Program-made: the position numbers and the translations under genes
NCBI GenBank assembly: GCA_051531975.1
Contig: JAOPTT010000002.1
Location: 601,968-665,967, forward strand
Direction of reading: 5' to 3'
Length of the DNA: 64,000 nt
Source: Spirochaetaceae bacterium
GTDB taxonomy: Bacteria > Spirochaetota > Spirochaetia > DSM-2461
Notes under the pieces: generated by a model
What the model was told of the DNA's origin: nothing
Database searches by the model: none
What the model saw: the letters and a program-made list of their open reading frames with translations, nothing else
In this document: piece by piece, positions 1-64,000 of the stretch
Numbering within the stretch: the stretch's first letter is position 1
Layout: each line of letters begins with the position of its first letter

Positions 1-67
1 TTACGATAATAATTTTACCCTTTTTAAAGTCTTCTAATATATCTTCTACTTTTTCAAAGTCCTTCAT
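1..67 (-). CDS. ribBA: Bifunctional DHBP synthase/GTP cyclohydrolase II, N-terminal fragment (runs off window)
   Basis: Manual translation from ATG at 67: MKDFEKVEDILEDFKKGKIIIV, typical RibB N-terminus; starts immediately after the riboflavin synthase stop. Confidence 0.75.
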   Translation of the reverse strand, partial: MKDFEKVEDILEDFKKGKIIIV

Positions 68-68
68 T

Positions 69-692
69 TTAATACCCCCACCCTAAAAGTTTTTCTTTTG
101 TTAAACCTACTGTTTGTTTTTCTACAACTGTTTTTACTAAAATATCTGGCTCTATATTTACCAAGTCCCCTACCTTTAACAGGTTTACAGTTGTATTTGC
201 TAATGTATGTGGGATTATATTTATAATAATTACTAGCTGCCTTATTTCAGCGATAGTTAAACTTAAACCATCAACTGTTACAGACCCCTCATTTACCATG
301 TAATTATTTAATTCTGGTGATATTTTGATAGACAAGAAGGTATTTTTATTTACTTTTCTTATGTTCTTAATTACACCAGTTTCTTGAACATGCCCTTGTA
401 CAAAATGACCACCAAATGGCTTATTCATTGTTAATGCTCTTTCAAGATTCACCTTTTTAAATGGCTTCAATTTGTTTAAATTGGTTTTATTTAGGCTTTC
501 TTGCAAAATATTAACAGTAAAACTATTAGTATCTATGGCTACTACAGTTTGGCAAACACCATTTATAGAGATTGAATCACCTAGTACTGTATTTTCTAAA
601 ACGACCTTTGCTCTAATTTGTAACTTTTTGGAATTTCTGCTACCAGAAATAGATAAAACAGCTCCAACCTCTTCAATTATTCCTGTAAACAT
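69..692 (-). CDS. ribE: Riboflavin synthase (alpha chain)
   Basis: MFTGIIEEVG N-terminus, GDSISINGVCQTV, VNLERAL, GGHFVQGHV motifs; rib operon context. Confidence 0.97.
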   Translation of the reverse strand: MFTGIIEEVGAVLSISGSRNSKKLQIRAKVVLENTVLGDSISINGVCQTVVAIDTNSFTVNILQESLNKTNLNKLKPFKKVNLERALTMNKPFGGHFVQGHVQETGVIKNIRKVNKNTFLSIKISPELNNYMVNEGSVTVDGLSLTIAEIRQLVIIINIIPHTLANTTVNLLKVGDLVNIEPDILVKTVVEKQTVGLTKEKLLGWGY

Positions 693-1756
693 AACTCCTC
701 CCTATAACCATTAAAAACCATATGGTTATCTAGAATCTCAAAACTTGGTGATTTAAACTTTATACTATCTTTAGGGTGATTAATAGAAAGAGAACCCACA
801 GGAGATAGACCATTGCCCAAAAGTTTAGGGGCTGTATAAACTGTTATTTGATCCCATAAACCTGCCTCTAAAAATTGAGTAATTAGATTTGAACCACCTT
901 CTACAAATAGTGAGTTAATTCCAATGAGTTTTAATTCATCTATAATGTCTTTAATTTTAAAGGTTGATCCTTTAAGTTTTAGGAAAGAACCTCTATATCT
1001 GGCTTTATGAGATTCAGAAACCTCTTCTGAGCAGATAATTACTGGATTTTTATCAAATATCTTTAAGTTTGCCGGTGATTTTAGTAAAGGATCAATAATT
1101 ATAGGCCTTGGAGATGGTAAATTATCATACCTAACATCAAGAGTCGGATTATCTAACTCCAAGGTTCTTCTTCCTACGATAATTCCATCACAACAGGATC
1201 TATGGAAATGACTGTTTTTCCTACACTCTTCACTGGATATCCATTTAGAAACACCATCAGATGTAGCAATCTGCCCATCCAATGTCTGTGCCCACTTAAT
1301 GTGTACATAAGGTCTACCAAGCTTCATGACAGTGTTAAAACCACGGTTTAGTTCCAGTGCTAACCTTTGTTCTACTCCAACCAAAACTTCTATGCCATTA
1401 GATTCTAATAATGCGAGTCCAGAACCTGAAACATTTGGGTTTAAATCGACTTGGGAAACTACAACACGTTTAATACCGGCTTTAATAATGGCATCACAAC
1501 AGGGAGGATTGTTTTTACCCTTGTAGAACTTAGAACATGGTTCTAGGTTGCAATAAAGAGTACTACCTACCGTTGATTCGATACAGGATTCTATAGCATT
1601 AATTTCAGCATGTTTGCCTCTATAATACTCATGATAACCCTGTCCAATAATTTCTTCATTTTTAACAATGACTGCACCAACTAAGGGGTTTGGAGATACT
1701 TTTCCTAAACCACCCCGGGCGAGGGATATCGCCCTTTTCATAAAATAATTATCCAA
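677..1756 (-). CDS. ribD: Bifunctional diaminohydroxyphosphoribosylaminopyrimidine deaminase/reductase
   Basis: PNPLVGAVIV, HAE, LEPC..PPC Zn-deaminase motifs; KWAQTLDG and VEGG reductase motifs; TTG start with AGGAG SD. Confidence 0.97.
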   Translation of the reverse strand: MDNYFMKRAISLARGGLGKVSPNPLVGAVIVKNEEIIGQGYHEYYRGKHAEINAIESCIESTVGSTLYCNLEPCSKFYKGKNNPPCCDAIIKAGIKRVVVSQVDLNPNVSGSGLALLESNGIEVLVGVEQRLALELNRGFNTVMKLGRPYVHIKWAQTLDGQIATSDGVSKWISSEECRKNSHFHRSCCDGIIVGRRTLELDNPTLDVRYDNLPSPRPIIIDPLLKSPANLKIFDKNPVIICSEEVSESHKARYRGSFLKLKGSTFKIKDIIDELKLIGINSLFVEGGSNLITQFLEAGLWDQITVYTAPKLLGNGLSPVGSLSINHPKDSIKFKSPSFEILDNHMVFNGYREELCLQE

Positions 1757-1814
1757 TAAGGATCTCCTAAATTATAAGGGCGTGACAAAAAGAATTGAGA
1801 TTTGTTTTTTATAA

Positions 1815-1943
1815 CATTTTCTTCCATCCGGACTGTACCGTTGGTATTGGAATTTCACCAAATCAGTCCAAGAGTAAACCCTTGGAGTCGTGGACTATAA
1901 CCACCAGTTGGGAATTGCTTACGCTCACCCGACCCTGAAAATT
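1815..1943 (-). promoter_or_regulatory. FMN riboswitch (RFN element)
   Basis: Minus strand reads UUUUCAGGGUCGGGUGA...AAUUCCCAACUGGUGGUUAUAGUCCACGA...GAUUUGGUGAAAUUCCAAUACCAACGGUACAGUCCGGAUGGAAGAAAA, matching the RFN consensus, directly upstream of ribD. Confidence 0.95.
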
Positions 1944-1949
1944 GTATTC

Positions 1950-1979
1950 ATCTTAATTGCAAATGAATTAGGATGTCAA
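1950..1979 (-). promoter_or_regulatory. Sigma70-type promoter of the rib operon
   Basis: TTGACA-18 nt-TAAGAT just upstream of the riboswitch P1. Confidence 0.6.
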
Positions 1980-2056
1980 GTAATTTTTATATTGTATAAG
2001 TTATATAATTAGAGGATGGACCTAGGAATTTAATAGAGAATTCAAACAGAAATTTA

Positions 2057-2087
2057 AAATGGCTCCGATTGAATACCGGAGCCATTT
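2057..2087 (-). terminator. Intrinsic terminator downstream of lipoprotein gene
   Basis: Perfect 11-bp inverted repeat AAATGGCTCCG/CGGAGCCATTT with T-rich tail on the minus strand. Confidence 0.7.
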
Positions 2088-2161
2088 AATGCAAACTGCT
2101 TAGAAAAGAGTATCCACAATCTAGGATTAGTTCATTAAAGCAGAATTCTTAAATAGATAAA

Positions 2162-2908
2162 TTAAATAGTTGGAGCCAAAGTCTGCAACATATTTTGGTA
2201 ATTTATATTACCATTGTTTAAATCAAAAACATACCAATAAATATTTGTATAATCTCCGTAATTTGGCGGAGTAAATGATTCAACAAATCCATATTGATCA
2301 TATACTGTAACTAATGCATCTGAGTATGGGAAATTTTCATCTTGGCTATAATTATATACATAATATTTGTATGTAATACCTGCTAAGCCATTTAAAGTAA
2401 TTGTTTCTGGACCATACTGATATGAATCACTTCTATTTAGAGTAGATGAACCACCTGCTGTAAATAAAATATTTGCATCTAAATCAGTTGGATTATCACC
2501 CCAAGTTAATACAATACGATACTCTCCATAACCTAAATAAGGATTTCCTATTATTTCATTATCAGAAATATATGTTGTATTATATTCAGTAATTTCTACT
2601 TCAATAGAGACAAAGTCATGATTATATGATGAAAAATCTAATGTTCTATAACCAGGTGGTAACTCAATGTAAAAAGAACCATCCCAATCACTAGTGGTTG
2701 AATAACTAGTCATTTCATAATCACTAATAGTTACCCCAGATATACCCTCACCTGTAACAGCATCGTACACTGTTCCACTTGCATAACCTATTTCTTCGTA
2801 ATAATCATCACCACCACCATCATCACCTTCTATCAATTCTAATAAGCTATCACAACTAGTCATTAACAAAAATGTAGATAATATTAATATTATTATTTTT
2901 TTACTCAT
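2162..2908 (-). CDS. Acidic lipoprotein with carboxypeptidase-regulatory-like Ig domain and YfaP/DUF2135-like C-terminal domain
   Basis: Lipobox LMTSC; SGTVYDAVTGEGISGVTI...DGSFYIELPPG; YRIVLTWGDNPTDLD...GPETITL; AAGGAG SD. Confidence 0.7.
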   Translation of the reverse strand: MSKKIIILILSTFLLMTSCDSLLELIEGDDGGGDDYYEEIGYASGTVYDAVTGEGISGVTISDYEMTSYSTTSDWDGSFYIELPPGYRTLDFSSYNHDFVSIEVEITEYNTTYISDNEIIGNPYLGYGEYRIVLTWGDNPTDLDANILFTAGGSSTLNRSDSYQYGPETITLNGLAGITYKYYVYNYSQDENFPYSDALVTVYDQYGFVESFTPPNYGDYTNIYWYVFDLNNGNINYQNMLQTLAPTI

Positions 2909-3129
2909 TTATAACTCCTTTTTATACTTAACTAAATTTCCAAGCAAAAAAGACTAATATAACTTTTTGTTTAAGAAGAAAACCTAATTAAATATTTTCT
3001 TATATTTAAAACTTTTTTAATCTCACCTAATAATATTTCAATACTATTTTATTCTCTTCACTTCTATTATTAACTTTAGTATTGCATAGCTTGTTGAACA
3101 AATAGATAGAACGGCTTTTAGAATGAAAC

Positions 3130-3347
3130 TAGTATACACAGAGCCATAAAGAGAACACCTGCGCTATATCGTGAATAATTTCACTATTAATCCCACGTAG
3201 GAGATTATCTTTATATTATTATGCAACTAATTTTATTTTAAATTAGGTGGTTTGTCCTCGTTATTCAAAATAAATAACCCCCTCATAATTAAAATTAATT
3301 ATAAACTTCTTACTTATAACTATATGATCCAAAGTTGAATAACACAA
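3130..3347 (-). ncRNA. Putative small RNA, copy 1 of a two-copy family, coordinates include its promoter
   Basis: Homologous to 51069-51544; 36-nt identical core (3188-3223 = 51136-51171); TTGTGT-17-TATAGT promoter; hairpins that pair best on the minus strand via G.U. Confidence 0.6.
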
Positions 3348-3490
3348 TGATTCAATCTTAGAAATGGAAAGAAAAGACTTATTATTTCGAAAGATATAAT
3401 ATAAATACCACAGAAAAAGATCATTATAAGTTATCAGGGATCTCTGTCTAAGTATCAGGTGTAATTGTATTCCTCATATATAAGTCAAAG

Positions 3491-3994
3491 TTAATTTCTT
3501 GTTAACTTAATAATCTCGTTACTATGTTTTGGGTAAGATTTAATTAATTCTTCCCTAGAAAACAGTTCAAAATCTTCAAAGTCAAATCCAAAACTTACCA
3601 TACATCCAACTAGAGAATAACCTTTACCACTTTTAACATAACTACCAAATATAGTCCCTGCTGGTACAAGGACTTGAGGACATTCCCCTTTATCAATATC
3701 AACCCCAAGGGTTACAGATATTAGAGACCCATCTATATTAATCATAGAGATAATAAGTGGTTCTCCATCGTGGAAATACCAAATTTCATCAGATTTTAAT
3801 CTATGAAAATTAGAGACTTCCCTGTCTTTTATAAGGAAATATATACTTGTAGATAAGGGACGAGTACCACTAGTATCAAGCCCTATAAAGCTATTATCTA
3901 TATTGTGATCTGATTTATAAAATAGAGAGAAGTAACCACCCTCAGGATGTTCTTCCATATTTAATTTTTTTATCCAATAATTATTATCTTTCAT
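3491..3994 (-). CDS. Cupin domain protein (DUF985/Cupin_5 family)
   Basis: HPEGGYF, STSIYFL, FHRLKSDEIWYFHDG, LVGCMVSFGFDFEDF motifs. Confidence 0.9.
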   Translation of the reverse strand: MKDNNYWIKKLNMEEHPEGGYFSLFYKSDHNIDNSFIGLDTSGTRPLSTSIYFLIKDREVSNFHRLKSDEIWYFHDGEPLIISMINIDGSLISVTLGVDIDKGECPQVLVPAGTIFGSYVKSGKGYSLVGCMVSFGFDFEDFELFSREELIKSYPKHSNEIIKLTRN

Positions 3995-3996
3995 AA

Positions 3997-5463
3997 TTAT
4001 AATTCAAGTTTATTTGCAATTTCATTTAATTCTTCAGATGATCGTGCATTTTTATTTGTCTCTTCAACTAACCCTTGTAGTGCATTTGTTATCTGGTTTA
4101 TACCTTCAGATTGTTCTTTTATTGAATCTGTTATTTCATGGGAAATAGATTTAAGGTTTTTAGCATTTTCAAGAATCGTTCCAGTAGCTTTGGCCTGTTC
4201 ACTTGCTGCGGAATCAATGGAATTAACCATATTATCAACACTATTAATTGTATCTACAATGTTATTAATTGCATCAAGAGATTCATTAATATTATTTATA
4301 TTTTGTTCTGCTTTAGTATGACTGTCGTCTGACAACTCTTTTGTTTCCACAACATCTATTTTTATCTCTTTAATAATTTGATCAATTCTTTTAGATGATG
4401 CCTGTGCACTTTCTGCTAATTTTCCTATTTCGTTTGCTACAACACTAAATCCTTTTCCTGACTCTCCTGCATGAGCAGCCTCAATGGCGGCATTCATAGA
4501 TAATAGATTTGTTTGAGCCGAAACGCTATTAATTACTTTTAGAATTTCATCAACTTTCTGTGTTTTTTCATTTAATGAGTTTATTTTATTAGAAATATGT
4601 TCCAAGCTCTCATTTATACCAGAAATAGAATGTAAAGTATCTTTTATTTTTCCTTCTCCTATCCTTGCAACATTAACATTCTCCCTAGATAATACTGAGG
4701 CTTTAGATGAATTCTGGGAAACAGACTCTATACTTGCACTCATCTCTTCAAGAGCAGTAACAGTATCCTCAATAACATTAAATTGTTTTGTAGTATTGTT
4801 ACTTATGCTGCTTAAGTTTTGAGAAAATTGAACTGATGTTGCTGAGAGTTCTTCAGTAGCTGAAGCTTCGAGCTCAATAGTCTCCTTTAAATCTATTGAA
4901 GACTTCTTTAGTTGAGTAACAGCTTTATCCAATCTGGATTTTATTGTTACATCTGAAACAATTTCTATATGCCCAATTTTTTTTGTTTTATCTTTTCTAT
5001 GATAGAGGTAATTAGTATCAACCTGAAAGTTCATATCAAGCCCTTCATTAGTAAAATAGGATCTTGGATCTCCGTTTCTAAGCATCATTACACCACATTT
5101 TGGAGTTTCACATATATCAGCTCCCCAGCGACTGCATTGTTGTCCTACTATTTCATCTCTCTCAACACCTATAATATCTTTTACTGGTTTATTTATAAAT
5201 GTCCAGTTCATATCTATATCTGTAACTGATATTGGATTAGGTATAGAATCTAATAATTGTCCATACCAATCATCAAGATCATAATATGATTTTATCAATA
5301 TATAAATAGTTAAAGCTACAAGTATTATTATTACTGGTATAGAGAAAATAATAACTCCTCCAAGAATAGATTTAAGAATTGTATACGATACTAAATCAAA
5401 TAATGTTAAAGTAGATATGGATATTAAGAGTATAGTTACTAATTTTTTATTTTTCATAAACAT
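3997..5463 (-). CDS. Methyl-accepting chemotaxis protein with two TM helices and a Cys-rich PAS domain
   Basis: [34 protein letters not shown] signalling hairpin; PAS with [14 protein letters not shown]; true start may be ATG 5457. Confidence 0.92.
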
Positions 5464-5553
5464 TCCTTTAATATTTTATAATTAATTATTATATAGAATT
5501 ATTCCATTTACAAATATTTTATTGAGGAAATCTAATTTCGTTAGTTAATACGA

Positions 5554-7842
5554 TTATTTACTTTTTAAAATCTTTTTGATTAATTTGTTAATCTCATAAT
5601 CCATGAAGGGCTTTTTAATAAAACCTGCTAGCCCCATTTTTCTTAGATCATTTATATTTTCGTCCTTAGTATAGCCTGACGAAATTATGACTTTACAGTT
5701 TTCATCAATCATCTTCATCTTCATATATGTTTCACTTCCACTCATATCAGGCATTATCATATCCATAATGACTAAGTCAATATTTCCATACTGCTGCTTA
5801 AAAAGTGTCAAACATTCCATTCCATTCTTTGCTAATAACACCTTATATCCCATCTCTTCAAGCATATCTTTTACAGTTATCCTGATTATTTCTTCATCAT
5901 CTACTAATAATATGATACCTGACCCAGTTACAATAATTGATTCATTTTTTATTAAGATTGCTTTTTTTTCTGAACAGGGAAGTTGAATTGTAAATGTAGT
6001 TCCTATTCCAACCTCACTTCTCACAAATATTGAACCATGATGCCCGAGTATTGTCCCATAAACTGTAGATAACCCAAGCCCAGTGCCTTTCCCTTGTTCC
6101 TTAGTTGTAAAAAATGGATCAAATATTTTTTTTAAATTTTCATATTTTATACCACAACCTGTATCACTAATTTCAATTTCAATATAATTACCTGGTTTGA
6201 TCTTAAATATACTGGATTCACAATATAATTTATCTAATTGCACCTGTTTTGTTCCAAAGATAATTTCACCACCATCAGGCATCGCATGACTAGCATTTAT
6301 TCCTAGATTTAGTAGAGAACTCTGTAAAAAAGAAGAATTTGCTTCTATAAAATGAGGTTTTGAGTTTTTAATAAGTGATATTGTAATTTTTTTATCTAGT
6401 GTGCTTTTTAAAATCTCAATAGTGTTTTCTATAATATTATGAATATCTATTATTTCAAAAGTAAATTTCTCTTTCCTACCTAGTGTTAACAACTGAGAGG
6501 TTAAATCTGCAGCCCTTATAGTAGATTGAAGTATTAACTCTACACACTTAATTCCCTTTTTGTCCAAACCTCTATCTTTTGATAACAATACATTCCCAGC
6601 TGCAGCTATTCCACCAAGCATATTGTTAAAATCATGGGCGATACCCCCAGCAAGTTGCCCTATTGCATCCATTTTACTACTTTGAAATATTTGTTCTTCT
6701 AATATTATACGTTTCGTAATATCGGTTGATATACCGGATAAGGCATAAGTTTCACCCGAACTATTTTTGAGGGGGAATTTAACTGAAATATAGGTGTGCT
6801 CTCCATCTTTCAATTTAGCAGTTTCTTCAAACTCAAGAAGACAATCAGATTCTAATACATTACGATCATTGTCCTGATAGTATTTAGCAATCTCTTCAGG
6901 CATTATTTCGTAATCTGTTTTCCCATAAGCTTCTTTATCTGAAATATTGAAAGCTCGTTCAAACATTCTGTTAACAAATTGATAACGTCCTTCTAGATCT
7001 TTTATGAATATTATTGATGAAGTATTATTCAGTAAATCACGCTGTTGTTGCTGACTCTCTCCCAATGCCTCTTCTGCAATTTTACGCTCAATAATTTCAT
7101 GCTTTGTTGTCTCAAACAACTGTTTTGCTGAAGATGTATCTTTAGAAATCGTAAACTGCCGCATATTATGTCTATTTATATCATTCTTATTTCTTAACTG
7201 GTTTTCTGCAGGATCCTGAACAGCACGTTTTGTTTTTATATTTACTTCTGAATATTTTTTTAACTCATAAATAGATTCATCTAATTTTACTTTCGCAGTA
7301 ATATCTGATACTAATTCTAAGTGCCCTATCTTATTTTTTTTTAAATCATATAGATAGGTTGTATCAACTTGATAATTCTTATCAATGCCCTCATTAACAA
7401 AATAAGAGGTCCCTTCATCTTTTCGTAATAGACAAATGCCACATCTTTCAGTATTACAAATGTCGGCATTCCAGTTAGAACATTGTAATCCAATGGCATC
7501 TTCCCGTGTTCTGCCTATTATATCTTTTACAGAACGGTTAATAAAAGTCCAGTTCATATCTAAATCTGTTATTGACATCGGTAAATAAACAAAATCTAAA
7601 ATTTGTTCATACCAGTTATTTAATTCTTTAAAGGAATTTGATGTCTTTAATACAATAATAACCATATTAATTGAAACTAGTGGTAGTGAAACTAGTAAAA
7701 TGATAAAAGGATTATATTTTGTGACGATTATCAAAATAAAGTCTAAAATAAATATAGCTACCAAAAAAAATAATCCAATAATTAATTGAACAATCATATT
7801 CTTTGTTAACTTTTTATACATATTTATTCCTCTATAAATCAT
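5554..7842 (-). CDS. Hybrid sensor histidine kinase (TM-PAS-PAS-HisKA-HATPase-REC)
   Basis: GQLAGGIAHDFNN H-box, NLGINASHAM N-box, DTGCG, FFTTKEQGKGTGLGL, C-terminal receiver LLVDDE...MDMIMP. Confidence 0.93.
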   Translation of the reverse strand: MIYRGINMYKKLTKNMIVQLIIGLFFLVAIFILDFILIIVTKYNPFIILLVSLPLVSINMVIIVLKTSNSFKELNNWYEQILDFVYLPMSITDLDMNWTFINRSVKDIIGRTREDAIGLQCSNWNADICNTERCGICLLRKDEGTSYFVNEGIDKNYQVDTTYLYDLKKNKIGHLELVSDITAKVKLDESIYELKKYSEVNIKTKRAVQDPAENQLRNKNDINRHNMRQFTISKDTSSAKQLFETTKHEIIERKIAEEALGESQQQQRDLLNNTSSIIFIKDLEGRYQFVNRMFERAFNISDKEAYGKTDYEIMPEEIAKYYQDNDRNVLESDCLLEFEETAKLKDGEHTYISVKFPLKNSSGETYALSGISTDITKRIILEEQIFQSSKMDAIGQLAGGIAHDFNNMLGGIAAAGNVLLSKDRGLDKKGIKCVELILQSTIRAADLTSQLLTLGRKEKFTFEIIDIHNIIENTIEILKSTLDKKITISLIKNSKPHFIEANSSFLQSSLLNLGINASHAMPDGGEIIFGTKQVQLDKLYCESSIFKIKPGNYIEIEISDTGCGIKYENLKKIFDPFFTTKEQGKGTGLGLSTVYGTILGHHGSIFVRSEVGIGTTFTIQLPCSEKKAILIKNESIIVTGSGIILLVDDEEIIRITVKDMLEEMGYKVLLAKNGMECLTLFKQQYGNIDLVIMDMIMPDMSGSETYMKMKMIDENCKVIISSGYTKDENINDLRKMGLAGFIKKPFMDYEINKLIKKILKSK

Positions 7843-8003
7843 GAATATTTAGAACTGTTATTTAAATTATACTCATATTCATTTCAAAAGATAGGAATAT
7901 CTATTATATAAGCGTTTACATGGACTTGAACAAAAGTTAATACAATACACATTTCTCCTGCAGTCACATCAAAAACTGCATTGTACAGTGTTTCAAAGAA
8001 ATT

Positions 8004-9272
8004 CTACACTATTTTACAAACCAGGGTAATTGAGACTCCAATATCACTATTCTCTATATAAACATCACCATCCATAAGTCTCATAATTTGCCGTATAATA
8101 TAAAGTCCTAGACCATACCCTGGTTTATTTGAAATGTTAGATCCTCTATAAAAGCTATTAAAGACAAACTTCAGCTCTTTTTCAGGAATTTGTTGACCTG
8201 AATTATCTATTGATATTAATAAGTAGTTATCCTCTTCGTAAGATGAGACGTTTATTTTATTTAAATCTCCATATTTGATAATATTTTCTGTAATATTATC
8301 AAATACTTCAGTTATCCTATCCATATCAACTTCTATAAGTTTATTTTCTAGAAAAAAATTGAATTGGTATTCTACATTATAAAGATCGAATTTTTTATAT
8401 ATCAGATCTTCTAATAACTTATAAATATCATTGGCGTAATAATGACTTTTATTAATGTGTATATTTTTGTAACTATTCATTGAACTATTTAATAGATCTG
8501 TCGTTAATGAATCTATTATTTCAACTTTATCTTGTATTATTTTATAAATTTTGTGTTTCTCTTCATCATCATCATATATATCATCCATAAGTGCAGTAGA
8601 GTAGTTTTTAATGCCAGCTAAAGGTGTTTTTATGTCGTGGGAAATACCAGCAATGACAGTTTTTCTCTCTTTCTCTAATCTGTTTGTAATACTTTTTTGT
8701 TCTACCATCTTCTCTCTTATCATATCAAGACCCCATAAAAGCTTTTTAATTTCAGGAGAATTATTATCTATTTCGATTTTTGATACATAACCTTTTGTTA
8801 ATTTCTGGGTTATTTCTGAAATTGTGACAATGGGCTTTATATACCTTTTATAAATATAGAAAAGAAGTATAAAAGTGTATAAAAACATAACAATAAAAAA
8901 GAGAGAGATTGTCATTAAATTCAGTTCTATAATTTTACCAGAGTCTTTAATAATATATTTAACATAAAAGTCACTACTGTTTATTGGAAGTATTACTGAG
9001 ATCTCAGTAACTGGTGTTAATAAAAAATTGTCTAAATTATCATCTAATCCATACTTAAAAATTATAATATCATGAATGAAAGTATAGCTATGTATAAGGT
9101 CTTTATACTTTTCTAAATCTTTAGTATTAAAGTCAGCTGAGATTTGATTATGTAGCCGGTTTACTTCAACGATATATACTTTTTTTTCACTCTTAGATTC
9201 TCTTTCTACCAAAAAAAGAATAAGTGCTAATAGTATTCCCATTAAAATCGTATAATAAATTATTTTTTTCAA
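8004..9272 (-). CDS. Membrane sensor histidine kinase (HAMP-HisKA-HATPase)
   Basis: ISHDIKTPL H-box, ENIIKYG, FYRG..GYGLGLYI; two TM segments; overlaps the cognate regulator. Confidence 0.92.
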   Translation of the reverse strand: MKKIIYYTILMGILLALILFLVERESKSEKKVYIVEVNRLHNQISADFNTKDLEKYKDLIHSYTFIHDIIIFKYGLDDNLDNFLLTPVTEISVILPINSSDFYVKYIIKDSGKIIELNLMTISLFFIVMFLYTFILLFYIYKRYIKPIVTISEITQKLTKGYVSKIEIDNNSPEIKKLLWGLDMIREKMVEQKSITNRLEKERKTVIAGISHDIKTPLAGIKNYSTALMDDIYDDDEEKHKIYKIIQDKVEIIDSLTTDLLNSSMNSYKNIHINKSHYYANDIYKLLEDLIYKKFDLYNVEYQFNFFLENKLIEVDMDRITEVFDNITENIIKYGDLNKINVSSYEEDNYLLISIDNSGQQIPEKELKFVFNSFYRGSNISNKPGYGLGLYIIRQIMRLMDGDVYIENSDIGVSITLVCKIV

Positions 9273-9949
9273 TCTATACCCTCAAATCTATATCCAATTC
9301 CCCACTTAGTTATTATTGATATTGGTTTTTTAGGATTTTTTTCTATTTTTTCTCTTAGTTTATTAATATGTACAGTCAGAGTGGAGAGTTCACTATCACT
9401 CTCCATTCCCCATATTTTATTAAAAATAATCTCCTTTTTTAATATTTTTCCTTTGTTGTCTATAAGTAGCTTTAACAGGTCAAACTCTTTTGTTGCTAAT
9501 TGTAACTCTTTTTTTCCTAGAAAGACCTGTCTGCTTTGGGTTAATAATGTTAGAGAGCCCTCTTCTATTTTCTCTCTTTTATCTGCCATTTCATAATTTC
9601 TTCTCATATTTGCTTTCACTCTAGCAACTAGTTCATTTAACGCATAAGGTTTAACAATATAATCGTCTGCACCTAACTCTAAACCTAGTATTTTATCCTC
9701 TTCATAGTTTTTAGCACTAACTATAATAATAGGGATATTAGACCTTTCTCTAACCTCTTCACAGATGGTATATCCATCTATACCAGGAAGCATAATGTCT
9801 AATATTAGCAGTTTAATATCATGGTCCTTAATATATTCTAAAGCATCTTCTCCATTTGAAACAATCTTTGTAGAAAATCCTGCATTATCTAGGTATTTTT
9901 TTGCCATCATCTGTAAATCTTTATCATCTTCAACCAATAAAATATCCAT
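9269..9949 (-). CDS. OmpR-family response regulator
   Basis: LLVEDD, LDIMLPGIDG, GADDYIVKP, winged-helix VHINKLREKIE..TKWGIGY. Confidence 0.95.
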   Translation of the reverse strand: MDILLVEDDKDLQMMAKKYLDNAGFSTKIVSNGEDALEYIKDHDIKLLILDIMLPGIDGYTICEEVRERSNIPIIIVSAKNYEEDKILGLELGADDYIVKPYALNELVARVKANMRRNYEMADKREKIEEGSLTLLTQSRQVFLGKKELQLATKEFDLLKLLIDNKGKILKKEIIFNKIWGMESDSELSTLTVHINKLREKIEKNPKKPISIITKWGIGYRFEGID

Positions 9950-9968
9950 AACATAAACTCCTATTTAT

Positions 9969-10730
9969 CTACCAACCCATATCAAATAGCCAATTTGTAA
10001 GCTTTCTCTCTCTCTCTTTTAAGTGTACCTCATTTTTATCAGATTTACCTAAATTCAATTCACCTTCAATAATTCCATCATTCAAGAAGATAACTCTTTC
10101 TGTTTGTGCAGCAACTTTTGCATCATGAGTTACTAACATTATAGTTTTTCCAGCTTCGTTTATATCTGTGAGAATATCAATTATCTGTTTAGCAGAGCTT
10201 GAGTTAAGAGCTCCTGTAGGTTCATCTCCAAATATGATATCCGGTTCATTAATTAAGGATCTACAAATAGCAGCTCGTTGTAATTGTCCACCAGAGACCT
10301 GTGTTATGTCATTATCACTTAGTTCCCTAATTCCTGTCATAGTCATAAGATCTAAAGCCCTCTTTTTAACTTCAGCTCTGGTGCTAATTTTTGATTTATA
10401 ACCTGAAACAAGTATATTATCTAATATGTCCAGGTTCTTTAGCAGATGTGAGTTCTGAAATATGAAACCCATTTTATTAAGTCGAAATACTGACATCTCA
10501 TTTTCAGAAAAAACATTGATCTCTTTATTATTAAAAAAGACACTTCCTGATGTTATTTTATCCATTCCACTTACGTTGTATAACAGTGTAGATTTCCCAG
10601 AACCAGACGGACCCATTACTGTAACAAACTCACCTTTTTTTATCTTTAAATTGATATTTCTTAATACGTGATTTTGTTTTTTATTAACTACATATGTTTT
10701 ACATAAATCTTTAGTTTCAATTATATTCAT
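9969..10730 (-). CDS. ABC transporter ATP-binding protein (MacB/LolD-like)
   Basis: GPSGSGKS Walker A, VSGGQLQR signature, DEPTGAL, VTHD. Confidence 0.95.
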   Translation of the reverse strand: MNIIETKDLCKTYVVNKKQNHVLRNINLKIKKGEFVTVMGPSGSGKSTLLYNVSGMDKITSGSVFFNNKEINVFSENEMSVFRLNKMGFIFQNSHLLKNLDILDNILVSGYKSKISTRAEVKKRALDLMTMTGIRELSDNDITQVSGGQLQRAAICRSLINEPDIIFGDEPTGALNSSSAKQIIDILTDINEAGKTIMLVTHDAKVAAQTERVIFLNDGIIEGELNLGKSDKNEVHLKERERKLTNWLFDMGW

Positions 10731-10742
10731 TGTCTGTCTCCT

Positions 10743-13079
10743 CTATTCGGCTTGTAATTTAGTTATTGAAATATCTTGAATTGATAATGTACTCAAAAAT
10801 ATTGTTACAAAAACTGATATAAAAAATATTGTAGGGTATAAAATATATGATAATAACGGATTTATAATGAAGCGTATTTCTGAAATACCTCTTCCGGATA
10901 AAACCCCACCCATTATAGATGAGCCTAGTGTATTTGCTAAAATTGAACCAAATATTAGACCACCTAGTAATATAATAAAACCTCTCGTAATATACTGCTT
11001 TTGTATATCCCATTTCTTAAACCCTAAACTTTTCATTATAGCAATTTGATCAAACTCTTTAGCTGTTAACATTTTAATAAAAAGAGATGATATAAGTATA
11101 GAAATACAAATTGATATCGTAAGCGCTATAAATGTTAATAGTTCTAACTGCTCCAATGTTGACCCAAAAGTTTCATCAATATATCCGTCTAGACTTGTTA
11201 TTTTTGCATTTGGGAATCTATTTTCAAAACCTTTGATTTTTGATTTGTTATTCTCCAAAACATTTAACTGAATCATATACCACATAACTAAATCATGGTC
11301 AGGTTGAATCTTTGCTCTAGCTGTTTTCCCACCATTGGTAATATCTTGATATATACCCGTTACAACCAATTTTTTAATTTCACCGGATATTTCTAGTAAG
11401 AGATATTCTCCTACACCTATATCTAAATCCTGTGCAGTAAGTGATGATATAGAGATCTCATTTATTAACATGGGATTTGATCCTCTGCTATAAATTACAG
11501 GGAATGTATTTATATCACCTGATTCAACAAGAAGATCCTCTTCTTCTCCATTTTTTAGAGTAATTATATATCTACAAATTATTCGCCTGGCAAACTCTGT
11601 AACATCTGGATCAGACTGTATATCTTTAAGGATAGATTCGAAGTCTGTTTTCATAGTATCACTCTGTCTTACATTTATTAAAACATCACTTTTACCCATC
11701 CCCATATAGGATACAAAGTTAGGGGATTTAATTGTGGTGTAGAAGTTTAATGGTAGAATAACTATAAAAACAGCTATTACAAACAGAAAGAATATTAGAC
11801 CATATGATTTTGACTTTAATACAACATCTTTTAGTGCTAATAACATATCGATGCTTAAAACTTTACTATTTTTTAATGAAAACAACTTTCTATTTTTATA
11901 TGTTTCACCACTATTACCAAGTCTTATAGCATCCACAGCTGAAATTCTTTTAAATCTTCTTAGGGTTAAGTAGCAAAAAAACAGAATAAGGCAAAAAACA
12001 AGTATAACAGCCAATACAGGAATAATTATCCCAGCTTCTGTCTTTTCTGAAGTTCCAAAATATAACAGAATATTTGACGATAACAAACTATTTACTTTAA
12101 ATGATATGACATAACCAATAATACATGCAAATAAAGATTCAATAAAATACTTCATCATGTACATTTTCATTATCTCAAAATATTTGAACCCGATTGCTTT
12201 CATAACTCCGATCTCTTTATAGTCTTCTTCAATGGTTGATAAAATTGTATACCTAATACATAGCACAGCAATTATTATTAAAAGAAAACTTATTAAAATT
12301 ATGACTGAAGCAATTAAACCATCAGTTAGTGCATTCATAACCTTAAATAGATTATAATCTACTGCTGGTCCTTTTTTAGGAAGATCTGAAGAACTATAGA
12401 TTTTAGAAAATTCCGAAATGTCTTCTCTATTATTGAGTGTAAATGAGATCAAAAATTCTATTCCATCTGAGTATTCTTCTAGATCATTAAAGTCCTTATC
12501 GCTTAATAACAGTCTTTTGGTACTTATTATTGATGGACCCATCAGAGCATCTCGACTAAATGATTTAATGCTGTATATTTTATTTAATCCTTCAGCTTGA
12601 TTAATCTCTAAACTATCTCCAACCTTAAGTTCGTATTTCTCCATGAAAAAAAGTGGTATCGAAATCTCACCAGGACTTAAATGAATTGGCTTGTTTTGGA
12701 GATCTAATAATAGATCAAATCTTGGGTTCTGCCTTACAAATGCTAACTCAATAACATCATCTTTTAATGGCTCCGTACTATTACTAAACCAGACAGATGA
12801 ACCTTTAATATGAATCATTTTACTGACTTGTTTATCACTAATTAAACTACTGTTTGAAGCCCAGGAGTTAATCTCATTTATATCGATATCCCCTTGATGT
12901 TGCTGGAGAAAATCAGGAACTTTTGCTTTATCAAATAAGTTATCCACCGAGCTAGTTAAATCTAATATTAAATTGACTCCACTAGACATAAATAGGGATG
13001 AAATAACAATAAAAGCAAAAAGTGTGATTGTTATGACTTTTTTTCGTTTAAAATCTTTTTTAAGCATTTTAATATACAT
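10743..13079 (-). CDS. FtsX/MacB-like ABC permease (tandem FtsX repeats)
   Basis: Two repeats with EIGVMKAIGF / QIAIMKSLGF motifs, large extracytoplasmic loops, multiple TM helices. Confidence 0.9.
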   Translation of the reverse strand: MYIKMLKKDFKRKKVITITLFAFIVISSLFMSSGVNLILDLTSSVDNLFDKAKVPDFLQQHQGDIDINEINSWASNSSLISDKQVSKMIHIKGSSVWFSNSTEPLKDDVIELAFVRQNPRFDLLLDLQNKPIHLSPGEISIPLFFMEKYELKVGDSLEINQAEGLNKIYSIKSFSRDALMGPSIISTKRLLLSDKDFNDLEEYSDGIEFLISFTLNNREDISEFSKIYSSSDLPKKGPAVDYNLFKVMNALTDGLIASVIILISFLLIIIAVLCIRYTILSTIEEDYKEIGVMKAIGFKYFEIMKMYMMKYFIESLFACIIGYVISFKVNSLLSSNILLYFGTSEKTEAGIIIPVLAVILVFCLILFFCYLTLRRFKRISAVDAIRLGNSGETYKNRKLFSLKNSKVLSIDMLLALKDVVLKSKSYGLIFFLFVIAVFIVILPLNFYTTIKSPNFVSYMGMGKSDVLINVRQSDTMKTDFESILKDIQSDPDVTEFARRIICRYIITLKNGEEEDLLVESGDINTFPVIYSRGSNPMLINEISISSLTAQDLDIGVGEYLLLEISGEIKKLVVTGIYQDITNGGKTARAKIQPDHDLVMWYMIQLNVLENNKSKIKGFENRFPNAKITSLDGYIDETFGSTLEQLELLTFIALTISICISILISSLFIKMLTAKEFDQIAIMKSLGFKKWDIQKQYITRGFIILLGGLIFGSILANTLGSSIMGGVLSGRGISEIRFIINPLLSYILYPTIFFISVFVTIFLSTLSIQDISITKLQAE

Positions 13080-13090
13080 ATCTATATCCT

Positions 13091-15010
13091 TTATTTAAAA
13101 ATATACTTAGAAACAGTAATATTTGCTGACCAACCTGGATTTGACTCTCTAACCGCATTCCAAGATAAATCTGCTTCTATTCCTAACTCAATATCAAAAG
13201 GTAACATTAATGCTATACCCAACCCACTTCCATGGTAAAAATTAGTGTCTACAACATCTAAAAAGATATCATGTTTTACAAAAACCAAAAATGTATCGCT
13301 TAGTATATCATAGTTAAAATCAAGGTTTAGTATAACGGCATTATCAGATCGGTATTCTGATTCAAGATAACCACTAAGACGTGGCCCTTCTCCTAGAAGA
13401 TCACTTGCTCCTATCTCCCACTTTTCAGATTCGTATAAGTTTATCCCTGCGTAGTGACCAATAGATAGGGATATAAAACTTCTATCAACTGGTTTAAAAT
13501 CATAACTTAATACATTTTTAAACTTTCCAGCTGGTGACTCATCGTGGGTATAGAGGTTTTCGGAATATCCCCAAGATTCAAAATTTGGTTTGTAAATTAT
13601 TGATGAATTAGAAAGAAATGAAAATCCAACAGTTGATCCAAATGCTCCAGGAAGTGATGATTCTTTAGTTGTTAAAGAGAATTCCATATCACCAGTATAG
13701 GTATAATTGTTTTCTGGAGTTATAAATCCATCTGTACTACCCTCAAAATCAGTTATAGAGATATTATGATTTGTTGATAGTGTTACCCCAAAATCAGAAG
13801 TTTTAATAATACTTAGAGAGATGTTTGTCATAGGTGTTGTGACACCCCAATCTGTTTCAACTCCGTTCTCAATAAAAGTATATGGATTTGATATAAACAG
13901 ACTATCGGCATGTAATTTAAAGTTGAATGGTAGGGATAGATTCTCTTTTATCGTATAGTCAATTCCCAAAAAAATACCTGCTGTAATTAAAATAAACTCA
14001 TTCCCAGTACCTAAGAAGTTACTATCAGAAAATAGGTATAGGGGTGCTCCTGAATAATTAATATCATCAGAATTTGTATTTGTTCCTCGTATGTTTCCAA
14101 GAAATGCATGAACCTTTGTATTATCTTCATTTAAAGTTAATTTTAGATTTACAAGATCATCTGTTTTTGAAGACTCAATCTGAACAGAGTTAATAGATGG
14201 CATCTTTTCAATTAGATCGATTATTTTCTGTTTAATCTCAAAATTATAGATTTCTCCCTCTAACTCTTTAACTAATGCATATGTTTTAGTAATCTTGGTT
14301 TTTAAATTATCATCTATACTAATTTCACCAATTTTTAGACCTTCATTTACAATAGTTATCTCTTTATAGTTCTCGTTTGCTTGATAATGATATGGATTTA
14401 ACTGAATTACCCTTACATAATAATCCTTTGCTTTAACATGATCCTCTTTCATAAAATAATAGTCACCCATTAGATATAAAACATCTGGATTATTAGGATA
14501 TTCAGATTCTAATTCCATAAGCTTTTTTAGGCCAACTTTTTCATTACCACCTGCAACTTCAGGAAAGAATATCAATGAAAAAACCTCTAAGATTCTAGTA
14601 TCAATACTTTTAGGATCTAGTTCTACAGAGAGTTTAAAATATTTCTCCTTTTCTTTTGAATTAGATAACAGAGTAGCCAAATCAATAATTCTTGCTTCAT
14701 ATAACTTTGCTAGCCTGTAATAATTTACAGCAGGATTAATTCCCTCATTAGCTAAAGCCTTTATTTCCGGTATAGCTAAAGATATTATATTCTCGATTTT
14801 AGACTGAGGTGCAGATGTCTGTTGTAAAACCCAAAAGTAAGAATATAATAAATCTGCTTTTTCAACTCGATCTTCCCACTTTTCCCCAGAAATATACTCA
14901 CGTAATTCTTCTGCTTTATATTGAGTTCTAAGAACTTCAATTTCTGTTGCAGATGTGGAAAGCATTACATTAAAAAATAGACATACACATAAAATTTTTA
15001 TACTTTTCAT
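13091..15010 (-). CDS. Secreted TPR + single POTRA-like + Omp85/BamA-like beta-barrel protein
   Basis: Signal peptide; TPR helices (YPNNPDVLYLMGDYYF...QLNPYH); POTRA-like IGEISIDDNLKTK...VNLKLTLNE; barrel motifs DSNFLGTG, RLSGY (VRGY-like), GSGLGIAL, penultimate Phe. Confidence 0.65.
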   Translation of the reverse strand: MKSIKILCVCLFFNVMLSTSATEIEVLRTQYKAEELREYISGEKWEDRVEKADLLYSYFWVLQQTSAPQSKIENIISLAIPEIKALANEGINPAVNYYRLAKLYEARIIDLATLLSNSKEKEKYFKLSVELDPKSIDTRILEVFSLIFFPEVAGGNEKVGLKKLMELESEYPNNPDVLYLMGDYYFMKEDHVKAKDYYVRVIQLNPYHYQANENYKEITIVNEGLKIGEISIDDNLKTKITKTYALVKELEGEIYNFEIKQKIIDLIEKMPSINSVQIESSKTDDLVNLKLTLNEDNTKVHAFLGNIRGTNTNSDDINYSGAPLYLFSDSNFLGTGNEFILITAGIFLGIDYTIKENLSLPFNFKLHADSLFISNPYTFIENGVETDWGVTTPMTNISLSIIKTSDFGVTLSTNHNISITDFEGSTDGFITPENNYTYTGDMEFSLTTKESSLPGAFGSTVGFSFLSNSSIIYKPNFESWGYSENLYTHDESPAGKFKNVLSYDFKPVDRSFISLSIGHYAGINLYESEKWEIGASDLLGEGPRLSGYLESEYRSDNAVILNLDFNYDILSDTFLVFVKHDIFLDVVDTNFYHGSGLGIALMLPFDIELGIEADLSWNAVRESNPGWSANITVSKYIFK

Positions 15011-15119
15011 AGCATAACTCCTTAATTATAAATTAGTATAAAATACCAATTCTAAAGAAATCCTTAACTATGAAAACTTTTTATGTAAATCTGGATTTTC
15101 TAAGCACTAAAGAGATTTA

Positions 15120-15148
15120 TTGCCAAATATCATAAGTGCCCTTATTAT
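15120..15148 (+). promoter_or_regulatory. Promoter giving a probable leaderless transcript of the sensor kinase
   Basis: TTGCCA-17-TATTAT, 5 nt before ATG 15154, no SD. Confidence 0.55.
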
Positions 15149-15153
15149 GACTT

Positions 15154-17046
15154 ATGAGAATTCGCTATAAGTTAATTATACTAATGTTATTTTATATTAT
15201 TGGTATCTCCACTGTCGCTGTTATGTCTATACAAAGTAGGATTAAAGCAGAAGAGATCCAGAACTCAATAAATCTAGGTGCAGAACTTCAGATAAAATCA
15301 AGGGAAGTTCAAAGCCACATGAAGGATATAGTTTTTGATCTATTTTCCCCAAAGATGTATAACCAGATTAGATCTTTAACATTTTCACCTAGGTCCGCTG
15401 TTACTATAAAACAGTTCCAAGAATCCGTTATGTTATATAGACAAACTTTTGATCAATTCATGAAGTTGGATCATTTTTTTAGGGAAGAAAATGAATTAAT
15501 TAGGGACCAATATTTTACTGCAATAACAATGAATGAACGGGCAATGAAAATGTTGTCTAGTATGGAAGAGACTTTAGTTATATTACGTAGTCAGTATAGA
15601 ACTGTTGATAATTTATATAACGAAATGCAAAAAGAGGAGTCACTTAGTCCTTTTTTTAATGAGTTTCAGGAGACATCCTATTATTTCAAGAATAGCTTTG
15701 AAAGTTTTATGAACTATTTTATAGATTCAATTAGAGAAGAAGGTAGAGATATACAGGTAAGAATGGATCTAATGTTTATCTTTACATCATTATTCATATT
15801 AGTAGTCTCTTTAATTTTTACCCTACTACTCTCTAAAGACCTTGTTGGAAAATTAAAGAAAGTAGAAACTTCGTTTAGGATGATGTCTAAGGGTAACTTC
15901 TCCTTTAAGGTAGATATACACTCTAAAGATGAGTTTGGGACTCTTGCTGAAACATTTAACGAGCTAGTATTTGATTTAAAGGAAAATGTTAACAGTATTC
16001 TTAATTTAACTAGGGATATAGGGAGTTTTATATCTGATAAATCTGATGTGGATGAATTATACGATCTAGTAGCACTTGCTATTATCCAGGATACAGCCGC
16101 CGATGTAGTACTTGTTTTAAGGAATGAAAAAGATGGTACATTTGTTAAAGAAGCACAAAAGGGTCAGTTGTTAACAGAGTCTGAAGAGAGTAAAATAATA
16201 ACCTATATAACAAAACAAATAACTCCACATAATAGACAAATTTACATTAAAGATGCTTCAGATGTATTAGAATTAAGTAATATAAATTCAATTCTTGCAG
16301 TACCACTTATTGTTGGAGGCAAATCTTTTGGATATTTAATATCAATTAAACGGACAGCTGGAGAATATTTCTCAGATCTTGGTTTTACCCGTCTTGCAAC
16401 ATTTGCAGAATATGCGTCTTTAACCATAGATAATTATTTTAAGTATCAGGAATTATTAGAAAGAAGAGATGCAAAATATCAGGCATTACAGTCCCAGGTT
16501 CAACCTCACTTTTTATATAATGTTCTTGGAGTTATTTTAGGACTAAATAGAACTGGCGAAACAGAAAAGATAACAGAAACAGTTACTGCACTTAAAGATA
16601 TGTTAAGGTATATACAATCCCAGAATAGCTGGACATCCCTAGAAGAGGAGTGTCAATTTATAGATCAGTACTGCATTTTACAAAAGATTAGATTTGGAGA
16701 TCGTATATCATATTCCATAACAATGGATGACAATGCTAGACATTTTCAGATTCCTAGACTTCTGCTACAGCCATTAATTGAAAACTCAATAATACATGGT
16801 TTAGAACCCCTAGAAGAAGGTGGAAGGTTAGAAATTTTATGTGAATCTACAAGACTCCGTGGGGAAAAAGGTATAACAGTTTATATAAAAGATAACGGTA
16901 TTGGATTTGATTCAGAGAATATGGATAGGAAAATGAATGTTGGATTATTAAATGTTGGGCAGAGATTAAAAATTGTATATCCTGAGTCTATTTTTTCCAT
17001 AAATAGTAAACTTGGAGAAGGAACAACTGTAAGGATTGATATATGA
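15154..17046 (+). CDS. YesM/LytS-type sensor histidine kinase with HAMP and GAF-like domains
   Basis: ALQSQVQPHFLYNVL, IPRLLLQPLIENSIIHG, KDNGIG; HAMP motif SKDEFGTLAETFN. Confidence 0.9.
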   Translation: MRIRYKLIILMLFYIIGISTVAVMSIQSRIKAEEIQNSINLGAELQIKSREVQSHMKDIVFDLFSPKMYNQIRSLTFSPRSAVTIKQFQESVMLYRQTFDQFMKLDHFFREENELIRDQYFTAITMNERAMKMLSSMEETLVILRSQYRTVDNLYNEMQKEESLSPFFNEFQETSYYFKNSFESFMNYFIDSIREEGRDIQVRMDLMFIFTSLFILVVSLIFTLLLSKDLVGKLKKVETSFRMMSKGNFSFKVDIHSKDEFGTLAETFNELVFDLKENVNSILNLTRDIGSFISDKSDVDELYDLVALAIIQDTAADVVLVLRNEKDGTFVKEAQKGQLLTESEESKIITYITKQITPHNRQIYIKDASDVLELSNINSILAVPLIVGGKSFGYLISIKRTAGEYFSDLGFTRLATFAEYASLTIDNYFKYQELLERRDAKYQALQSQVQPHFLYNVLGVILGLNRTGETEKITETVTALKDMLRYIQSQNSWTSLEEECQFIDQYCILQKIRFGDRISYSITMDDNARHFQIPRLLLQPLIENSIIHGLEPLEEGGRLEILCESTRLRGEKGITVYIKDNGIGFDSENMDRKMNVGLLNVGQRLKIVYPESIFSINSKLGEGTTVRIDI

Positions 17047-17744
17047 AAATATTAATTGCCGACGATGAAGAGTACGTTAGAATTGAATTACACGCCTTAT
17101 TAGTAGAACTGGTACCACGTGCTATTATTGAGGAAGTAGAAAATGGGAGCAAACTTGAAGAGTTTTTAAATAAAAACCAGTATCAAATAGTATTTGTAGA
17201 TATAAAAATGCCAGGGCCATCTGGGTTAGAGGTTTTAGAGAGAGTAAATGTAAAAAATACACTTTTTGTTATTCTTTCAGGATATTCAGAATTTGAGTAT
17301 GCAAAGAAAGCAGTTAGCCTTGGTGTTTCAGAATATATGTTAAAGCCTATAACTAAAAAAGATCTGGCTGAAGTATTAAAAAAAGTTATGCCTTCTTTAC
17401 AAGTATACGAAGATGATGAAAATGTTAATAACAAATTAATCCAGGATACTGAAAAATTAATATATAGACGTTATAAAGAACAGATAGGTGTATCCCAATT
17501 AGCTACAGAATTAAATGTATCCCCCAATTATCTAAGTTCACAGTTCAAAAAAAATAAAAACCAGACTCTTACTAGTTATATAACAGATCTTAGACTTAAA
17601 ACTGCTAAAGAGATGTTATTACTCCCTGGAGCGTCTGTAAAAGAGATATCTTTTAACCTTGGTTATCAAAGTAGTCGTCATTTTGCCAGATTATTCAGAG
17701 AGAAATACAACCAGTCTCCTTCTGAGTTCATGAAAAATAGTTAA
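17043..17744 (+). CDS. YesN-like response regulator (REC + AraC HTH)
   Basis: LIADDE, VDIKMPG, LSGYSEFEYAKKA; AraC HTH SPNYLS...GYQSSRHFARLF. Confidence 0.93.
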   Translation: MKILIADDEEYVRIELHALLVELVPRAIIEEVENGSKLEEFLNKNQYQIVFVDIKMPGPSGLEVLERVNVKNTLFVILSGYSEFEYAKKAVSLGVSEYMLKPITKKDLAEVLKKVMPSLQVYEDDENVNNKLIQDTEKLIYRRYKEQIGVSQLATELNVSPNYLSSQFKKNKNQTLTSYITDLRLKTAKEMLLLPGASVKEISFNLGYQSSRHFARLFREKYNQSPSEFMKNS

Positions 17745-17861
17745 TTTATGTTTATTTATTTCATAATCGTAGAATTTGACCACATTCTGTAGTTAACAGT
17801 CCTAACTGCTTTTTCAGATGCAGAGCTACAATTAGATATAAAGAAAAAAGGAAGGAAGTAG

Positions 17862-18875
17862 ATGAAGAAAATTTTACTAATGTTACTTGCACTAACTGTA
17901 GTTACAGGTATTTTTGCCAATGGTCAAAAAGAAGAGGCTAAAGAAGATCAGCCTTTAAAAATTGTTTTACTTGTAAAGAGTTTAGGAAACGGTTTTTTTG
18001 AAGCAGTCGCCGATGGTGGTGTTGAAGCAGCTAAAGAGTTAGGAAATGTAGAGTCAATTTACATGGGACCAAGTTCGGCAACAGCTGAGGGACAAATTGA
18101 TATTATTGAAACACTTATAGCACAACGTGTTGATGGTATAGCAATTTCTGCAAACGATAGAGATGCACTTAAACCAGTAACTAAAAAAGCAATGGCTGCC
18201 GGTATTAAAGTAATGTCTTTTGATTCTGGTATTAACCCAGGTGGTAGAATTGTAGACCTTATTCCTTCTGATGCTGAGTTAATTGGTAGACAACAGGTTC
18301 AACTAATCGCAGAACTTTGTGATTACAAAGGTAAAGTTGGAATTGTATCAGCAACAGCTCAAGCAACTAACCAGAACATGTGGATTGAATGGATGAAAAA
18401 AGAATTTATGGATCCTGCATATGCCGATATGGAATTAGTTGATGTTACTTATGGTGATGATGCAGCTGATAAAAGTTATAGAGAAGCAGTAGGACTTATG
18501 CAAAAATATCCTGATTTAGCGGGTATTATTTCACCTACAACAGTTGGTGTTCTTGCGGCAGCTAAAGCAATCGAAGACGAAGGAATGCAAGGTAAGGTTC
18601 AGTTAACTGGTCTTGGTCTTCCATCAGAAATGCAGCACTATGTAGAAAATGGAACATGTGGTCAAATGGCTTTATGGAACCCAATAGACTTAGGTTATAC
18701 TTCTACAATGATTCTTGAAGCTCTGATTACTGGTAAAGTTGAAGGTAAAGTTGGAGAACTAGTTCAAGTTGGTAGAATGGGTCAAGTTATGATCGGTGAA
18801 GATGGTGTATCTATAATGGGAACTCCTTTTGTATTCAATAAAGAAAACATCGCAAAATTCGCAGCAATGTTCTAA
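17862..18875 (+). CDS. rhaS: Rhamnose ABC transporter substrate-binding protein
   Basis: LVKSLGNGFF, ATAEGQI, ISPTTVG, LTGLGLPSEM, ALWNPIDLGY typical of RhaS-type SBPs; operon ends in rhaM. Confidence 0.85.
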   Translation: MKKILLMLLALTVVTGIFANGQKEEAKEDQPLKIVLLVKSLGNGFFEAVADGGVEAAKELGNVESIYMGPSSATAEGQIDIIETLIAQRVDGIAISANDRDALKPVTKKAMAAGIKVMSFDSGINPGGRIVDLIPSDAELIGRQQVQLIAELCDYKGKVGIVSATAQATNQNMWIEWMKKEFMDPAYADMELVDVTYGDDAADKSYREAVGLMQKYPDLAGIISPTTVGVLAAAKAIEDEGMQGKVQLTGLGLPSEMQHYVENGTCGQMALWNPIDLGYTSTMILEALITGKVEGKVGELVQVGRMGQVMIGEDGVSIMGTPFVFNKENIAKFAAMF

Positions 18876-18896
18876 TAAAAAATAATACTTAATACT

Positions 18897-18986
18897 TAAA
18901 CAGGTTCTTCAATTGTAAGAACCTGTTTTATCAAAATACCTCTGGATATTACTAAATTATAACCTTTTATAGGTGAGTAATATCCA
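18897..18986 (+). terminator. Tandem intercistronic hairpins after the SBP gene (partial terminator or mRNA stabiliser)
   Basis: AAACAGGTTCTT/AAGAACCTGTTT and TGGATATTACT/AGTAATATCCA inverted repeats. Confidence 0.65.
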
Positions 18987-19008
18987 AATAATTTAAGGAG
19001 TTAAAGTT

Positions 19009-20511
19009 TTGTCTGAGAATATACTACAGCTAAAAGGTGTTACAAAACATTTCCCGGGAATAAAAGCCCTTGATGGGATACACCTAAATATCAGACCGGG
19101 AGAAGTTCATGCCTTAATAGGCGAGAATGGTGCTGGAAAATCAACTCTAGTAAAAATTTTAACTGGAGTATATATACCAACCAATGGAGAGATACTCTTT
19201 AAAGGTGAGAAATATTCAGTAAAGAATGCTATTGAAGCCCAGGAAGCTGGAATTACAGCGATCCACCAGGAAGCTTCTATGTTTCCAGAACTATCAGTAA
19301 TGGAAAATATTTATATGGGACACCATTTAAAACGAAATGGATCTCTAGACTGGCGTGGAATGCGTCAAAAAACAAAAGAGTTACTGGATAAAATTGAATT
19401 AGACATTAAACCAGAAACAGCTATTAAAAATTTGAGTGTAGCACAGAGACATATGGTAGAGATTGCTAAAGCTCTATCTATAGATGCTCAGGTTGTGATT
19501 ATGGACGAACCAACTTCTGCTTTAACACTAAGTGAAGTAGAAGATTTATATAAAATTATTAGACAGTTAAAAAAAGAGAATAAAGCTGTTGTTTTTATCT
19601 CCCATAAATTTGAAGAGATACAGGAGATTTGTGATCACTTTACTGTTCTTCGGGATGGTAAATATATTGGTGAAGGTAAAGTTAAAGAGACAACTTTAGA
19701 CGACATTATTAAAATGATGGTTGGTCGTAGTTTAGATCAGCTGTTTCCAAAACAAGAACTAAAAATAGGATCAACAATTCTAGAAGTTAATAATCTTACC
19801 CGGAATGGATTTTTTAAAGATATCTCATTTAAATTGAATCGAGGTGAAATTTTAGGATTTTTTGGTTTAGTTGGTGCTGGAAGAAGTGAAGTTATGAGGA
19901 CTATTTTTGGTATTGATAAAAAAGATGGTGGTGAAGTCCTATTAAATGGAGAATTTTTAAAAGGATATGATCCTCAACTTTCTATGAAAAAAGGTATCGC
20001 TTTTGTACCTGAGGATAGACAAACTCAAGGTGTTATTCTTGAACAGAGTTTAACTAGCAATATAACACTACCTATTATAGATACAATAAGTAAGTTTGGC
20101 TTTGTAGATACAAAAAAAGAGAAAGAGATTACAAGCACATATGGAAATATGATGGAGATTAGATCTGCAGGATGGCATGTAAACGCAGAAACACTTTCTG
20201 GTGGAAACCAACAAAAAGTTGTACTTGCTAAATGGCTAGCAACAAAACCTGATATTTTGATACTAGACGAACCAACAAAAGGAATTGATGTTGGAACTAA
20301 AGCGGCCATACATGAGTTTATTTCTAAAATGGCAGGGGAAGGTCTAGCTGTAATAATGGTATCTTCTGAACTACCTGAAATCTTAGGAATGAGTGACAGA
20401 GTAATTGTAATGCACGAAGGGAAATTAACAAAAGAGTTTACTCGGCAAGAAGCAAACTCGGATAACGTAATAAAAGCTGCAACAGGTAATATAGAGGAGG
20501 CTTCCAAATGA
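19009..20511 (+). CDS. rhaT: Sugar (rhamnose) ABC transporter ATP-binding protein, CUT2 tandem ATPase
   Basis: GENGAGKST, MDEPT, LSGGNQQK, LDEPTKGIDVG. Confidence 0.88.
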   Translation: MSENILQLKGVTKHFPGIKALDGIHLNIRPGEVHALIGENGAGKSTLVKILTGVYIPTNGEILFKGEKYSVKNAIEAQEAGITAIHQEASMFPELSVMENIYMGHHLKRNGSLDWRGMRQKTKELLDKIELDIKPETAIKNLSVAQRHMVEIAKALSIDAQVVIMDEPTSALTLSEVEDLYKIIRQLKKENKAVVFISHKFEEIQEICDHFTVLRDGKYIGEGKVKETTLDDIIKMMVGRSLDQLFPKQELKIGSTILEVNNLTRNGFFKDISFKLNRGEILGFFGLVGAGRSEVMRTIFGIDKKDGGEVLLNGEFLKGYDPQLSMKKGIAFVPEDRQTQGVILEQSLTSNITLPIIDTISKFGFVDTKKEKEITSTYGNMMEIRSAGWHVNAETLSGGNQQKVVLAKWLATKPDILILDEPTKGIDVGTKAAIHEFISKMAGEGLAVIMVSSELPEILGMSDRVIVMHEGKLTKEFTRQEANSDNVIKAATGNIEEASK

Positions 20512-21491
20512 AATCTATAATAAATATACTCAAAAAAAGAGAATTCACTCTAATACTTCTTACATTTGTTTTAATTTTTGCTGTTACTCTAAGAGCACCA
20601 GGATTTATAGATGGTAAAAATGTTAATAGAATAATAAACGATACATCAATATTAATAATTGTAGCTATTGGTCAGTTTTTAGTTATATTAACCGGAGGAA
20701 TTGACCTTTCGATAGCTGCAATACTTGCATTTTCTGGAATGGCAGTTTCTATGTTAAATCAATACTACCCTTCTATTCCCATACCTATAATAATATTAAT
20801 TGGAATACTTATAGGTCTTCTACTAGGGCTTTTTAACGGTGTTTTAGTAGCTATTGGGAAAGTACCTCCTATTATAGCAACTCTTGGTACTATGAGTATT
20901 TATAGAGGGTTTACCTTTGTATTAAGTAAGGGTCAGTGGGTTACTGCACATGAGATGACTGAAAAATATATGAATATACCTAAAGGTCATTTTTTAGGAA
21001 TAACTAGCTTAATTTGGTCTGCAATAATTATTGCAGCAATATTGTTTTATTTTGTTCGATATACACGAAGTGGCCGGGAGATATATGCAATAGGTGGTAA
21101 TAAAAAAGCGGCTGTTTTTGCTGGAGTTAATGGAGTTAAAATCAACCTAATTATTTTTACGATTAGTGGAGCACTTGGTGGATTAGCAGGGGTGATGTGG
21201 ACTTCAAGATACGCGGCTGCAGTTAATGAAACAGCCATGGGTTTTGAACTTATGACAGTAGCTGCATGTGTTATTGGTGGAGTTAATATTGCCGGTGGTT
21301 CTGGTACCATACCAGGGGTTATTCTAGGAGCTCTTTTTCTAGGAATAATTAACAACGCTCTACCTGTAATTGATGTATCACCATTTTTACAGATGTTTAT
21401 ACAGGGTGTAGTAGTACTACTTGCCATGTTTATAAATGTAATGGTTGATAAAAGAAAAGAACAAAAACTGTTAAATGGGAGAAGTCTATAA
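20508..21491 (+). CDS. rhaP: Rhamnose ABC transporter permease
   Basis: GGIDLS, GREIYAIGGN, VAACVIGGV RbsC-family motifs. Confidence 0.85.
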   Translation: MKSIINILKKREFTLILLTFVLIFAVTLRAPGFIDGKNVNRIINDTSILIIVAIGQFLVILTGGIDLSIAAILAFSGMAVSMLNQYYPSIPIPIIILIGILIGLLLGLFNGVLVAIGKVPPIIATLGTMSIYRGFTFVLSKGQWVTAHEMTEKYMNIPKGHFLGITSLIWSAIIIAAILFYFVRYTRSGREIYAIGGNKKAAVFAGVNGVKINLIIFTISGALGGLAGVMWTSRYAAAVNETAMGFELMTVAACVIGGVNIAGGSGTIPGVILGALFLGIINNALPVIDVSPFLQMFIQGVVVLLAMFINVMVDKRKEQKLLNGRSL

Positions 21492-22531
21492 TGGAAAAGA
21501 GAAATAACTTGGTAGATTCTGCCAGACTTGTAGATGAAAAAGGTAGTATTTTAAATAGACTGATTAATCTTGTGACTCAGTGGGAAAGTTTACTATTTAT
21601 CATAATTGTAGTTATGGTAATTGTTTTTAGTAATATAACACCATACTTCTTAGATTATTTTAACTTAATGAACGCATCATTCACGTTTATGGAAAAGGGT
21701 ATTCTTGCACTACCTATGATTTTTGTAATTTTATGTGGGGATATAGATATTTCTGTAGCAGCGATAATAGCTTTATCATCTTTTGCTATGGGTTTAGCAT
21801 CCTCCTTAGGTCTAGACACAGCTCAAATTATTGCTATTGGTATATTTGTGGGTGGTCTAGCTGGAGCTTTTAATGCAGTGTTTATTATTAATTTTAAAAT
21901 ACCAGCAATTGCTGTAACTCTTGCATCTCAATCTCTATTTAGAGGAATATCTCAAGCAGTATTAGGGGATCAGGCCTATACTAAATATCCGGAAAGCTTT
22001 AGTTATTTTGGACAAGGTTATATAGGAAATAGTTTAATTCCATTTGAACTTGTATTCTTTTTAGTATTAGCTTGTATATTTGGATATGTCCTACATAAAA
22101 CAACTTATGGAAGGAAGCTTTATGCTATTGGGAACTCAAGTACAGCAGCTAGGTTTTCTGGTGTAAAGGTAGATAAGATTAGATTCATAAACTTTGTTGT
22201 AAATGGTCTTTTTGCTGGAATTGTAGCTGTTTTATTAACTTCAAGAATAGGAAGTACAAGACCCAATATTGCCCAAGGATGGGAACTTGAAGCTATAACA
22301 TTAGTTGTTCTTGGTGGTGTATCTATTATGGGTGGTAAAGGAAAATTAATTGGTGTATTTTTATCTATATTCCTAATCGGTTATCTAAAGTTTGGAATGG
22401 GTTTAATGAATCTTTCAGCAAAGGTAATGATAATTACTACAGGTTTTCTTCTTATCGCTGCTGTTTTATTACCTGTTATTATGGATAACTTAAAAAGACG
22501 AAGTAAACTAAAAAGACAAAAAGCAGGTTAA
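21491..22531 (+). CDS. rhaQ: Rhamnose ABC transporter permease
   Basis: DIDISVA, GRKLYAIGNS, SRIGSTRPNIAQGWEL. Confidence 0.85.
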   Translation: MEKRNNLVDSARLVDEKGSILNRLINLVTQWESLLFIIIVVMVIVFSNITPYFLDYFNLMNASFTFMEKGILALPMIFVILCGDIDISVAAIIALSSFAMGLASSLGLDTAQIIAIGIFVGGLAGAFNAVFIINFKIPAIAVTLASQSLFRGISQAVLGDQAYTKYPESFSYFGQGYIGNSLIPFELVFFLVLACIFGYVLHKTTYGRKLYAIGNSSTAARFSGVKVDKIRFINFVVNGLFAGIVAVLLTSRIGSTRPNIAQGWELEAITLVVLGGVSIMGGKGKLIGVFLSIFLIGYLKFGMGLMNLSAKVMIITTGFLLIAAVLLPVIMDNLKRRSKLKRQKAG

Positions 22532-22535
22532 AAAG

Positions 22536-22853
22536 ATGAACAGAGTAGCTTTCAAAATGAAACTTAAAAAAGGTTTTGAAGAAGAATATAAAAAACGTCA
22601 TGATGAAATATGGCCAGAGCTCCATGAACTACTTAGGGGTCAGGGAATATCAAACTATTCGATATTTTTTGATGAAGAGACAGGATTTTTATTTGGTTTT
22701 CAAAATGTAAATGGTGATTCTGGAAGTCAGGATTTAGGTCAAAATCCTATCGTTAAAAAATGGTGGGATTTTATGGCTGATATTATGGAAGTTAATGAAG
22801 ATAACTCCCCTATTACTACACCTTTAAGGGAACTATTTTACTTCAAAAAATAA
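22536..22853 (+). CDS. rhaM: L-rhamnose mutarotase
   Basis: RVAFKMKLK..EEYKKRHDEIWPEL..GISNYSIF..KWWDFMADIM. Confidence 0.95.
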   Translation: MNRVAFKMKLKKGFEEEYKKRHDEIWPELHELLRGQGISNYSIFFDEETGFLFGFQNVNGDSGSQDLGQNPIVKKWWDFMADIMEVNEDNSPITTPLRELFYFKK

Positions 22854-22859
22854 TTTAGA

Positions 22860-22970
22860 ACTAAGAGATCTGCTTATTATTATGCAATCAGATGATGCAG
22901 TTGCTGCTCTTTTAAATGATTTTATTGAAATAGTTCTCTGTATTTATAATCCTGTACAACCTAATGTCCT
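22860..22970 (+). pseudogene. Short relic of a uroporphyrinogen decarboxylase-family gene
   Basis: Translates DLLIIMQSDDAVAALLNDFIEIVLCIYNPVQPNV, resembling the URO-D/MtaA segment 'HSDG...LLxDxIEIGxDxxNPVQP'. Confidence 0.5.
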
Positions 22971-22995
22971 TGCTTCAAGTCCAAGTGGACCCATT

Positions 22996-23024
22996 AAAGT
23001 CACTCTTTTAGAGTGGCTTTTTTA
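22996..23024 (+). terminator. Intrinsic terminator of the rha ABC operon
   Basis: AAAGTCACTCT-TTT-AGAGTGGCTTT followed by T-run. Confidence 0.75.
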
Positions 23025-23072
23025 TTTATAACGTTTCTGACAGCAGGAGGAAATGTACGTCATATATAACAA

Positions 23073-24058
23073 GGGTTTTGGACGTGGGTTAGTTTTTTAC
23101 ATCCTTAGGCACTTGAGCGAAAATAATGATGGTGCAAACCGGACAATATCATCATTTTCTTAATTGCCCCTAAACTTTCTTGAATTTCAACATCAGGGAT
23201 CTTACAGATGTATGCACATTGCCTGATGCATTCTCTTATTGTTATAATATTCGATAAATTCATCGATGATGTGTCTAACTTGCTTTTCAGAAAACAGGAG
23301 AAAATGATCGAGAGCTTCTCTTCTAATAGTTCCGTTAAATCTTTCTACATGAAGCGAGAGAAATATTTACTCATGTAATTCCGTAATCAGAATAGTCGAT
23401 CGATGTAAATTGCGCAGCATTATCATATATCAGAGTTTTAGATTCTTCATTTTCATATGAGAAATCAATTATTTGTTGTCTGACGAATTCCCTACTCGGA
23501 TTTTCAGTTAAACTCCACTTAACAATCTTTCGAGTATTCAATTCTAATATAATAAACACCAATCTCTTACCGAATAGAGTGTCTATAGTCATAAAATCCA
23601 TAGCAAATAATGTATCCCATTGCATTTTAAGGAATTTCTTCCAGGAGCCATTTGGGTGAATAAGGCCTTCCTTACGGAAAGTGCTAATAATCCTATTTAC
23701 AGTCGTGTAATGAATATCGATATTAATTTTCTTAAGTTCAGAAGAGTCTCTGGCTTGACTATAATCAAATGATTTATAGCTGGAGTTGAAAGGGCTTTAA
23801 TCATTGAGAGATAAAACTTATCATTCTTACTGAAATGAAGCCTCTTTTTATTAAGATTGAGATGTCTTTTATAAATCTCATTTTCCTTCTTAAGTAGCAG
23901 CATTGTGAAAATAATATTCTTTCTTTTACGGAAAATTATCTTAAATATTATATTGAGTAGTGAGTAAAGGAATTTGAACATAATTTAATTCTCGGTATTT
24001 GAGAAAACTACCATATTCTGACCACATATGTAAAAAAATAACCCACGCCCTTAAACTT
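23073..24058 (-). mobile_element. Degenerate IS (DDE integrase-core transposase pseudogene) with imperfect terminal inverted repeats
   Basis: Fragments LLKKENEIYKR..IVKPETLL (23697-23981), FAMDFMTIDT..LIYDNAAQF (23371-23625), VERFNGTIRREALDH..YYNNKRMHQ (~23225-23350); ends GGACGTGGGTTAGTTTTTTAC / GTAAAAAAATAACCCACGCCC. Confidence 0.85.
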
Positions 24059-24079
24059 ATATAGATAGTTTAATGAATT

Positions 24080-24676
24080 TTACAATCTAACTTCCATACC
24101 CCGGGCATAAAGATAAGATATTTGTGATATTATCCATATTACTTTAAGTTCTTCTTCATCTCTTGGACCAAAAATCATAAGATACTCACTATTCTCCCCT
24201 GAAATAGAGTCTGTCCATGGATGCATAATACCCCAGCCCTTTTCTATTACTGATTTTGCAATATTATTAGGTAGTATCATATGTAAACTTCCATCAGAGG
24301 GGATGTGTTGGTGGGCAAATTCCAAACTATCTCGTATAAAAGCCCCACTTAGGTCTCCTGCAAAAGTTTTCTTCAATCTCCAACCTATTGAACCTGCTAA
24401 AGAGTAGGGAGTAGGCTCTAATACCACTCCAGGTAGTTTTGAAATAGCTACCCTTAACTGCTCTTGTAATACTACAGGTGCATTTTGACTGTATTGTTGA
24501 TGAGGTATTCCTGTAGCAAATTCTGGTGCCTCTCCTTTTCTTTCTGATATCCTACTAAACTCCCCAGAGATTATATTAAAGTCAAAAGGCGTTAATATCT
24601 GATTATCTACTTCTAGTGAATTTAACCCTATAATATTAATTACAATAAATATAATAATTAATTTAAATTTTTCCAT
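24080..24676 (-). CDS. Secreted luciferase-like (DUF5519-type) protein
   Basis: EFAHQH..DGSLHMILP..EKGWGIMHP..MIFGPRDEEEL motifs; N-terminal signal; TTGACA-17-TAACTT 6 nt upstream of ATG. Confidence 0.75.
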   Translation of the reverse strand: MEKFKLIIIFIVINIIGLNSLEVDNQILTPFDFNIISGEFSRISERKGEAPEFATGIPHQQYSQNAPVVLQEQLRVAISKLPGVVLEPTPYSLAGSIGWRLKKTFAGDLSGAFIRDSLEFAHQHIPSDGSLHMILPNNIAKSVIEKGWGIMHPWTDSISGENSEYLMIFGPRDEEELKVIWIISQISYLYARGMEVRL

Positions 24677-24829
24677 AGTTTAAAGTTAGGTTACTTCAAA
24701 CTGTTTGTCAATTTTAGGAATTGAAAAGAACTCAGTTCTTATTAGCAATTATTCTTATTTAGTATTATTATATTAATTAAATAGGAAGGACAACAATTCA
24801 GTGATTTTGAATGGTTTGATATGTTGGTA

Positions 24830-25326
24830 GAACTCGTGCTATAGATTTTTAGACTTTCAGGTACTACTCCTGTAATAATGATGGTGTAAGCCACTTAATA
24901 TCTGTTGTTTTTTGATATTTCCAGAGGTTTGATATATGTAGCCCTCTGGAATTCTCTTAATTCCTTGATGTGGACGGAGAAGGTTATAATAATCTACGTA
25001 CTCCTTTATGATATTCCGGACCTGCTTCTCTGAGAACAATAGAAAATGATCTGTTACTTTTCTGGAAAGCTTGAAAATCAGAGTAAGGAAAAGTCTATCT
25101 CTCCTTTTAAAGAGTTATGAATCTTCTTATGATTTAATTGTCTCTTATAGATCTGATTCTCCTTTTCCAATGCCATGAAGGTGAATATTAGGTCTTTTCT
25201 TTTTGTGAATAAAATTTTAAAGATTGAATTGAGTAATATAGCTATGAAGTTAAACATATTTCATTATCGGTAGTCTTTATTAAGGAATATCTTCCACATT
25301 AGCGTAAAAAGCCATAGTACGCCCTT
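24830..25326 (-). mobile_element. Internally deleted (MITE-like) relative of the same IS family
   Basis: From ATG 25257: MFNFIAILLNSIFKILF..(frameshift)..ALEKENQIYKRQL..RDRLFL fused directly to DHFLLFSEKQVRNIIKEYVDYYN..LSGLHHHY; 14/17 inverted repeats at 24835-24851 and 25305-25321. Confidence 0.75.
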
Positions 25327-25456
25327 CGCAATATATCTCTAGTCTATATGTAATCATTCTGCTAAAAGTTAATATGTATCGTTAAAAAAAATACATATTT
25401 ATATCATAAAAAATCAACTTTTAAAATAAGCTACAGAACGGGGCACGGGCTCTTAT

Positions 25457-26254
25457 TTAACCCATTTGTCTGAATTTCCTTGGAGAAAAACCAGTCTGTT
25501 TCTTAAATGTCCGGCTGAAATAGCTTATTTCATTAAATCCGGTATCCATAGCGATTAATGAAATCTGATCAGTGGTATTGGTTAATAATATTCTAGCCTT
25601 TGATATTCGAATCTCCAGAAGATCCTTTATGGGACTGATGTGAAAGAACTGCTTGTATAAGACGGCAAAGCGGTTTTCTGATAAATTTGCCATTTCCGCC
25701 AGTTCCTTGATGGTCCAGTTTTTATAGGAGTTATTGTAGAGTTTTTCCCGAATATTGCAGAATAGGAGATAGTGGTAGGTATTATCAAATTCCCCGGTCA
25801 TTTTGTTTTTATTATGGTTATAATTTCGTCCGGTCAACCTGAGAAGCTCATGTATTTTTCCTGATATCTGCTCGGTGCTGAACTTCTCCTTTCTCGCGGT
25901 TTCCTTACGAATTTCAAGCAGAATCGGCACTATAAAATCGGTATTTAGGGGACTGAAATATTCATTTAATGGGATGTTGTACTTTAATAATATTTTTTCA
26001 ATATCATTCCCGCTGATGTGGATCCAGTCATTGATAAAACCACATTTATACCCCCTGCACCACTGTGGAAATCCGGGTGTATGGAGAATCATATCACCCT
26101 CATGACAGATCTGTCTGCCATGGCGGGTGTTATTTTCTGTTCTTGTATAGAAGCGCATCAGCAGATAATCATTGCAGCCTCTGGGGCGGATAACAGTAAA
26201 ATCTTTTTGATGATTTGTTGAAACTCCAAATGCTGAAGACCTTAATAAATCCAT
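25457..26254 (-). CDS. AraC-family transcriptional regulator
   Basis: C-terminal double HTH (WTIKELAEMANLS..GFNEISYFSRTFKKQTGFSP); divergent from the oxidoreductase operon. Confidence 0.92.
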   Translation of the reverse strand: MDLLRSSAFGVSTNHQKDFTVIRPRGCNDYLLMRFYTRTENNTRHGRQICHEGDMILHTPGFPQWCRGYKCGFINDWIHISGNDIEKILLKYNIPLNEYFSPLNTDFIVPILLEIRKETARKEKFSTEQISGKIHELLRLTGRNYNHNKNKMTGEFDNTYHYLLFCNIREKLYNNSYKNWTIKELAEMANLSENRFAVLYKQFFHISPIKDLLEIRISKARILLTNTTDQISLIAMDTGFNEISYFSRTFKKQTGFSPRKFRQMG

Positions 26255-26401
26255 TATTCAACCTTTTGTTATCAATATCAATCGATTCAGTATTTTATAT
26301 CTGATAAAAGAATAAGTCAAATTGTTAAAAGTATCCTTCTTGTGGATTTTTTTTAATAATTTATCATTACTTAGAATCTTAAAGCAAAATTCCATAAAAG
26401 G

Positions 26402-27418
26402 ATGGTCTATATGAAAACAGTAAAAATTATAGGAAAAAAGAAAGCAGGTCTGGAAGATGTTAAAGACTTAGTTCCAAAAAATGATCTTGTGGTAATTAAA
26501 ATTCACTCAGCTCCCATGTGCACTGAATACCATAACTTTGAAAACGGCAATGAGGGTATCAGTTTTGGCCATGAGGCGGCAGGTGAAGTGGTTGCAGTTG
26601 ACAAAGCCAATACAGTCAAAGTGGGGGACAGGGTCTTAGTTCATCCCCAGACTCCCTGTGGAAAGTGTAACCTGTGTCTTGAAGGTAATTTTGTTCATTG
26701 TGAAAACAGCAGGGATTACCTGAGTGAAAGTGACAATGAAACAGATACAGGTACTATGGCTCAGTATATGCTTAAGTCAGAGTACTCGTTGAACATCATT
26801 CCTGAAGGTCTGAGTTATGATCATGCCTCCATGGGTTTATGCGCCCTAGGACCAACATTCGGTTCCATGCAGTTAATGAATGTAAACTCTTTTGATACTG
26901 TTCTGATTTCCGGACTTGGAGCTGTAGGTCTGGGTGGTATTGTAAACGCCAGGTACAGAGGGGCAAAAGTTATTGGAATAGATACCAATCCATATCGAAT
27001 GAATCTGGCTAAGGAACTTGGAGCATTTGCCGTCATTGATCCCGTTAATGAGAATGTGGCAGAAAGAGTGAAGGAATTGACCGGAGGATTGGGGGCGGAT
27101 AAAGCCATTGAGACCAGCGGTGTGGGTTCTACCAAACCTATTCTTGTTGATTCTGTCCGCCGGAAAGGGAGTATAGCCCTTGTAGGCTGGAATGGATCAC
27201 TCGATGCTAGTGAGATAATCGGGAAAGGATTAGTCATATATGGTGCCTGGCATTATAATAAAAGCGATACCCATAAGCTCTTTAAAATGATTGGAGATAT
27301 TCCGGAGCAGCTTGACAGACAGCTGACTCACGCCTTCCCCATGAGGGATATTCAGAAGGCATGGGAACTGCAGTGCACCGGCCAGTGTGGCAAGGTTATC
27401 CTTCATCCCTGGGAGTAA
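26402..27418 (+). CDS. Zinc-dependent medium-chain alcohol/sugar dehydrogenase
   Basis: GHEAAGEV, CGKCNLC..C structural Zn site, GLGAVG Rossmann motif. Confidence 0.92.
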   Translation: MVYMKTVKIIGKKKAGLEDVKDLVPKNDLVVIKIHSAPMCTEYHNFENGNEGISFGHEAAGEVVAVDKANTVKVGDRVLVHPQTPCGKCNLCLEGNFVHCENSRDYLSESDNETDTGTMAQYMLKSEYSLNIIPEGLSYDHASMGLCALGPTFGSMQLMNVNSFDTVLISGLGAVGLGGIVNARYRGAKVIGIDTNPYRMNLAKELGAFAVIDPVNENVAERVKELTGGLGADKAIETSGVGSTKPILVDSVRRKGSIALVGWNGSLDASEIIGKGLVIYGAWHYNKSDTHKLFKMIGDIPEQLDRQLTHAFPMRDIQKAWELQCTGQCGKVILHPWE

Positions 27419-27474
27419 TTTCTAGCTAACTTATGAAAAAATGGAAGCAAATAAATAAAATATAGGAGAACATT

Positions 27475-28377
27475 ATGAGAATAGGTGGACCGATTTTCCA
27501 AAAAACAACAAGTATTGACCAGCTGATAAAATTACACAGGCAGTTGGGTTTTGGCGCCACATATACAAACTGGATAGAAGACAGGATTGCCAGGGAAGAG
27601 TATGTGGCCGCTTTCAAAGAGGCTGACATATGGCTGGCAGAACTGGGAGCCTATTGTATCAATATTCTGGATACAGATTCTGCCAAAAGAAAGAATAATA
27701 TTGATCTTATCTGTCAAAAACTGGAGCAGGCCGATGAAATGGGTGTGAGATGTTGTGTCATTCATGGCGGTTCCTATGAGACTGGCGGCTGGGGAAGGGC
27801 CAATCCTGCCAATCTTTCAGATAAGGCTTTTGGTGAAACTGTAGGTATCATCAAAAACATCCTTGATCGGGTCAATCCGAAAACCACAAAGCTGGTTTTA
27901 GAGACTGAATCTTATCTATTCCCTGATAGCCCCGAGTCTTATAAAAAGATCATTGATGCTGTGGATGATGATCGCTTGGCTGTTCATCTTGATCCGGTCA
28001 ATATCACATGCAGTCCCAGACGAGTCTATTTTAATGATGATTTTTTACGGTCCTGTTTTTCAATCCTCGGTGATAAAATCATCAGTTGCCATGCTAAAGA
28101 CTTTAATATGGAGCCAACCTGGCCCACTGTTAAAATTGACGAAACCTTTATGGGTGATGGTGTTTTAAACTACCAGGTATACCTGAAAGAGATTGAAAAA
28201 ATGTCTGTACCTCCAACTCTGATGATTGAACATCTGAATGAAAACCAGCTTGTTAAGGCTCTGAATTATATTTTTGCAGAAGCAGATAAGGCGGGAATTG
28301 TATTCGAAGGTTCCTCAGAAAGAATTCCCTTTGAAGCGGGTGAAGGCGGCGATGTTTATTTTGCTCCTCATTTGTAG
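27475..28377 (+). CDS. Sugar phosphate isomerase/epimerase (xylose-isomerase-like TIM barrel)
   Basis: LVLETE, VHLDPVN, CHAKD, MIEH metal-binding motifs. Confidence 0.88.
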   Translation: MRIGGPIFQKTTSIDQLIKLHRQLGFGATYTNWIEDRIAREEYVAAFKEADIWLAELGAYCINILDTDSAKRKNNIDLICQKLEQADEMGVRCCVIHGGSYETGGWGRANPANLSDKAFGETVGIIKNILDRVNPKTTKLVLETESYLFPDSPESYKKIIDAVDDDRLAVHLDPVNITCSPRRVYFNDDFLRSCFSILGDKIISCHAKDFNMEPTWPTVKIDETFMGDGVLNYQVYLKEIEKMSVPPTLMIEHLNENQLVKALNYIFAEADKAGIVFEGSSERIPFEAGEGGDVYFAPHL

Positions 28378-28457
28378 AAAAAAGAGGAAATAAGAGAACC
28401 TGTGAAATTCTGTTTAGAGAAATATTAAATTGTTATATAAGAGAGAGGGATTTTAAT

Positions 28458-29573
28458 ATGAAAGAATTGAAAATTGCTATAATCGGCTGCGGCCCCCGAG
28501 CCACAAGACATGCGGCAGCCTATGGGAATATTGAAAATACCAGGCTTGTTGCCTGCTGCTACAGGAGCAAGGAAGAGCAGAATGATTTTGCACAAAAATA
28601 CAGCTGTAAACCCTACTTTAACCCGGAAGAGATGATCAAAGAGGAAAAACCGGATATCGTGCACATTGTGACTCCCGTTTTCAGTCACGCGGAAATGCTG
28701 GAGATTGTCTGTAAATTGAATGTTCCCGCCTGTCTGTGTGAAAAACCACTTTGTGTGGGTGTCAAGGATTACAACCGAATCAGAAAAGCTGTAAGGGCAT
28801 CAAAAACTAAAATTGTGGTGAACCATCAGTTCCGGTATCATCGTGATCTTGTTAAGTGTGCCGAGGCTGTTGCCTCTGGAAAACTGGGTAAAATCCGGTA
28901 CTGTGAATTTTCCTGCGGCATGTCTATGAACCAGCAAGGAACCCATGTTCTGGATTATATTCTTAAATTACTGGGAGATCCCAAAGTGGAATCCGTATAT
29001 GGTGCTGCGGGTTCACCCGATCCGGCAGAACCCAGACATCCCGCTCCCAAAGGGACCGTGGCCCAGGTAAAGTTTGACAACGGAGTTTATGGTACCTGGG
29101 TAACAGGAGAGTCCGCCCCCATCGTTGCAGATGACGGCACAAATTTTAAACACTGCCGGGAAGCTGTCTACTGCGAAAATGGCTGGGTCACCTATGAAGA
29201 ATTTGGGGAGTGGCGCATTGTCTCCCCCGATGGAGTTGAGAGCGGCGTCATTGAGTTTAATGCAGGTGGTGGAGATGCGGAAACTCAGATGAGTGAGTCA
29301 AAAACAGAGTGGGACATTGAAAATGATAGCGCTCAGGAAAAACTCACCCTGTCATTGATTGATTGGCTTCTGGATGATAATAAAGTCTCACCATCAAATA
29401 TTGGACATGCCTTTGATGAGTGGAATGCCGTCCTTGCCCTTTATCAATCCTCTTTAACAGGAGAGATTGTCAAGCTTCCTTTTGATCCTCCTGATGACCT
29501 GTTTGAAAAGATGGGACTCATCAAGTATGTCGATCCCAAGTATCTGGAGTATGTTAAGAAAAATATACTTTAA
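28458..29573 (+). CDS. Gfo/Idh/MocA-family oxidoreductase
   Basis: IAIIGCG, HIVTP..H, CEKP, NHQFRY, GTHVLD. Confidence 0.92.
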   Translation: MKELKIAIIGCGPRATRHAAAYGNIENTRLVACCYRSKEEQNDFAQKYSCKPYFNPEEMIKEEKPDIVHIVTPVFSHAEMLEIVCKLNVPACLCEKPLCVGVKDYNRIRKAVRASKTKIVVNHQFRYHRDLVKCAEAVASGKLGKIRYCEFSCGMSMNQQGTHVLDYILKLLGDPKVESVYGAAGSPDPAEPRHPAPKGTVAQVKFDNGVYGTWVTGESAPIVADDGTNFKHCREAVYCENGWVTYEEFGEWRIVSPDGVESGVIEFNAGGGDAETQMSESKTEWDIENDSAQEKLTLSLIDWLLDDNKVSPSNIGHAFDEWNAVLALYQSSLTGEIVKLPFDPPDDLFEKMGLIKYVDPKYLEYVKKNIL

Positions 29574-29582
29574 AAATAAATC

Positions 29583-29613
29583 TTCTATTCTCATGTATTA
29601 CATGAGAATAGAA
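29583..29613. terminator. Hairpin terminator after the oxidoreductase operon
   Basis: Long perfect inverted repeat TTCTATTCTCATG/CATGAGAATAGAA. Confidence 0.65.
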
Positions 29614-29921
29614 AATCCAGAGTAAACAAATGACGCCAATATGAGGCTCTTATTATCTTTATATGGCCGAACTGACAATAAATTACCGCCAAAAAATATT
29701 TAAGTAATTCCACAGACCTATTAATATGCTGATTCTATAAATATGCTACATCTTAAATCATTATTTAATCCCATTGGCAGTCACTATTTGCCTATGACTT
29801 TTTACTGTCGATACCTTTTCTCTTTTACCTTCACCAAGACAAGTGTTTTCAAATATAGGTGAAAACCTTTAATTTACCGGTTATCATCAAGATATGTGCT
29901 GATTAACTGTTTCTGGTGAAA

Positions 29922-30359
29922 CTATATTTGTATTCCATTTATTACTAAGAAATCATATGGTGTCTTAACCACTAGTTTCGATATAACAGGATAATGTTTG
30001 AAGTTTCGCGTTACAAACAAATCCATATTAGCTTGCAGTGCAGATTTAAATTGAAACATATCTGCAAGATCTTTTATATTAGATTCATCCAGTGCATCTT
30101 TTACTGTTTCTTCATCTATAGATGTTAGACTAAATAATTTTGTCAACTTCCTCATCACATTTAATCTATCATCTTTTCTTAAATCTTTTCTAATTAAATA
30201 ATAAATATTGGCAATTATAAGTGGTGACGTATATAAAACATAATCAGGACTAGTTTCCACATAGTCAATAAACTTTATAGAGGTTTGTGATAATGTTTAA
30301 TCTTCCCGTTTAATTAGTACATCTAAAATAACATCTGAATCTATAAAGACTTTAATCAT
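29922..30359 (-). pseudogene. PIN-domain (VapC-like) toxin interrupted by an in-frame TAA at codon 21
   Basis: MIKVFIDSDVILDVLIKRED*TLSQ.. in frame with the listed ORF (..DLADMFQ..FVTRNFKHY); ATG overlaps the antitoxin stop. Confidence 0.8.
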
Positions 30360-30621
30360 TTAAATACTTCTTTTCCAGATACCTATGATAACCATCTTTA
30401 GCATTAGTATTTTCACGATTCTCTTCACCTAATATCCCAACCAAAGAACGAAGAGTCTTAGACTTAGGAGTATAAGTACTTTCCTCATTTCCCTTTAATA
30501 ATTCTCTTAGATAATCTTCTACAAGATGAGAAACACTGGTCTTATGGTTTTTTGCATAGGACTTAGCTTGCAGCTTGATATTCCCATCAATTAGTAAGTT
30601 TAATGTTTAACTTTCACTCAT
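30352..30621 (-). pseudogene. DUF6364-like ribbon-helix-helix antitoxin interrupted by an in-frame TAA at codon 5
   Basis: MSES*TLNLLIDGNIKLQAKSYAKNHKTSVSHLVEDYL..LRSLVGIL..YHRYLEKKYLND. Confidence 0.75.
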
Positions 30622-30632
30622 GGCATTTTCCT

Positions 30633-30672
30633 TCTACACGCATAATATACACCCTCTATACGCATACGTCAA
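30633..30672 (-). promoter_or_regulatory. TA operon promoter with paired operator repeats
   Basis: TTGACG-17-TATATT; two TATGCGT(A/G)TAGA direct repeats (30655-30666, 30633-30644), one in the spacer and one just downstream of the -10. Confidence 0.65.
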
Positions 30673-30873
30673 AAGTCTATGGGACTATTAGTATATTCAT
30701 GAAATTATTGTTTTTGAAAATGATGACAATAAGAATATTGACCTATTTCCTGAGATTCGTCAGGAAGGGTATGGGTCAATAGTCTTTGGCCTCCCTTTGT
30801 GGTGAACACCATGACAAGCTGCCGGTAAAAGATCCAGATGGTACCTGGGGTTGGATAATATATACTATGGTAT

Positions 30874-31644
30874 TTATTTCTTCATAACATCCTGAATAAT
30901 CAAACCGGCTAAAGTAAAACCAAATAGTCCTGTAATATGGGTTATAGAACCATTAATCTGTTTCTTTGTACTACACCATTCATGAACCTCGTCACACCCC
31001 TCTTTTTTAGGGCATACACAGTTTCCAGATCCACAACCGATATTAACTTCGTGGGTTGGTAGTACTTCATCACTAAACACACATAGAAACTTTTTAGTAA
31101 CTCCAATTCTTTTAAGTCTGTTTCGAACAAGCCGGCCTAAAGGGCAACCATATGTTTTCCAGATCTGTTTAACCTGAACTCGGGAGGCATCTATCTTAGA
31201 TGCTGCTCCAAATGATGAGTAGAGTATGGTATCAGAAGAGAGAGCATGGGATATAAGTTCAACCTTGCAGCTTAAAGAGTCTATTGCATCAATTACATAG
31301 TCATAACTATTAAGATCAAATTCCTCCCTTGTCTCCTTACTATATATCTTTTCAATAGCTGTAATATTAACCTTAGGGTTTATATCGATTAACCTATTTC
31401 TAAGTGCAATAACCTTTACTTCTCCAACGGTTTTTGTTGTAGCCTGTAACTGTCTATTAATGTTCGTAACACAGACCAGATCCGAATCAACTATAGTAAT
31501 ATCAACTATACCGGATCGAACCAATGACTCTGCACACCAGCTACCTACTCCACCAACACCAAAGATAATAACCTTGGTATTCTGAAGTTTGTTAAACACC
31601 TCTTGGCCAGTTAAACGTAATAATCTGTTAAAAATAATACTCAT
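30874..31644 (-). CDS. tcdA: tRNA threonylcarbamoyladenosine dehydratase (ThiF family)
   Basis: GVGGVGSW..LVRSG, TNINRQ, VIDAID, CPLGRLVR, VFSDE, INGS motifs. Confidence 0.9.
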   Translation of the reverse strand: MSIIFNRLLRLTGQEVFNKLQNTKVIIFGVGGVGSWCAESLVRSGIVDITIVDSDLVCVTNINRQLQATTKTVGEVKVIALRNRLIDINPKVNITAIEKIYSKETREEFDLNSYDYVIDAIDSLSCKVELISHALSSDTILYSSFGAASKIDASRVQVKQIWKTYGCPLGRLVRNRLKRIGVTKKFLCVFSDEVLPTHEVNIGCGSGNCVCPKKEGCDEVHEWCSTKKQINGSITHITGLFGFTLAGLIIQDVMKK

Positions 31645-31801
31645 GGTAGTTTTATATCATACCTATTATGTCTATTCCAAGACTATAATGTGTAAAAACC
31701 CTATAATTATAAACATGGGAAATTACTCTAACTCGTTTTTATTTATATATTACCCAGAGTATTTGATTAGTAAATTCAGTTCTATATAAACTTGGATCTA
31801 T

Positions 31802-33265
31802 TTAATCCCAGGGTTCAAAACCTCTCTCTTCATGATCTTTACTCCATGGTTTAAAGTTTTTATTTATAACTGGTATTTTAGCTGCTTTATCTTTTTGCCA
31901 AGTTAAGAGTAGATCTTTTAATCTATTTTTATGTTCTATCTCAACTCTAGATAGATCAATTTTTTCACTTGGATCATTTTCTAAATTATATAATTCAAAC
32001 CTATCATCCTCAAAAAACTCTATTAATTTCCAAGGATAGTCTAAAATAGAAGATCCTGGAGTACCACCTTGGTTCCCATAATGTGGATAGTGCCAATAAA
32101 GAGGATCTCTGTTATTACTATCCTTCCCAGTTAATAGTGGTAACATACTAAAACCATCTATGTGCTGTGTAGGTTTTAATGGAAGTTTTACAGCTTCTAA
32201 AATTGTTGGATAGAAATCTGGACTTGTTACAGGGGCATGACAAACAGTATTAGGTTTAACAACCTTTGGCCATGAAATTAGTAGAGGTTCTCTAACTCCT
32301 CCTTCATACATCCAACCTTTACCCTCGTTTAGTGGGTAATTACATGTTGGAGACCCCTCTGCTGTGGATAAACCTCCATTATCTGAAGTAAATATAATTA
32401 GAGTATTATTGGTAATCTTTTCATCATCAAGCTTATTTAACAGTCGACCTATATTTTCATCTAGCGACTCTATCATTGCAGCATATACTGGGTCACTCTG
32501 TATAAGTCGCCTCTGTATTTTTTTATCTTTTTTATGCTCCCCAGGAAAGTAGTCACCTTCCTCAAAAGTTTTTTTAACATCCAATCCTAAATCAGACGCT
32601 TTATCTCTGTATTTTTTAATCTTCTCTTCTTTTGCTTCTATAGGTGTATGAACAGAGTAGTACCACAGGTTAAGAAAAAAAGGTCTGCCCTGGTCTCTAT
32701 TAGAAATTAGATCTAATGTTTTATCTGTTAAATAGTCGGTTAAATAGGTTCCATCTGGGACATTTTCATCTTTTAACGCCTCAATACCCCAAGGGCTAAA
32801 ATAACCATTAGGACCTGGTGATCCCATATAACATCCACCAATATTAATATCAAAACCGTGATTCTCTGGATAGTAAGGCTTTTTACCAATATGCCATTTC
32901 CCAACATGCCATGTACTGTATCCAGCGTCTTTTAATGGAACTGCAAGGGAGGTTTCTTCTAATGAGAGGTGATCTAAATAGGGAGCATCTATTAATCTAC
33001 CTCTACAATCCCCAACTGGTGAGTCAGAATCCCTAGAGTGATTTATCCAATCAGTAACTCCAGTTGATACCGGATATTTACCACTTAAAATACTAGCCCT
33101 TGTAGGTGAACAAACAGGACATGCCGCATAAGCTTGTGAAAAGAGCATACCTCTCTCTCGGATTTTATCAATATTAGGGGTTTCGTAAAATTCACTACCT
33201 GTACAAGATAGATCTTTCCAACCCATATCATCAATCAAAATAAATACAATATTTGGTTTATTCAT
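31802..33265 (-). CDS. Cys-type formylglycine-dependent sulfatase (S1), no signal peptide
   Basis: PNIVFILIDDMG, CSPTRASILSGKY, GKWHIG, TSDNGG. Confidence 0.95.
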   Translation of the reverse strand: MNKPNIVFILIDDMGWKDLSCTGSEFYETPNIDKIRERGMLFSQAYAACPVCSPTRASILSGKYPVSTGVTDWINHSRDSDSPVGDCRGRLIDAPYLDHLSLEETSLAVPLKDAGYSTWHVGKWHIGKKPYYPENHGFDINIGGCYMGSPGPNGYFSPWGIEALKDENVPDGTYLTDYLTDKTLDLISNRDQGRPFFLNLWYYSVHTPIEAKEEKIKKYRDKASDLGLDVKKTFEEGDYFPGEHKKDKKIQRRLIQSDPVYAAMIESLDENIGRLLNKLDDEKITNNTLIIFTSDNGGLSTAEGSPTCNYPLNEGKGWMYEGGVREPLLISWPKVVKPNTVCHAPVTSPDFYPTILEAVKLPLKPTQHIDGFSMLPLLTGKDSNNRDPLYWHYPHYGNQGGTPGSSILDYPWKLIEFFEDDRFELYNLENDPSEKIDLSRVEIEHKNRLKDLLLTWQKDKAAKIPVINKNFKPWSKDHEERGFEPWD

Positions 33266-33343
33266 TTAAACTCCATTTGTTTTATTTGAGTAAGTATAAC
33301 ACTGTGGTATAATGATTAAAATGTTACATATGGGAGAATACTT

Positions 33344-34147
33344 GTGTTAATTGAGCAACATATCTATAAACAATCAAACTACAGTAACAGAGGATATGAA
33401 TTCTTAGATAATTCAATAAGGTGTGGATTTATATCTAAAAATAAAATAGTAAAAGAGGTTCAATTTTCAACGTCTCAGTATGCTCTAGTTTATATAGTAG
33501 AAGGTAGTGGAACATACTCTGATTCAAATGGTGTATTTAGTTTTAAAAAAGGAGATATTTTCCAAAGAGTGCCAAATATAGTACATGATGTAACATATAG
33601 TAAAGGTGCAAAAAGATTTTACGTAGCTATTCCAAACGAGATATTTAATATTATAAAGTTAACAGGAGATAATTTTCATAAAGAAGCTGTACACTCTATA
33701 GGTTACGATAAAATTATTTTAGATAAGATAGATAAATTATTTACGTTTTGTAACTCAGACTGTGATCTGTTTAAAATACTTATTCAGATTCAAAATTTTA
33801 TATCAGATTGTATTAATTTATCCAAACAAAATGATACAGAACTAGAGCAAATTATTAAAATGTTATGCGATAGCAAATGTCATCTATCATTAGAAGAAAT
33901 GACTTTTAAATTAGGTATGAACTACCACTCCTTTAGGAGGAAATTTAAGAGTTGTATGAATGTATCACCTGGCGAATATAGAATACAAAAAAAAATAGAG
34001 GCTGCTATATCCCTACTTCTATATAGGGATAAAACGATTTCAGATATTTCTAAAGAACTAGGGTACAACGACCTATATACATTTTCATCTCAATTTAAAA
34101 AACATACTGGGTTATCTCCTATGAACTTTAGAAATAGAGTACATTAA
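33344..34147 (+). CDS. AraC-family transcriptional regulator
   Basis: Cupin-like N-terminus and HTH LGYNDLYTFSSQFKKHTGLSP. Confidence 0.9.
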   Translation: MLIEQHIYKQSNYSNRGYEFLDNSIRCGFISKNKIVKEVQFSTSQYALVYIVEGSGTYSDSNGVFSFKKGDIFQRVPNIVHDVTYSKGAKRFYVAIPNEIFNIIKLTGDNFHKEAVHSIGYDKIILDKIDKLFTFCNSDCDLFKILIQIQNFISDCINLSKQNDTELEQIIKMLCDSKCHLSLEEMTFKLGMNYHSFRRKFKSCMNVSPGEYRIQKKIEAAISLLLYRDKTISDISKELGYNDLYTFSSQFKKHTGLSPMNFRNRVH

Positions 34148-34151
34148 CTTG

Positions 34152-35645
34152 TTACCAGTTAGCTATCCTACCTATATTTGGGTTTAATGAATCAACACTC
34201 TGTTTTAACAGTTTCATAAACAGCTCATCTTTAGTTTTTTTATACTGAGGCAGGTTAGAACAGTCATTTAACTCATATGGATCATCAGGGTGATAAAAGA
34301 GCTGTATCGTATTATCATTAGGAAAATAAATTAGATGATACTCTTTATCCCATATGGATAAATTTCTTTTATTGCTAAAATATATACACTGAGACATAGG
34401 TAGTTCATCTCTTTTTTTATATACACTACTTCCTTGGAGCCACTCTGGGTTTTCATATCCTAATAAATCGCATATTGTAGGAAAAACATCGATATTAGAG
34501 GAAGGGTTATTCTCTAAAACAGAGTGTTTATTTTTCCCATCTTTTACAATTAAGTTTATATGACACAAAGCTTTAGCTGATAAATCATTTTTACGTAGAA
34601 GATTAAAATCACCCATATAGTCTCCATGATCACTTGTAAAGACTACAATTGTATCATCGTATAAATTATTAATTTTTAGGGAAGATATAATTTCTCCAAT
34701 TTTTTTATCAATAAGATAGTTTTGTGCATTTGTATACTCTTGAATTGTAGAGATAGATTCTTTTGAAAGATTTAACTCTTTTAAACTCTCTTTAAACAGA
34801 ATATTAGAATGATTATAACTACGATCAAAGCTAGAATGTTTATAAAATTCATTTTTATCTACACCGTTTCTTTTTATAATTGCCCTATACTCCGTTAGTG
34901 TCTCTTCTGGTGGTGTCCATGGGTGGTGAGGATCAGGGAACCCTGCAAATAGAAAAAATGGTTTATCGACTTTCTGGTTAGAGATATAGTCGCAACATTG
35001 TAAACCAACCCAACTAGAGTGATGATATTGTTCTGGAATTTTCGATGCATACTCTCCAACTTCTCCTCGTCCAGCAGCATCATTTTTTATATTAAACTCT
35101 GGATATTCTAGTTTCAACCAGTTATCATAAGCACCAATTGTATGCTCCCCATGACCTATGGTTGGTAGAAAACTGTCAAATCCATAATATGGTCCAACAT
35201 CATCTTTGAGTTTACCATTTATCCAATCTTCTCTATTTTCCATGTTTTTAAAAGATGGATCACATTGAGTAGGAGTAATATGTAGTTTACCCACTGCAGC
35301 AGTATTAAATCCTTTATCTTTAAGGAAATCACCTATAGTAGGAATATGGGAAATTAAGTTATTCCCTTTACTCTCGATATATTTTTTTGCTAATTTCCCC
35401 AAGGGTATATCTGTTTCCCTTGGTAGCGGGATTCCATTTATGACAACACCATGAACTGAAGGATATGTTCCTGATAGCAGACTAGATCGTGATGGCATAC
35501 AGACAGGATTTGTTGAGAAATGTCTAGTAAATTTATTACCCTCTTCTGCTAATCTATCTAAGTTTGGTGTTACTGCACCAGGGTTTCCAGTGCAACCCAA
35601 ACTATCGAATCTCTGTTGATCTGTATGAATAATTACAACATTCAT
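34152..35645 (-). CDS. Cys-type sulfatase (S1), no signal peptide
   Basis: HTDQQR, CMPSRSSLLSG, GKLH, DPHHP, TSDHGD. Confidence 0.93.
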   Translation of the reverse strand: MNVVIIHTDQQRFDSLGCTGNPGAVTPNLDRLAEEGNKFTRHFSTNPVCMPSRSSLLSGTYPSVHGVVINGIPLPRETDIPLGKLAKKYIESKGNNLISHIPTIGDFLKDKGFNTAAVGKLHITPTQCDPSFKNMENREDWINGKLKDDVGPYYGFDSFLPTIGHGEHTIGAYDNWLKLEYPEFNIKNDAAGRGEVGEYASKIPEQYHHSSWVGLQCCDYISNQKVDKPFFLFAGFPDPHHPWTPPEETLTEYRAIIKRNGVDKNEFYKHSSFDRSYNHSNILFKESLKELNLSKESISTIQEYTNAQNYLIDKKIGEIISSLKINNLYDDTIVVFTSDHGDYMGDFNLLRKNDLSAKALCHINLIVKDGKNKHSVLENNPSSNIDVFPTICDLLGYENPEWLQGSSVYKKRDELPMSQCIYFSNKRNLSIWDKEYHLIYFPNDNTIQLFYHPDDPYELNDCSNLPQYKKTKDELFMKLLKQSVDSLNPNIGRIANW

Positions 35646-36607
35646 TTTATACCATCGATTTTATTTTTTACTAGATCAATCTCTACTTCAGTATGGTTTT
35701 GAATAGATATTGTACTTTTTTCACCAAACTCTATAGGTAAAAACATATATGTTGAAGTAAAATATTTCTCTTTTTCTCCACCCCACCTATCACCTATATA
35801 TAGATACGATGTGCTATTTTCACTTTTTACAGGAAGGACAGATGTTGGTTGACTACGATATGTTGTTTCATCCCCTAAGTTTTTAAGCATACTCCATTTA
35901 CCATCAATGGATTCAGAATATGCGTAACAAGACTGATTTGGATCCCATCCAGAACAGGCTGAAGTTAACATATAATATAAGTTATCTTTTTTAAAAACAG
36001 CAGGTGCTTCCCTGAACTGCCCTGGCCATAGAGTTCTTACATGCTCATCAATACTAAGATAATCATCTGATAACCTATATATGTGTAAATCGGCATTTCC
36101 TCTTGAGGATGTAATAAAATAAGCACTACCATCATCATCTTTAAACAGAGTACAATCTCTAGACATATGTCCTATAGGATTAAAGCTGCCTAAATAGGTA
36201 TAATCTCCTGCAATAGTATCGGAAATGGCTATTGCACATCGAGCTTCAGAGTAGTCTGATGGTTTCTCCCAATGCATCCACATAACATATTTATCAATTT
36301 TTTCATTATATAGGATTTTAGGTCTCTCTATATTACAACCTTCACCTATACTTGCTTTGTCGTTATCTATCTCCAACCTTAAGTCTGTTCCGAAGTAGTG
36401 TTTCTTAGTAGGACTATCTAAACTAAGAATGGTATTTTCAAAAGTCCAGTTAGTTAAATCGGAAGATGAATAGCAAGAGACTTTATTTCTACCTCGTCTA
36501 TCTTCCCCTATCCAGTAGTAAATATTATTAACATGAATAATCTCTCCACCATGGGCATGCAGAGGTAGGTTATTGTTATCTAGTATTTCTAATCCATTTT
36601 TAATCAT
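35642..36607 (-). CDS. Glycoside hydrolase family 43 (resembles beta-1,3-galactanase-like subfamily)
   Basis: HAHGG, YYWIGE, IERPKI, MWMH, SRDCTLF, REAPAVF, GDRW. Confidence 0.88.
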   Translation of the reverse strand: MIKNGLEILDNNNLPLHAHGGEIIHVNNIYYWIGEDRRGRNKVSCYSSSDLTNWTFENTILSLDSPTKKHYFGTDLRLEIDNDKASIGEGCNIERPKILYNEKIDKYVMWMHWEKPSDYSEARCAIAISDTIAGDYTYLGSFNPIGHMSRDCTLFKDDDGSAYFITSSRGNADLHIYRLSDDYLSIDEHVRTLWPGQFREAPAVFKKDNLYYMLTSACSGWDPNQSCYAYSESIDGKWSMLKNLGDETTYRSQPTSVLPVKSENSTSYLYIGDRWGGEKEKYFTSTYMFLPIEFGEKSTISIQNHTEVEIDLVKNKIDGIK

Positions 36608-37932
36608 TATCTATTTCCTTTTACAATCTCAGGGCTTTTTTCCCCTGCTTCGACCATTCTTCTTTTTAATGTCTGAGTTAACTGCTCTTTTATATCATCA
36701 TGAATATCAGAATCGATTAAATTTTCTTTTTCATGGGGATCATTACGTAGGTCATATAAAAAATCTTCCGTGTATTCATCACTTCCTGGGTGATCATTTC
36801 CATCTTTATTAGCAGCTCGAACAGAGAATTTCCATCGATCTGTTCTAATCGCTCTACCTACATGACTTTCGCTAATCTGTATAAAAACCTCTTTAGGCCA
36901 GTCTAAATGGCTACCATTAACAAGCTCTTTTAAACTATTACCTTGAAATGTAGATGGTACTTTAATATTAGATACATCTAAAAACGTCTTAGGTAGATCA
37001 ATTAAGCTAACCATATCATCCACAACTTTACCACCGCTGAACCCAGGACCACAAACGATTAATGGGATATGCACTGATCCATCGTGACAGGATCGTTTAT
37101 ATTCACTATTTCTAGTTTTAAAATGTGAACCATGGTCACTTGTATAGACGATGATGGTATTCTCTTCTAATCCTAATAATTTTAGTTCCTCTCTAATTCT
37201 TCCTACATTTTCGTCTAGGTTATTACAACACCCAAGGTAGTCTGGATAGTTTTCTCTCCAGTTCCCTTCTGTACCTTCGAGATCCCCAGGAACCTTAAAA
37301 TCTTTAAATCGTTCTTTAGAGCCGTTAGGCCCCTCATAACATTCACGATCATTTTGATGATGGGGTTCTATATAGGAGACCATTAAAAAAAAAGGCTTAT
37401 CACTTTTTTTACCATTAAGATACTCTAATGCAAAGTCTGTAGTCGCATCTCCTCTATAACCTTTAAAGTCCCTTTTTCTACTGTCTATGTCATACATATA
37501 ACCGTCATATCCATGGGATGTAAACTCTAAAACATCAGATGCAATCCAGAAATCTTTATACCCACCTCTTAGTTCTTGGGGAACAGCTTTAATAGCATAA
37601 TCATTTATGCCATGTGTTGTAGCTAAGTGCCATTTCCCAACATAAGCAGTCTCATATCCACTATCATTAAATAGATCCGCTATTTTAGGTAGATTGTGAT
37701 CAAGACCTATACCATTTTTGAAACTTCCTGACTGTGTTGCGTATAAACCAGTTTGTAGACATGATCTAGCTGGTCCACATACAGGCTGACAAGTAAATGC
37801 ATTATTAAAAAGCACACCATCTTTTGCCATTTTATCTAGATTTGGTGTAACATCCATCTCTTGACCATAGGCTCCGATGGTGTCCCATCTCTGCTGATCA
37901 GAAAATAGGAATACTATATTGGGTTGTTTCAT
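36607..37932 (-). CDS. Cys-type sulfatase (S1), no signal peptide
   Basis: FSDQQRWD, CGPARSCLQTG, GKWHL, EPHHQND, TSDHGSH. Confidence 0.94.
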   Translation of the reverse strand: MKQPNIVFLFSDQQRWDTIGAYGQEMDVTPNLDKMAKDGVLFNNAFTCQPVCGPARSCLQTGLYATQSGSFKNGIGLDHNLPKIADLFNDSGYETAYVGKWHLATTHGINDYAIKAVPQELRGGYKDFWIASDVLEFTSHGYDGYMYDIDSRKRDFKGYRGDATTDFALEYLNGKKSDKPFFLMVSYIEPHHQNDRECYEGPNGSKERFKDFKVPGDLEGTEGNWRENYPDYLGCCNNLDENVGRIREELKLLGLEENTIIVYTSDHGSHFKTRNSEYKRSCHDGSVHIPLIVCGPGFSGGKVVDDMVSLIDLPKTFLDVSNIKVPSTFQGNSLKELVNGSHLDWPKEVFIQISESHVGRAIRTDRWKFSVRAANKDGNDHPGSDEYTEDFLYDLRNDPHEKENLIDSDIHDDIKEQLTQTLKRRMVEAGEKSPEIVKGNR

Positions 37933-40844
37933 AAATTATCTCCAGTTCTTCTTAAAATTAATTTTTTGTTAAACCCATATGCAGTACTAATAGAACCATT
38001 AGTATTATCTAATTCCAGTTCTATACACCTCTGATCTAACATTGATATACTATTTTTTTCACCACTATCAAACCAAATCTCTCCTTGGCCTGCATAGTTT
38101 GGTACTTCTAAGAAGTCCAACGGAAAATCATACCACCATGAACCTAACTTCTGAGTATTATTTTTATCAATAACCCTCTCTATTAATCCATCTTCTTTAA
38201 AATTGAAGGTGAATTGTCCATCAGTCCAATAGCCAAAAAGTTTTTCAGAGAATGGGCCAACTGTTTGTTTTAAGTTTAAAACTTTATTACCATGGGCTAA
38301 ATCTATGACCTTATCCCTCTCCCCTTTTATAAATGAAGATTGAATTTTATCTATTAGCTTTTTATTATTGTAGACCTTTATTACAACTTTTGATGAGTCA
38401 CTCAGTTTTATTGGTTCTTTATATTCAAACCATTCACCACTGTTTATTTGCATAACTGATTTCAAGTTGACTAATATCTCTGAGTTATCAAGGCTTAAAT
38501 ATTTAGCATCAACAGAGACTAAAGTAGAATCTTTAAAGACCTTATCCCCTAAAATAGATGATACATATATACCTGCACTATTTATTTCATTTAATTCAGA
38601 TTGCACAACAGCCATACATGACCCATAAAAAGCGTTTCTTCTAGTCGATATTAATGGTGTGGTATCTATGTGATCTCCATTCTCAGTTCCAAGAATGGTA
38701 ATATCTCCCACTGCTTTAAAAGAGACAATATTGTCAGCATATGGAACCCTTATATTCTTCTCATCAAATATATTAACATCAATTTGAATTACATCATTAC
38801 CGTCATTTGTCAAATTGATATCATCAGAAATAACTTGAATTTTTCTAGATGTTCCAGATGTGCTATATCCTTTTTCGCTAACAGTAACTCCACTGTTATA
38901 CGAGATCGCTTTTATTGACCCCTCTATATATGGAACATCCCATTGTAAATATTTATTACTCCCAACTAATCTTTTACCTAAAGATTGATTGTTAAGAAAC
39001 AGCTCTACTTCTTCACAATTAGAATAAACCCATACAGGTATTTTTGTTCCTTTTTCTATATTAGGATGGGTCCAATGAGGTAATAGATGAACCATAGGTT
39101 CTTTACTCCACATACTTTGGTATAGGTAGTAAGAATCTTTAGGAATATTATCCATGCCTATTACACCGCTGTCACTATATCTTGCAGGCCAATTAAAACT
39201 CTCACCATAATAATCAAAACCACTCCATCTAAACTCACCCATTAGATATGGTCTATCTTCTGATAATGTCCATGAATCTCTAATACAAGCTCTAACTCCT
39301 GCATTGTCATATGAAGAGCTATAGGTAATATGTCCATCGAAAAATAGTTCTTCTTCACATAGATTTTCAATCTCTATTCTAGGTTGATTTTTATCTCTCC
39401 ACCACGTTTGTGTTCTATAAAAACCTCTAGTTTGACTTGTGTGTGGAGCTTCTGTTGCTACCATTAACTGATTAGGCCTTCTTTCATGATCCCTATCGTA
39501 TGCAAAACATGCTCCTCCACCATCATTGTAACCTGCTATTTCAAACTCAGCTCTATTAACATCAGCATGGTCGTCAACACCTTGAACCCCACAAGTAATA
39601 GGCCGTGTAGTATCAAGGTTTTTAATTATGGCTTGTAGCTTTCTACTTGTTTCAACCCTCATCCCAAGAACTTCATTACCGATACTCCACATGATAATGG
39701 ATGGATGATTTCTATCCCTACGTATAAAGTCGGTTAAATCTCTTTTATGCCACTCTTCAAAATATAGGCCATAGTCATAGGAAGCTTTTTTCGTTTCCCA
39801 ACCATCAAAGATCTCATCCATAACCATAATTCCTAGTTCATCGCAAACATCATAAAAATCTGACGAAAATGGGTTATGGGCTGTTCGTATAGCGTTACAT
39901 CCCATATCCTTTAATAACAGAACTCTCTTTTTTAATATTTTTTTAGTGACTGCTGCTCCTACAACTCCTGAATCATGGTGTAGGCAGACCCCTTTCAACT
40001 TCATATTTATATTGTTTAAATAAAAACCTTGGTTAGGTTTAAACTCTATTTTTCTTATTCCGAATTTACTCTTTTCTCTATCCTGTACAACACCATCTTT
40101 TACTACTTTTATTTCACAACTATATAGATATGGTGAATCTGTAGACCATAATTTACAACCATCTAGGGTAAATGTAATACTACTTGTTAGCTTATCGGTT
40201 ATGTTCTCTGATATGGTCTTATTATATATTGAATTAGCTTCCTGATCGTAAATATTATAAATGATATCCATAGAACAATCATTTTTGTATCTGTTAGTAA
40301 TCTCACTACTTATACTGATTTCAGCTCTGTTGTTATCAAGTACTTTAGTAGTAATATTTCTACCCCAAGTATTAAAGGATATTTTATGACTCTCTTTTAA
40401 CCAAACATTTCTGTATATACCACAGCCATTATACCATCTACTTGACTCTTGTTTACTATTATCAACTCTAACTGATATAATATTTAATCCTTCAACTAAA
40501 TATTCTTCAAGATCATAACAAAAGCTAATATATCCATATGGTCGATGTCCCAAATGATGTCCATTAATATAAACATCACTATTCATATAAACACCATCAA
40601 AGTGAATATTAAAACGTTTATTTAGTTTTTCTTTGGTTATATATAACTCTTTTCTATACCATCCTATACCTGTTCTAACAAAACCTCCTCGTTTACCTGA
40701 GGTTTCATTTTTATCATAGGGGAAATCTCTACTCCAATCATGGGGGATTTGTATACGCTCCCAAGATGAGTGATCAAATTGTACATTTTTGTTTTCATCT
40801 CTATCTGATAAAGAAAAATACCAGTCTTTATTATAGTTAGTCAT
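37929..40844 (-). CDS. Glycoside hydrolase family 2 (beta-galactosidase-like) with C-terminal extension
   Basis: IPHDWS, FDGVYMNS, KGVCLHHD, NAIRTAHNP, WSIGNE, WSGFDY; start placed at ATG 40844 behind a GAGG SD (ORF track start 40862 overlaps the hairpin). Confidence 0.92.
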   Translation of the reverse strand: MTNYNKDWYFSLSDRDENKNVQFDHSSWERIQIPHDWSRDFPYDKNETSGKRGGFVRTGIGWYRKELYITKEKLNKRFNIHFDGVYMNSDVYINGHHLGHRPYGYISFCYDLEEYLVEGLNIISVRVDNSKQESSRWYNGCGIYRNVWLKESHKISFNTWGRNITTKVLDNNRAEISISSEITNRYKNDCSMDIIYNIYDQEANSIYNKTISENITDKLTSSITFTLDGCKLWSTDSPYLYSCEIKVVKDGVVQDREKSKFGIRKIEFKPNQGFYLNNINMKLKGVCLHHDSGVVGAAVTKKILKKRVLLLKDMGCNAIRTAHNPFSSDFYDVCDELGIMVMDEIFDGWETKKASYDYGLYFEEWHKRDLTDFIRRDRNHPSIIMWSIGNEVLGMRVETSRKLQAIIKNLDTTRPITCGVQGVDDHADVNRAEFEIAGYNDGGGACFAYDRDHERRPNQLMVATEAPHTSQTRGFYRTQTWWRDKNQPRIEIENLCEEELFFDGHITYSSSYDNAGVRACIRDSWTLSEDRPYLMGEFRWSGFDYYGESFNWPARYSDSGVIGMDNIPKDSYYLYQSMWSKEPMVHLLPHWTHPNIEKGTKIPVWVYSNCEEVELFLNNQSLGKRLVGSNKYLQWDVPYIEGSIKAISYNSGVTVSEKGYSTSGTSRKIQVISDDINLTNDGNDVIQIDVNIFDEKNIRVPYADNIVSFKAVGDITILGTENGDHIDTTPLISTRRNAFYGSCMAVVQSELNEINSAGIYVSSILGDKVFKDSTLVSVDAKYLSLDNSEILVNLKSVMQINSGEWFEYKEPIKLSDSSKVVIKVYNNKKLIDKIQSSFIKGERDKVIDLAHGNKVLNLKQTVGPFSEKLFGYWTDGQFTFNFKEDGLIERVIDKNNTQKLGSWWYDFPLDFLEVPNYAGQGEIWFDSGEKNSISMLDQRCIELELDNTNGSISTAYGFNKKLILRRTGDNL

Positions 40845-40860
40845 TGTTATCCTCATAAAC

Positions 40861-40890
40861 AAAAAAGTGGAGGTCTCCCTCCACTTTTTT
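40861..40890 (-). terminator. Intra-operon terminator-like hairpin between SBP and GH2 genes
   Basis: AAAAAAGTGGAGG-TCTC-CCTCCACTTTTTT perfect stem with flanking A/T runs. Confidence 0.75.
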
Positions 40891-40904
40891 AAAATTTGAT
40901 AGTA

Positions 40905-42515
40905 TTAAAGGTTGTCGTACATCTTTTGGTAATAAGCTACGATATCTTTGTAATTCAGTTTTTCAACTTTTTTAAGGTGGTCTTTCCACTGGTCATCATT
41001 GATTCCGTCAATAACTGAGTTTGCTAAGAATATTTCTAGATACTGTTTAAGGTCAGTCCATAAATAGTTCATCTCTTCATCTTCATCTGTTAAAACATTT
41101 TTAGGTAATTTTGATGGCCAGAAATCAGGATAGAAATATGGTCTTGCCTGCTCAGACCATTGTTGTTTCATAAAAGTACCAGATGTTTCATCTTGTCTTT
41201 CTGAGTATCCAATAATTTCTTTCATTATGAATTGAGTTCCATTTTGAGTCCCTTCTGTCTGTTTATACTCCTCATAACCTACACCTAACTCTGCCAGTCG
41301 ATCATGATTAATGCTATATGTTTTATCTTCTTCATGTAATACTATTACTCCATCCTTAAGTGGGCCTGCAGCAGTCTCTAAAGCATTTAATCCTTCATTT
41401 AAATAGTCACACCATCTAACAAGACCTTCAGGATATTCTGTTTTTGAAAAGATAATCAAACCGTCTTTAATATCCAGCTCATTAGGGTTGTAGATTGCAA
41501 ACTGATCCCCAAACGGACCTACTAGTGGATCTAAAGCGATATATTGATCACCATTAAGTGTCGGTCTTGACCAACCTAAATAAGCTCCAACTATAGGCAG
41601 ATCCTGCTCAATTTTTGCATTAAGTGCTGCACCGTTTTGGGTTAAAGACTCCTGATCCATAATTCCTTCATCAAATAGAGTATGGAAATATGTTAAAGCT
41701 GTTCTATATCTATCTTCAGCAGGGTGAAAGTATAGTTTACCATCCCGGATAGTAGTTTCAGCTTTATTTCTTGCACCTGAAATACCCCATGCACCAAACA
41801 GCTCCATAAAATCATATCCCAACCAGTACTTAGTGAATGTTACTGGAAGTTCATCTGAGTTATCCCCGTTACCATTAGGATCGTTCTCTTTAAAAGATTT
41901 TAAAACTTTATAAAAATCTTCTGTTGTTTTTGGAACTTCTAAATTTAAATTATCTAACCATACTTTGTTAATAAATAATGGCGCACGTAAAGCTGCAAAA
42001 TCCTTAACACCGATAGATGCGTATGAGTAGACTTTTCCATCACCCATATAGGAAGTTGATACTTTTGCATTTGGATATTTTTTATATGCCTTCTGTAAAT
42101 TTGGTGCATATTTTAAGTGCTCATCCATAGGTTCTACTAATCCAGCTTCAATTGCTTCTATAAATAACATATCTTCTAAACCACCGACAAATAGGGCATC
42201 TGGGAGTTCTCCGGAATTAACAGCTAAGTTAACTTTCTCAGTCCAACCGGATGCAGGAACCTCTTCCCAGTTAATGATTACATTTGTCTCTTCCGAGATT
42301 CGTTTGTATGTCTCTTTCTCTTCAAAATACTTTTTTGCTAACTCTGGGTGTGGTACCATAATTGTATATTCAACTGGTTCGCTAAATATAGGTAATCCTG
42401 TTTCATTAAACACTACACCTTCAGATGTTTCACTTTTTTCTTCATTCTGACCACCAGCAAATGATACACTAATAAACAGAACCAACAGTAAACCTAAAAC
42501 TACAATTTTCTTCAT
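40905..42515 (-). CDS. Carbohydrate ABC transporter substrate-binding protein (CUT1)
   Basis: FAGGQNEE leader, SGELPD, FINKVWLDNLNLEVPKTTEDFYKVLKSFKENDPNGNG. Confidence 0.92.
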   Translation of the reverse strand: MKKIVVLGLLLVLFISVSFAGGQNEEKSETSEGVVFNETGLPIFSEPVEYTIMVPHPELAKKYFEEKETYKRISEETNVIINWEEVPASGWTEKVNLAVNSGELPDALFVGGLEDMLFIEAIEAGLVEPMDEHLKYAPNLQKAYKKYPNAKVSTSYMGDGKVYSYASIGVKDFAALRAPLFINKVWLDNLNLEVPKTTEDFYKVLKSFKENDPNGNGDNSDELPVTFTKYWLGYDFMELFGAWGISGARNKAETTIRDGKLYFHPAEDRYRTALTYFHTLFDEGIMDQESLTQNGAALNAKIEQDLPIVGAYLGWSRPTLNGDQYIALDPLVGPFGDQFAIYNPNELDIKDGLIIFSKTEYPEGLVRWCDYLNEGLNALETAAGPLKDGVIVLHEEDKTYSINHDRLAELGVGYEEYKQTEGTQNGTQFIMKEIIGYSERQDETSGTFMKQQWSEQARPYFYPDFWPSKLPKNVLTDEDEEMNYLWTDLKQYLEIFLANSVIDGINDDQWKDHLKKVEKLNYKDIVAYYQKMYDNL

Positions 42516-42548
42516 TTAATTTCTCCTTTTTATATATTGATAAATCAA

Positions 42549-43448
42549 TTAACCTTTAATTGATCCAATCATGACACCTTTAACAAAATGTTTTTGAACA
42601 AGTGGATAAATCATTATTATTGGTAGTGATGCAACAATTATCATTGCATACTTCATTGTTTCTGCCTGTTTTGTCATCTCTTCAATCGCTTCAGGATCTG
42701 CATCGATCATTACTGATTGGTTTGCCAATAATATATCCCTTAAAATAAGTTGTAGAGGATATTTATTCATTTGATTTAGATAGATTAGAGACTTAAAATA
42801 GTCATTCCATTGACCTACAGCGTAATATAAAAACATGATCGCAATTATCGCTTTAGAGTTAGGTAACACAATACGAAAGAAGAACTGAAACATATTACAA
42901 CCATCGATATTAGCCGCTTCCCATAACTCTTCAGGAATACTGTTTGAAAAGAATGTTTTGGCAATGATGAGATTCCATATCCCAAGACTTCCAACTATTA
43001 CAACTGCTGCTCTTGTATTGATTAACCCAAGCTTCTGTACCTGAATATACGTAGGGATTAACCCTCCTCTAAAATACATGGTTAGGAGGAAAAACCAAAT
43101 GATAAACTTATACCCTACCATATCTCTTCTAGATAATGAGAATGCTGCAAATACTGTCATTATTACTGCTAAAGAAGAACCAAATACTGTATAAATTATT
43201 GTATTTTTATACCCCATCAGTATTCTAGGATCTGTTAATACCATTTTGTATGCACCTAGATGAATCTGTTTAGGAAGGAAAAAAACTTCTCCTCTATTTA
43301 CAAAATGCGCATCGCTTATTGAAGCAATAACGACAAAGTAAAGAGGATAAAGAGTAACAACAAATACTACACTCAATATTACTATAATTACTTTATCAAA
43401 TACTTTATCACTATCTATTTTTAACCTCTTAGTTAATGTCATGTTCAT
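42549..43448 (-). CDS. Carbohydrate ABC transporter permease
   Basis: EAA loop IPEELWEAANIDGC; QKHFVKGVMIGSIKG C-terminus. Confidence 0.93.
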   Translation of the reverse strand: MNMTLTKRLKIDSDKVFDKVIIVILSVVFVVTLYPLYFVVIASISDAHFVNRGEVFFLPKQIHLGAYKMVLTDPRILMGYKNTIIYTVFGSSLAVIMTVFAAFSLSRRDMVGYKFIIWFFLLTMYFRGGLIPTYIQVQKLGLINTRAAVVIVGSLGIWNLIIAKTFFSNSIPEELWEAANIDGCNMFQFFFRIVLPNSKAIIAIMFLYYAVGQWNDYFKSLIYLNQMNKYPLQLILRDILLANQSVMIDADPEAIEEMTKQAETMKYAMIIVASLPIIMIYPLVQKHFVKGVMIGSIKG

Positions 43449-43469
43449 ACTTATATCTCCTGTTCTATA

Positions 43470-44390
43470 TTAAAATAGACTCGTTTTTGTTAGTTTTTTT
43501 GCGACACTATTAGCAGTAATTAGTAAAATAATATTAATTACTGTATTAAATAGTTCTATTGCTGTTGAATAACTAAAATTACTTTGAATGAGTCCAACCT
43601 TGTAGACATAGGTTGATATTACTTCTGAAGCTCCTAAGTTTGCTCCATTTTGCAGTAGATATACCTTTTGAAATCCTAAATCCATTAACTTTCCAATTCG
43701 TAATACAAACATGATGATTATTGTCGGCGCTATACTAGGAAGATCGATATGTATGATTCTTTGGAGCTTATTGGCACCGTCTATTATGGCTGCTTCATGT
43801 AGATCAGGAGGAACTGATGATAGTGATGCAATATAGATTATTGAACTCCACCCAGCAGATTGCCAAATACCTGATCCTACAAAAATATGTTTAAATAACC
43901 CAGGTATTAACATAAAGTTTATTTTATCACCACCAAAGTGACCTATAACGTTATTAATAACACCGGTATTTACAGATAAAAACAGGGTAACCATACTACA
44001 TAAAACAACAACAGAGATAAAATGGGGCATATAGGTTATCATCTGAACAACTTTTTTAAATCTTCTACTTGGAGAGTAATTTAATACTAAGGCAAGTACT
44101 ATCGGTATTGGAAAAGTAATTAAAGATAGGATATTTATATTGATAGTATTTTTCATAATACTACCAAATTGAGGAGAACCAATAAATCTGGCAAAGTGTT
44201 TTAATCCAACCCAGTCACTGCCCATTATACCTTTAAGCATAGAAAACTTTTTAAATGCTAATGTTATTCCATACATAGGTATATAAGATAATAAAATCGT
44301 ATAAATTATTGCTGGTAGTAGTAGTATGTATAGTGGAATACTTAATTTAAACCTTCTTTTTAATGAAGCTGTAAAATATTTATTTTTCAT
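43470..44390 (-). CDS. Carbohydrate ABC transporter permease (LplB-like)
   Basis: YIPMYG, WVGLKHF, LHEAAIIDGA; start set at MKNKYF (frame is open to 44444). Confidence 0.9.
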   Translation of the reverse strand: MKNKYFTASLKRRFKLSIPLYILLLPAIIYTILLSYIPMYGITLAFKKFSMLKGIMGSDWVGLKHFARFIGSPQFGSIMKNTININILSLITFPIPIVLALVLNYSPSRRFKKVVQMITYMPHFISVVVLCSMVTLFLSVNTGVINNVIGHFGGDKINFMLIPGLFKHIFVGSGIWQSAGWSSIIYIASLSSVPPDLHEAAIIDGANKLQRIIHIDLPSIAPTIIIMFVLRIGKLMDLGFQKVYLLQNGANLGASEVISTYVYKVGLIQSNFSYSTAIELFNTVINIILLITANSVAKKLTKTSLF

Positions 44391-44557
44391 TTTAATAATA
44401 CCTTTAATATTCAATTTTTTCGAACGACTAAATAATCCTACCATCTATATACCGTTCGTAAATAAACTTATATTGAACTATTAAAGGTGAGTGTACATAT
44501 TAGAGTTGATATTAGGTATATATATACATTTTTTGAATAATAATTAACTATTTTCAA

Positions 44558-46735
44558 TTAAGGTCTATTATTTGCTCTATATTCACCAGGGGTTAAACCT
44601 TCACTTTTTTTAAAACTTCTAATAAAACTAGATGGATGATATCCACCAATCTCAGAAACTATATCAGAAATAGTCATACCAGAGTTTAATAACAGATTTT
44701 TTGCCTCATTAATCCTTATTTCATTTATGTAGGTTGAAATGTTTTTATCAAAATGAGTCTTAAAGAAGTGACTTACGTTAGATAGAGATGTATTAAATTC
44801 ATTTGCAATTAATTTAACACTAAAGTTATTTGTTTTATAGTTTCTATTTATATAGTTAACAATTTCATCTCTATTTAAAGATGATTTTTTACTATTATTA
44901 TTAACTTTCTTCTCTTTTTCAATAATAGATAAAATGTCACTTACTATTTTATCAATAATATTCTCAACATTTAGAATAGAATCAAAATTAGAATTGTGAA
45001 TTAGATAAGAATATTTATTAAAAAGATTATCGCAATTGATGTCCAATTCTGTTAAAGCCTGAATTGAAGTATTAACTATATCGTGGATGATGTAGATCCA
45101 TATATATTCATCACTAGGGTGGGATCTTAAAACATCCTTAAAAATATGACTTTTCCTTCTTATACTTTTTGCATCCATTTCACTAATTGCCCGGGAGAGG
45201 TTTTCAATATTTGTACGATCATATAGTGACTTTTTATATCTTTTTACTTTTAGTTTATTATAAAAAGATATGGTTTTGTTTTTTGTTCTACTATTCTGAA
45301 GTGATATAAGAGCTTGACAGTAAGATCTATTTATTTTCTCTATATTCTCAACAAAGTCACCTACTCCTACAGTTATAGTGGATTTTTCTATTTTATCTAA
45401 ACCAATAGATTTTAGAAGGTTTTCAACATATATAAAATCGTCAAACTTACTACCTACAACTAAGATAATATTATTACTTTCATATAACTCTGCATAATAT
45501 AAATCCTCAATCTTTTGTAATTTTAATCCAATTGATTCTTTAATCTCTTTATTGTAAATATCTAAACAGATACTAATATAATAGTTACTATTTGTATTTA
45601 TACCACTTAGATTACACTCTTCTGCTACTTGCTCTCTATTACTAGTTGTATTTGATATTAGTTTTAAAACTGTTCTTTCACAGATATATTGTTTATTTAT
45701 ATTAGTTATATTTTTATTCTGTTCTACTAAACGTTCTAATATAAATCTAGTGGTATCTAGTTCTCCACTGTCTTTACCATTATATTGAAAAAGGTTGCTA
45801 GCAAACGTTGACAATCGTTTAATTGGGAGATAATTAAACTTCATAGCAAACAATATCCCAATCACTCCTAATAAAAGTGAGACAACAAGTGAACCTAAAG
45901 ATATAATTTTTAAAGGGTATGTAATTTTATTTATATAATCATTAGATAGATAAAGTTTAATTGAAAACTCCTCTCCTCTACTCTGTTTTAGACTATTTAA
46001 AGAGATGTAATCATTAAAATTTGAATTATTGGATAAAAATGTGGGATCGTTATAATAGATAATACTATCACCTATATTTATAATAATTTTAAACTCCGAA
46101 TCTAATAATAAAGGTTTAACGATTTCAGAGATAGCATTATAATTAATATGAAATATAACTGTAGATCTTGTTGCTTTATTTCCAGTAAATGACTTTTCAA
46201 TAGGAATAACACAAGTTGTAAATCTCCTTTTTTCACCATAAATTGTTAGATCTGACATTGGTATCCACTTAGCACTACATGTAGATGTAAACAGATTAAT
46301 ATAATCAATATTTTTAAAAAATTCGTTTTTTATAACATCATTACAATATCTGTCTATTGTAAATGTATCTACACCATAGATATAACCAGTACTATTAGAT
46401 GAGAAGTATGCAGTATCTATAAAACTATTATTTGATGTATATTTCCTCATTGTAATTTCTATATTAATAAAATTAGCACTGTTATCCTTAAACTTATAAC
46501 TTTTAAACATATTATCCTGTATGATCTGTTCGGTAATACTATTAATATTAATAATTTCTGATTCCAAAATGGTGTGTATATTATTTAAATTATGCTGATT
46601 TCTTTTTATTATCTCAGACTCATAATATCTATTAATTACTGTAGTAGTAAAAAGTATAAATATCATTATTGGGATTAACAATATAACTGAGTATGACAAT
46701 AAAAATTTAGACTGAATAGACATTTTATTTACCAA
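44558..46735 (-). CDS. Membrane-anchored AraC-family regulator with extracytoplasmic sensor
   Basis: Two TM segments, large periplasmic region, C-terminal AraC HTH (SSFIRSFKKSEGLTPGEYR). Confidence 0.88.
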   Translation of the reverse strand: MVNKMSIQSKFLLSYSVILLIPIMIFILFTTTVINRYYESEIIKRNQHNLNNIHTILESEIININSITEQIIQDNMFKSYKFKDNSANFINIEITMRKYTSNNSFIDTAYFSSNSTGYIYGVDTFTIDRYCNDVIKNEFFKNIDYINLFTSTCSAKWIPMSDLTIYGEKRRFTTCVIPIEKSFTGNKATRSTVIFHINYNAISEIVKPLLLDSEFKIIINIGDSIIYYNDPTFLSNNSNFNDYISLNSLKQSRGEEFSIKLYLSNDYINKITYPLKIISLGSLVVSLLLGVIGILFAMKFNYLPIKRLSTFASNLFQYNGKDSGELDTTRFILERLVEQNKNITNINKQYICERTVLKLISNTTSNREQVAEECNLSGINTNSNYYISICLDIYNKEIKESIGLKLQKIEDLYYAELYESNNIILVVGSKFDDFIYVENLLKSIGLDKIEKSTITVGVGDFVENIEKINRSYCQALISLQNSRTKNKTISFYNKLKVKRYKKSLYDRTNIENLSRAISEMDAKSIRRKSHIFKDVLRSHPSDEYIWIYIIHDIVNTSIQALTELDINCDNLFNKYSYLIHNSNFDSILNVENIIDKIVSDILSIIEKEKKVNNNSKKSSLNRDEIVNYINRNYKTNNFSVKLIANEFNTSLSNVSHFFKTHFDKNISTYINEIRINEAKNLLLNSGMTISDIVSEIGGYHPSSFIRSFKKSEGLTPGEYRANNRP

Positions 46736-46872
46736 GTATTAGCTCCACAATTAATATTGTTCTATCTTTTATCCGACTTTTGCTGACACGGAGTAAGACT
46801 ATTATAGCATATGTTTTTTATGTACATTATTAATGTTGGATTGAGTATAATACTTTAATATTATAGTTTAAA

Positions 46873-46909
46873 TGTTACATCTGAGAAGATATTTGTTACA
46901 TTTGAGAAG
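46873..46909. repeat. 16-bp direct repeat with 21-bp period (candidate regulator binding site)
   Basis: TGTTACATCTGAGAAG and TGTTACATTTGAGAAG; inverted half-site TGTAACATTTA at 47064-47074. Confidence 0.65.
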
Positions 46910-47197
46910 TGCAATTTCACAGACATTTAATATACAGGCTCTATAATTATGCTGTTTCTGAAATCTCTTTTCATATACAAATTTGACTAAATATTCTGCT
47001 ATAATCAGTCGTAGAGTACAGTCAATGGCTCAGACTTCTGCCTTCTGCCTTGACTGGGAAGATTGTAACATTTAGAATTAAAGATATCTGGAAGATGTCT
47101 ATTACGGAATAAAAGACAAAAACCAGTGTAGGTGTGATTAGTCATCCAGGAGCATAATCCAGGTAACTACCCCCTGGACTCCTAAACGGAGACCATT

Positions 47198-49846
47198 ATG
47201 ATTGAAGAAAAAAACGAAATGAAATCCACTATCCTAATTGTAGATGATCAAATTATCTTCATTAAAATCCTTGATGGCATGTTAAAAGATGAATACCATA
47301 TTCAGTCAGCCAGCAACGGAAAGCAAGCCATTGATATCGCAATGGGAAAAGATCAACCCGATCTGATTCTTCTGGACATTGATATCCCACAAATGAACGG
47401 ATTTGATATCTGTCGAAACCTTAAGAACAATGATAAAACCAAACATATCCCTATCATCTTTATCTCAGCTATGAATGGCACCGAAGATGAAGTTAAGGGT
47501 CTGGAACTTGGAGCCGTGGACTTTATCCATAAACCCTTCCAGTTCAATATCGTTAAAGCCAGGATAAAAACACACCTGAGTCTGAAACTCCTTGATGATC
47601 TGGACAGTGCCAATAAAGCTCTGCAGACCGCCATGAGAAACCTCCATACAACTAGGGTTTCTGCAGGGGTCTACTGGGTTCAGATCCCCGAGGCGAACCT
47701 TTATATCCTCTGCGGATGCCCCGCCGACGTTGTGAAGCATCTGATGAAACGAGGCCTTATCTCCACCGTTAAAAAAGGGGATACCATGTACGAAAATGGG
47801 CCTAACGCAATCCTGCTGTCAGATATGATGATGCAAAATGGAAAATTCGCCAACCTCTCGGAATTTCCCATCCTCCAGATGTTTTACCGCCAGGGCATGA
47901 TCATACCCAACCATCCGGGGAACACCGGAGAAAGGCCAATCCTAATAGGCCGAGAGGATCAGGTAAAATCCCAAATGAACTACATCTACCGAGGAACATA
48001 CGGTATGACATCCATGGAAGAAATCATGGAAGCTGGGGTTTCGCAAGAACTTGCCCAGGAGATTATAGAAATGAAGTTGAAGTTCGCCTATGGTAATATC
48101 CGAGCCACAGAAGAAGCCTTAGATTCAGTTATAGTAAATAAAGAGTTAATAGAGATTAAGAACGGAGTTTATATCCGGAGGGTCGATCACAACCGCTATG
48201 AATTCCAATACAAAGGTTTATCCACCATAATTGACTTAAACTTACAGCCCAGGGAAAATTACGAATCCCCCTACGAGCTGGGGTACCACGAAATAGAACG
48301 TGAGTATTTTGCGGTGATACACTCAGGAGAAGGTAACGGCTGGGATGTCAATCGACCATCTATGGGTAGCGTCTTAATGTACCAAGGTGAAATCTATCTT
48401 ATTGATGCCGGCCCCAATATACTATCGACCATCAGAGCCCTAGGCATTGATATCAGCGAGATCAAGGGTGTGTTTCATACCCATTGCCATGACGACCATT
48501 TTGCCGGTCTTCCATCCCTTATGCGTTCGGATCATAAAATCAAATACTATGCGACTCCCCTGGTTCGGGAGTCGGTAGCTCGAAAACTGGCCTGCCTCAT
48601 GAACATCCAGGAACAGGACTTCTACCAGTACTTTGATGTCCACGATCTTGAGCTCGATAAATGGAATAACCTTAATGGCCTTGAAGTAAAGCCACTATTC
48701 TCCCCTCATCCCGTAGAAAACAACCTTTTTATTTTCAGAACAATGGGAGAAGATGGATACAAATCCTACGCTCACTGGGCTGATCTTATATCCCAGGACC
48801 TTTTAAAATCCATGGTGTCCTTACCTGGGAAACCAGGGATCTCACAAAAGTTCTATGAAAAAGTCCTGGAAGACTACCATTATCCAGCGGATCTAAAAAA
48901 ACTGGATATCGGTGGTGGGATGATACACGGACAGGCCGGGGATTTTCGGAATGACCTATCTGGAAAAATTATTCTGGCTCATAAAGATGTGGCTCTGTCC
49001 GACATCGAAAAAGAGGTGGGCTCCCAGGCTGCCTTCGGGGTCATGGATGTCCTGATTCCCTCGTATCAGACCTACCTGCGTAAACAGGCCTTTTCCTACC
49101 TTAGAGACTACTTCCCTTCGGTTCTAGCGAACCAACTCCAAACCCTCCTGAACTCTAAAATGGTATCCTTTAATCCAGGAACCATAATACAAAAAGGAGG
49201 AGAACAGGTTCAATGGGTCTACCTGATTCTTGCGGGGAGCGTTGAATACATCCAATCGGATTCCGGTATACATAACAGCCTGTCAAATGGTTCTTTTGTA
49301 GGTGAAATATCCATCCTACGAAAAATACCGTCAGTTGGAACTTTTCGGGCGCTATCTCATGTTAAGGCTCTGCGCTTTTCATCCTACCAGTATCAAACCT
49401 TCCTAGAAATAAATGGTTTGTATAAAGAAATGAATAAAATTATCAATCATGTGCAATTCCTTCAGAAAACCTCCCTCTTCGGTGAAGGGATATCCTATCC
49501 TATCCAGAATAAAGTAGCACAGGTCCTTAAGTCATTGACAGTCTCTGACGGTCAAATCGTAATTCCGGAAACCATCAAAAGCCTATATATGGTCAAATCT
49601 GGAGAGATTCAACTTGTCCACCCCTCGGGTCATATTTCTGAAAAATTGGGATCTGGCACCTACTTCGGCGAACAGAGCTTTTTTTCTTCAGAACCCTTCC
49701 AATTCAAGGTCGTGGCAACAGGAATAACCGAATTGTATCTAATCCAGGATTATTCTCTCCTTGAGATTCCTATAGTGCACCTTAAGCTCTTAGAAACACT
49801 TTCAAAAAGAAAAATCATCCTTGAGAATGTTTTTCCAGGCTTATAA
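47198..49846 (+). CDS. Response-regulator receiver + metallo-beta-lactamase-fold hydrolase + two cNMP-binding domains
   Basis: REC (IVDDQ, LLDIDIP, DFIHKPF); LIDAGP, HTHCHDDH MBL motif; cNMP domains (LILAGSVE..GSFVGEISIL; VKSGEI..GTYFGEQS). Confidence 0.85.
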   Translation: MIEEKNEMKSTILIVDDQIIFIKILDGMLKDEYHIQSASNGKQAIDIAMGKDQPDLILLDIDIPQMNGFDICRNLKNNDKTKHIPIIFISAMNGTEDEVKGLELGAVDFIHKPFQFNIVKARIKTHLSLKLLDDLDSANKALQTAMRNLHTTRVSAGVYWVQIPEANLYILCGCPADVVKHLMKRGLISTVKKGDTMYENGPNAILLSDMMMQNGKFANLSEFPILQMFYRQGMIIPNHPGNTGERPILIGREDQVKSQMNYIYRGTYGMTSMEEIMEAGVSQELAQEIIEMKLKFAYGNIRATEEALDSVIVNKELIEIKNGVYIRRVDHNRYEFQYKGLSTIIDLNLQPRENYESPYELGYHEIEREYFAVIHSGEGNGWDVNRPSMGSVLMYQGEIYLIDAGPNILSTIRALGIDISEIKGVFHTHCHDDHFAGLPSLMRSDHKIKYYATPLVRESVARKLACLMNIQEQDFYQYFDVHDLELDKWNNLNGLEVKPLFSPHPVENNLFIFRTMGEDGYKSYAHWADLISQDLLKSMVSLPGKPGISQKFYEKVLEDYHYPADLKKLDIGGGMIHGQAGDFRNDLSGKIILAHKDVALSDIEKEVGSQAAFGVMDVLIPSYQTYLRKQAFSYLRDYFPSVLANQLQTLLNSKMVSFNPGTIIQKGGEQVQWVYLILAGSVEYIQSDSGIHNSLSNGSFVGEISILRKIPSVGTFRALSHVKALRFSSYQYQTFLEINGLYKEMNKIINHVQFLQKTSLFGEGISYPIQNKVAQVLKSLTVSDGQIVIPETIKSLYMVKSGEIQLVHPSGHISEKLGSGTYFGEQSFFSSEPFQFKVVATGITELYLIQDYSLLEIPIVHLKLLETLSKRKIILENVFPGL

Positions 49847-50027
49847 TCCCGTGGTGTAGTTTAATACTTCCGTCCAAAAGAACACAGGACTAAAAGAAAG
49901 CTATCTACACTTGTACATAATGAAGAAGTTTCAGATAATATTGGTAATAAGTTAGAAACTTAAAATATTGGTGAGAAAGATCTTAAAGTCGTTGAACTTT
50001 AGAAGATCTTCTGGGTTAGAGGTATAA

Positions 50028-50693
50028 ATGAGTAATTTAGTAAAAGCAGTACTGTTTGATATGGATGGAGTATTAGTAGATTCGGAAAAGTTTATCTGCC
50101 AAGCTGCAATAAGCATGTTTAAAGAACTTGGATTAACTGTTAAAGAAGAGGATTTCCTGCCTTTTGTAGGTGCTGGAGAGAATTCTTACCTTGGTGGGGT
50201 AGCAAATAAATACGACCTGGATTTTGATTTAACTAAGGGCAAAAAAAGAACATACGATATCTACCTTGAGATGATAAAGGGTAAACTTAACTGTCTTCCT
50301 GGTGTAGAAGAGTTTATTAAAGAGTGTAGAAAAAGAGATATTAAGATTGCAGTTGCAACAAGTGCAGATTATGTAAAGATGAATGCTAACTTAGAGGAGA
50401 TTGGACTACCAGCACAAACTTTTGATGCTGTTGTTAATGGTCTTCAGGTGGAAAGAAAAAAACCATACCCTGATATCTATAAATTAGCAGCTTCTTTAAT
50501 AGATGTAGACCCTAAAAACTGTCTGGTTGTAGAAGATGCAATAAATGGTATTGAAGCAGCAAAAGCAGCCGGTGCTAAATGCCTTGCTTTAACAACCAGT
50601 TTTCCTAGGGATTTATTACAACAAGCTGATTGGATCATACCAGATCTATCATATGTTAATGAAGTTATCGAAGAGATGTTTGTTATTAAATGA
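50028..50693 (+). CDS. HAD-superfamily (beta-PGM/CbbY-like) phosphatase
   Basis: FDMDGVLVDSE, VATS, KPYPDIY, VVEDAINGIEAA. Confidence 0.93.
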   Translation: MSNLVKAVLFDMDGVLVDSEKFICQAAISMFKELGLTVKEEDFLPFVGAGENSYLGGVANKYDLDFDLTKGKKRTYDIYLEMIKGKLNCLPGVEEFIKECRKRDIKIAVATSADYVKMNANLEEIGLPAQTFDAVVNGLQVERKKPYPDIYKLAASLIDVDPKNCLVVEDAINGIEAAKAAGAKCLALTTSFPRDLLQQADWIIPDLSYVNEVIEEMFVIK

Positions 50694-50736
50694 TTCATAC
50701 ATTGTTTATACGTTCCTATTGATGTAAGATCCAGTT

Positions 50737-51054
50737 ATGAAGAAAATATTTATACTTACACACCCTAAGAAAAAGAAAGACAGATTATTTGAAGAAGCCA
50801 AACGTGACGTAAAAAAGTACATAAAAAGAGAGACTAGCAAAGCATTGCCAGAAGATTTTGATTCTTGGATATTTGATTGTAGATTTGGTAAAACAGAAGA
50901 TGAAGCTAAAACAATAGATAGGAATGATATAACTAAAAATATTGATGCCGCTCAAAAAGAGGATCTGGATTCATTTTATCTGGAAATATTAGCAAGACCT
51001 TGGAATAAACCCGCAAGTGTATTTATTGATAGATCAGAAGAATCTACTGATTAA
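50737..51054 (+). CDS. Conserved small protein (DUF6172-like)
   Basis: MKKIF.LTHPK..RL.E..K.DVKKYIKRE..KALPE..D.W.FDCRFG..SFYLEILA; TTGTTT-17-TAAGAT 6 nt before ATG. Confidence 0.75.
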   Translation: MKKIFILTHPKKKKDRLFEEAKRDVKKYIKRETSKALPEDFDSWIFDCRFGKTEDEAKTIDRNDITKNIDAAQKEDLDSFYLEILARPWNKPASVFIDRSEESTD

Positions 51055-51068
51055 TATAATTTTTTAGT

Positions 51069-51544
51069 AAAAAAAAAGCACAGAGCCTTTAAAAGACTAT
51101 CTGTGCTTACTACTGTGAGTGTTTATATCTCACTATAATCCCACGTAGGAGATTATCTTTATATTATTATGTAACTAACTTTTTTTTTCAATTAGGTGGT
51201 TCACCCTCATTATTCAATAATACAGCCCCCTCATAATCAGAATTTACTTCTAACTTACTAACTAACTTTATTACTAACTAACTAACTTAATTACTAACTA
51301 TTTTTAAAACTAACTTAAAAACTAACTAACTTAAAAAACTAACTAACTAACTTAAAAAACTAACTAACTTAAAAAACTAACTAACTTAAAAAACTAACTA
51401 ACTTAAAAACTAACTAGCGCTATAACTAACTTACAAACTAACTTACAAACTAACTTACAAACTAACTTACAAACTAACTTACAAACTAACAAACTTACTA
51501 ACTAACCTACTTATAACTATAAGCTCCAATATTAAATAGCGCAA
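51069..51544 (-). ncRNA. Putative small RNA, copy 2, with a 5' tandem-repeat expansion; coordinates include promoter and terminator
   Basis: TTGCGC-17-TATAGT promoter (51516-51544); conserved core shared with 3130-3347; GCACAGA/UCUGUGC hairpin plus U9 terminator; no downstream gene on this strand. Confidence 0.65.
51248..51507. repeat. Low-complexity tandem array of CTAA(C) units (UUAG on the minus strand)
   Basis: About five ACTAACTAACTTAAAAA-type units (from 51321), five exact AACTAACTTACA 12-mers (51424-51483), about 28 CTAA motifs in total. Confidence 0.95.
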
Positions 51545-51629
51545 TGTTTTTCTCATTAAATTGTAAAGAAAATAAAATAACACTTCGATTTCTTTAATAT
51601 TTGAAGTGCTAAAATAATAACAGTAATCA

Positions 51630-53120
51630 TTATATTCTACTTAGAAAACTATCCATATATTTGAATATGTTATCAAGTTTAACAGACTCAACTTTTGTCA
51701 TTTCAATATCTACGAATTCTTTTAAATCATTAAGAGGAATACCTTTCAGAGCTGATTTACCAAGCAGTGCTGCTCCAAAGGAAGTTGCTTCACTAATGTT
51801 AGTAATATACACAGGATTATCCGGGTACATTGATGCTATTAGTTTTATATAAACATCGTTATTTCTAAAGCCACCTTCAATATAAATAGGAGAACCTTTT
51901 GGTGCTTTAACTCTATCTATAGATACTTTGGTCTGGATAGCCAATGAGAGATTTAACACAGTATAGGCATATTCGTAGTTCTCAAAAAAACCGGGATTAT
52001 TATTAGTAGTTATTTCATTAGTGGAATAAATCCTCTTATCCTCAATTACCACTGGAGAAGTCTCAGGAAACTGCCCTGCCCCTTTCATTATTCCAGGAAT
52101 AATATATTCAGAATTTTTATTAATTATGGATTGTATTAAACCCATATCAAAATTGGGGTAATCCTCTTTATTGTTAATCTTTTTTATTAGAGTCATATAA
52201 GTTTCAAACTCTAGACCACCCATAAAAATAGCGGTTTTAACAAGATCCTGCTCTGCTGATATGTTATAAAATACAGTTTTCCCTATTTCATCCTTAGAAA
52301 ATGAGTACTCTTTTGTTGGGTGCATTACAACACACCATGTTCCAGTGGAATTCAGTATAAAATTATCATCACCCTTTAAAAGATATGGTATTAACGATGA
52401 GTTAGAATCATGAATCCCTACAGTAACAACAGTATCTTGGCTGAGTCCAGTTAATAACGCCATCTCTTTTGTTATAGTCCCAAGGACCTCGCCTGGATTT
52501 TTAACTTCTGTTGGTAATTTAGATTGAATATTTAGTTTATTAACTACATTTGACCATGTCCAATCTTTAAAATTCCATAAATATGTGTGGCACCCAGTAT
52601 ACGTATAATCAGCAGCAATTTTTCCAGTAAGTTTGTACCCAAAATAACTAGGATACATAAGAATATTTTCTGTTTTTTTATAATCCTCAGGATATCTTTT
52701 CTGAATAAAATAGATCAGTTTTGCTAGGTTAATTAACGGTTTAACCTGGGCTGTTCCTGTCTCTTCCTGAAGTGTATCAGCAGTGCCAACCAGATTATTA
52801 AATTCGTTGTGAAATTTTTCAGTTACTTCATTGGTATATGCTACAACAGGAACTGCAAGATCACCTTTGTTATCAATACAAACACATGTTGCTCCATGGG
52901 TTGAAATAGAGATCGATTTAATGTTGTATTTTTTACTAAATACCTTCAGGTTTTCATAAAACCATCTCTCAATCTCTTTTACATTTTCAACATCAAGTTC
53001 TCCATGATTAACTGTAGGGATTGAACTATAAATAGAATCAATCTGTCTTAATTTATCATCATAAATTACTATTTTTTTATTTGTCTTCCCAATATCCAGT
53101 ACTGCTATAACATATTCCAT
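51630..53120 (-). CDS. rhaB: FGGY-family carbohydrate kinase, probable rhamnulokinase
   Basis: VLDIGKTNKK, STHGA, VGIHDSNSSL, STGTW, IEGGF, ATSFGAA; downstream of rhaA and the aldolase. Confidence 0.75.
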   Translation of the reverse strand: MEYVIAVLDIGKTNKKIVIYDDKLRQIDSIYSSIPTVNHGELDVENVKEIERWFYENLKVFSKKYNIKSISISTHGATCVCIDNKGDLAVPVVAYTNEVTEKFHNEFNNLVGTADTLQEETGTAQVKPLINLAKLIYFIQKRYPEDYKKTENILMYPSYFGYKLTGKIAADYTYTGCHTYLWNFKDWTWSNVVNKLNIQSKLPTEVKNPGEVLGTITKEMALLTGLSQDTVVTVGIHDSNSSLIPYLLKGDDNFILNSTGTWCVVMHPTKEYSFSKDEIGKTVFYNISAEQDLVKTAIFMGGLEFETYMTLIKKINNKEDYPNFDMGLIQSIINKNSEYIIPGIMKGAGQFPETSPVVIEDKRIYSTNEITTNNNPGFFENYEYAYTVLNLSLAIQTKVSIDRVKAPKGSPIYIEGGFRNNDVYIKLIASMYPDNPVYITNISEATSFGAALLGKSALKGIPLNDLKEFVDIEMTKVESVKLDNIFKYMDSFLSRI

Positions 53121-53221
53121 TATTACTCCTATAGTGAAACTAAGCTGCGCTATTTTTTATATAACAACATCAGCTATAATGTAATTAAGGAGCACATATG
53201 ACTTTCATCATACATACCTTC

Positions 53222-54325
53222 CTATTTAGATTGAGAAAATCTATATTTTTCTACTTCCCAGTTTCGTATAAAATCAATTTTATCTTTTGGCATAAATTGA
53301 ACACCACCAAAACTTTCACAATAGACAACAATTTTTACATCATCTATAAATAACTGCTTTGCTTTATTTGCAAGAGACATTGTACTGTTAAAAGCAAACG
53401 CCCCAATGCCAGAAATTACAACTAATCTAGGATTGCTACCATTTTCTTTTACAAAATGAATCAGATTTTCTTTTAAATTATCAAGACTAGATGAATAAAC
53501 AGGTTTGAATCCATAATAGACTATGTGATCAGGAGTTAGAGATAACTTTAATGGAGCAAATGTTTCTTCTGTTTTTATTAAAGATAATATATCACTGTTT
53601 GCAAATGCTGTAACTTCAACACCTTCTATTGTCTCTTTAATGATCTGGGCTACTCTATCTGCGTCTGCCCTGTTTATATGTATCTGATTAACATCAGGAA
53701 ACTTAGTTACATGGTCTTTTATTGATTTAATAATACTGTCATATACTTTATCAATTTCTTCAATATTATGGCCATAAACAAATACACCATGATTCTGAAG
53801 GAATATCATTTCAGGGTACTCTTTACCACTTTTTACATGTCCATCAATTTTATCTTTAACTTCTTTAGACAGAATATAACCAGGATTAGTAACAGGAATC
53901 CAGATAGCCTTATCGCCAAACATTTTAGCTACAGCCTGTTCTCCCTCAATACTGCATGTTAAAGCATTTATTAATGCGGGATGTGTATGCACAACATATT
54001 TATATGGCAACAGAGCGTGCAAAAGTGTTTCTACACTAGGTCTTTTCTCTTTCTGACCCGGGAAACGTGATTCCATTAGATCAACTAGAACTTCTTCTTC
54101 CCTTACATCACTATCTTGTGAATAGGATTTAGACCATATGTTATCAAGTTTTTTAAGATCAACTTTTACAAAGCCATCCTCTGTAATTGTAGCAAGTTCA
54201 GTTCCAGAACCTTTTACATACATAAACTCTTCAGTTTTCCAGGATGTATTACCACCACCTGCAATAACATATTCAGTATCGACACCATATCTATTGGATA
54301 CGGCTATCAGGGTTTCCATACTCAT
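53222..54325 (-). CDS. Class II aldolase, rhamnulose-1-phosphate aldolase (stand-alone RhaE-type domain)
   Basis: AGGGNTSWK, VKGSG, RPSVETLLH, VVHTHP, LQNHG, TPDHIVY, NWEVEKYR; lacks a C-terminal SDR domain. Confidence 0.85.
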   Translation of the reverse strand: MSMETLIAVSNRYGVDTEYVIAGGGNTSWKTEEFMYVKGSGTELATITEDGFVKVDLKKLDNIWSKSYSQDSDVREEEVLVDLMESRFPGQKEKRPSVETLLHALLPYKYVVHTHPALINALTCSIEGEQAVAKMFGDKAIWIPVTNPGYILSKEVKDKIDGHVKSGKEYPEMIFLQNHGVFVYGHNIEEIDKVYDSIIKSIKDHVTKFPDVNQIHINRADADRVAQIIKETIEGVEVTAFANSDILSLIKTEETFAPLKLSLTPDHIVYYGFKPVYSSSLDNLKENLIHFVKENGSNPRLVVISGIGAFAFNSTMSLANKAKQLFIDDVKIVVYCESFGGVQFMPKDKIDFIRNWEVEKYRFSQSK

Positions 54326-55579
54326 CTATTTTCTCCCAGCCAATACTGTCTCTTCATATGTTTGAACATTTTCTATTAGCTCACGATCTGTAGCTACACC
54401 CATCTCTTTACAATATTGATCCCATATTATTCCAAAAGGTTTTGTTTTAACTTCTTCTAAAAGAGCTAATCTACCAAAATTGTTACCATTTTCTTCATAG
54501 GATTTAAGTTGTTTATAAGGTTCTAAAAGTGCAAATAGCAGACCTTTAAGTGAAGCTCTAGATCCTACAGCCCATGCTCCTATTCGATTTAAAGTACCAT
54601 CAAAAAAGTCTAGACCAATATAGGTATTATCAACTTTTCCAGAACGTACAAGTTCCTGCATTAAAGCGTAAATATCATCGTTTAAAGTAACAACATGGTC
54701 TGAGTCCCATCGTACTGGTCTAGAGACATGTAATAACATTTCATCAAGATACTGGTATAGAGATGATATTTTATCTGCAATAGATTCTGTTGGATGAAAA
54801 TGTCCAAGATCCAGGCATAACATTTTATTTCTAGTTAATGCATAACCCATATAAAACTCATGGGAACCAACAACAAAAGATTCACTACCAATTCCAAAAA
54901 GTTTACACTCTACAGCGTCTTTTATCTCTTTATCATCTAATTCAAGTGCAAAAACCTCATCAAGAGACTCTTTTAGTATTGTTCTGTGGTCCATTCGACT
55001 TACAACACTGTCTTTTGCACCATCTGGAATCCATAGATTATGAACTGAAGGTGACCCCTGTTCTCTACCAAAATATGCTGTAATCTCTCTGGCTCTTTTA
55101 ACGTGGTCTATCCAGAAGTCTCTAACTTTTTTATCTTTACTACTTAGAGTAAAACCTGAATCAGCCATAGGATGAGAAAAGCATGAAGCATTAAAATCAA
55201 GTTTTACACTGTTTTTTTTAGCCCATTCTACCCATGTTTTAAAGTGTTTTGGTTCTATCTGGTCTCTATCTACTTTTTCACCTTTAAAATCACCATAAAT
55301 AGCATGTAAGTTCAGTCTATGTTCCCCAGGAATAAGGCTATATACTTTTTCAAGATCCTTTCTTAATTCTTCCACATTTCTTGCTTTACCAGGATAGTTA
55401 CCTGTTACCTGAATACCACCACCTGATAGTTCTGAATCCGCAGTTTCAAAGCCACCAACATCATCACCCTGCCAACAGTGAATTGATAAAGATATCTTTT
55501 TTAGTTTTTCTATAGCTGATTTAACATCAACACCTATCTCTTCGTATTGTCCTTTCGCGTAATCGTACATATTAGTCAT
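54326..55579 (-). CDS. rhaA: L-rhamnose isomerase
   Basis: SIHCWQGDDVGGFE, TGNYPGKAR, NLHAIY, FGIGSESF, HVSRPVRWDSDH; start moved to ATG 55579 behind an AGGAG SD. Confidence 0.96.
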   Translation of the reverse strand: MTNMYDYAKGQYEEIGVDVKSAIEKLKKISLSIHCWQGDDVGGFETADSELSGGGIQVTGNYPGKARNVEELRKDLEKVYSLIPGEHRLNLHAIYGDFKGEKVDRDQIEPKHFKTWVEWAKKNSVKLDFNASCFSHPMADSGFTLSSKDKKVRDFWIDHVKRAREITAYFGREQGSPSVHNLWIPDGAKDSVVSRMDHRTILKESLDEVFALELDDKEIKDAVECKLFGIGSESFVVGSHEFYMGYALTRNKMLCLDLGHFHPTESIADKISSLYQYLDEMLLHVSRPVRWDSDHVVTLNDDIYALMQELVRSGKVDNTYIGLDFFDGTLNRIGAWAVGSRASLKGLLFALLEPYKQLKSYEENGNNFGRLALLEEVKTKPFGIIWDQYCKEMGVATDRELIENVQTYEETVLAGRK

Positions 55580-55675
55580 AATATAACTCCTGATTCTCTT
55601 TAATATATATTCATTATCAATCCGGAATCTATTTCTCACCTTGATTATACCGTCAATTAATAGCATAATTCCGTC

Positions 55676-56545
55676 ATGAGAGAAGAGCACCATTTACTTG
55701 GGGAAAACTTTTTTACTAGTGGTGAGATCCCTTTAAAAATCTTACATCGTGATCCACAGCCGGAATATCCTATCCATACCCATGATTTTTCTGAGTTAGT
55801 TATAGTACTAAAAGGTCAAGGTACTCACTTCACCCATAAAAATGATTTTAAAGTGCAGGCTGGGGACCTTTTTGTTATAAATGGGGACTTAGCCCACGGA
55901 TATAAAGACCTGGACAATCTTGTTTTAATAAATATTTTATTTGATATGCAGGCCCTGAAATTACCAAATTTTGATATAGGTCGATCCCCAGGTTTCCATA
56001 CACTTTTTACTATTGAACCACTTTTACGAGAGGATTCTAAATTCTCCAGTCGTCTGAAACTGGATTATAAAGAGATAGATTTTGTTATTAATTTAGTAAA
56101 AAAAATGGAAGATGAATTAAAAAACAGGCAAGATGGATATCACTATTTAACTGTCTCTCTTTTTATGCAGTTAATCGCTTATTTGTCCAGGTGTTATTCT
56201 GATAAATCACGTAACGATAGTTCGAGTCTCTACCAACTGGGGGAGACTATAAGTTTTATAGAACACAATCTGGATAGGAATATAACTGTTAATGAACTTC
56301 TTAATATTTCCCATATGTCAGAGAGCAGCCTTCTCCGTGCATTTAAAAAAATTACAGGGTCCTCCCCTCTAAATTTTCATTTAAAAAAAAGAATAGACAA
56401 GTCGTGTAAAAAACTTATAGAGAGTAATGATTCCATAACAATGATAGCCTATGATATTGGATTTAGTGACAGTAATTATTTTTCCAGGCAGTTTAAAAAG
56501 ATAAAAGGTGAAACTCCTGGAACTTACCGAAAAAGAAGCCGGTAA
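55676..56545 (+). CDS. RhaR/RhaS-like AraC-family activator
   Basis: PQPEYPIHTHDFSELVIV cupin, GFSDSNYFSRQF HTH; divergent from rhaA; TTGATT-17-CATAAT 6 nt before ATG. Confidence 0.88.
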   Translation: MREEHHLLGENFFTSGEIPLKILHRDPQPEYPIHTHDFSELVIVLKGQGTHFTHKNDFKVQAGDLFVINGDLAHGYKDLDNLVLINILFDMQALKLPNFDIGRSPGFHTLFTIEPLLREDSKFSSRLKLDYKEIDFVINLVKKMEDELKNRQDGYHYLTVSLFMQLIAYLSRCYSDKSRNDSSSLYQLGETISFIEHNLDRNITVNELLNISHMSESSLLRAFKKITGSSPLNFHLKKRIDKSCKKLIESNDSITMIAYDIGFSDSNYFSRQFKKIKGETPGTYRKRSR

Positions 56546-56557
56546 CCCAGTTTTTTA

Positions 56558-57628
56558 TTAGTATCCGCCGTATTTACGTCCCGTTTCATACATAGCCAGT
56601 ATATTCTCCAGAGGGGAATTGTCCTGAATACTATGGGCAGGAGAGAGAAAATATCCGTTCCCCGGCTTCATAACTTCAAGGGTGTGTTTCACATGGTCCT
56701 CTACATCTTTCACAGAGCCAAATGACAACTGATTGGTAGTGCTTATTCCACCGTGAAAAGAAGCCCGTGTTCCAAATTCCTTCATAAGATACTCTGGGCT
56801 CATATTATGACACTCGGGTTGTAAGGTATCAAAGGCCGTAACTCCCGCTTTTATATACTCTTCATAGGACCAACTGCTGGAGCCACAAGTATGGATCATT
56901 ACAGGTAGATTGTAGGATTTTGCCAGTTCGATAAAGGGTTTTTGCCGGGGTAGGATATGTTTTTGGAACATCTCCATGCTGATCATCGGTGCTATTTGAG
57001 TTCCCAGGTCTTCACCTATCCAGAAAAACTCCATATGCTTACCTACTTTCTCCAGCTCCCGTTCTGTCACTTCCAGCTGAATTTTTAGAAAACGGTCAAT
57101 AAGTAATAATCCCGCAGGTTCATCAAGGGCAAGATCCATGAACATCTGGTCCATACCTCGGAAAAACCCCGCTGTATTCATAACGCAGGAGAGCCCGGCA
57201 TTACCGACATGCATACCATAATCTTTATAACTTTCACAAACGTCACCTAGAACATCATAATCATAATCATCGGGAGAAGGCATTGGATAATTCGCCACAG
57301 TCTCTTCATCCGCTTCTTTTAAGGGGAAATCGCAAAAGTCCCAATAACCTTGACCATTTGAGTGCTCCACCCATCTTGTATTCCAGCCCCATAACGGATC
57401 AACCTTTCTTTCAGCTACTTCCTGATGAAGACGTGGTCCTGTATAAGGCGCGCCGATGGATCTAACATCGACACCGAGAGCCTGCCTAAGACCTTCGTCG
57501 TCAGTTTGATTCAAAGCAAAATGTCTTTTGAGCTGTTTATCTATATCTAAATTACCAAAATAATTAACCGGTACACGGTCTGTTTTTTCCCGATAAAGGG
57601 TGTTTTTTACACGTTCTCTTGAATTCAT
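56558..57628 (-). CDS. Uroporphyrinogen decarboxylase-family (MtaA/CmuA-like TIM barrel) protein
   Basis: MNSRERV..DRVP, RGMDQMFMDL, EDLGTQ, IHTCG, FHGGIST, ENILAMYE. Confidence 0.9.
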   Translation of the reverse strand: MNSRERVKNTLYREKTDRVPVNYFGNLDIDKQLKRHFALNQTDDEGLRQALGVDVRSIGAPYTGPRLHQEVAERKVDPLWGWNTRWVEHSNGQGYWDFCDFPLKEADEETVANYPMPSPDDYDYDVLGDVCESYKDYGMHVGNAGLSCVMNTAGFFRGMDQMFMDLALDEPAGLLLIDRFLKIQLEVTERELEKVGKHMEFFWIGEDLGTQIAPMISMEMFQKHILPRQKPFIELAKSYNLPVMIHTCGSSSWSYEEYIKAGVTAFDTLQPECHNMSPEYLMKEFGTRASFHGGISTTNQLSFGSVKDVEDHVKHTLEVMKPGNGYFLSPAHSIQDNSPLENILAMYETGRKYGGY

Positions 57629-57793
57629 AATATACCTCTATTAGTAGAATACCACGATAATTAGTTCAGAATAGTGGACATATAATCCATAATACAGGAT
57701 TATATATTCAACATTTGCAAAAAGGAGATACCCATCGATCCATTAATAAACTCAGTTATAATTTATTCTAACTATTACCAATTTGAACCATCT

Positions 57794-58600
57794 ATGATCA
57801 TTACGAATAGTGAAGTATACAGTAGAATGTTTCTCTGGTGTGAATCCGGTGCTGGAGAAATAACAGTAAATGGGAATCGATACAAATTTTCAAAAGGAAG
57901 CTACCTCATCCTACCCTGGAGACATACAATTACCTATAAGGCGGATAAGGCCATCCCATTTAATCTAGGTGGTATCCATTTAATCCCCTATTACTCCCCT
58001 TCCCTACCTTTTAAAACCGATGTAGCCCACAATAACCAGCAGGTCTGGTGGAAAGGGGATTCAATTAGAGATTTGGAAATTCCCCATTTAGACAAGGTTA
58101 CAGGCGGTCGGTTCAATAAAAACACAAAAGCATTGGAACGGCTGGTAGCCCATACAGTAGAATTGTATCACAGACAAAGATTTAGACGGATAACTGCCAG
58201 TTCACTTGCCCACCTTCTGTTTGAAGAGATTCGATTTGTAGTCGAGAACTTGGCTGTAAATTTAAACAGTACAGAATCCAGTAGGTTTGAAAGAATAACC
58301 GGATTTATAAGAGAAAATCTGGACAGAGAGATATCTCTTGACCAATTATGTGACTTGGGAGCTGTAAGTTTGTCCACACTACGTCGGCTATTTTTAAAGT
58401 CCGTTGGTGTTTCTCCCTATGAATGGATTCTCCAGGCACGTATTGAACGGGCACGTTATTTACTAAGAACCACATCAGAACCGATCTCTCAGATAAGTCT
58501 TCAAATAGGTTTTGAAGATCCCTCCTATTTTGTCCGCCTGTTTCACAAGAGAGAAGGACAAACACCCCACAGGTATCGTGTTGGGGCTTTTAAAATATAA
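57794..58600 (+). CDS. AraC-family transcriptional regulator
   Basis: HTH SLSTLRRLF..GFEDPSYFVRLF; frame open upstream to 57686, so the start is uncertain. Confidence 0.88.
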   Translation: MIITNSEVYSRMFLWCESGAGEITVNGNRYKFSKGSYLILPWRHTITYKADKAIPFNLGGIHLIPYYSPSLPFKTDVAHNNQQVWWKGDSIRDLEIPHLDKVTGGRFNKNTKALERLVAHTVELYHRQRFRRITASSLAHLLFEEIRFVVENLAVNLNSTESSRFERITGFIRENLDREISLDQLCDLGAVSLSTLRRLFLKSVGVSPYEWILQARIERARYLLRTTSEPISQISLQIGFEDPSYFVRLFHKREGQTPHRYRVGAFKI

Positions 58601-58674
58601 TTATGATATATAAAATTCAATCTGATTCCCATGTAAAAAATAATTATCTGTATGCAGTGGTGTCAATACTTATG

Positions 58675-59109
58675 TTAAGTTGCAAAGATTGCATTTACTG
58701 GGAAATCAGGAAAAGCTTTAACGATCTTCCCTAGTGTTTTGATGGTAGGATTCCCCTGCCTTTCCAACTTAACATAGGTATTTCTACTCTTCATTCCTAA
58801 TGCTTCTCTCATCTGGTGTTGAGTTAATTTGTGTTGATGTCTGTAGTGTCTTAGTAGTGTGATAAAAGCAACATCAGATCGAACCTCAACCATAAGGTAG
58901 TTGTTATGATTATTGTTTAAGCTTTCATCTGGTAGAGGATGAGAAGGGAACTTCGAGTCGATAGGTTCTTCTAAATAAACGTTCAGTGCATCTTCTGCCA
59001 TGAGTTCCAAATCTTCTATTGTATCACCTTGTGTAATACACCCTTTTAGCTCTACACACTCAGTAAAATAACCATCATCTTCTTCATGTATAACAAAATG
59101 GTATTTCAT
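58675..59109 (-). CDS. hicB: HicB-family antitoxin with C-terminal Xre HTH
   Basis: YHFVIHEEDDGY..ELKGCITQGDTIEDL..AEDAL; LTQHQM..TYVKLERQGNPTIKTL. Confidence 0.9.
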   Translation of the reverse strand: MKYHFVIHEEDDGYFTECVELKGCITQGDTIEDLELMAEDALNVYLEEPIDSKFPSHPLPDESLNNNHNNYLMVEVRSDVAFITLLRHYRHQHKLTQHQMREALGMKSRNTYVKLERQGNPTIKTLGKIVKAFPDFPVNAIFAT

Positions 59110-59287
59110 TATTCTATCTCCTTTAGCAAAGCTTTCTCTATGCCTGTACTTAAACTTTTACTCTTAGGGATAATCTGTGTATTATTCCCTTTCCTAAGTT
59201 TAGTATGACTTCCTTTGCCTTGACCTTTAACAATTATCCAACCCGCCTTTTTATACCTTTTATCATCTCTTTGCTAGAAATTGGCAC
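59109..59287 (-). pseudogene. hicA: HicA-family toxin with a 1-nt frameshift
   Basis: GTG start after AGGAG: MPISSKEMIK / YKKAGWIIVKGQGKGSHTKLRKG..IIP..LSTGIEKALLKEIE*; 179 nt, one base short in the ATAAAAGG A-run; TAATG coupling to hicB. Confidence 0.82.
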
Positions 59288-59316
59288 TAGTTGAACTCCT
59301 CTTTACTTTATACTTA

Positions 59317-59345
59317 ATAATACAACAGTCTTTATTGGATGTCAA
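59317..59345 (-). promoter_or_regulatory. hicAB promoter
   Basis: TTGACA-17-TATTAT upstream of the hicA SD. Confidence 0.65.
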
Positions 59346-59524
59346 CTATAGGTGTCAGTAATGTATTAGTAGATAGCTCTGTGACTGGCATGATGCTTAC
59401 CATCAAAACAAGCTCTGATTGGACATGCTTTAATAACGAACATATTTTTATCCCCGAATCAATATCCTGCTTAGATTCATTTCAAAAAAAAGCACACTAA
59501 ATATTCTAAAGTAGTAATTTCAAT

Positions 59525-59812
59525 CTGGATAAAAGAATAATTCAAGCGGAACTTGAGACAACGGCTAAAGAATATCCAATTATTACCATTATCGGTCCCA
59601 GGCAGTCAGGGAAAACAACCCTGGTAAAAAAGTGCTTTCCAAATTACAACTATGCAAATCTTGAAAATCCAGAACTCCAAACATTAACAATAAATGATCC
59701 AAAGAGTTTTCTGATTTTGCATAGCCCACCGGTAATCCTTGATGAAATTCAGAATGTTCCCAACCTTCTATCCTGGATACAGGTAATCACAGATGAAAAT
59801 CCTAAAATATGA
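59525..59812 (+). pseudogene. Truncated AAA_14/DUF4143-type ATPase
   Basis: YPIITIIGPRQSGKTTL Walker A and VILDEIQNVPNLL Walker B, then a stop; no standard start and no C-terminal portion. Confidence 0.8.
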
Positions 59813-59944
59813 CTGAGACCTGGAAATTGATACACAAAATATTAAGGTGAGGAATTTCAGGGACCTATTTACTAAAGATGTGTTGCTTTGATTTGTATAC
59901 ATTCCTCATGAAACGTCAGTAAAATTATGGGCATAATTTAGTAG

Positions 59945-62203
59945 CTAATTAGCCGCTAAAACCATTTTTCTAAATTCTGTGGCGCTGTGATTATGTTTTC
60001 TTTTAAAAACCTTACTGAAAGTATTTAGTGAACTATACCCAGCATCATAGGCAATCATTTTAAGAGGTTCATTAGTATTTGAAAGTTTATCTTTTACATA
60101 CTCCAGTCTCATATCCTCAATATAATTCCTGAAAGACTCATCAAACAGTCGGGTGAATATTCTGGAGAAATAGAATGAGGATAGTTGAAATTCTTCTGCA
60201 ACCATTAATAAGTTGAGGTTATTATCTCTGAAGTTTTTACGAAGAAAACCGTGGATTTTTGTTTTAAGTATACTATCCTGGGTATTTTCAGCAGAATGAA
60301 CCATCCCAGACAGATCCTGAAAGAGTTCACTTATAGCCCCAAAACACTCTTTAAGATCATTAATATGATAAGATGAAAGACTTTTAATTCTCTGCTCCAT
60401 CCTAATGTTATCCAGACCGGTTTCAGAATAAGTTTTAAGCAGTGTTGCGATCAAGTTGTATAAAAATAGACGTTGTACTTCCGGCGACTGCAAATCCGGA
60501 TTCATATTTTTTAACTGCGATTCCTTTAAAAAGTGATTCAATTCCTCTGTTTTCCCAAGTTTTACATAGCTAACAAGGCGGTTTTCCATTTCAACAGTAT
60601 AAAAGAAGTGGATTTTATTACCCTTTGAATTAACATTAAAAACAGCAAAATCTTCAAGATTCCCAGGAATTGATTTCAGTATAATTTTAGCTTCTGTCAG
60701 AGATTTGTAGAGATCTGATAGATTTTCACGGACTAAACCAATCCCGAATTTTAGTCTTTCATGAAGTTCATTCTCTAGTTTGTCTTTGACTGACCGAAAC
60801 AAATCTTCCGCTTTCTTCATAGCTTCATTTTTATCAAACCCGGTAAGTTTACCAATTAATGCAAATCTTGTTGGAGAGATCTGATGGTAATTTATGGTAT
60901 CGGTATAATAATTTTGAAGAAACTCTCTGATTGCTATTTGAGTGAAAATTCCATCTCGGCTATCATTCAGACATATGTCTACGCAGGCTATTGCAAAATA
61001 ACCAGCTTCAAAATCGAGATCAAGAAGTTTTGAGTTATTAAGTATTTCAACTTCAGTTAATTCCCCTGATAAGAGAGATTTATAAAACAGTTGTTCGATA
61101 TAGGGTTTTTGTAACTTCAGCTCATTTTTAAGTTTCCGGTTTTGACCGGTAATGTCTCTGAAAAAGCTCCCGATATCAGAGGATGATTTTTCACCTGATT
61201 CTATATCTAATTGTTGCTTTTTTATACCTTTTAATATGTCAAACAGTGGTTTAGAAGTAAAAAAAGATGCCACTATAGCAACTAGCGTTCCTATTAATGT
61301 TACAAATATTATAATAAAAATAGTAATTCTGGAAATGTATAATGCCTGAGAATTAATATCTTTTTTGGTTTGTGAAATAATGAGTTTCCCCGGAAAGTTC
61401 ACTAATTTATGGGTGGTTAAATAGAAAGAATCTTTCTCTAACATACTGACATTTTCAAATTCAGTTTGACTTTCCAGTATCTGTTTTGGAAAAGTTTTAT
61501 TGGTTGTGGAAATGATATTACCATTGTTTCCGATGATCCCGACACAACCATTCTCAGAATAAGATATCTCTTTTAGTTGTTTAAGGATTTCTGATTCGGG
61601 AAGGAAAAAAACTATTGACCCTGCAATATCTCCTTGAAACTGAAATGATTTAATATAAGGAATATAAGAAGTACTGCTCTCCTGTGAGTTATCAATAAAC
61701 TTTAGTTTTGTCAGGTAATCCCCTTTCCATTTCTTCCCGATATAATCACTGACCCAGGTCTCCTGGCTCATCCCCTGTGCTTTGGAAATATAGTTCCAAA
61801 ATGTTCCCAGACTGGAACAATGATTTGGTCCATAAACCATAAGGGAATTTTCAAGAAAGATATAATATTTCCCGATTATTTTATTAGACAGGCTGTAAGG
61901 GGTTAATTCATTGTTATTCAGAAAATTCCATTTATCATATTTATATTCAGATTGGTTTATTTCCTTCTCAAATAAATTTTCAAGTTGGGTTTCCATTATA
62001 GCATGAGAACCAACCCTCTCAATTTCATTAGTGACCTGATAAAATGTTTTTTCTATCTGTTCAATCTGAAATTGATTATTATCCTCAAGATGTTTCCTAG
62101 CAGTCAAAATAGTCTGTCTGTAGAATACACTTCCCATAATAAGGGGGATTATTATCACTATTGAGAAAAATATAATGTATCTTTGAAATATTTTACCTTT
62201 CAT
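59945..62203 (-). CDS. Membrane-anchored AraC-family regulator with extracytoplasmic sensor
   Basis: Two TM segments; C-terminal HTH AGYSSLNTFSKVFKR; divergent from the ABC permeases. Confidence 0.88.
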   Translation of the reverse strand: MKGKIFQRYIIFFSIVIIIPLIMGSVFYRQTILTARKHLEDNNQFQIEQIEKTFYQVTNEIERVGSHAIMETQLENLFEKEINQSEYKYDKWNFLNNNELTPYSLSNKIIGKYYIFLENSLMVYGPNHCSSLGTFWNYISKAQGMSQETWVSDYIGKKWKGDYLTKLKFIDNSQESSTSYIPYIKSFQFQGDIAGSIVFFLPESEILKQLKEISYSENGCVGIIGNNGNIISTTNKTFPKQILESQTEFENVSMLEKDSFYLTTHKLVNFPGKLIISQTKKDINSQALYISRITIFIIIFVTLIGTLVAIVASFFTSKPLFDILKGIKKQQLDIESGEKSSSDIGSFFRDITGQNRKLKNELKLQKPYIEQLFYKSLLSGELTEVEILNNSKLLDLDFEAGYFAIACVDICLNDSRDGIFTQIAIREFLQNYYTDTINYHQISPTRFALIGKLTGFDKNEAMKKAEDLFRSVKDKLENELHERLKFGIGLVRENLSDLYKSLTEAKIILKSIPGNLEDFAVFNVNSKGNKIHFFYTVEMENRLVSYVKLGKTEELNHFLKESQLKNMNPDLQSPEVQRLFLYNLIATLLKTYSETGLDNIRMEQRIKSLSSYHINDLKECFGAISELFQDLSGMVHSAENTQDSILKTKIHGFLRKNFRDNNLNLLMVAEEFQLSSFYFSRIFTRLFDESFRNYIEDMRLEYVKDKLSNTNEPLKMIAYDAGYSSLNTFSKVFKRKHNHSATEFRKMVLAAN

Positions 62204-62371
62204 AAGCTCCTAAACTCTCCCTAGTATAGCAAGGGAATACATTCTGTCATATTAAAATCCAATTCGATAGCAGATTAATCCATCAAAAGACAAGTCTTTC
62301 CAATTTACAGCAGTCAAACGTCTGTTATTCTGAATTATCGTTATATTAAATAAAATAATAAGGAGAATAAG

Positions 62372-63289
62372 TTGCTTCAAATTAAGAGAGAAAGTATATG
62401 GGGAAATATTAAAAAATATCCTGCTCTATACTTTATGCTGATTCCAGGAATCATCTGGCTGATACTATTTAGATATATACCTTTTATGGGATCAGTTATA
62501 GCTTTTCAGGATTATCAGATTTTTAGAGGAGTTATGGAAAGTCCCTGGGTGGGATTGAAGCACATTAAGAGCTTGATTGAATATCCTGATTTTTACAGAA
62601 TACTAAAAAATACATTAATCTTAGGTTGCTATACTGTAGCATTCACTTTTCCAGTTCCACTGATGTTAGCTATTATGATAAATGAAGTCACCTCCAACGT
62701 CGTAAAAAAAAGTGTCCAGACTATATTGTATATTCCCCATTTCTTCTCGTGGGTAATTATTGCGGGATTTGCTTTTCAACTGCTCGGTTCAGATGGTCTG
62801 GTTAATACGTTCCGTGAGTGGGTGGGATTGGAGCCTATACTTTTTATTCAATACCCTAAATATTTCCGAATGATTGTAACTGGAGCATCTATCTACAGGA
62901 ATGCAGGTTGGGGAACTATTGTTTATCTAGCGGCTATTTCAAGCATCCCTCCTGAAATTTATGAAGCTGCAGTTGTGGATGGAGCCAGCCGTTTACAGAG
63001 AATCCGCTTTATCACCTTTCCAATAATTCTGCCAACTGCCATTATTTTACTACTGTTATCCATTGGCCATTTTATGAATCTAGGCTTTGATCGAATTTTT
63101 GTATTCCTGACACCTATGACATATAAAGTTGGAGATATTTTTGATACCTATGTTTACAGAGCCGGAATTGCCCAGGGGCAATACAGTTTTGCAACAGCTG
63201 TAGGACTGTTCCAGAGCTTAGTAGGATTTACTTTGGTTGGAATATGTAATTATTTTTCTAAAAAAGTCGGCAACGAAGGGGTTTTCTAA
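62372..63289 (+). CDS. Carbohydrate ABC transporter permease (LplB-like)
   Basis: SPWVGLKH, PHFFSWV, IYEAAVVDGASR; TTG start with AAGGAG SD. Confidence 0.92.
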   Translation: MLQIKRESIWGNIKKYPALYFMLIPGIIWLILFRYIPFMGSVIAFQDYQIFRGVMESPWVGLKHIKSLIEYPDFYRILKNTLILGCYTVAFTFPVPLMLAIMINEVTSNVVKKSVQTILYIPHFFSWVIIAGFAFQLLGSDGLVNTFREWVGLEPILFIQYPKYFRMIVTGASIYRNAGWGTIVYLAAISSIPPEIYEAAVVDGASRLQRIRFITFPIILPTAIILLLLSIGHFMNLGFDRIFVFLTPMTYKVGDIFDTYVYRAGIAQGQYSFATAVGLFQSLVGFTLVGICNYFSKKVGNEGVF

Positions 63290-64000
63290 TGGGAAAATAT
63301 TACGATACGCTTAAAGACAAGCGACTTGGACGGAATATATCGGTAGTCCTTATTTTAGTTGGGCTCATATGTGCCTATCCGGTAATTAATACTCTGTTTG
63401 TTTCGATAAGTAGTGGATTTATGGCTGACAGAGGTAAAGTTTATTTTATTCCAAGGGAAGTAAATTTTGATTCATGGTCTTATATATTCAGAGATACATC
63501 TTTGTGGAGATCCATGGCAAATAGTATTTTTGTAACAATTATAGGAACCATAATAAGTTTATTAATAACATCTATGTTCGCTTATTCCCTTGCAAATAAG
63601 AAACTACATAAAAAAGTAGGAGCCACATTAAGTTTCTTAATCATATTCACAATGATATTCAGATATCCAATAATTCCCTATTTTCTTTCAATTAGATCCT
63701 ATGGACTTATGGATTCCCTTTGGGCATTGATTTTACCCCATGCAGTTGTTGCCTATAATCTGATTATCCTAAGAACTTTTTTCAGACAAATGCCAGATTC
63801 CCTAGAAGAGAGTGCGATAATGGAAGGTGCAGGATTTTTCCGTATACTCTTTCAGATTATTCTACCCCTAGCAAAACCGGCTCTAGCGACAATCGGTCTC
63901 TTTTATGCCGTTTCATACTGGAATCTATTCCTGCATACAATTCTATTTATTAGAAGTGATCATCTAATGACCCTTCAACCCAAACTTAGAATGATGCTCG
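63289..64000 (+). CDS. Carbohydrate ABC transporter permease, partial (runs off window)
   Basis: ATG overlaps the previous TAA; MGKYYDTL..RTFFRQMPDSLEESAIMEGAG..LPLAKPALATIGLFYAVSYWN. Confidence 0.88.
   Translation, partial: MGKYYDTLKDKRLGRNISVVLILVGLICAYPVINTLFVSISSGFMADRGKVYFIPREVNFDSWSYIFRDTSLWRSMANSIFVTIIGTIISLLITSMFAYSLANKKLHKKVGATLSFLIIFTMIFRYPIIPYFLSIRSYGLMDSLWALILPHAVVAYNLIILRTFFRQMPDSLEESAIMEGAGFFRILFQIILPLAKPALATIGLFYAVSYWNLFLHTILFIRSDHLMTLQPKLRMML

Follow-up and report, generated by a model that had tools for sequence, protein, structure and literature searches.

Two intergenic loci in a 64,000-nt stretch of a spirochaete genome (here called the window) appear to encode members of an undescribed family of small RNAs (sRNAs), new in itself and absent from Rfam 15, that is a candidate for a known kind, the dual-function sRNA. 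On this reading, which we hold with a little better than even confidence, each RNA would combine the message for a micro-peptide with a structured domain that has a role of its own. Comparison across genera establishes homology among the members, an RNA structure with covariation, coding-like conservation in a short reading frame, and a restricted distribution. No description of this RNA was found in the open literature.

Two copies in one genome

Copy 1 runs from about 3312 to 3130 and copy 2 from about 51509 to 51069, both on the minus strand of an AT-rich window within a 5.46-Mb genome (29 contigs, 98.5% complete, 31.5% G+C). Both are intergenic, as neither strand has an open reading frame (ORF) of at least 40 aa that overlaps 3125-3350 or 51067-51545. 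In minus-strand orientation they align colinearly over about 190 nt and share an identical 36-nt core (3188-3223 and 51136-51171), which bears out the description in an earlier note on this DNA of two intergenic regions with about 200 nt of colinear similarity around such a core. A whole-genome BLAST search with copy 1, of the kind that the note had suggested for counting paralogues, returned copy 2 as the sole credible match (E 6.9e-31, 86% identity, query 5-123). We rejected the next-best match, on contig C13 (E 0.0096), as a third copy because it shows none of the element's features on reading. With no further credible copy in the 5.46-Mb genome, the similarity is real, and the element is present in two copies and not as a dispersed repeat. 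The claim that no mobile element is involved also holds: no inverted repeats were found flanking either copy, and with just two genome copies the element was rejected as a MITE or insertion-sequence end. In a public DNA run that contains this stretch, contigs end and restart exactly at the shared core (window 3188-3217), as is expected of a two-copy repeat in de Bruijn assembly. A metatranscriptome of 12 million letters from the same sample gave a single, unrelated piece over window 1-8000, at 6620-6654, which counts neither for nor against expression.

The two copies arose by duplication within their own lineage: GAGGGGG, the TTG starts and the 36-nt core are common to both and are absent from the genomes G001, G002 and G003. 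The greater proposed length of copy 2, 440 nt against about 185 nt for copy 1, is explained by a 270-nt tandem repeat between its promoter and the conserved body (Table 1). The homologue in G002 carries a (TTAG)n run at the same place of the leader (L073, from about 1640 to its end, which is the contig end); two species have thus undergone repeat expansion at the same point of the leader.

Table 1. Features of the two copies in the window, and the sites in genus g3 where a FliK-like gene follows the RNA (by locus)
Feature	Position	Strand	Details
Copy 1 promoter	3319..3347	-	-35 TTGTGT 3347-3342, 17-nt spacer, -10 TATAGT 3324-3319; predicted start ~3312
Copy 1 Shine-Dalgarno-like GAGGGGG	3278..3284	-	9 nt ahead of TTG start
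Copy 1 micro-ORF	3233..3268	-	TTG start, 11 codons + stop, M/L-N-N-E-D-K-P-P-N-L-K; aligns codon for codon with homologue sORFs
Copy 1 hairpin 1 UAAUCUC-CUACGU-GGGAUUA	3188..3207	-	within 36-nt core 3188-3223
Copy 1 hairpin 2 GUGAA-AUUA-UUCAC	3171..3184	-	
Copy 1 end stem GCGCAGG...UCUGUGU	3136..3164	-	three G.U pairs, no U tract; degenerate terminator
Copy 2 promoter	51516..51544	-	-35 TTGCGC 51544-51539, 17 nt, -10 TATAGT 51521-51516; predicted start ~51509
Copy 2 leader tandem repeat	51250..51519	-	270 nt; units of 4, 16 and 17 nt, CTAA/TTAG type
Copy 2 Shine-Dalgarno-like GAGGGGG	51226..51232	-	
Copy 2 micro-ORF	51188..51217	-	TTG start, 9 codons + stop, M/L-N-N-E-G-E-P-P-N; fits sORF pattern search
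Copy 2 hairpin 1	51136..51155	-	
Copy 2 hairpin 2 GUGAG-9 nt-CUCAC	51115..51133	-	
Copy 2 intrinsic terminator	51069..51106	-	stem GCACAGA...UCUGUGC 51106-51078 + U9 51077-51069
g3 sites where a FliK-like gene follows the U tract	L075 1589-1618; L076 1477-1501; L077 1468-1501; L092 1592-1608		

Both minus-strand promoters proposed in the earlier note are present as described, and the homologues have the same arrangement, TTGCnn, 17 nt and TATATT, at the same distance as in the window copies. A consensus scan lists neither window promoter, the -35 hexamers matching TTGACA at just three of six positions, and it lists neither end stem of the window copies as a terminator. In the AT-rich stretch around copy 1 the promoter scan found 10 sites where 5.1 were expected. 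One near-consensus promoter-like site, TAGACA-16-TATAAT (11 of 12 positions; 3423-3450, minus strand), lies after the cupin gene, some 100 nt ahead of the promoter of copy 1, and could by its position give rise to a longer copy 1 transcript.

Copy 2 keeps both the consensus peptide M-N-N-E-G-E-P-P-N and a good terminator. The peptide of copy 1 departs from the consensus by two changes, Gly5Asp and Glu6Lys, and the absence of a U-tail that had been claimed for this copy is confirmed. Copy 1 thus appears to have lost its terminator, which would leave its 3' end undefined. Its peptide changes, its G.U-rich stem and its missing U tract suggest that it may read through towards the lipoprotein gene, or that it is decaying.

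Homologues in three genera of one spirochaete family

The element had been put down as belonging to no known RNA class, and comparison with Rfam 15 agrees. In the window the FMN riboswitch alone reaches the gathering score of its covariance model, and no model does so at either copy; with the threshold relaxed to E <= 10, the matches at both loci stay at chance level (10-18 bits), and across 18 homologue loci the best match at the element has 30.5 bits against a gathering score of 100. The FMN riboswitch (1812-1946, minus strand; 93.5 bits against a gathering score of 66.2) is an ordinary leader of a riboflavin operon, immediately followed by a ribD-like gene (677-1756) and by a gene with a lumazine-binding domain that resembles riboflavin synthase (69-692).

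Among 60 relatives, BLAST found one true homologue apart from this genome (G000), in the congeneric G003. Hairpin 1 is unchanged there, hairpin 2 reads GUGAGA/UCUCAC and a strong terminator is followed by eight U; this homologue fixes the strand of the element. Matches in G022 and G055, 25-29 nt long and without flanking similarity, were rejected. A scan for the exact hairpin 1 core (GATAATCTCCT-N4-GGGATTA) gave 17 loci in genome contigs and 40 in metagenomes, of which one, L026 from a Spirochaetales MAG, has flanking similarity and equals the G003 locus (L011) over the printed stretch; the other 56 have none and were dismissed as chance matches.

We describe the distribution by means of a covariance model of the 94-nt 3' module, built from the G003 sequence with a structure that we specified and iterated twice to give the model R3. 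The first model recovered both window copies (E 3.8e-9 and 6e-5), and its first-round matches at G014 L082 and G001 L084 were rejected as homologues. At E <= 0.01, R3 finds matches in 18 of 38 genomes from the spirochaete family to which this one belongs, in three of six genera: g1 (4/4, including this genome), g3 (4/4) and g4 (10/11). At the same threshold g2 (0/14), g5 (0/4) and g6 (0/1) gave no match, with the limit that incomplete genomes cannot show absence. A search widened to the order took in the same 38 genomes and yielded nothing further. The 24 R3 matches in the family comprise 20 full homologues with a short ORF (sORF) upstream, one match cut by a contig start and three that were rejected, two as plain terminators after long ORFs and one as an antisense match (G011b). 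Over all searches, the model matches rejected for lacking the sORF are those in G015b, G003b, G138 and G124, each of which comes directly after a long ORF.

In a class sample of 151 genomes, R3 found a credible homologue in none of the 145 non-family genomes, incomplete ones again being unable to show absence; two weak matches there (E 0.001 and 0.008) are terminators behind coding sequence, have no upstream features and were rejected. Within the reach of these searches, the family thus appears restricted to three genera from a single spirochaete family. The earlier description of a two-copy family is correct inside this genome and too narrow for the family overall, which has 20 members in 18 genomes and three genera. 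Two g4 genomes (G011 L085 1402-1585; G024 L099 1-86) have an additional copy that is more divergent and differs in hairpin 1, indicating that paralogy recurs in the family, and G011 has one gene of each of the two peptide types described below.

A 3' module with covariation

The hairpins proposed from the window, UAAUCUC/GGGAUUA, GUGAA/UUCAC in one copy with GUGAG/CUCAC in the other, and the end stem, are all present as described. The accompanying claim of compensatory, RNA-type variation is not significant for the two copies and one relative (one compensatory pair; 164 of 500 shuffles as good), and becomes significant with 12-21 sequences. With 12, changes on both sides are found in 19 of 24 pairs and 92.8% of cells are paired; with 21 rows, namely the 20 homologues and the antisense row, compensation is seen in 21 of 24 pairs and 92.7% of cells are paired. 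In neither case was any of 500 shuffles as good, and in slid controls of the 21 rows, in which the 3' partner was moved by 1-3 columns, 34-54% were paired. All eight pairs of hairpin 1 and all six of hairpin 2 have compensatory changes in the 21 rows.

These alignments were fitted to the model and hence lean towards its structure. On an independent full-length MAFFT alignment, RNAalifold again predicted both hairpin 1 and the terminator, and 11 of the 19 pairs show compensation; MAFFT misaligns hairpin 2, so the support for that hairpin comes from the model-based alignment only.

A conserved micro-ORF upstream of the module

The family had been called non-coding, a label not supported by the sequences of its members: every copy has a Shine-Dalgarno (SD) sequence and a short frame at a fixed place, and 18 of 20 have an ATG or TTG start and a conserved N-terminus. 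When the 200 nt upstream of each 3' module are laid out, the order of parts is common to all genera. The SD sequence (AAGGAG or GAGGAGG in relatives, GAGGGGG in the window) lies 5-14 nt upstream of the start codon, which is ATG in 14 homologues, TTG in four and non-canonical in two (CTG or ATT, in G002 and G003). The micro-ORF is 8-18 codons long and only its first 8-9 residues are conserved; past codon 9, sequence, length and stop position all vary. The start codon stands 43-56 nt, mostly 49-53, from the 3' module, and the stop codon falls anywhere from 25 nt before the module to 9 nt inside it.

Two types of N-terminus can be distinguished. Twelve homologues, both window copies included, are of a Pro-Pro type (M-N-N/K-E-G/S-E-P-P) and six, all of them in g4, are of a Pro-Thr type (M-x-D/E-E-S-S-P-T-I); Pro at codon 7 and Glu at codon 4 are each found in 18 of 20. 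Summed over codons 2-9, the column entropy amounts to 5.84, 5.39 and 10.22 for the first, second and third codon position, and in the Pro-Pro type to 3.30, 1.87 and 8.82. The Pro-Pro codons themselves vary at the third base only (CCA/CCG; CCA/CCT/CCC). This third-position periodicity indicates that selection acts at the level of the peptide and not of an RNA helix.

Nine of the 38 family genomes each contain a single match to a degenerate sORF pattern, in every case at an R3 locus and with no control matches, indicating that micro-ORF and 3' module form one unit. Elsewhere in the phylum the pattern occurred in 3 of 400 genomes, each time inside an open frame of 319-834 codons, and these matches were rejected. 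We also rejected a type I toxin-antitoxin system, which needs a membrane-spanning hydrophobic toxin and an antisense RNA, since the peptides here have 8-18 aa and an acidic N-terminus.

Possible targets and protein partners of the RNA part

The anti-SD-like CUCCU that had been pointed out in the core is present; it is part of the hairpin 1 stem, covering 5' arm and loop and not a linker, and pairs with ribosome-binding sites only generically. Across the family the CU-rich strand varies (AUCUCC, AUCUUU, GUCUC), and we found no conserved single-stranded seed in the homologues, the CU-rich motif lying mostly in the hairpin 1 stem and the loop sequence being variable. Against crudely called translation-start windows the 36-nt core has a mean pairing energy of -9.82 kcal/mol, only marginally better than the -9.26 inside genes, and it reaches -14 or below in 490 start windows compared with 312 within-gene windows, of 4788. 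None of the 4788 start regions stands out as a target, as the best value, -25.3, is within the range of ten shuffled cores (-20.8 to -27.3).

No gene for Hfq or ProQ was found in this 98.5%-complete genome; CsrA is encoded. A role as a CsrA sponge was rejected, judging by eye only, because GGA motifs are few (2-4) and inconsistently placed. Protein binding by the 3' domain is as good a guess as base pairing with ribosome-binding sites in the manner of the streptococcal csRNAs.

A proposed message and RNA domain in one transcript

We propose that the element is a small, independently transcribed gene with a sigma-70-type promoter that would give a transcript of about 185 nt. From its 5' end this transcript would carry a stem-loop (in most relatives), a strong SD sequence, the micro-ORF, and two hairpins followed by an intrinsic terminator. 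The micro-ORF would be translated into a micro-peptide or a regulatory nascent peptide, and the 3' module would have its own role at the RNA level, in which the CU-rich arm of hairpin 1 may pair with purine-rich ribosome-binding regions, or in which the module may bind protein. Transcription, translation and the activity of both parts are what we infer. Dual function is favoured by the strong peptide signal in 18 of 20 homologues, by the retention of the 3' module in G002 and G003, whose sORF looks decayed, and by the fact that the 3' module is also the most conserved part between the window copies.

The SD sequence, the start codon and the coding-type conservation would also suit a plain micro-protein gene, whose peptide would be the sole effector and whose 3' hairpins would serve as stabiliser and terminator of a mini-mRNA. 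The constant company of sORF and 3' module fits such a gene, as does the lack of a stand-out RNA target and of a conserved single-stranded seed. We nevertheless consider it unlikely, because the sequences of hairpin 2 and of the terminator stem are conserved beyond the needs of pairing; the part GCACAG/CUGUGC of the latter is nearly invariant, and 3 of the 10 terminator pairs never vary in 21 rows. Moreover, G002 and G003 keep a high-scoring 3' module (74.8 and 82.6 bits) despite non-canonical starts and the loss of Pro-Pro, and between the window copies hairpin 1 is unchanged, although the peptides have two different residues and unequal lengths. The RNA part, with 36 identical bases across hairpin 1, is the better-preserved part in this genome.

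Gene neighbourhood

The gene neighbourhood is kept within genera and differs between them. Copy 1 has a cupin (DUF985) gene upstream and a CarboxypepD_reg-domain lipoprotein gene 217 nt downstream, and copy 2 has a sugar-kinase gene upstream and a convergent DUF6172 gene downstream. Upstream of the RNA gene stands a divergent ABC substrate-binding gene in g3 and a TauE-family gene in the Pro-Pro type of g4, while the Pro-Thr type of g4 has a gene of about 205 aa and a MYG1-family gene downstream. A search of the downstream genes with NCBIfam yielded no names. The downstream gene is convergent at 5 of the 20 loci (copy 2, G001, G003, G015, G011b), which, together with a context conserved only within genera, fits a free-standing, vertically inherited gene and not the leader of one operon.

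A different arrangement is found in g3. In all four genomes a FliK-like gene of 255-265 aa, with a Flg_hook domain in three of four, follows on the same strand 16-35 nt after the U tract (Table 1). This distance is too short to accommodate a separate promoter, so that the FliK-like gene may depend on read-through. Both this arrangement and the weakened terminator of copy 1, which points at the lipoprotein gene, would suit a cis-acting leader or attenuator, in which translation of the short ORF, perhaps stalling at Glu-Pro-Pro, would set the formation of the terminator that follows it and so control the downstream gene. For the family as a whole we judge such a device improbable: no conserved alternative (antiterminator) helix is predicted, either by RNAalifold or in 20 single folds, the downstream genes are unrelated between genera and convergent at the five loci named above, the Pro-Thr type lacks Pro-Pro, and the stop codon holds no fixed position relative to the module. 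The genus g3 is the exception that keeps the attenuator idea alive there.

A related idea, to which we give a similarly low probability, is that the conserved eight-residue N-terminus (M-N-N-E-G-E-P-P or the Ser-Pro-Thr variant) would act as a nascent-chain sensor and not as a product, with ribosome pausing, for example through a need for EF-P or for a supply of prolyl-tRNA, deciding the stability or activity of the 3' RNA domain. The near-fixed distance from start to hairpin and the free-floating stop fit a device in which just the first 8-9 codons matter.

The 5' leader and the start region

A 5' stem-loop, GUUC-N3-5-GAAC, can form just after the predicted start in 16 of 20 homologues, with loops that include UUCG, GCAA and GUAA; it is lost in both window copies and in G002 and G003. 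Four g4 homologues of the Pro-Pro type (L080, L079, L081 and L093, about 1402-1460 in locus coordinates) have a leader predicted to pair with the SD sequence and the AUG, the 5' end UGUUCAUAA pairing with UUAUGAAUA (start codon) and CAAAAUUCU with AGGAGUUUUG (SD). All 18 pairs form in these four RNAs, and the probability of being unpaired is 0.01-0.07, compared with about 0.5 with a shuffled leader. According to the predicted folds, the 5' GUUC of these four RNAs could have two alternative partners, the local GAAC and the GAAU within AUG-AAU.

Sequestration of the start region by the leader was rejected as a general feature, being perfect in the four g4 homologues only and absent in the window, with sequences too invariant for a covariation test. 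An RNA thermometer was rejected as well: the window copies are unsequestered (0.42-0.51 unpaired), and the four g4 homologues are sequestered throughout 15 to 45 C in the calculation. A long-range pairing between the sORF start region and the core, seen in the single fold of copy 2, is not conserved across homologues and was likewise set aside.

The pairing of the leader with SD and AUG in the four g4 homologues could be taken to mean that the RNA is purely non-coding, its SD- and AUG-like bases belonging to an RNA structure or to a protein site (for example GGA for CsrA) and never being translated. The absence of canonical starts in G002 and G003 and the presence of CsrA in the genome are compatible with such an RNA, which is nonetheless even less probable than an attenuator, because no predicted helix explains the three-base periodicity and the strictly synonymous variation of the Pro codons, and because sequestration is seen in 4 of 20 homologues only and in neither window copy. 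A repeat, the remnant of a mobile element or similarity by chance, as two copies in unrelated contexts and the contig breaks at the shared core might suggest, is highly improbable given two copies in 5.46 Mb, the lack of terminal inverted repeats, conserved syntenic positions within genera, and the presence of both covariation and coding-type conservation.

Relation to known systems

The dual-function sRNAs described in PMC12310071 include Spot 42/SpfP (15 aa), SR1/SR1P, SgrS/SgrT and AzuCR/AzuC. Like the predicted transcripts of the present family, they are presented there as promoter-to-terminator transcripts of 100-230 nt that join an SD-preceded small ORF to a structured RNA. The peptides covered in that account reach down to 15 aa (PMC12310071), whereas those predicted here are shorter, at 9-18 aa with only 8-9 conserved residues. 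Further differences are that the family has no sequence or Rfam relationship to these sRNAs, that neither a pairing seed nor a target was found here, and that Hfq and ProQ were not detected in the host.

In layout the family resembles rnTrpL/peTrpL of Sinorhizobium meliloti, described as an sRNA that derives from an attenuator and whose leader peptide, of 14 aa, is active in trans as well (PMC12310071; see also PMC6614838, PMC7298713). The two have in common, as far as these sources describe rnTrpL, that hairpins and an intrinsic terminator come after a tiny ORF, that the RNA is small (about 110-190 nt) and that peptide and RNA may both be functional. In the same accounts rnTrpL itself precedes trpE(G), with Trp codons in tandem and with alternative attenuator helices. 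In contrast, the spirochaete family has no consistent downstream gene, no run of regulatory codons besides Pro-Pro and no predicted antiterminator.

Streptococci are not known to rely on Hfq for their csRNAs. These are described in PMC3091779 as non-coding RNAs with a CiaR-activated promoter and an unpaired anti-SD/anti-AUG sequence between two stem-loops; the resemblance lies in several paralogous sRNAs per genome, lengths of 51-202 nt, hairpins, a terminator and a sequence complementary to the SD. In the spirochaete family, by contrast, most of the CU-rich motif is buried in the stem of hairpin 1 and there is a conserved sORF; the hosts also belong to another phylum. No CiaR box (TTTAAG-N5-TTTAAG, at most two mismatches) was found at 3325-3360 or 51522-51560, the window as a whole having 25 matches where 29.1 are expected by chance. 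By analogy, the family would work most like the dual-function sRNAs and is closest to rnTrpL in layout, and it appears to be a member of neither, nor of the csRNAs.

Implications

We know of almost no characterised regulatory RNAs in free-living spirochaetes. A family of 20 members with strong covariation and a defined promoter-to-terminator layout, in a genome showing neither Hfq nor ProQ, offers an entry point to post-transcriptional control and to micro-peptides in this phylum, and its alignment is ready as a seed for an RNA-family database. The 8-9 conserved residues would make its micro-ORF one of the shortest conserved bacterial coding units, and the case illustrates how a conserved micro-ORF can go unnoticed in an element taken for non-coding until different genera are compared. 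If the nascent-chain sensor, improbable as we rate it, were true, the RNA would be a free-standing 'orphan attenuator', a riboregulator that reports translational status in spirochaetes lacking Hfq.

Follow-up and report, generated by a model that had tools for sequence, protein, structure and literature searches.

Introduction

The sponge small RNAs CsrB and RsmZ carry the GGA motifs of the Csr/Rsm system in hairpin loops; the motifs are conserved among orthologs and their protein partner is known. Simple sequence repeats (SSRs) in transcribed 5' leaders of bacteria are known from the surface-protein genes of a few pathogens. In Haemophilus influenzae hmw1A, the gene of a large adhesin, a repeat in the transcribed 5'-UTR governs expression in a length-dependent manner, where the 7-nt units pair with a G-rich partner sequence to form a long hairpin, which RNase III cleaves (PMC12721329). 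Repeated UAG-type triplets are the targets of TRAP, which binds 11 (G/U)AG repeats (PMC3064811), and of HutP, which binds XAG-rich sites (PMC2425495). Musashi-1 recognises (G/A)U1-3AGU and UAG (PMC12342889), and the single-RRM protein RbpB of B. thetaiotaomicron binds three repeats of a UAG-containing 8-mer composed of G, U and A only with a Kd of about 5 uM (bioRxiv 10.1101/2021.04.27.441718). The ribosome standby effect of unstructured 5' tails saturates at 16–18 nt (PMC5934652).

The subject of this report is a TTAG-rich array in the genome of a Spirochaetaceae bacterium (GenBank assembly GCA_051531975.1), located in a stretch of 64,000 nucleotides that was analysed as a whole and is referred to as the window. 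The original prediction regarded the array as a multivalent decoy for a UAG-binding protein.

Results

Organisation of the locus

The array is part of a minus-strand unit composed of the following features, to which a second copy of the unit in the same window is added. Coordinates were read against sequence rulers, and an error of a base or two is possible.

51539..51544, minus strand: -35-like hexamer (pattern TTG-N3, 17-nt spacer, TA-N3-T; family pattern)
51516..51521, minus strand: -10 box (sequence and family promoter alignment)
51248..51507, minus strand: TTAG-derived degenerate tandem array in the 5' leader (motif count, TRF)
51431..51490 (approximate bounds), minus strand: promoter-proximal block of five exact 12-nt units (GUUAG spacings, sequence)
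51308..51416, minus strand: block of 17-nt units, 6.3 copies, 89% matches (TRF)
51233..51247, minus strand: short conserved leader segment from array to Shine-Dalgarno (SD) box (aligns with the leaders of array-less copies)
51226..51232, minus strand: purine-rich SD-like box (family alignment)
51188..51217, minus strand: tiny ORF of 9 codons plus stop, TTG start, peptide MNNEGEPPN (family alignment)
51135..51156, minus strand: hairpin H1 (7 pairs, 6 compensatory, 97.1% of cells paired)
51115..51133, minus strand: hairpin H2 (5 pairs, 5 compensatory, 95.2% of cells paired)
51069..51106, minus strand: intrinsic terminator, stem and nine-U run (9 pairs, 5 compensatory, 96.9% paired)
3136..3347, minus strand: paralog B of the whole unit, with no array (covariance model, 128 bits; family alignment)

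The promoter is of the sigma-70 type, and its spacing places the predicted transcription start at about 51508-51510. A simple promoter and terminator scan missed both elements, as the -35 of this copy is sub-threshold and the terminator loop exceeds the length rule of the scan, and the two calls rest on the family alignment. The array begins 9 nt past the -10 box, 1–3 nt past the predicted start, and ends 16 nt ahead of the SD-like box, hence between the predicted start and the conserved core as originally described. Downstream of the terminator is a convergent gene (DUF6172) and no regulated operon.

Comparison with described systems

Like hmw1A, the locus has a short-unit repeat past the promoter, in a 5' leader that is probably transcribed, and the repeat number may vary here too; unlike hmw1A, the unit is 4 nt long and C-free, has no complementary arm and precedes an RNA of ~180 nt with a 9-codon ORF. 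With the Csr/Rsm sponge RNAs it shares a small transcript with many copies of a short motif, which could titrate a protein, but the array contains no GGA although a CsrA gene is present, occurs in 2 of 20 family copies and is appended to an RNA that has a conserved SD box, ORF and hairpins of its own. Repeated UAG triplets in 5' leader RNA are also a property of the Bacillus TRAP and HutP leaders, whereas here no TrpBP or HutP domains were found, the triplets are irregularly spaced, and the terminator is followed by a convergent gene. The Musashi-type consensus fits 27 of the 28 array sites and the genome encodes one canonical single-RRM protein; in contrast to Musashi-1 and RbpB, this spirochaete RRM was placed in no specificity class, and RRM genes are present in array-less relatives too. 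A weakly structured repeat tail ahead of an SD box and start codon recalls the standby sites, yet 260 nt is far above 16–18 nt and the 3' end of the array is predicted to pair with the start codon. No description of a transcribed SSR on a small RNA was found in the literature searched.

Size, composition and repeat structure of the array

The 260 nt at 51248-51507 contain, read on the minus strand, 28 TTAG motifs, all preceded by G and 27 followed by T, and the base counts are T129, A74, G55 and C2. The reported 28 UUAG motifs in nearly C-free sequence were thus recovered, as was the abundance of stop codons, which are frequent in all six frames. The scarcity of C is a consequence of the repeat unit and no separate fact. 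At the genome-wide rate 1.6 TTAG are expected per 260 nt (an excess of ~17x), and the array is the densest 260-nt TTAG window of the whole 5.46-Mb genome, the runners-up (16, 13, 11 and so on) being protein-coding Leu-Asp-rich repeats. Only 2 of the 417 TRF rows of the source genome combine a period of at most 6 with at least 8 copies. The array is real and very unusual for the source genome.

Two internal blocks had been described. Consecutive GUUAG motifs are exactly 12 nt apart six times in succession, confirming the exact 12-nt block with its five units, and the block of ~17-mers at 51308-51416 was retrieved by TRF with the period and matches listed above. The statement that all units keep GUUAG while the spacers vary was accurate as to the irregular spacing (4, 8, 12, 13 and 16 nt) but overstated the integrity of the units, since TRF describes the whole array as period 4 with 63.2 copies and 64% matches, and only 28 of ~63 four-base registers are intact. 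To judge by the sequence, the apparent spacers would be decayed TTAG copies that were afterwards amplified again in higher-order units of 12 and 17 nt.

Contigs from a DNA run agree with segments of the two blocks and of the two flanks without a single differing letter, and an assembly artefact is therefore an unlikely source of the array; no single one of them spans it, and the exact copy number is that of the assembly. Loose contig ends and one joint hint at further array variants. Two joints, 51156>51339 (X2, side 24) and 51299>51467 (X1, side 20), were set aside, as their sides are too short to trust.

A conserved small RNA family

With a covariance model of the unit, 20 copies were located in 17 of the 38 genomes of the family, in 4/4 genomes of genus g1, 4/4 of g3 and 9/11 of g4. 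The family helices are 93.9% paired with compensatory change at 17 of 23 pairs, a support reached by none of 500 shuffles, and slid controls are 29–50% paired; the alignment used had been fitted to the covariance model, which favours structure, but the slid controls still separate clearly. The distance from the -10 box to the SD box is 34–38 nt in 16 of the 19 copies scanned, from which it follows that the leader is of constant length apart from the array, which is inserted into it, and the array-less copies have a matching promoter pattern at equal distance from the core. All 20 copies have the SD-like box 8–10 nt ahead of an in-frame tiny ORF of 8–18 codons, with Pro at codon 7 in 18 of them and synonymous differences at Pro and Glu codons.

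With its own conserved promoter, covarying helices and terminator, the unit has every appearance of an independent small RNA gene, and its core, with a conserved SD box and tiny ORF, is probably more than a plain non-coding small RNA. The family, in which a strong SD box, a conserved tiny ORF and covarying hairpins are combined, was previously unannotated. At the gathering threshold of Rfam release 15 the locus had no match, the only one in the window being an FMN riboswitch elsewhere, and relaxation to E values up to 10 over 50900-51800 gave three chance-level matches of 15–17 bits, of which one falls within the array and the other two on the hairpin of the terminator. No tRNA or tmRNA was detected by ARAGORN.

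A role of the core as cis-attenuator was considered and dropped, as convergent genes directly follow copy A (the array-bearing unit of the source genome), the copies of genomes G001 and G003, and others. All four g3 copies have a same-strand gene starting 18–35 nt past the terminator, and one of the two such genes scanned matched Flg_hook.

Pattern scans of contig collections were also made. A 22-nt core pattern matched three MAG contigs in the genome-contig collection, identical to genomes already compared; in the metagenome-contig collection the H1 pattern had 0 matches and the tiny-ORF pattern retrieved one g3-like, array-less copy. No additional array-bearing copies came from these scans.

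Distribution of the array

Only 2 of the 20 family copies carry an array, namely copy A (51248-51507) and that of G002, a second species of the genus. Paralog B possesses the promoter, a 36-nt leader, the SD box, an 11-codon ORF, H1, H2 and a degenerate terminator devoid of a U-run. As 18 of 20 copies, paralog B included, are array-less, the array is dispensable for whatever function the RNA has. In the tree, copies A and B are sisters (support 95/93), which fits gain of the array after duplication or its repeated loss; the branch of A, with the array, is very short (0.008) and that of array-less B is long (0.33).

The units of the G002 array are perfect TTAG, and the assembly is interrupted in them, leaving two contig ends; the array starts 23 nt past the -10 box with the 5' hairpin kept, as against 9 nt in copy A. 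When 13 window proteins from around A and B were compared by tblastn with G001, G002, G003 and four g3 loci, no shared neighbours emerged, the sole match being one response-regulator domain. Given the differing start points and the lack of common gene neighbours, the two arrays may have arisen independently.

Four consecutive TTAG with at most one mismatch occurred in 3 of 401 genomes of the class, comprising the two arrays and one chance-level site, whereas the reversed control pattern had 9–19 matches in four class genomes, so that other tetranucleotide arrays exist. Unrelated repeat motifs in relatives, which would have spoken for a neutral repeat, were not encountered: relatives had either the TTAG motif or none. 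The two species differ fully in the form of the array, with perfect TTAG units in one and a decayed array in the other; from these perfect repeats and the loose contig ends, repeat number appears evolutionarily labile.

Transcription and predicted folding

Two independent studies yielded RNA-library contigs that cross the junction of core and array: X4 record 25 covers 51129-51296, with 1 other letter, whereas X2 record 9 covers 51157-51327. Such contigs show neither strand, ends nor level, and DNA carry-over in the libraries is possible. RNA runs X2–X4 have no cover at 50950-51111, at 51436-51750 and on the 12-nt block, and no finding is drawn from missing cover; cover from X3 is confined to the 17-nt block, with contigs of 45–66 nt that are perhaps from other organisms. 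The small shares seen for runs X5–X22 are taken as evidence of neither habitat nor expression. The placement of the array in a minus-strand transcription unit agrees with these junction-crossing contigs and with the conserved promoter and core on its two sides.

The array was predicted to have an MFE of -30.5 kcal/mol (z -1.84) with an MFE frequency of 0.0004, meaning no defined fold. The expectation of a largely unstructured RNA held to this extent only, because in the full RNA the bases of the array are predicted to be unpaired with a mean probability of 0.39, like those of the core (0.38), owing to weak A-U and G-U pairs. Attaching the array in silico lowered the unpaired probability of the start codon from 0.38 to 0.05, the 3' end of the array being predicted to pair with it, and raised that of the SD box from 0.38 to 0.67.

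Candidate binding proteins and sites

The inventory of RNA-binding proteins in the source genome comprised one RRM protein, two cold-shock-domain (CSD) proteins, two KH proteins and one CsrA, with no Hfq, TRAP or HutP. The TRAP model PF02081 had no match in the five genomes scanned and the HutP model PF09021 none in the source genome, control genomes scoring as expected, and TRAP and HutP, earlier invoked as binders of UAG repeats, thus have no counterpart found in this genome. The suggested RRM, KH and cold-shock proteins do exist in it, but RRM genes are found in array-less relatives as well. A sequence search of the PDB with the single-RRM protein returned many matches, those of a canonical RRM, and no one specificity class.

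Enrichment of GUUAG in mRNA leaders, proposed as a trace of the target, was not borne out. None of the 100-nt leaders had at least 3 GUUAG, a weak negative given the crude gene calls; GTTAG was modestly biased to the sense strand (169 versus 130 antisense), and GTTAGT was not (55 versus 50).

Discussion

Starting from the observed anatomy, distribution and uniqueness of the array and its co-occurrence with the core, we favour, at a probability of roughly 45%, its being a lineage-specific hypervariable TTAG SSR expansion in the 5' leader of a conserved small RNA gene, which acts in cis or not at all. We infer an origin by slippage, through which a run of TTAG would have arisen at the leader; this run would then have decayed by point mutation, and the 12-nt and 17-nt higher-order units would have been re-amplified. 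Co-transcribed with the core, the array would extend the leader from ~30 to ~290 nt and, in copy A, take the place of the 5' terminal hairpin of array-less copies. Because of this lengthening and replacement, the most probable effect, if any, on RNA level or translation would be exerted in cis, on small-RNA stability, processing or the translation-initiation context, with repeat number serving as a heritable yet labile dial of the VNTR or contingency type. At contingency loci, tandem repeats of short units are found in the promoter, the 5' leader or the 5' part of the coding region, and here an array of period 4 lies between the -10 and SD boxes, in the 5' leader.

Some observations weigh against the cis reading. 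That one motif recurs on one RNA in two species could be due to selection for the motif itself, as in the sponge reading, rather than to a hotspot of mutation. The array also sits on the better-conserved copy, as the branch lengths of A and B indicate, which is as compatible with a useful array as with one that is tolerated. Finally, bacterial genomes tend to lose useless DNA, and this array has lasted long enough for decay and re-amplification.

A somewhat unlikely alternative is that the array is a neutral hitch-hiker, in which a slippage-prone seed, lying in a leader that is transcribed at a high level, grows and shrinks with no effect on fitness or RNA function. Its absence from most copies, including paralog B, the decay pattern with 64% matches at period 4, the perfect microsatellite of G002, typical of recent slippage, the differing insertion points and the other tetranucleotide arrays of the class (9–19 control matches in four genomes) would all be expected under neutrality. 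Yet a 260-nt insert at the 5' end that removes a conserved 5' hairpin is unlikely to be inert on an RNA of ~180 nt, and recurrence at one locus out of hundreds of genomes, persistence long enough for decay and re-amplification, and a carrier that is the conserved copy are harder to accommodate.

The decoy first proposed would act in trans, ~28 GUUAG sites on a flexible, C-free RNA titrating a single-strand RNA-binding protein that prefers UAG-type motifs, such as a single-RRM, cold-shock-domain or KhpA/B-type KH protein, with repeat number setting the dose. Although the motif density is ~17x expectation, TTAG arrays are confined, among 401 class genomes, to this one RNA in two species, with differing insertion points, the better-conserved paralog bears the array, and RNA-library contigs include it, we consider this improbable, given that 18 of 20 family copies lack the array and only 28 of ~63 registers are intact, as under neutral decay, with irregular GUUAG spacings. 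As candidate partners the genome has one canonical single-RRM protein (C6:270788-270997) besides two CSD and two KH proteins, and Musashi-1 and RbpB are examples of RRM proteins able to read UAG-type motifs; RRM genes, however, do not track the arrays, being two in G001 and six in G010, both array-less, and 0 found in array-bearing G002, which is 81% complete. TRAP, HutP and Hfq genes were not found, CsrA is present but the array has no GGA, and the crude mRNA leaders offered no candidate regulon. Even more doubtful is the extended version in which selection and slippage repeatedly build UUAG arrays at the 5' end of a single conserved tiny-ORF RNA of marine spirochaetes, as a multivalent sponge or scaffold tunable by repeat number, for instance for the single-RRM protein.

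Very improbable, finally, is a role of the array as DNA, bent or protein-bound past the promoter or with internal promoter-like sites, or as plus-strand antisense arising by read-through from the DUF6172 gene. A TTG-N3 / 18 nt / TA-N3-T match does occur within the array, and the plus strand of the terminator hairpin lacks a U-run, which makes read-through from the DUF6172 gene possible. That match is nevertheless a loose pattern in sequence of T, A and G only, no DNA-binding candidate is evident, and promoter, SD box and ORF, terminator U-run and G-U helix pairs (8 U-G and 7 G-U cells at two helix pairs) hold on the minus strand only.

Having paralogs A and B, with and without the array, in one genome provides a clean natural experiment, which can address how leader repeat number relates to small-RNA stability, translation and protein binding. 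Were the array a sponge, it would be the first bacterial protein-sponge RNA with valency set by a hypermutable microsatellite, and would link microsatellite hypermutation to post-transcriptional titration. If it is not, the locus is a well-delimited case of how repeats turn over within a bacterial non-coding gene, besides drawing attention to a new small-RNA/tiny-ORF family.

Sequence and repeat structure of the array

The TTAG-repeat tract at 51248-51507 (minus strand), read as GUUAG in RNA, holds 28 TTAG units in 260 nt, a repeat number taken from one short-read-type assembly; the genome-wide rate predicts 1.6. A genome-wide count makes it the densest TTAG window of the 5.46-Mb assembly, the runners-up lying within Leu-Asp-rich coding repeats. 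G precedes all 28 units and T follows 27 of them, and since the repeat unit has no C, the tract is nearly devoid of this base (two C in 260 nt). Tandem Repeats Finder (TRF) reads the whole array with period 4 (63.2 copies, 64% matches), 51308-51416 as a period-17 block (6.3 copies, 89% matches), and the array a third way with period 16; the exact 12-nt block is marked by six consecutive 12-nt spacings. The original prediction was correct in its TTAG count, near absence of C, exact 12-nt block and block of about 17-nt units, while its variable spacers are better read as decayed 4-nt units, later re-amplified as higher-order units of 12 and 17 nt.

The transcription unit carrying the array

The array lies in a 575-nt gap separating two convergent genes, a DUF6172 gene (plus strand, ending at 51054) and an FGGY sugar kinase gene (minus strand, ending at 51630), the last of a rhamnose-type cluster. 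A complete small transcription unit, designated copy A, runs from promoter to terminator on the minus strand of the gap. Its parts were read by hand from sequence rulers, hence the coordinates are approximate:

51539-51544, minus strand, -35-like hexamer
17 nt, minus strand, spacer between -35 and -10
51516-51521, minus strand, -10 box
51507-51248, minus strand, array
51247-51233, minus strand, conserved leader segment (15 nt)
51232-51226, minus strand, Shine-Dalgarno (SD)-like box
51217-51188, minus strand, 9-codon ORF with TTG start, peptide MNNEGEPPN
51156-51135, minus strand, hairpin H1
51133-51115, minus strand, hairpin H2
51106-51069, minus strand, terminator with nine U

From these coordinates the array starts 1-3 nt past the predicted transcription start. 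Copy A sits just past the last gene of the catabolic cluster (51630-56545), which comprises the FGGY kinase, a class II aldolase-domain protein, RhaA isomerase and a divergent AraC-type regulator. Elsewhere in the window, an FMN riboswitch is found at 1812-1946 (minus strand; score 93.5 bits, gathering score 66.2).

Of 22 sequencing runs listed for the stretch, 13 are RNA libraries that contain parts of it; four runs (DNA run X1, RNA-library runs X2, X3 and X4) were compared with the locus. Contigs from RNA libraries of different studies span the junction of array and core, the conserved unit 3' of the array (X4 record 25, 51129-51296, one other letter and one gap; X2 record 9, 51157-51327, six gaps); such contigs show presence only, carry no information on strand, ends or level, and may stem from DNA carry-over. 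Contigs of X1 reproduce both flanks, and sections of the two blocks, letter for letter. At one loose contig end a promoter-like leader is apparently joined straight to the 17-nt block, and at another the array is apparently joined to a different SD-bearing leader; these ends are only suggestive of related array variants. In the marine RNA libraries X2 and X3, short contigs resembling the 17-nt units (window 51301-51408) reach summed depths as high as about 350, many times the 3.6 of the core-carrying contig, and their loose ends are unlike this locus; similar repeats of other organisms or loci may be expressed there.

A conserved RNA family

A second copy of the core, copy B, occurs at 3136-3347 (minus strand). 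BLAST turned up relatives in 7 of the 60 related genomes searched, and a covariance model built on nine copies recovered 20 copies, distributed over 17 of 38 genomes in the spirochaete family (4/4 in genus g1, 4/4 in g3, 9/11 in g4 and 0/19 in g2, g5 and g6 together); one extra copy lies on a metagenome contig. In a 22-row alignment fitted to the model, one row being a weak extra match, the three helices are 93.9% paired with compensatory change at 17 of 23 pairs. None of 500 shuffles matched this covariation, and slid controls were 29-50% paired. The G-U pairs in the helices, the promoter, the SD box with its ORF and the U-run assign the core to the minus strand. No Rfam match was found for the core/array locus, and the core represents an RNA family that is unannotated and comes from a single family of spirochaetes.

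An SD-like box followed by a short in-frame ORF (8-18 codons) is common to all 20 copies; the encoded N-terminus is conserved, and codon 7 specifies Pro in 18 of them. Differences among copies at the Pro and Glu codons are synonymous, which suggests that the tiny ORF is translated. Among 19 copies scanned, 16 have 34-38 nt between the end of the -10 box and the SD; in the other three the loose pattern matched within the array (copy A) or at another place (G011a and G019). Across the core copies (51069-51247 and 3136-3347, minus strand; loci L019-L038 and L058) the SD is strong and the N-terminus usually has two prolines, for which polyproline stalling is one idea. In predicted ensembles of the array-less RNAs, the main partner of the SD is the 5' arm of H1 in both paralogs:

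51226-51232 with 51147-51152, minus strand, predicted SD pairing in copy A
3278-3284 with 3200-3204, minus strand, predicted SD pairing in copy B

These models hint at an SD-sequestering switch within the core.

In all four g3 copies (L019, L021, L022 and L023) a same-strand gene of 255-265 aa begins 18-35 nt past the terminator. Two of these genes were scanned; one matches a flagellar hook-length control domain (Flg_hook, E 9e-8), the other gave no Pfam match. The RNA family might be linked to flagellar regulation; a CsrA gene is present in the window's own genome (G000).

Distribution of the array

Of the 20 core copies, only copy A and one belonging to a second species of the genus, G002, carry an array. 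Contig C97 of G002 ends, immediately upstream of the core, in a run of at least 16 perfect TTAG units, and contig C65 ends in a similar run that follows immediately on a family-type promoter and 5' hairpin; the two ends could not be joined, so the unit count is a lower bound. The G002 array starts 23 nt past the -10 box, behind the kept hairpin, and that of copy A 9 nt past it, at the would-be hairpin position. The two loci share no neighbouring genes.

Copies A and B are sisters in the core tree (support 95/93), with branches of 0.008 and 0.33 (about 40 times longer) respectively; the positions of G001, G002 and G003 are not resolved. The array would thus be either old and lost three times, or arisen twice, and under both histories it appears on the better-conserved paralog. 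Copy B, which has a Cupin_5 gene on one side and, on the other, a lipoprotein-like gene containing a CarboxypepD_reg domain, has neither array nor U-run past the terminator stem and two conserved ORF residues changed; it may be a decaying duplicate.

Four consecutive TTAG units (one mismatch allowed) were found in three of 401 class genomes sampled: G000 with this array, G002 with 26 overlapping matches in its array, and G056 with one isolated site. The reversed control pattern, a different tetranucleotide repeat, gave 19 matches in G143, 18 in G163, 13 in G309 and 9 in G126, so long arrays of another unit exist in other spirochaete lineages of the class. Period 6 or less with at least eight copies occurs in only 2 of 417 TRF rows of G000. 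Together with the three genomes in 401, this indicates that the tie of TTAG arrays to this RNA is not chance; it could have arisen through mutation, from a seed within a strongly transcribed leader, or through selection. Other G000 arrays with periods that are not multiples of three lie at C8:136982-137079 (6-nt unit, 16.3 copies), C6:568324-568498 (26-nt unit, 6.7 copies) and C18:63669-63851 (28-nt unit, 6.6 copies).

Predicted structure and candidate partners

Alone, the array folds with an MFE of -30.5 kcal/mol (z -1.84, MFE frequency 0.0004), values that indicate no defined structure. To this extent the expectation of a largely unstructured RNA holds; its bases are, however, no more unpaired than the core (mean predicted unpaired probability 0.39 and 0.38 in the full 441-nt RNA), and TTAG units are predicted to pair among themselves through A-U and G-U. 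With the array attached, the predicted unpaired probability of the start codon falls from 0.38 to 0.05 (partner 51274-51276) and that of the SD rises from 0.38 to 0.67.

RRM_1 genes number one in G000, two in G001 and six in G010, while none turned up in the incomplete assemblies of G002 (81%) and G003 (71%); they do not follow array presence. The G000 protein is a canonical RRM. Hfq and TRAP domains were not found in any of five genomes, nor HutP in G000, which encodes one CsrA, two CSD and two KhpA/B-type KH proteins. The anticipated enrichment of GUUAG in mRNA leaders was not clearly seen: by crude gene calls, GTTAG is slightly commoner in sense in 100-nt leaders (169 vs 130), GTTAGT is not (55 vs 50), and no such leader has three or more GUUAG sites. 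A UAG-reading protein for the array is possible but not indicated. In G001 one of the two RRM genes lies about 19 kb from the array-less core copy (C1:851087-851258 and 870238-870447), probably by coincidence, since the two are on different contigs in G000.

Discussion

The original prediction took the array for a decoy titrating a UAG-binding protein. Csr/Rsm sponges present their motif in loops and conserve it across orthologs; the array differs in motif, loop presentation and ortholog conservation. It resembles TRAP and HutP leaders in its UAG triplets (PMC3064811, PMC2425495), yet the cognate proteins were not found encoded here. Musashi-type recognition (PMC12342889) and Bacteroides RbpB, which binds a G/U/A motif (bioRxiv 10.1101/2021.04.27.441718), indicate that an RRM could read sites of this type. 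The locus-specific recurrence of the TTAG unit and its place on a conserved paralog would suit a sponge; against this, the array is absent from 18 of 20 copies, GUUAG spacing is irregular, over half of the units are decayed, and no matched protein or regulon was found, which makes a sponge improbable.

Action at the DNA level or on the plus strand is very unlikely. A 260-nt tail is hard to explain as a ribosome standby site, whose effect saturates at 16-18 nt (PMC5934652). Among known systems the nearest is a repeat in the transcribed 5'-UTR of H. influenzae hmw1A, which differs in its unit, its defined RNase III hairpin and its large regulated gene (PMC12721329). The reading tentatively preferred takes the array for a hypervariable expansion, derived from a microsatellite, within the transcribed leader of a small, conserved RNA with a tiny ORF. 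As a variable leader it would act in cis on the stability or translation of that RNA (probability about 0.45) or, less probably, be neutral and have no effect.
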